Assembly (NCBI GenBank): GCA_027031765.1
Contig: JALVPN010000006.1
Location: 3,168-15,461, forward strand
Direction of reading: 5' to 3'
Origin: Promethearchaeota archaeon
Lineage (GTDB): Archaea > Asgardarchaeota > Thorarchaeia > Thorarchaeales > Thorarchaeaceae
DNA length: 12,294 nucleotides
Shown: positions 1 through 12,294 of the stretch, piece by piece
How the letters are laid out: every line of letters begins with the position of its first letter
How positions within the stretch are numbered: the stretch's first letter is position 1
Notes under the pieces: model-generated
What the model was told of the DNA's origin: nothing
The model's input: only the letters and a program-made list of their open reading frames with translations
Databases searched by the model: none
Position numbers and translations under genes: made by a program

Positions 1-221
1 ACAGAACTGTGTGACTGTCCTGCCGCCTCTGGTGTTTCATAGAGCCTAGCCGAGTGCGAGCGGACACAGCCGTGGATGCTTGTTGCTGGAACCTTTGGCA
101 CTCCCGTACCCGGTTCTCGTACAATACTATTGTCCACACGTCCCAGACGGTATCCACCTGTACCTACGTGTACAGGGTCAACCGTCATCAAGACATACTG
201 TCGTTTCTTGAATACCACCAT
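1..221 (-). CDS. cmr4: Type III RAMP Cas7-group protein Cmr4, 5' portion only (gene runs off the left edge)
   Basis: Not in the ORF track; translated by hand from ATG at 221: MVVFKKRQYVLMTVDPVHVGTGGYRLGRVDNSIVREPGTGVPKVPATSIHGCVRSHSARLYETPEAAGQSHS. This has the Cmr4 N-terminal pattern (PVHxGxG, DxxIxRE, PxxPxTSxxG). AGGAGG SD at 229-234 overlaps the cas10 stop. Confidence 0.92.
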   Translation of the reverse strand, partial: MVVFKKRQYVLMTVDPVHVGTGGYRLGRVDNSIVREPGTGVPKVPATSIHGCVRSHSARLYETPEAAGQSHSS

Positions 222-228
222 TGCTATT

Positions 229-234
229 CCTCCT
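229..234 (-). promoter_or_regulatory. Shine-Dalgarno AGGAGG for cmr4
   Basis: Minus strand reads ...ATAGTATAGGAGGAATAGCAATG. A perfect AGGAGG lies 7 nt before the ATG and overlaps the cas10 TAG stop (233-235). Confidence 0.85.
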
Positions 235-3214
235 ATACTATCTTCATGAACAGTTCGAGCGTATCTGTCAGCATGCCACTCACGCCGGCATCGACCAGTT
301 CCTTGCGGACTCCTCCATCCATGTCCCCCCATTTGCAAGGCCACGCAGCGCCTGCTAGCGTATCTCTCACAAACCTACGGAACACACCGTCCTTCAAGGA
401 CTCGTCGTAGCCCTCATACCAGCTTGCACGGGCGGCCTCTATTGTCGAAACGACCTGGTGGCGCTGGGTCTTTGACAGCTTCTTCATCTCACCCCAAATC
501 CTTTCCATCCGGTCAATGTCTTGCAAATAGAATGGTCGGCTCGGCCGTGAGGCACGCTTCCCCTCTCGATCATAGTATATCTCAAAGCGCCGGACAGTCG
601 TGTCCAAGAACTCAAAGTCGAACATTGAAGGCGTGAACCAGACGCGGTCCCCCTTCTTGAGGCCCTCGACGTGTACGAGGACTCTATCAGACTGGGACCA
701 CGGGTTGTCAGACTGGAACTGGTATGTCTGACTGCTAGCGCCCGGAGCATTGTGGAGAAACACATAGGGATACCATATGTCCTTGGTCGTGCCATCCGCC
801 ATCATCGTCGGTACGTTCCACGTGATTCGTTCCCCGTTCCGTTCGAGCACCACCTCAGCCCACTCCGTGTAGTGGCTCTTGCCAGTCGCTGGTACGCCCC
901 CCGGCAGTCCTCTGCTCCCATGCCTCTTGGAGATGTCGTGCACTGTCCACACACGCGCTTCGCTGTGCTGTCTGAGCATCTGCAGTCCTGCGTCAAAGAG
1001 GGCTCTCAGTGGTGTCTTTCGCCCCGCAAAGACTATCCCCAGCTGAAGTGGCAGTCGGTTCTGCACTTTGCCCATTTCGTACTCGTACTTGCTCTTGATG
1101 GCCTTGACCACAGCAAAGGCCTTGTTCCCCGGTACGATGACCATGAAGACTCGTGGCTCCGCCAGTATTGGGATTGCCGGGACAAAGAGGATTCCACGGC
1201 CTATCTCGACAACTCTCTCTACTTCGAATTCTCCCAGCACCCTCTTGCGAGAGCCGTAACCAGCCGGTTCTTCCACCTTCAGTCGTCCAGTAAAGTACTT
1301 TGCCGCGACATACTTGACAGCATCACGGTACGTCTTGATTTTTTCATCGTGTTGTCTCGCCAGATAGAGGAGATTGTCTGCCGTGACAAACGACTCACTT
1401 CTCGCATCCCAGACCACACTGATCCTAGTCCCTGAAGACAGGACGATATTGTATACGTGACCTCTGGCCAGCCCTAGTGAGCAAGGTTCCTTTGGTACTA
1501 TTCTAAGACGCGAACCGCAGCGCGCTACTTCTCTTTCCACGACTGAACCCTCTATGCTCCCAGAGTCCGGACACACCGCCTGCCAGAAGGCACGAGTTGT
1601 CTCCCAGATGCGGTGCAGTCGGGCAAATGAGGGACTCTTAGTTTCTGCATCAGGTTTCTTCTTGTCCTCGCCGGGCGCTCTCGCAAGTAGAGTCGAAACA
1701 AGTGTTCCATCGAGCCAGTGAGCAAGGTCAAATCCCCCAACGACGAGGGCGATTCTTCCGTTGGCGTCCGCCGTCTCATCTACCCACACTGTGCTGGAGA
1801 CCTTCGAGAGCGAGTCCAGCCAGGCCTCAGACCTCTCCGTTCTTCGCTCCTCGCAGGTATCGCAGAGGTCTCGTCCTCGCGACTTCTTGCTCGGGCCTAC
1901 TGGTCGCAGTCCGCAAGAAACACAGATGTTCTCGTGCCTGTCAGTCCAAGATTTGTTGATGCAGGCAATGTCGTTGTTCACATAGACATCGCGCGTCAAG
2001 TGAGAAGCGATTGGTGGTACGTCATATCCAGTCTTGTCGGCCCGACCCCAGTTGCGAGCATCCGATTGGATTTCGGGTACGACTTCACAGAATGCAGGCC
2101 GCGTACTACGAATGCCAGGGGGACTCCGGAACGCCTCATAGATTAAGTCAACCAATGTCTTGCCACTGTCTTGAAGGTTGGTTTCTATCCCCGCGATGTC
2201 AGGGACGACAAATATGCTCCCGTTCTCGTCCCTGTATACCTCTAGGCCAATCGGATACGTTTCTTCAAGAAGGGATCTGACCCTGTCCAGTGCTGCGCCG
2301 AGTAACTCCCTGCGGCTCATCAGGTCAGGGATTGCGGGGGATTTCAAGACGTATTCTAGACCATTTGTCCGGATACTCAGCAGTCGCCATCTAATCTTGT
2401 GTCTCTTCGTCCCAGTAAGAACAGCATATGCCATTTCCGCCTTAAAGAGAGCAGTGACAGTCTTCGACCAGTCCCACAGGCTCACCTCGTTGATGGGGTA
2501 TCTCGTGTCACCAGGAGCTGCCGGCATGTGCTCCTCGAACGCCCGAACATAGGTGGTGCTACGTTTTCCAACGAGAGTGTCCCCAGGCGATGGGAGAGAA
2601 ACAAGAACCTCTCTGAGTTTCATGTCCAAGTTTCCGATGACTGTCCGGGCAATCCCAAAAGGTGAATCGATGGTGTACCACCCCTGTGGCCCGGAAACTG
2701 CTTCTTCCTTTTCCGTATGCGCAAACTTGTGCGCATAGCCCAGTATCGTAGGAATCTGGACCAGGTCGGGAAATATGTCTTTGAATGGCAGGCCCTTTCC
2801 CGGAGCCTTGTCCCGGTGCTGCCAGACCATCGGCCGTCCCCAGAGGATAATCTCCTTCAGTGACCCCTGGCCGACAGGATTCACCGTGACTATGACGTCC
2901 GGAATCCTGCATCCCAGGCGACTAACAGTCTTCCACAATGCGGTCTGACTCACTGCCTCGTCCGAGCGAGAAGGTTGACCTATGTCCTTGCTCAGACGGC
3001 TCCAGTAAGGCAGTCCTGCTAGTTCTTGGGGCCGAAACACGGCCTTGTGTGGGTTACACTGAGGTTGTCCTCCCCTGCAGTTGCGGCACGGAAATCCTCT
3101 GCCCCCGCGTTTCAAGAACGCATCCGCACACTTCCCGATGTCGTGCAGCCAAGCCCCCAGTTCTGCCCAGAGGAGGCTCTCCGCTTCTGCCCTGGTTTTT
3201 CCGAGGTCGTGAAT
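233..3214 (-). CDS. cas10: Cas10 large subunit, type III-C (Csx11-like), ~993 aa; HD domain intact, cyclase Palm degenerate
   Basis: The ORF-track 960-aa frame (TTG at 3115) stays open upstream: IHDLGKTRAEAESLLWAELGAWLHDIGKCAD, with the HD motif at 3140-3145. Csx11-type motifs include DTRYPINEVSLWDWS, RWRLLSIRTNGL, EVYRDENG, Zn finger CVSC..CDTC, ALVVGGFDLAHWLDG, KSPSFARLHRIWETT, PILAEPRVFM (in place of GGDD), KYEYEMGKVQNRLPL and FDFEFLDT. The start at 3214 (ATT) is inferred from SD position and N-terminal pattern. Confidence 0.93.
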   Translation of the reverse strand: MHDLGKTRAEAESLLWAELGAWLHDIGKCADAFLKRGGRGFPCRNCRGGQPQCNPHKAVFRPQELAGLPYWSRLSKDIGQPSRSDEAVSQTALWKTVSRLGCRIPDVIVTVNPVGQGSLKEIILWGRPMVWQHRDKAPGKGLPFKDIFPDLVQIPTILGYAHKFAHTEKEEAVSGPQGWYTIDSPFGIARTVIGNLDMKLREVLVSLPSPGDTLVGKRSTTYVRAFEEHMPAAPGDTRYPINEVSLWDWSKTVTALFKAEMAYAVLTGTKRHKIRWRLLSIRTNGLEYVLKSPAIPDLMSRRELLGAALDRVRSLLEETYPIGLEVYRDENGSIFVVPDIAGIETNLQDSGKTLVDLIYEAFRSPPGIRSTRPAFCEVVPEIQSDARNWGRADKTGYDVPPIASHLTRDVYVNNDIACINKSWTDRHENICVSCGLRPVGPSKKSRGRDLCDTCEERRTERSEAWLDSLSKVSSTVWVDETADANGRIALVVGGFDLAHWLDGTLVSTLLARAPGEDKKKPDAETKSPSFARLHRIWETTRAFWQAVCPDSGSIEGSVVEREVARCGSRLRIVPKEPCSLGLARGHVYNIVLSSGTRISVVWDARSESFVTADNLLYLARQHDEKIKTYRDAVKYVAAKYFTGRLKVEEPAGYGSRKRVLGEFEVERVVEIGRGILFVPAIPILAEPRVFMVIVPGNKAFAVVKAIKSKYEYEMGKVQNRLPLQLGIVFAGRKTPLRALFDAGLQMLRQHSEARVWTVHDISKRHGSRGLPGGVPATGKSHYTEWAEVVLERNGERITWNVPTMMADGTTKDIWYPYVFLHNAPGASSQTYQFQSDNPWSQSDRVLVHVEGLKKGDRVWFTPSMFDFEFLDTTVRRFEIYYDREGKRASRPSRPFYLQDIDRMERIWGEMKKLSKTQRHQVVSTIEAARASWYEGYDESLKDGVFRRFVRDTLAGAAWPCKWGDMDGGVRKELVDAGVSGMLTDTLELFMKIV

Positions 3215-3216
3215 TC

Positions 3217-4233
3217 CTACTCCCCCCTTGTACTGCCTGCTTCTCTTGCGCTTTCTGCAAGCCCGTGCAGGCTACCGTACTGGACTCTCTGCTGCTCCGG
3301 AACCCCTATCTCAAGTATTCCTCTTTCGACTACTTCATCCACAAGGCCGTAGCCGCTACTTGTCTTGGCCCCAATGCCGTATAGAGTCATCATCAGGCGT
3401 ATTCCTTCTGTGACTGCGACCATGTCGTCCCTCGCCATCCGCACTGTTTCATCTGAGCTCAGGTCTGTAGAGGGCCTAGGTACGTACAGCAGCGTGAACA
3501 CCCCCTGTGCACCAACGGGTGCACACTCAAATAGGATTGGTCCACGTACTCCAACAACTCTTTCTCGGTCGTGCGGGTTGATTACCTCCAGGCCCATCTT
3601 GTCGAAATATGTCGGGTAGAAATAGAGTTGGCCTGAACTGAACGTTGTGTCTTCACTGTTGACGTTTCCAAAGAGCCGGCACATCTGCTCGTCTTTGGCC
3701 TCGTCTTCCAGTGAACCGTAGCCCCGTTCCGTACGCATCGCAGAACGAAGCGCGCCTTTCCACTGGCTCGGCGCAATGTAGGGGATCTTGAACACCCACT
3801 CCTTCTTCAGTGGGTTGTCGAGGATGTGAAACACGACATCATCCCTGCTGATGTAGGGCGTACGCAGTCTGAATGCGAACTGAAGGGCCCAGGAGTACGG
3901 CGGCAGTTGAGAGAGATCCGGAACCTTGGGAGTAAGGCCCAGTGCATCCATCTCTCTCAGACCAGTACGAATGAACTCCGATGCACTCTTTTCGACCCAG
4001 TACTTGTAGCCTCCGGGTCTTTTTCGGGTCCCACCTCTTGCTCGGTCTCCAAAGCCAGTGATGGTCGCCTGCACCAAGATATCCATGCGGTTGACTGCAT
4101 CAACAATATCGGCGAGGTCTCTCCACCTGCCAGGCAGTTCGCTGGACTCCTCAGCCAGCCACCTAATCGCACTGCCTTGTGTGACACTATCCTTCAGTGC
4201 GAATGGATAGTGCGCGTGAAATTCGTAGTTCAT
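3217..4233 (-). CDS. cmr6: Type III RAMP Cas7-group protein Cmr6 (III-C type)
   Basis: Motifs FRLRTPYISRDD, DNPLKKEWVFKIPYIAPSQWKGALRSA, RLFG, GQLYFYPTYF, INPHDR, PILFE and G-rich loop YGIGAKTSSGYG. The start is ATG 4233 (or GTG 4236), overlapping the upstream TGA, with GAGGGG SD just upstream. It lies directly before cas10, as in III-C. Confidence 0.88.
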   Translation of the reverse strand: MNYEFHAHYPFALKDSVTQGSAIRWLAEESSELPGRWRDLADIVDAVNRMDILVQATITGFGDRARGGTRKRPGGYKYWVEKSASEFIRTGLREMDALGLTPKVPDLSQLPPYSWALQFAFRLRTPYISRDDVVFHILDNPLKKEWVFKIPYIAPSQWKGALRSAMRTERGYGSLEDEAKDEQMCRLFGNVNSEDTTFSSGQLYFYPTYFDKMGLEVINPHDRERVVGVRGPILFECAPVGAQGVFTLLYVPRPSTDLSSDETVRMARDDMVAVTEGIRLMMTLYGIGAKTSSGYGLVDEVVERGILEIGVPEQQRVQYGSLHGLAESAREAGSTRGE

Positions 4234-6278
4234 CACGGTATCCCCTCACAAAGTGCATTCCAAGCAGCAATGAGCGGTGCAAAGACCTTCCTCAGTTCCT
4301 CCTCTGGTGCTCTCTTGACAATCTCCTCTGCAAAATAGGCGTGCGACTTTCGACGTTGCAGTGCTGTGACATAGGCATAGAGCCACGACTTTGAGTGGGT
4401 CCACGGATATCCCTTTTGTTTCATTAGGTCGGAAAAGCCTATTTCAGCGTTCTCAATGAGATCCTGCGCCAGAGGGGCAATCCTCTCATTCAGAATTCTC
4501 CGGGCAATCTTAGCCTTGACGTGGCTCTGCAGCAACTGGAGCAGATAGCCGTCAAAATCGAGTCCATCAATATCAGGTGTTTTCGCGTTCGACACATGGA
4601 GTACTACGTGGCAATTCTCCGTGAGGTACTCGAATAGGTTGTCGAACTTTACTGTGGGCATGGGAGCGAAATCGATTCCCAGACGATGTCCGATATCTCT
4701 TGCCGCGTCTGAAGGCTTCTTTCGTGTTTCCTGGTCGAAAATGAGCAATGCTCTACCACAAGTGCGGATATCTATACCTGCTATTTGCTGCATCATATTG
4801 TGGAATCCTTCTGTTCCCGGGCCAAAAAAAGGGCCCCAATCCGTTGGCGATGGCGTAGCCTTATGTGATAGCAGCTCGCGTCTGTACAGTATTTTTCCTA
4901 CAGCTCTCTCAGTTGCTCCCTCCGCAAATACATAGATTGCAGCAGCTGCCATCGTGATTTGTTTCCGTCCGGAGATGAATCTCAAGAGCGGCGATTCCAT
5001 CTCATCCTGACCAACCATTCTGGGGTCCCCCACGAGCCTCAGCCAGGACCCAATGCCCCTACCCACAAGGCGTTTGACTTTGAGAACCCCGGATACGAGG
5101 TCCAGAATGTACGTAGTGGCGTTCTCTGCTTTTCTTGCGTCCTCGCTCTCAAGGTAGTTTGCCAGCCAAGCAATGACATCCAAGCTCTGTGTCGAAACAA
5201 AGACTTGAATTGGGCTGTCAGACACTATGTTGACCACTTCCTTCAGTAGCCGGCTGAGGGTGGCCGGATGAGCAAAGAGTTCGGGCTCCTCCCACAAGAG
5301 AATACCCGGGTCTTCTGTACTGGCGCTTGCAGCCAGAGCCCTTAGGCATGCCAGTATCTTGAATGCGTGGCGAAACCCGTCCCCGAACTGGTCGACCTCA
5401 AGTGGAACCTTGTCTGGGAACTCTATGTAGCCAGTCTTTGCCTTGCCATCAGCTGTATCTCTGATTGTCACTTCGGCTTCTTCCACTTCAGGAAACACTG
5501 TTCGGAGGCTTCTTGCGATATCGTCCTCCCATCCTGGGATTGATCTGTACCAGTTGTTTGCGACACTGGACTTGAAATGGGCATTCACGGTATGAAAATC
5601 GGAGAACAGGACATGGCCCACAGTTGGCCCTGAATACTCCTCAACCCAGACAGATAGAAGGTCTGTCGGTTCTTCCCTGTCCCAGCGGTATACCCACTTT
5701 GAGTCCCACAAGAAGTGCCAGCGACTGCGTTCCTCCGGGTCATGGTGCTCTTCAAGACTGCGTTTCTCTGAGCCGTAGTGCTCAGCGATGTAGCGCGGGA
5801 CGAGTTCGGGTGGAACTATCAGGTCGGTGTCCTCTGTTCTGTTTGGCTTTCCAAGAGTAGCCATCATGGCGGACGGTACGTCAGACTCCTTGAACGGGGA
5901 CATCCTTGCAATGTGAAACTTCGGAAGAGCAAGGTCTGCGCGCTCGTCAACAACATTGACTTCAATGCGGTCTTGATTGAGGCTGACGGTTTCCGGCGTG
6001 GTGGGTGTCGCATATCCGTGTCTCTGACCTAGCCGCGCTACCGGGTCGTAGCCCAAGAAGTCCTGAAGAGTCAGCATAGTGGCACCGTATGCGGAGGGGC
6101 TCAAGTCCTCGCTGACGAGCGTGCACTGGGCGCGTGACAGGCCTCCGAGATATAGCATTTCCAGTATCGAGGTCTTGCCACTGTTGTTGGGACCAACGAA
6201 CAGGTTCAGTTTTCCAAAGTCGGACACAGTCCCCTCACGTATACCTCGAAACCTATGGATGATGAGGCCCTTTATCAA
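4233..6278 (-). CDS. ABC-type (AAA_15/AAA_21-like) ATPase fused to a C-terminal TOPRIM-like domain (OLD / DUF3226-like architecture), ~681 aa
   Basis: N-terminus MIKGLIIHRFRGI; Walker A GPNNSGKT (6171-6194); signature-like FGDGFRHAF (5361-5387); Walker B/D-loop ILLWEEPELFAHP (core 5280-5303); switch STQS (5184-5195). C-terminal module YVFAEGATE (4917-4934) plus LIFDQE (~4728-4745) matches the TOPRIM E...DxD/E pattern. The start is TTG 6278 or 6281, after GGAGG at 6288-6292. The ATPase call is strong; the TOPRIM call is moderate. Confidence 0.8.
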   Translation of the reverse strand: MIKGLIIHRFRGIREGTVSDFGKLNLFVGPNNSGKTSILEMLYLGGLSRAQCTLVSEDLSPSAYGATMLTLQDFLGYDPVARLGQRHGYATPTTPETVSLNQDRIEVNVVDERADLALPKFHIARMSPFKESDVPSAMMATLGKPNRTEDTDLIVPPELVPRYIAEHYGSEKRSLEEHHDPEERSRWHFLWDSKWVYRWDREEPTDLLSVWVEEYSGPTVGHVLFSDFHTVNAHFKSSVANNWYRSIPGWEDDIARSLRTVFPEVEEAEVTIRDTADGKAKTGYIEFPDKVPLEVDQFGDGFRHAFKILACLRALAASASTEDPGILLWEEPELFAHPATLSRLLKEVVNIVSDSPIQVFVSTQSLDVIAWLANYLESEDARKAENATTYILDLVSGVLKVKRLVGRGIGSWLRLVGDPRMVGQDEMESPLLRFISGRKQITMAAAAIYVFAEGATERAVGKILYRRELLSHKATPSPTDWGPFFGPGTEGFHNMMQQIAGIDIRTCGRALLIFDQETRKKPSDAARDIGHRLGIDFAPMPTVKFDNLFEYLTENCHVVLHVSNAKTPDIDGLDFDGYLLQLLQSHVKAKIARRILNERIAPLAQDLIENAEIGFSDLMKQKGYPWTHSKSWLYAYVTALQRRKSHAYFAEEIVKRAPEEELRKVFAPLIAAWNALCEGIP

Positions 6279-7381
6279 CAAATGCACCCTCCGAGAACCC
6301 CTTCTAGTTCGTCCACAGTCCAAGGTTGCCATTCCTTCCTATTGGGAAGTACCTCTAGCCTTCCAGGCACTCCGACAACCCTCTCCCACGTCCGTCTGTC
6401 ACACAGGATTCTCCACAGCACCTCAGCCGCCTTCATATCGGCTGGCATCCGCGCCCATCCACGGATTTCCCAGTGGTCCTCGCTACGGAATGCCCAACTC
6501 ACTGCAACTCTGCTGCGAATGCGAGTCGGCTGTACGGAGCCGAATATGTTCTTGTCGTCACCCATCCTCTTGGCATATTGCTCGTAGCGCCATTCATTCT
6601 TCAGCGAAGGTGAAACAGGTACAACCTGGTGCTTGTTTACGAGGGGTTGGATCTCGGTAGCTACTCCCGCCAGTCCGGGAATTGAGGTCCACCAGCCTGG
6701 CTTCTGCGGCTCGAATTGATACGAGAAGAACATGAACTCCGTGATATTTGGTGACTCCGTCGGCCCGTCGCCAATAGGTGCCCATTTGAATGGCTCAATC
6801 CTTCCATCCAAGCCCCTGTCTGCCAGTCGGAAGAGCCCGTATCCCAGCTGGGGTTTCGCGCCCAGACTCCCATATTTCTCTAGGAACAAGAGCAGTGAAA
6901 CTATCCTCGATAGGGATTCTCGCAATCCTCTCAGTCTGATAGTGAACTCCCCCATTCGGCCCGGTGGCAGGTACCATCCTCGTGTTCTCTTCGGCGGGAC
7001 GATGTGTAGCAAATGCCCGGAGTCGTCCCATATTGGGATGGTATCGTCTCTGTGGATTCTCATCGTGAACCGTCTCTTCCAGCCAGTAGCACCGAAGAGC
7101 TGGCACGCATCGCATAGTCCTGTCTGAATGGACTGTTCTCTCTGGGTGGCGGCCTCAGACTCCCCGGGATTCTCCAAGTTCAAGGAGCATTTTGCCTGAC
7201 CCGACTTCCCACTTGGGTCGCAGGCCCTACCTCCCAGCCCGCGAATCAGTACCTCGTACCACCAACGAATCGAACCGATGAGTCCGGTCTCATGAATACG
7301 GTTCATAGTGCCATTGGAGTCTCCAGTCCAGATGGGAGTAGATGCCCGTATCTGGATGTCTAGGTTGCGAAACTCCGCCAT
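6275..7381 (-). CDS. cmr1: Type III RAMP Cas7-group protein Cmr1 (III-C type), ~368 aa
   Basis: Motifs TPIWTG, IHETGLIGSIRWWYEVLIRGLGGRACDP, CDACQLFGATGW and G-rich loop GSLGAKPQLGYG. The start is moved from 7501 to ATG 7381 because RAMP homology begins at MAEFRNLDIQIRASTP. Confidence 0.9.
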   Translation of the reverse strand: MAEFRNLDIQIRASTPIWTGDSNGTMNRIHETGLIGSIRWWYEVLIRGLGGRACDPSGKSGQAKCSLNLENPGESEAATQREQSIQTGLCDACQLFGATGWKRRFTMRIHRDDTIPIWDDSGHLLHIVPPKRTRGWYLPPGRMGEFTIRLRGLRESLSRIVSLLLFLEKYGSLGAKPQLGYGLFRLADRGLDGRIEPFKWAPIGDGPTESPNITEFMFFSYQFEPQKPGWWTSIPGLAGVATEIQPLVNKHQVVPVSPSLKNEWRYEQYAKRMGDDKNIFGSVQPTRIRSRVAVSWAFRSEDHWEIRGWARMPADMKAAEVLWRILCDRRTWERVVGVPGRLEVLPNRKEWQPWTVDELEGVLGGCIC

Positions 7382-7386
7382 GGCGC

Positions 7387-7416
7387 ATTCTAGTGTGGCA
7401 CGCCCTAATATTATTT
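7387..7416 (-). promoter_or_regulatory. Candidate promoter of the cmr operon (possibly a leaderless transcript)
   Basis: Minus strand: GGGGGAAATAATATTAGGGCGTGCCACACTAGAATGCGCC-ATG. An AT-rich palindromic box TAATATTA lies 24 nt before the ATG, preceded by a purine run (archaeal BRE/TATA geometry). TAGAAT lies 5 nt before the ATG (bacterial -10-like). There is no SD before cmr1. Confidence 0.35.
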
Positions 7417-7714
7417 CCCCCAGTCCCGGCGATGTGGGATGGATCACGCCCTCTGCACGGAGTCGAGAGCAGGCCGGGCAGTCGCTACTATTGCCCGCCA
7501 ACCCATCAGGAGCAATTCGATTAGCATTCCTCCCTTGAGAACGTAGCCCGAAGTGGTATCGATTGGTTGTCTAGTCCTCATACTACTATGCCTGATGCCG
7601 TCACCCTTGCTCCCTCTCCTGTTGCCCATCGATGCATAGAGTTTGCACCTTCGTGGCAATGCGGCCAAGTAGAGAGGGCTCGGAGATGTGCAAACTCATG
7701 GTCAACGGGAGTGC

Positions 7715-7816
7715 GGCTCCAATGAAACAACTGGCTTCTTGTGTGCCGAACGGGGCATCTCTGCAGGGTGGTGAAAGGATGGGGTTCCAATCGAGCAACT
7801 GGCCTCTTGTGTGCCG
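7715..7816 (-). repeat. Two 34-nt imperfect direct repeats (7715-7748, 7783-7816) separated by 34 nt; CRISPR-mini-array-like
   Basis: ggctccaatgaaacaactggcttcttgtgtgccg vs ggttccaatcgagcaactggcctcttgtgtgccg, 29/34 identical. On the minus strand the copies end in ATTGGAGC and ATTGGAAC, resembling the ATTGAAAC-type 3' end of many CRISPR repeats. Confidence 0.6.
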
Positions 7817-7909
7817 CCAGTCTGCTCTGAACACAGTGCTCCACAACCCTGCATCCCATGTGCCCAGCTCGTACAGGTCCAAGTCGGTCTGCTCGAAACA
7901 CAGTGTTCG
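7816..7909. repeat. Second imperfect direct-repeat pair (7816-7842, 7883-7909), offset 67 nt
   Basis: gccagtctgctctgaacacagtgctcc vs gtcggtctgctcgaaacacagtgttcg, 21/27 identical. Confidence 0.5.
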
Positions 7910-7971
7910 GCATCCTCTTGCGAAAGCCTTATTGTTCGCAGACGAGCACGTCCCTGACGAGGGAGCTTGTC

Positions 7972-9705
7972 GTGAGATTCCACATAGAGAACTTGGGCCC
8001 GATACGGTCGGCGGATCTTGAGATTGGCGACATAACAGTCGTGTTCGGGCCTCCAAATACAGGGAAGTCATATACCCTCAGAGCCCTGTATGCTTCGACT
8101 CTAATGCTCGACCAATACGCGCGCGAATTCGAGCTTCGTGACCTCATCGGTACGTATGATGCAGTCAATCTGCCTTTGAACCTGCGAGGCTCACTAAGGG
8201 CCTTGTACGTGTTGTTGGTGTTGCACGCGTTGGGCCACGAGCGGCTGGATGACCAAGAATTGAATCTCACCGAAATCCTCAAGGAACTGACTGGCGCGGA
8301 AAGCGTTCGCTGGAGCTTTCAGAATGGCACGCTCAACTTCACTGCAAGGGCTTCCAGTGACATTCCTGTTGATAGCCTGCTTGCGCCCACCATGGACTTC
8401 TATCGGGATATCGTCCTGGTGAGAGACGACTCGGAACTGGATAGTTCGGTCTCTGTGCCCGAGCTCCTTGACTTGATTGCCGAGATTTCTGCAGAACCAC
8501 GTAGGTATGTCAAGAACTTTGCCGATTCGAGGAGGATTGCGAGCTGCAAAGTGAATGTTTCATTTAGCATGAGGCCTGAAGGGATAGTCGCAGTTGCTCT
8601 GGAGCTCACCTTCTCCATGAGGGCCGATGGCAAGGCGGCCGAGAAAATCCTCTCAAAGAGGGCTATGGAGATATTCAAGGAGATTGCTCCGTCGGCAGAG
8701 AATCTGAAGGCCACGGTGAGTGAGATTGTTCACAGGGCCGGCAGGCCTGGCCATGTCCTAGGTTCCATTCTTCCGTACAGCATTGAACTATGGCTGAACA
8801 ACATGTTTTGGAGGTTCATAGACGAGTCAATATGCCAGCCGCTTGCAGCAGCCCATGCCGAGTCATACGGTCTAGAGGAAGTGCGTTTCATCCCATTCGG
8901 AAGGAGCATCGCCATCAACCAGCTGGAACTCCTCTCGCAAGAACCGATTCGAAGACACAGACTTGCGTACGGCATGGTGTACGAGTCTGATGTCGTCCTG
9001 CATTCCTACATATCGTGGCTGAGTCTGGGCAGATCCATGATTGCAGAGGGCTCTTACGACGATGAAGCAGTCGAGCTCTTTCTTCCGGTGCTCCAAGGCA
9101 GACTCCTCTATGAGAGGTCGAGAGGTCTATCATACTTCACGGGTGCGTGCACCGTGCCAATCAACGCGGCCTCGGCCCTAGCCGGAGAGGTCGCTGGAAT
9201 CCTGTTGCCAGTTCTCTCGACGCGGCCTAGGTCAAGGATAATCATCGAGGAGCCTGAGGCACAACTACACTATTCCGCTCAACTACTGATGGGACTGACT
9301 CTGGCGGCGCTCGCAAGCAAGTATGGGCATGAAGTGATTTTCAGTACGCACAGCGACCTTGTTGTCCTAATCCTTGCATACATAAAGACGCACCGACCCA
9401 GCGGTAAGAAAATCCGTGAGCTTGTAGAGAAACTCTTGGAGGTGCAGAGGTTACCGGTTGAGGGCGATTCACTTGAGTTGCTATCAGAATACGCTGCGCG
9501 AGCGGGGGACCTCGACATCCGGTTCTACTACTACGGGCCTGAACAGGACGGCGTTCAGGTCTCAGAAGTACCTGTCGATGCACTAACGAGGCATATTCCC
9601 AGTCTGACGGATGTCATAGACATTCTGCTGGAGTGGGCGATAGGCCTAGGAGACGATAGTGATGCCGAAGACGACGAGCAGGCCGAAAATGGTAGCCGAG
9701 TATGA
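7972..9705 (+). CDS. ABC-type ATPase (AAA_15/AAA_21-like, predicted defence-associated), ~577 aa
   Basis: N-terminus MRFHIENLGPIRSADLEIGDITVVF; Walker A GPPNTGKS (8047-8070); FIPFGRS; signature-like ASALAGEV; Walker B/D-loop IIIEEPEAQLH (from 9238); H-loop FSTHSD (STHS 9343-9354). The start is moved to GTG 7972, with GAGGGAG 6 nt upstream. Confidence 0.88.
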   Translation: MRFHIENLGPIRSADLEIGDITVVFGPPNTGKSYTLRALYASTLMLDQYAREFELRDLIGTYDAVNLPLNLRGSLRALYVLLVLHALGHERLDDQELNLTEILKELTGAESVRWSFQNGTLNFTARASSDIPVDSLLAPTMDFYRDIVLVRDDSELDSSVSVPELLDLIAEISAEPRRYVKNFADSRRIASCKVNVSFSMRPEGIVAVALELTFSMRADGKAAEKILSKRAMEIFKEIAPSAENLKATVSEIVHRAGRPGHVLGSILPYSIELWLNNMFWRFIDESICQPLAAAHAESYGLEEVRFIPFGRSIAINQLELLSQEPIRRHRLAYGMVYESDVVLHSYISWLSLGRSMIAEGSYDDEAVELFLPVLQGRLLYERSRGLSYFTGACTVPINAASALAGEVAGILLPVLSTRPRSRIIIEEPEAQLHYSAQLLMGLTLAALASKYGHEVIFSTHSDLVVLILAYIKTHRPSGKKIRELVEKLLEVQRLPVEGDSLELLSEYAARAGDLDIRFYYYGPEQDGVQVSEVPVDALTRHIPSLTDVIDILLEWAIGLGDDSDAEDDEQAENGSRV

Positions 9706-10123
9706 AGAGAACAACTGCAAGGTAATTCTTATGGGTGGCCAGCCCTTCCTAGTCCTCAACTTCGAAGAATACGCGGATCTCAAGGGAATGCACCTTCCCC
9801 ATTGCGATGTAGTGTATGTCATGCACAAGGACAACAAATGGAATGTCTACCTCGTTGAACTCAAGAACATCGCTGACAAGTCGGCTTCTCTTGACGCCAT
9901 CCGTAGTCTTCGGGACAAGTTCGAGAGAACCAAGAGACTCCTCGGTGGACTGCTGGACTGCCTGGGCGCAAGACACCGTGAGTACTATCACATACTGGTA
10001 GTCCCGAGGAAAATATGCGTGGCTCTTGCAAAACACACACTTCTACTGAAGCGGAAGAGAATACTTGGTTCTCACGCCTGGATAGTGCCCTGCGGTGACA
10101 GTATCTTTGGCAGATGCCTGTAG
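9689..10123 (+). CDS. Small predicted PD-(D/E)xK (restriction-endonuclease-fold) nuclease, ~144 aa, partner of the upstream ATPase
   Basis: HCDVVYV...VYLVELKN gives a D (9806) and E-x-K (9857-9865) in a beta-strand context. The ATG at 9689 overlaps the ATPase 3' end by 17 nt, suggesting translational coupling. Confidence 0.68.
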   Translation: MVAEYEENNCKVILMGGQPFLVLNFEEYADLKGMHLPHCDVVYVMHKDNKWNVYLVELKNIADKSASLDAIRSLRDKFERTKRLLGGLLDCLGARHREYYHILVVPRKICVALAKHTLLLKRKRILGSHAWIVPCGDSIFGRCL

Positions 10124-11177
10124 CTATTGCTCCATAGCTGACACGAAGTGTTTCACGGTCACCCTCTTCATGCACGCCCCGCATCCTGTCGCCTCCGCAG
10201 CCAGACCACAATTGTATACTGTGGTCAACACATAGTCTAGCAAGACCCCGGTGATTCGGTCCTGTTGCTCGCGAGTCCCCAGAACAGTCTTGTCGCCTGC
10301 TCTCTGCATAGAGCTGAGAGAGTTTTCCTTGTGCACCTGTCCCGGTCACAGCAGGCCAACAACACAAGTAGCCACTTTGCTTTGAATACGTCCGTATGGA
10401 CTGCAACAGACGTTGCGCTGAACATCTCTTTCAGAACCGCAGAGCACACCTCTCCCACACCGGGAGTATCCGGTTTCTTGGCTGTGGACTGGCTTCCCGT
10501 TCTTTTGAGAGCCGGTCGGTTCCTGAGCGGCCACCGAAACTAGTACTCGAACGGATTGAACATGGGCCCTGCTTATCAGCCCAAGGAAAGGTGACCTCAC
10601 TACACAATCCTAGGAAACAATCATCCTAGCCCCCGGCCCGGATGCCCGGCGTGGTATCGGCGCCGACGCGGAAGAACGTGTATCATTAGCGGGTGTGGCG
10701 GCTAGGTCAAGAACGCGTTGCGCAACCTGATTCATATGTCTGGGTATTCAGGGTTGCGGACTAGCCAGTCGGAAGTGATTGCGACACCGCAGTGGGGTTG
10801 AATGGCCACCCTCTTTTCCTTCTCCCTCGCAATGGAGATTCTGAGTAGCTGAAGAAAAGGACTCAGACGACGGACAAACACGGTTCCGCGGGGATTGATA
10901 TCTTCTGAGCGACGATTCCGTTCACAATCTTGGGCCTAGCACAGTCACGCTCTTTGCATGGAACTGGAATCTGAAGTAGTGCGAGAGGCGCACATGACAT
11001 AGCGAAAATGGGTCATTCGAAACATTCTTCCACGGACTCGCTAGGGTCAGGAAGTCGTATTGGCCTACAGGTATAGAGTGCCCTGACCTCTCTGCCCTCA
11101 TAGTGTCATCTCCAGTCGCCAACCCCCGGTACCTCGAATGGTGATCAGCTTATTGCATGTAGGTGGACGCTGGAGAA

Positions 11178-12294
11178 TCAGGGTGTCACGTCGGATGTCT
11201 GCCCAGGTGGCTTGAGGCCGGGAAGAATGTCGAGCTCCACTGGCTCTATACCCACTCTCTCCTCGAATGTCTTCACCACTTCCCCCTTGGACGTGAAGTA
11301 GACGATTTGCCATCCATCTTCGGCCAGCTCTTTCAGTATGCTGACCTGCTCACGCAGCCTGCCCATGTCTGAGGTCAGAAAGGGGTCATCCATGACGAAG
11401 AACCCGGGCTCGTCCCCCAAGAGCTTCTTCGCAAGCGTAATCCGCACCGACAGGTAGAGCTGGTCGGTTGCCCCTCTGCTCAGTTTCTCAAGAGGGATGA
11501 GTTCTCCGTCAGCCCGGCGTACGCTGACTGTCGGCTCGTCCCCTTTCACCAGCACCTGCGTATACGCCCCCTTGGTGATTCTCCGAAATGTGCGGGTCGC
11601 TGGACCATCTGGATCAAAAAGATCGCCTATCGAGCTGCGCTCCTCATCCCTGATACGTTCAAGTATATCGATAGCTTGTCTGGCAGCTCTGGCGCGGGCC
11701 TCGACTCCGTCCTTGAACGCCGCGAGCTTCGACCTTGCCTCCCTAAGTGCTCCAAGGGATCTTATCCACAGGGTACCACCTTCCTCCCGAAGCTCATCCC
11801 CCAGTGCTCCGTTCACCTGATGTTCAAAGTGCCGAAATTTCTCCCGATAACGCTCGAGTTTCTCTCTGAGTTCCTGAACTTCCTCGTCAAGCTCGCGTAT
11901 CCTCTGCTCTACCTCCTGATACTCTTCCGCATCGAAGCGAGTATCATCAGTTTCGGGAAGGCCCCTAAGTTCCGTTGCAATCTTGTCCTTCAATGCCGTG
12001 AGATGTTCCTCGGGGTCGGCGTCATGTGGCAAGCCGAACCTGTGTGCCAGGACTGACCAGTGCCGCACTGTTTCGTCGTGAACCCGATCCGCGTGATTCG
12101 AAGCAAGTCGGAGTTCGTCACAGAGTGTATCTATGTTGTCGCACTCGACACCGGCGGCTCTTGCCTCCGTCAGTAGAGCTTGAATCTCAGACCTGACTCT
12201 CGCCTCGCTGTCTTTCATTGAGAGTACTTTCCATAGCTGGACCGCTGCGAGAGCTGCAAAGACCACCAGTCCAACTAGCGCCAACGAATCCATA
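11178..12294 (-). CDS. SMC/Rad50-like ATPase, YhaN (AAA_27)-like, C-terminal part only (5' end probably outside the window)
   Basis: A hydrophobic helix (LALVGLVVFAALAAVQLW) is followed by a coiled coil (EVEQRIRELDEEVQELREKLERYREK), signature LSRGATDQLYLSVR, Walker B FVMDDPF and YFTS. No Walker A is present in the visible part, so the gene is 5'-truncated. Confidence 0.85.
   Translation of the reverse strand, partial: MDSLALVGLVVFAALAAVQLWKVLSMKDSEARVRSEIQALLTEARAAGVECDNIDTLCDELRLASNHADRVHDETVRHWSVLAHRFGLPHDADPEEHLTALKDKIATELRGLPETDDTRFDAEEYQEVEQRIRELDEEVQELREKLERYREKFRHFEHQVNGALGDELREEGGTLWIRSLGALREARSKLAAFKDGVEARARAARQAIDILERIRDEERSSIGDLFDPDGPATRTFRRITKGAYTQVLVKGDEPTVSVRRADGELIPLEKLSRGATDQLYLSVRITLAKKLLGDEPGFFVMDDPFLTSDMGRLREQVSILKELAEDGWQIVYFTSKGEVVKTFEERVGIEPVELDILPGLKPPGQTSDVTP

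Follow-up and report, generated by a model that had tools for sequence, protein, structure and literature searches.

Type III complexes that directly bind a protein other than Cas10 include the type III-E Craspase (gRAMP and TPR-CHAT) and Cmr-beta of Sulfolobus (Cmr7), and in Craspase target RNA activates the bound protein with no need of a nucleotide messenger. One of these proteins is a caspase-like protease and the other a structural subunit; neither is an ATPase or a Toprim protein, and both are unrelated to the module described here. Pairs of genes termed Cas_RecF + RFas and 'Cas ABC ATPase + sRRM' adjoin crenarchaeal type III loci (Vestergaard 2014, PMC3973734; Shah 2018, PMC6546367). 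Compared by description only, they resemble our module in combining an ABC/SMC-type ATPase with a small partner gene linked to type III cassettes; however, they flank III-A, III-B, and III-D loci, their partners are of ~150-170 aa (RRM or unknown), and none has been described from the cmr1-cmr6 interval of III-C. Type III-C has been reported to be without cyclase sites and without known effectors (Hoikkala et al. 2024, PMC11229360), and our literature search found no paper describing an ATPase-Toprim module in this subtype.

In the window, i.e., the whole stretch of 12,294 nucleotides analyzed, cmr1, a 682-aa ORF, cmr6, a Csx11-type cas10, and cmr4 all lie on the minus strand [Table 1], and cmr5 and cmr3 come next on the contig (C6), as found by tblastn with Chloroflexus aggregans Cmr4, Cmr5, and Cmr3. 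The Csx11-type Cas10, whose TIGR02682 score exceeds the cut-off of the model, the canonical cmr1-cmr6-cas10-cmr4-cmr5-cmr3 order, and VPGNK in place of the cyclase GGDD support the assignment to type III-C (Csx11/MTH326-like) with a cyclase-less Cas10 that an earlier note on this DNA had made. All 52 Cas10c sequences carry VPGNK, or VPAD(K/R) in relatives, at the GGDD position, and the HD motif is present as in other III-C loci. The first canonical start of cas10 is at 3115; the open frame (1,012 aa) with the HD motif reaches further upstream, and W-L-H-D-I-G-K lies upstream of the TTG. Compared with other III-C loci, however, the window has one added gene between cmr1 and cmr6 (two in relatives), and a conserved C-terminal domain bearing a W-W motif distinguishes the Cmr1 of module-bearing loci. 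The true start of cmr1 is likely the ATG at 7381, and the window Cmr1 is 38-48% identical to the Cmr1s of module-bearing loci. No CRISPR array adjoins the operon, the single array found being on another contig. Further genes in the window are a second ATPase-nuclease pair and an SMC-like gene; nearby, the same contig encodes a pAgo.

Table 1. Coordinates of the operon genes in the window and of the domains and predicted contact segments of their products
Feature	Position	Strand	Evidence or remark
cmr4, 5' part	3..344	-	PADLOC Cmr4 2e-14; gene runs past window edge
cas10, subtype III-C (Csx11)	233..3216	-	TIGR02682 2.4e-121; PADLOC Cas10c 5.9e-179
cmr6 (RAMP)	3217..4236	-	PADLOC Cmr6 3.3e-69; Pfam RAMPs 3e-11
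Fused ATPase-Toprim-like ORF	4233..6281	-	single open frame; stop TGA 4235..4233
Toprim-like domain and C-terminal helical domain, residues 443-682	4236..4955	-	AF2 pLDDT 92.7
Fusion seam	4953..4991	-	ATPase C-terminal tail in frame into former start Met M443 (ATG 4955..4953)
ABC-type ATPase domain, residues 1 to ~430	4992..6281	-	Pfam AAA_15 2.6e-16, AAA_21 6.8e-16
ATPase beta-hairpin, residues 53-66	6084..6125	-	predicted Cmr1 contact (co-fold interface list)
cmr1 (Cas7-family RAMP)	6275..7501	-	Pfam RAMPs 1e-16; TIGR01894 7e-14; PADLOC Cmr1 5e-20
Cmr1 C-terminal-domain segment, ORF residues ~267-289	6635..6703	-	invariant G-W-W-T-x-I-P-G; predicted ATPase docking site

Direct reading of the sequence confirmed two of the earlier observations, namely that the ORF lies between cmr1 and cmr6 on the same strand and that its TGA overlaps the cmr6 start behind GAGGGG, where GTGATG provides both a GTG (4236) and an ATG (4233). 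At the 5' junction, GGAGG is followed after 6 nt by TTG (6281) and TTG (6278), and the cmr1 TGA occupies 6277..6275, so that cmr1 and the ORF overlap by 7 nt if the first TTG is used or as TTGA if the second is. The TTG start that had been placed behind GGAGG at the cmr1 stop is correct to within one codon, because the N-termini of homologues (consensus M-I-x-R-L-x-I-H-R-F-R-G-I) match the second TTG by length; the product counts 682 aa from the first TTG and 681 aa from the second. Such start/stop overlaps are found at both ends of the ORF and likewise in the loci of relatives.

The N-terminal part of the ORF matches the PADLOC models AriA (1.5e-19), AbiLi (2.7e-17), and Old (4.8e-14) and carries Walker A (GPNNSGKT, residues 30-37, 6194..6171), a signature-like FGDGxRHAFK, and Walker B (LLWEEPE). 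The H-loop reads T-Q-S, not T-H-S, and Gln at this His position, which also occurs in many family members, may weaken ATP hydrolysis. In Foldseek, the best matches of the AF2 model (pLDDT 87.4) are PtuA, SMC, and Rad50 heads. For the C-terminal ~240 residues, neither Pfam nor PADLOC has a matching model, and no Toprim sequence model matches. E454 (4922..4920; the glutamate of 'FAEG', unchanged across the family), D516 of F-D-Q-E (4736..4734), D577, K631, and S646 are invariant, and the model and alignment place the acidic residues at the C-terminal ends of strands 1 and 3. The best structural match is PH0156/DUF3226 (PDB 2p62; VIA Z 12.9, 194 residues, rmsd 3.3), followed by 6nk8, an OLD C-terminal region (9.8), 8ux9, the PARIS AriB (8.2), and GajA (7.0). 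Hence, of the ABC ATPase and TOPRIM of the OLD/PARIS/AbiL kind claimed earlier, the ATPase is borne out by profiles, while Toprim membership is a predicted one that rests on fold and motif positions only.

By this make-up, the module appears to be an ABC-type ATPase with a Toprim-like putative nuclease, built like OLD-family and PARIS systems. PARIS (AriA ABC ATPase and AriB DUF4435 Toprim nuclease; OLD family class 4) provides the best PADLOC match of the ATPase, shares with the relatives of the module a two-gene layout (an ABC ATPase gene, then an overlapping gene for a Toprim-fold protein of ~240-300 aa), and has AriB chains to which the module C-domain aligns at Z 8.1-8.2. Unlike PARIS, the module has no AriB/DUF4435 sequence match, is embedded in a CRISPR effector operon with predicted Cmr1 binding, and is a single chain in the window. 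In the latter respect, the window resembles OLD classes 1-3 (P2 Old, Gabija GajA, and the retron Eco2/Ec67 effector), which likewise have an N-terminal ABC ATPase and a C-terminal Toprim with a helical region (Z: BpOLD 9.8, XccOLD 9.1, Eco2 6.9). In contrast to these classes, the module has no Pfam Toprim or DUF2813 match at threshold (PF11398 is just faint in relatives), its ATPase core with the T-Q-S H-loop is nearer to the PtuA, SMC, and Rad50 heads, and its partners are Cmr proteins rather than a helicase or reverse transcriptase. Small Toprim-like proteins (PH0156/DUF3226, DUF4276, RloB (AbiLii), and HEC-01B) are of similar size with an N-terminal E-G motif; Atlas neighbors of the Toprim-like domain carry DUF3226, RloB, or DUF4276, although just 1/17 Toprim-like members reaches the DUF3226 model (E 0.0012). 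PADLOC HEC-01B weakly matches (1.2e-4) the partner of a stand-alone relative (L150), and no paper naming DUF3226 was found in our literature search.

The single gene of the earlier note is true of the window, where both profile matches (A3, 9e-163; A2, 1e-88) fall in one open frame, but not of the relatives, all of which have two adjacent genes. In all other loci, the ATPase and Toprim-like ORFs are in different frames or overlapping, and separate Toprim-like partners of 234-240 aa begin at a Met equivalent to M443 in the alignment. No other fusion turned up among 1.84 billion representatives. The probable source run yielded a Logan contig that spans 4100-6085 with zero differences and zero gaps; being independent and identical, it argues that the open frame over the seam (~4950-4990) is not an artefact of one assembler. 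Two genes are the ancestral state, and the one-gene form is peculiar to the lineage of the window.

In bacteria and archaea that are only distantly related, the module is nearly confined to the cmr1-cmr6 interval of III-C operons. This position was found in 24/25 readable family contexts (from Chloroflexota, Bacillota, Thermodesulfatator, and ANME archaea), which disposes of the concern, raised with the earlier note, that homologues might rarely be cas-associated and the gene a one-off passenger. All 17 loci with full-length ATPase relatives, drawn from GTDB genomes and metagenomes, have the order cmr1, ATPase, ~0.75 kb ORF, cmr6, cas10c, cmr4, and so do L131, L132, L151, L152, L154, and the P0239 contig, the last even with a Toprim-like match as weak as 3e-10. 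A partner HMM placed the Toprim-like ORF directly after the ATPase in each locus with sufficient sequence. Carriers include Roseiflexus, Chloroflexus, Anaerolineae, Desulfofundulus, Desulfotomaculum, Heliomicrobium, Thermodesulfatator, and ANME-2/ANME-3 archaea, and the partner family comprises just 173 clusters (E<=0.001) among the 1.84 billion representatives. On the Cas10c tree, 12/13 carriers fall in one clade of 16 and the module label changes 6 times, against 11.8 on shuffling (0/500 shuffles as low); the module was passed down with this clade and sometimes lost, at least four times within it. 'Hard-wired', as the gene had been called, does not hold for III-C generally, since only 2/52 non-seed Csx11-positive genomes carry the module and close relatives have lost it, so that III-C functions without it. 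Even so, we consider it very probable that the module is genuinely dedicated to III-C.

Co-folding of Cmr1 with the ATPase domain gave an ipSAE of 0.65 (runs 0.64-0.68; best of 3 controls 0.00), with >=93% of contacts in common between runs and partner pLDDT >=82. The ipSAE mark was reached by 58/80 solved complexes and 2/110 mismatched pairs, counts that hold only roughly here because our own alignments were used. No solved Cmr1-ATPase complex is known to us, which makes it unlikely that the pass reflects a memorized structure. The predicted interface comprises residues 223-245 of the submitted Cmr1 chain, in which W226/W227 are invariant in 15 module-bearing Cmr1s, and, on the ATPase, residues 103-105 and 123-127 besides the beta-hairpin. 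In module-bearing loci the Cmr1 C-domain HMM scores 185-235 bits, a comparison biased toward its own training set; it gives no score in L122 and L123, which are nested module-less relatives, and 10-15 bits, outside the W-W segment, in module-less L133, L134, and L135, although the Cmr1 N-domains of all five still reach 131-201 bits. The direct contact with the Cmr complex proposed earlier thereby gains support from the co-fold and from the absence of the interface segment in the nearest module-less relatives, and we lean slightly toward a physical contact of the module with Cmr1.

In our preferred reading (probability roughly 0.55), the window ORF represents an accessory module, elsewhere encoded by two genes and here fused, that is dedicated to a III-C sub-clade and serves as a facultative, messenger-free effector arm. 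III-C Cas10 would be unable to signal by cyclic oligoadenylate because it lacks a cyclase motif; conceivably, target RNA binding by the complex is relayed through Cmr1 to the ATPase instead. The ATPase would be a nucleotide-gated switch which keeps the Toprim-like domain off and then licenses nucleic-acid cutting, of invader DNA near the transcript or of RNA such as tRNA. That the module is a target-RNA-licensed nuclease is a more tentative proposal, somewhat short of even odds. The HD motif of Cas10, kept in 12/13 carriers, speaks against an effector arm in that there is no absent nuclease to replace. If true, III-C, as the subtype without a known output arm, would gain a protein-coupled one beside the Cas10 HD nuclease.

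The predicted Cmr1 contact suits equally well a PARIS-like guard, in which the ATPase on Cmr1, or monitoring it, would fire the Toprim nuclease (abortive infection) when the complex is bound or damaged by a phage anti-CRISPR or another inhibitor, and not upon target RNA. PARIS, whose ATPase scaffold reportedly senses a phage anti-restriction protein, ranks, both in profile and in fold (Z 8.2 to 8ux9/8v46), among the defined systems nearest to the module, and the facultative, patchy distribution suits an add-on counter-counter-defence. We consider a guard unlikely, however, as no AriB sequence match was found, a guard would not need a fixed cmr1-cmr6 position in both domains of life, and we know of no anti-CRISPR against III-C. 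The predicted docking at the crRNA 3'-end cap subunit could also suggest a non-effector helper, i.e., an ATP-driven assembly, recycling, or regulatory factor. Such a factor might carry out RNA processing, or the loading or release of crRNA or target RNA at the Cmr1/Cmr6 head, and its Toprim-like domain would perhaps serve in binding or processing, not as a toxic nuclease. The His-to-Gln change, which points to a slow switch and not to a motor, the uncharacterized PH0156 as best match, not a proven nuclease, and the retained Cas10 HD fit this role; yet it is improbable, given that the acidic residues typical of Toprim catalysis are invariant, second paralogue included, that relatives of known function (OLD, GajA, AriB, retron Eco2) are nucleases, and that the operons of module-less sister loci are intact, so complex assembly does not depend on the module. 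An independent two-gene defence system (AbiL, HEC-01, or PARIS-like) riding in the operon and working without the CRISPR complex would agree with the tendency of defence genes to cluster in islands (the second ATPase-nuclease pair, SMC-like gene, and pAgo), the absence of the module from most III-C loci, and the one homologous pair without cas genes (L150, Myxococcota-like), by which the module is presumably able to act alone, but is very unlikely in view of an operon position that is the same in different phyla and domains, inheritance with one Cas10 clade, a Cmr1 co-fold that passes its controls, and an interface segment gone where the module is gone. For the effector arm favored here, the gene fusion in the window's genome would set the ATPase:Toprim-like ratio at 1:1.

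Six-frame ORF analysis and profile scans placed the window genes from cmr1 to cmr4 in one minus-strand operon, with cmr5 and cmr3 on the same contig beyond the window. The III-C order cmr1-cmr6-cas10-cmr4-cmr5-cmr3 is preserved except for an inserted ORF of 682 aa, and the window Cas10 is of the Csx11 type, i.e., the type III-C Cas10 (Cas10c), with 406.8 bits for TIGR02682 against a cut-off of 248.95. At the 5' junction of the inserted ORF, two TTG codons come after GGAGG, and the second overlaps the cmr1 stop as TTGA and is the start that fits the N-termini of homologues; at the 3' junction, GAGGGG lies ahead of GTGATG and the TGA of the ORF overlaps the cmr6 start. The earlier note had described overlaps and SD-like motifs at both ends of the ORF and assigned the operon to type III-C, and the window sequence bears out the former, while the Csx11-type Cas10, the canonical order and the lack of GGDD agree with the latter. 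In the probable source run, from a hydrothermal-vent metagenome, a Logan contig matches window positions 4100-6085 without difference; it comes from the same read data as the assembly and so adds no independent biological support, and its identity indicates that the long open frame is no artefact of one assembler. Next to none of the stretch was present in run X3 of the same study. A frameshifted cmr4 was ruled out, the break being a 10-N scaffold gap inside cmr4 (contig positions ~3157-3166), just before the window start.

Coordinates of the operon genes and of further features in the window
Feature	Position	Strand	Evidence
cmr1	7501..6275	minus	six-frame ORFs and profile scans
fused 682-aa ORF	6281..4233	minus	six-frame ORFs and profile scans
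cmr6	4236..3217	minus	six-frame ORFs and profile scans
cas10, Csx11-type	3115..233	minus	TIGR02682 2.4e-121; PADLOC Cas10c 5.9e-179
cmr4 start	344..3	minus	ORFs and profile scans
in-frame stretch with Cas10c HD motif W-L-H-D-I-G-K	3116-3216	minus	
37-nt direct repeats upstream of cmr1	7712-7748, 7780-7816		84% identical, spacing 68
second ABC-type ATPase, 615 aa, with overlapping 154-aa ORF	7858-10123	plus	PADLOC PDC-M56A and PD-T4-4_A-like

A word-index search with the full protein gave ~110 homologues, all of ~430 aa and matching the ATPase portion only. In their loci the ATPase is followed, usually with an overlap, by a separate ORF of 234-260 aa which is 42-49% identical to the window C-terminal domain, and HMMs of both halves hit separate ORFs in all other loci, a single ORF being seen in the window alone. 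When 1.84 billion representatives were searched exhaustively by HMMER with the profile of the partner, 173 proteins reached E<=0.001, almost all of them 230-270 aa long, and the window's own product was the sole fused protein among them. By these sequence comparisons, the 682-aa ORF is a fusion of two genes, an ATPase and its partner, hereafter the module.

Scanning GTDB with the ATPase alignment, we obtained 17 loci holding full-length relatives, and tblastn with the window Cas proteins gave the order cmr1, ATPase, ~0.75 kb, cmr6, cas10c, cmr4 in all 17. The same order was seen in two loci at 34-36% identity (L151 and L152), in two further Chloroflexota genomes (L131 and L132), and around partner-family members as distant as E 1e-24 (locus L154) and 3e-10 (the contig of protein P0239). 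Altogether 24 of the 25 readable contexts, from at least four bacterial phyla and ANME archaea, have the site between cmr1 and cmr6, which answers affirmatively the earlier note's question of whether homologues often lie there; the feature is real and conserved. The clear exception, locus L150, lacks cas genes: a stand-alone ATPase of 29% identity is paired there with a partner of 251 aa (hhalign probability 99.5%, E 2.7e-23), and a small nucleotidyltransferase follows. Three Myxococcota loci (L018, L021 and L026) gave partial P-loop matches only, with ORF lists too noisy for reading. Tandem double pairs occupy the site in four loci (L001, L002, L005 and L011; Roseiflexus, Chloroflexus sp. MS-G), with identities to the window domains of ~36% for the second ATPase and 20-25% for the second partner. 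Minimal nucleotidyltransferase genes (NTP_transf_2) were also seen with the module, two between cmr6 and cas10c (L154:7822-8558) and one after the stand-alone pair (L150:9088-9459), and extra Toprim-like ORFs lie upstream of the ATPase in one archaeal locus (L009:74-1045, partner profile 2e-14) and upstream of cmr1 in another (L013:32-496, 5e-27).

We then estimated the frequency of the module by searching TIGR02682 in three phylum samples of ~400 genomes each (the phyla of the window, Desulfofundulus and Chloroflexus), which held 10, 24 and 21 Csx11-positive genomes, respectively. The nine other positives of the window phylum have plain cmr1-cmr6-cas10c-cmr4, and among the 45 genomes of the latter two samples the ATPase profile (E<=1e-20) matched only two seeds, i.e., known carriers, and two others. 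The module is thus present in 2/52 non-seed Csx11-positive genomes (5/55 counting seeds and window; samples rather than a full census), so that the description of it as hard-wired does not hold for III-C in general; all 45 module-less III-C loci that we fetched show the canonical order. Carrier genomes with a second, module-less Csx11 locus were observed (G402:C8:30873-33467 and G1067:C1:1934328-1936304, the latter with an internal TAG). In an unrooted tree of 52 Cas10c proteins (IQ-TREE short search), which does not formally separate gains from losses, 12 of the 13 module-bearing Cas10c share a single starred clade of 16 rows, with the ANME-2 locus elsewhere and four module-less loci (L122, L123, L133 and L134) nested in the clade. 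Six label changes were observed against 11.8 on shuffling, none of 500 shuffles was as low, and the starred branches force at least five. This clustering, together with the nested module-less loci, is indicative of a module that is clade-linked but dispensable, through repeated loss or transfer. In essence, comparative genomics shows the module to be a dedicated, facultative putative effector arm of a III-C sub-clade.

Residues 1 to ~430 of the fused ORF match AAA_15 (2.6e-16) and AAA_21 (6.8e-16) in Pfam, and AriA, PDC-M38A, AbiLi, Old (4.8e-14), HEC-01A and GajA in PADLOC at 1e-9 to 1e-19. Three motifs do not vary among the 21 relatives, namely Walker A, a signature-like FGDGxRxxFK and Walker B as LWE(D/E)PE, and an AF2 model (pLDDT 87.4) confirms the ABC ATPase fold, as expected of an OLD-type N-terminal ATPase. 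For the C-terminal domain (residues 443-682), scans of the last 245-305 aa against Pfam and PADLOC at E up to 10 found no family, the partner profile gave only chance matches to PDB sequences, and no Toprim-clan sequence model matched. The domains were folded separately; the combined alignment misplaced the short partners, whose identities fell from 42-48% to 27-32%. With a 17-homologue alignment the C-terminal domain was modelled at pLDDT 92.7 and pTM 0.89. Foldseek on the separate halves, a check which had been proposed from the sequence, was productive for both, placing the ATPase nearest to PtuA and to SMC and Rad50 heads, and the C-terminal domain nearest to PH0156/DUF3226 (2p62) and then to OLD C-terminal regions. 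VIA-align Z was 12.9 for 2p62, the nearest solved structure, followed by Burkholderia OLD (9.8), Xanthomonas OLD (9.1), PARIS AriB (8.2), GajA (7.0) and retron Eco2 (6.9), and the Atlas neighbours are annotated as DUF3226, RloB or DUF4276.

Toprim domains carry metal ligands at the C-terminal ends of strands 1 and 3, and E454 and the D-x-D/E motif occupy these ends in the model. Invariant positions are E454-G455, T457, D516, D577, K631 and S646, the D516 motif being F-D-Q-E (D516-x-E518) in the window and R-D-x-D in the second paralogue. Modelled fold and motif geometry thus support a Toprim-like domain outside any sequence family, and with no family match we keep to the label 'Toprim-like'. 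Of the ATPase-TOPRIM protein proposed earlier, then, the ATPase stands by profiles and fold, whereas the Toprim part is borne by fold and motif geometry and not by sequence models. The likeness to OLD C-terminal regions is one of fold and motif positions, with no Toprim sequence model; the DUF3226 Pfam model (PF11536) does not match the window domain and matches one of 17 family members (E 0.0012); and for AbiL, AbiLi scores 2.7e-17 on the ATPase with no RloB sequence match, although one Atlas RloB cluster resembles the C-terminal domain (TM 0.48/0.55).

Type III-C is the classic type III subtype in which Cas10 has no cyclase site, and ancillary effectors are not known for it (PMC11229360; PMC12669027); it is without known effectors in Hoikkala et al. 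2024 (PMC11229360), and the 2025 classification mentions it solely for the inactive cyclase. The window Cas10c reads VPGNK at a column which is VPAD(K/R) in 51 other Csx11 proteins, and none of the 52 Cas10c has GGDD in the aligned column; we read this column as the Palm2 GGDD position, helped by a PADLOC Cas10 match at residues 658-716. The HD motif is retained in the Cas10c of 12/13 carriers and in many non-carriers. The module is therefore no substitute for a lost HD nuclease, and the Toprim-like domain as a stand-in for the Cas10 HD domain was ruled out. In the window, the HD motif is in frame upstream of the first ATG/GTG/TTG of cas10, within a stop-to-stop frame of 1012 aa, so cas10 must begin at a non-canonical start or in some other unusual way.

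To this we add a predicted contact with the complex. The co-fold of Cmr1 and the ATPase domain, built on alignments of 15 and 21 rows, respectively, scored 0.65 (runs 0.64-0.68), while the best of three controls scored 0.00; 58/80 solved complexes and 2/110 mismatched pairs reach the 0.65 mark, counts that are rough for our own alignments. The runs share at least 93% of contacts with partner pLDDT of at least 82. Modelling with Cmr1, another check suggested by the earlier note, thus came out positive and supports binding of the ATPase to Cmr1. The predicted interface comprises a hairpin at 53-66 with 103-105 and 123-127 on the ATPase, and 122-126 and 223-245 of the submitted Cmr1 chain (+44 for ORF numbering). 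Within the latter lies G-W-W-T-x-I-P-G, both Trp of which are invariant in 15 module-bearing Cmr1s; in a 56-Cmr1 alignment the motif is present in 17/17 module-bearing proteins and absent from the five nearest module-less ones, and W-W-like stretches in some distant module-less Cmr1s mean that it is not strictly diagnostic. Cmr1 domain HMMs were built from carriers, a real training-set bias, and the informative part is the contrast of N- and C-domain within each protein: carriers score 235-338 bits (N) and 185-235 bits (C), L122 and L123 131-168 bits (N) and none (C), and L133, L134 and L135 174-201 bits (N) and 10-15 bits (C), the last outside the W-W segment. Modelling and correlated loss together support docking at the Cmr1 C-domain.

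The reading that we favour, at a probability of roughly 35%, is that a sub-clade of III-C signals without a nucleotide messenger. The ATPase would sit at the crRNA 3' cap, docked on the C-domain of Cmr1, binding of target RNA would be passed mechanically through this domain to the ATPase, and the ATPase would gate the OLD/PARIS-type Toprim nuclease, which is released or activated. Nucleases of the OLD, Gabija and PARIS systems are gated by their ATPases, and we infer relay and gating from this together with the lack of a cyclase. One rival is that the module is a PARIS-like guard of the complex. AriA models match the ATPase in two partial stretches (1.5e-19 and 5.9e-17), with similar scores for AbiLi, PDC-M38A and Old, and neither PADLOC AriB nor Pfam DUF4435 matches the partner to E 10, so that the likeness to AriB is in fold alone. 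A second rival is an ATP-driven helper or regulator. The H-loop His is replaced by Gln in the window (S-T-Q-S, 5187-5195, residues 363-365) and in many III-C-embedded ATPases, which may mean slow ATP hydrolysis; T-H-S is retained in the stand-alone outgroup and some paralogues. An unrelated passenger system would agree with the patchy occurrence and is hard to square with the near-constant site between cmr1 and cmr6.

If signalling does run through Cmr1 and the ATPase, the module would give a cyclase-less Cas10 system an output arm coupled through protein, and the window fusion would be the ready-made minimal version of that arm. III-C immunity beyond a possible HD nuclease is little understood, and the module is a concrete candidate for its output, which would tie RNA-guided type III complexes to OLD/PARIS-type ATPase-gated Toprim nucleases. 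Were direct contact the trigger, type III would have, besides Craspase, a second instance of coupling that needs no messenger, and possibly an RNA-triggered nuclease switch. The patchy module and the matched loss of the Cmr1 segment provide natural 'with' and 'without' pairs, and the fusion simplifies biochemistry. In the literature on III-C with ATPase/Toprim we found no description of the module, whose genes may be listed as unknown ATPases in the classification supplementary tables, and no published name in Shah 2018, the Shmakov 2018 preprint, Hoikkala 2024, Makarova 2025 or the Cran1/OLD papers; 'DUF3226' was named in no paper. Shah 2018 (PMC6546367) lists C3a152 (Cylst_6373) as 'Type III-C specific', and the 'type III-C' of CoCoNuT and CBASS is unrelated naming. 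New here are the natural fusion, the Cmr1 docking prediction, the matched Cmr1-segment loss, the Cas10 tree and the stand-alone outgroup.

The window contig has a G+C content of 54% against ~58-64% on other contigs sampled, carries III-C, two ATPase pairs, an SMC-like gene and pAgo, and looks like an acquired defence island. The second ABC-type ATPase, whose gene shares an overlap with an ORF of 154 aa, is encoded divergently from the cas operon; this pair and the SMC-like gene are not conserved beside the other III-C loci fetched and were ruled out as system parts, the pair being probably a separate defence pair. No CRISPR array adjoins the III-C operon. The sole clear array found in the assembly is on another contig (C63, 4875-5740), with at least 13 repeats of 31 nt running to the contig end, and the reverse complement of its repeat ends in GTTGAAAC. 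The two 37-nt direct repeats upstream of cmr1 differ from this repeat and could be a mini-array.
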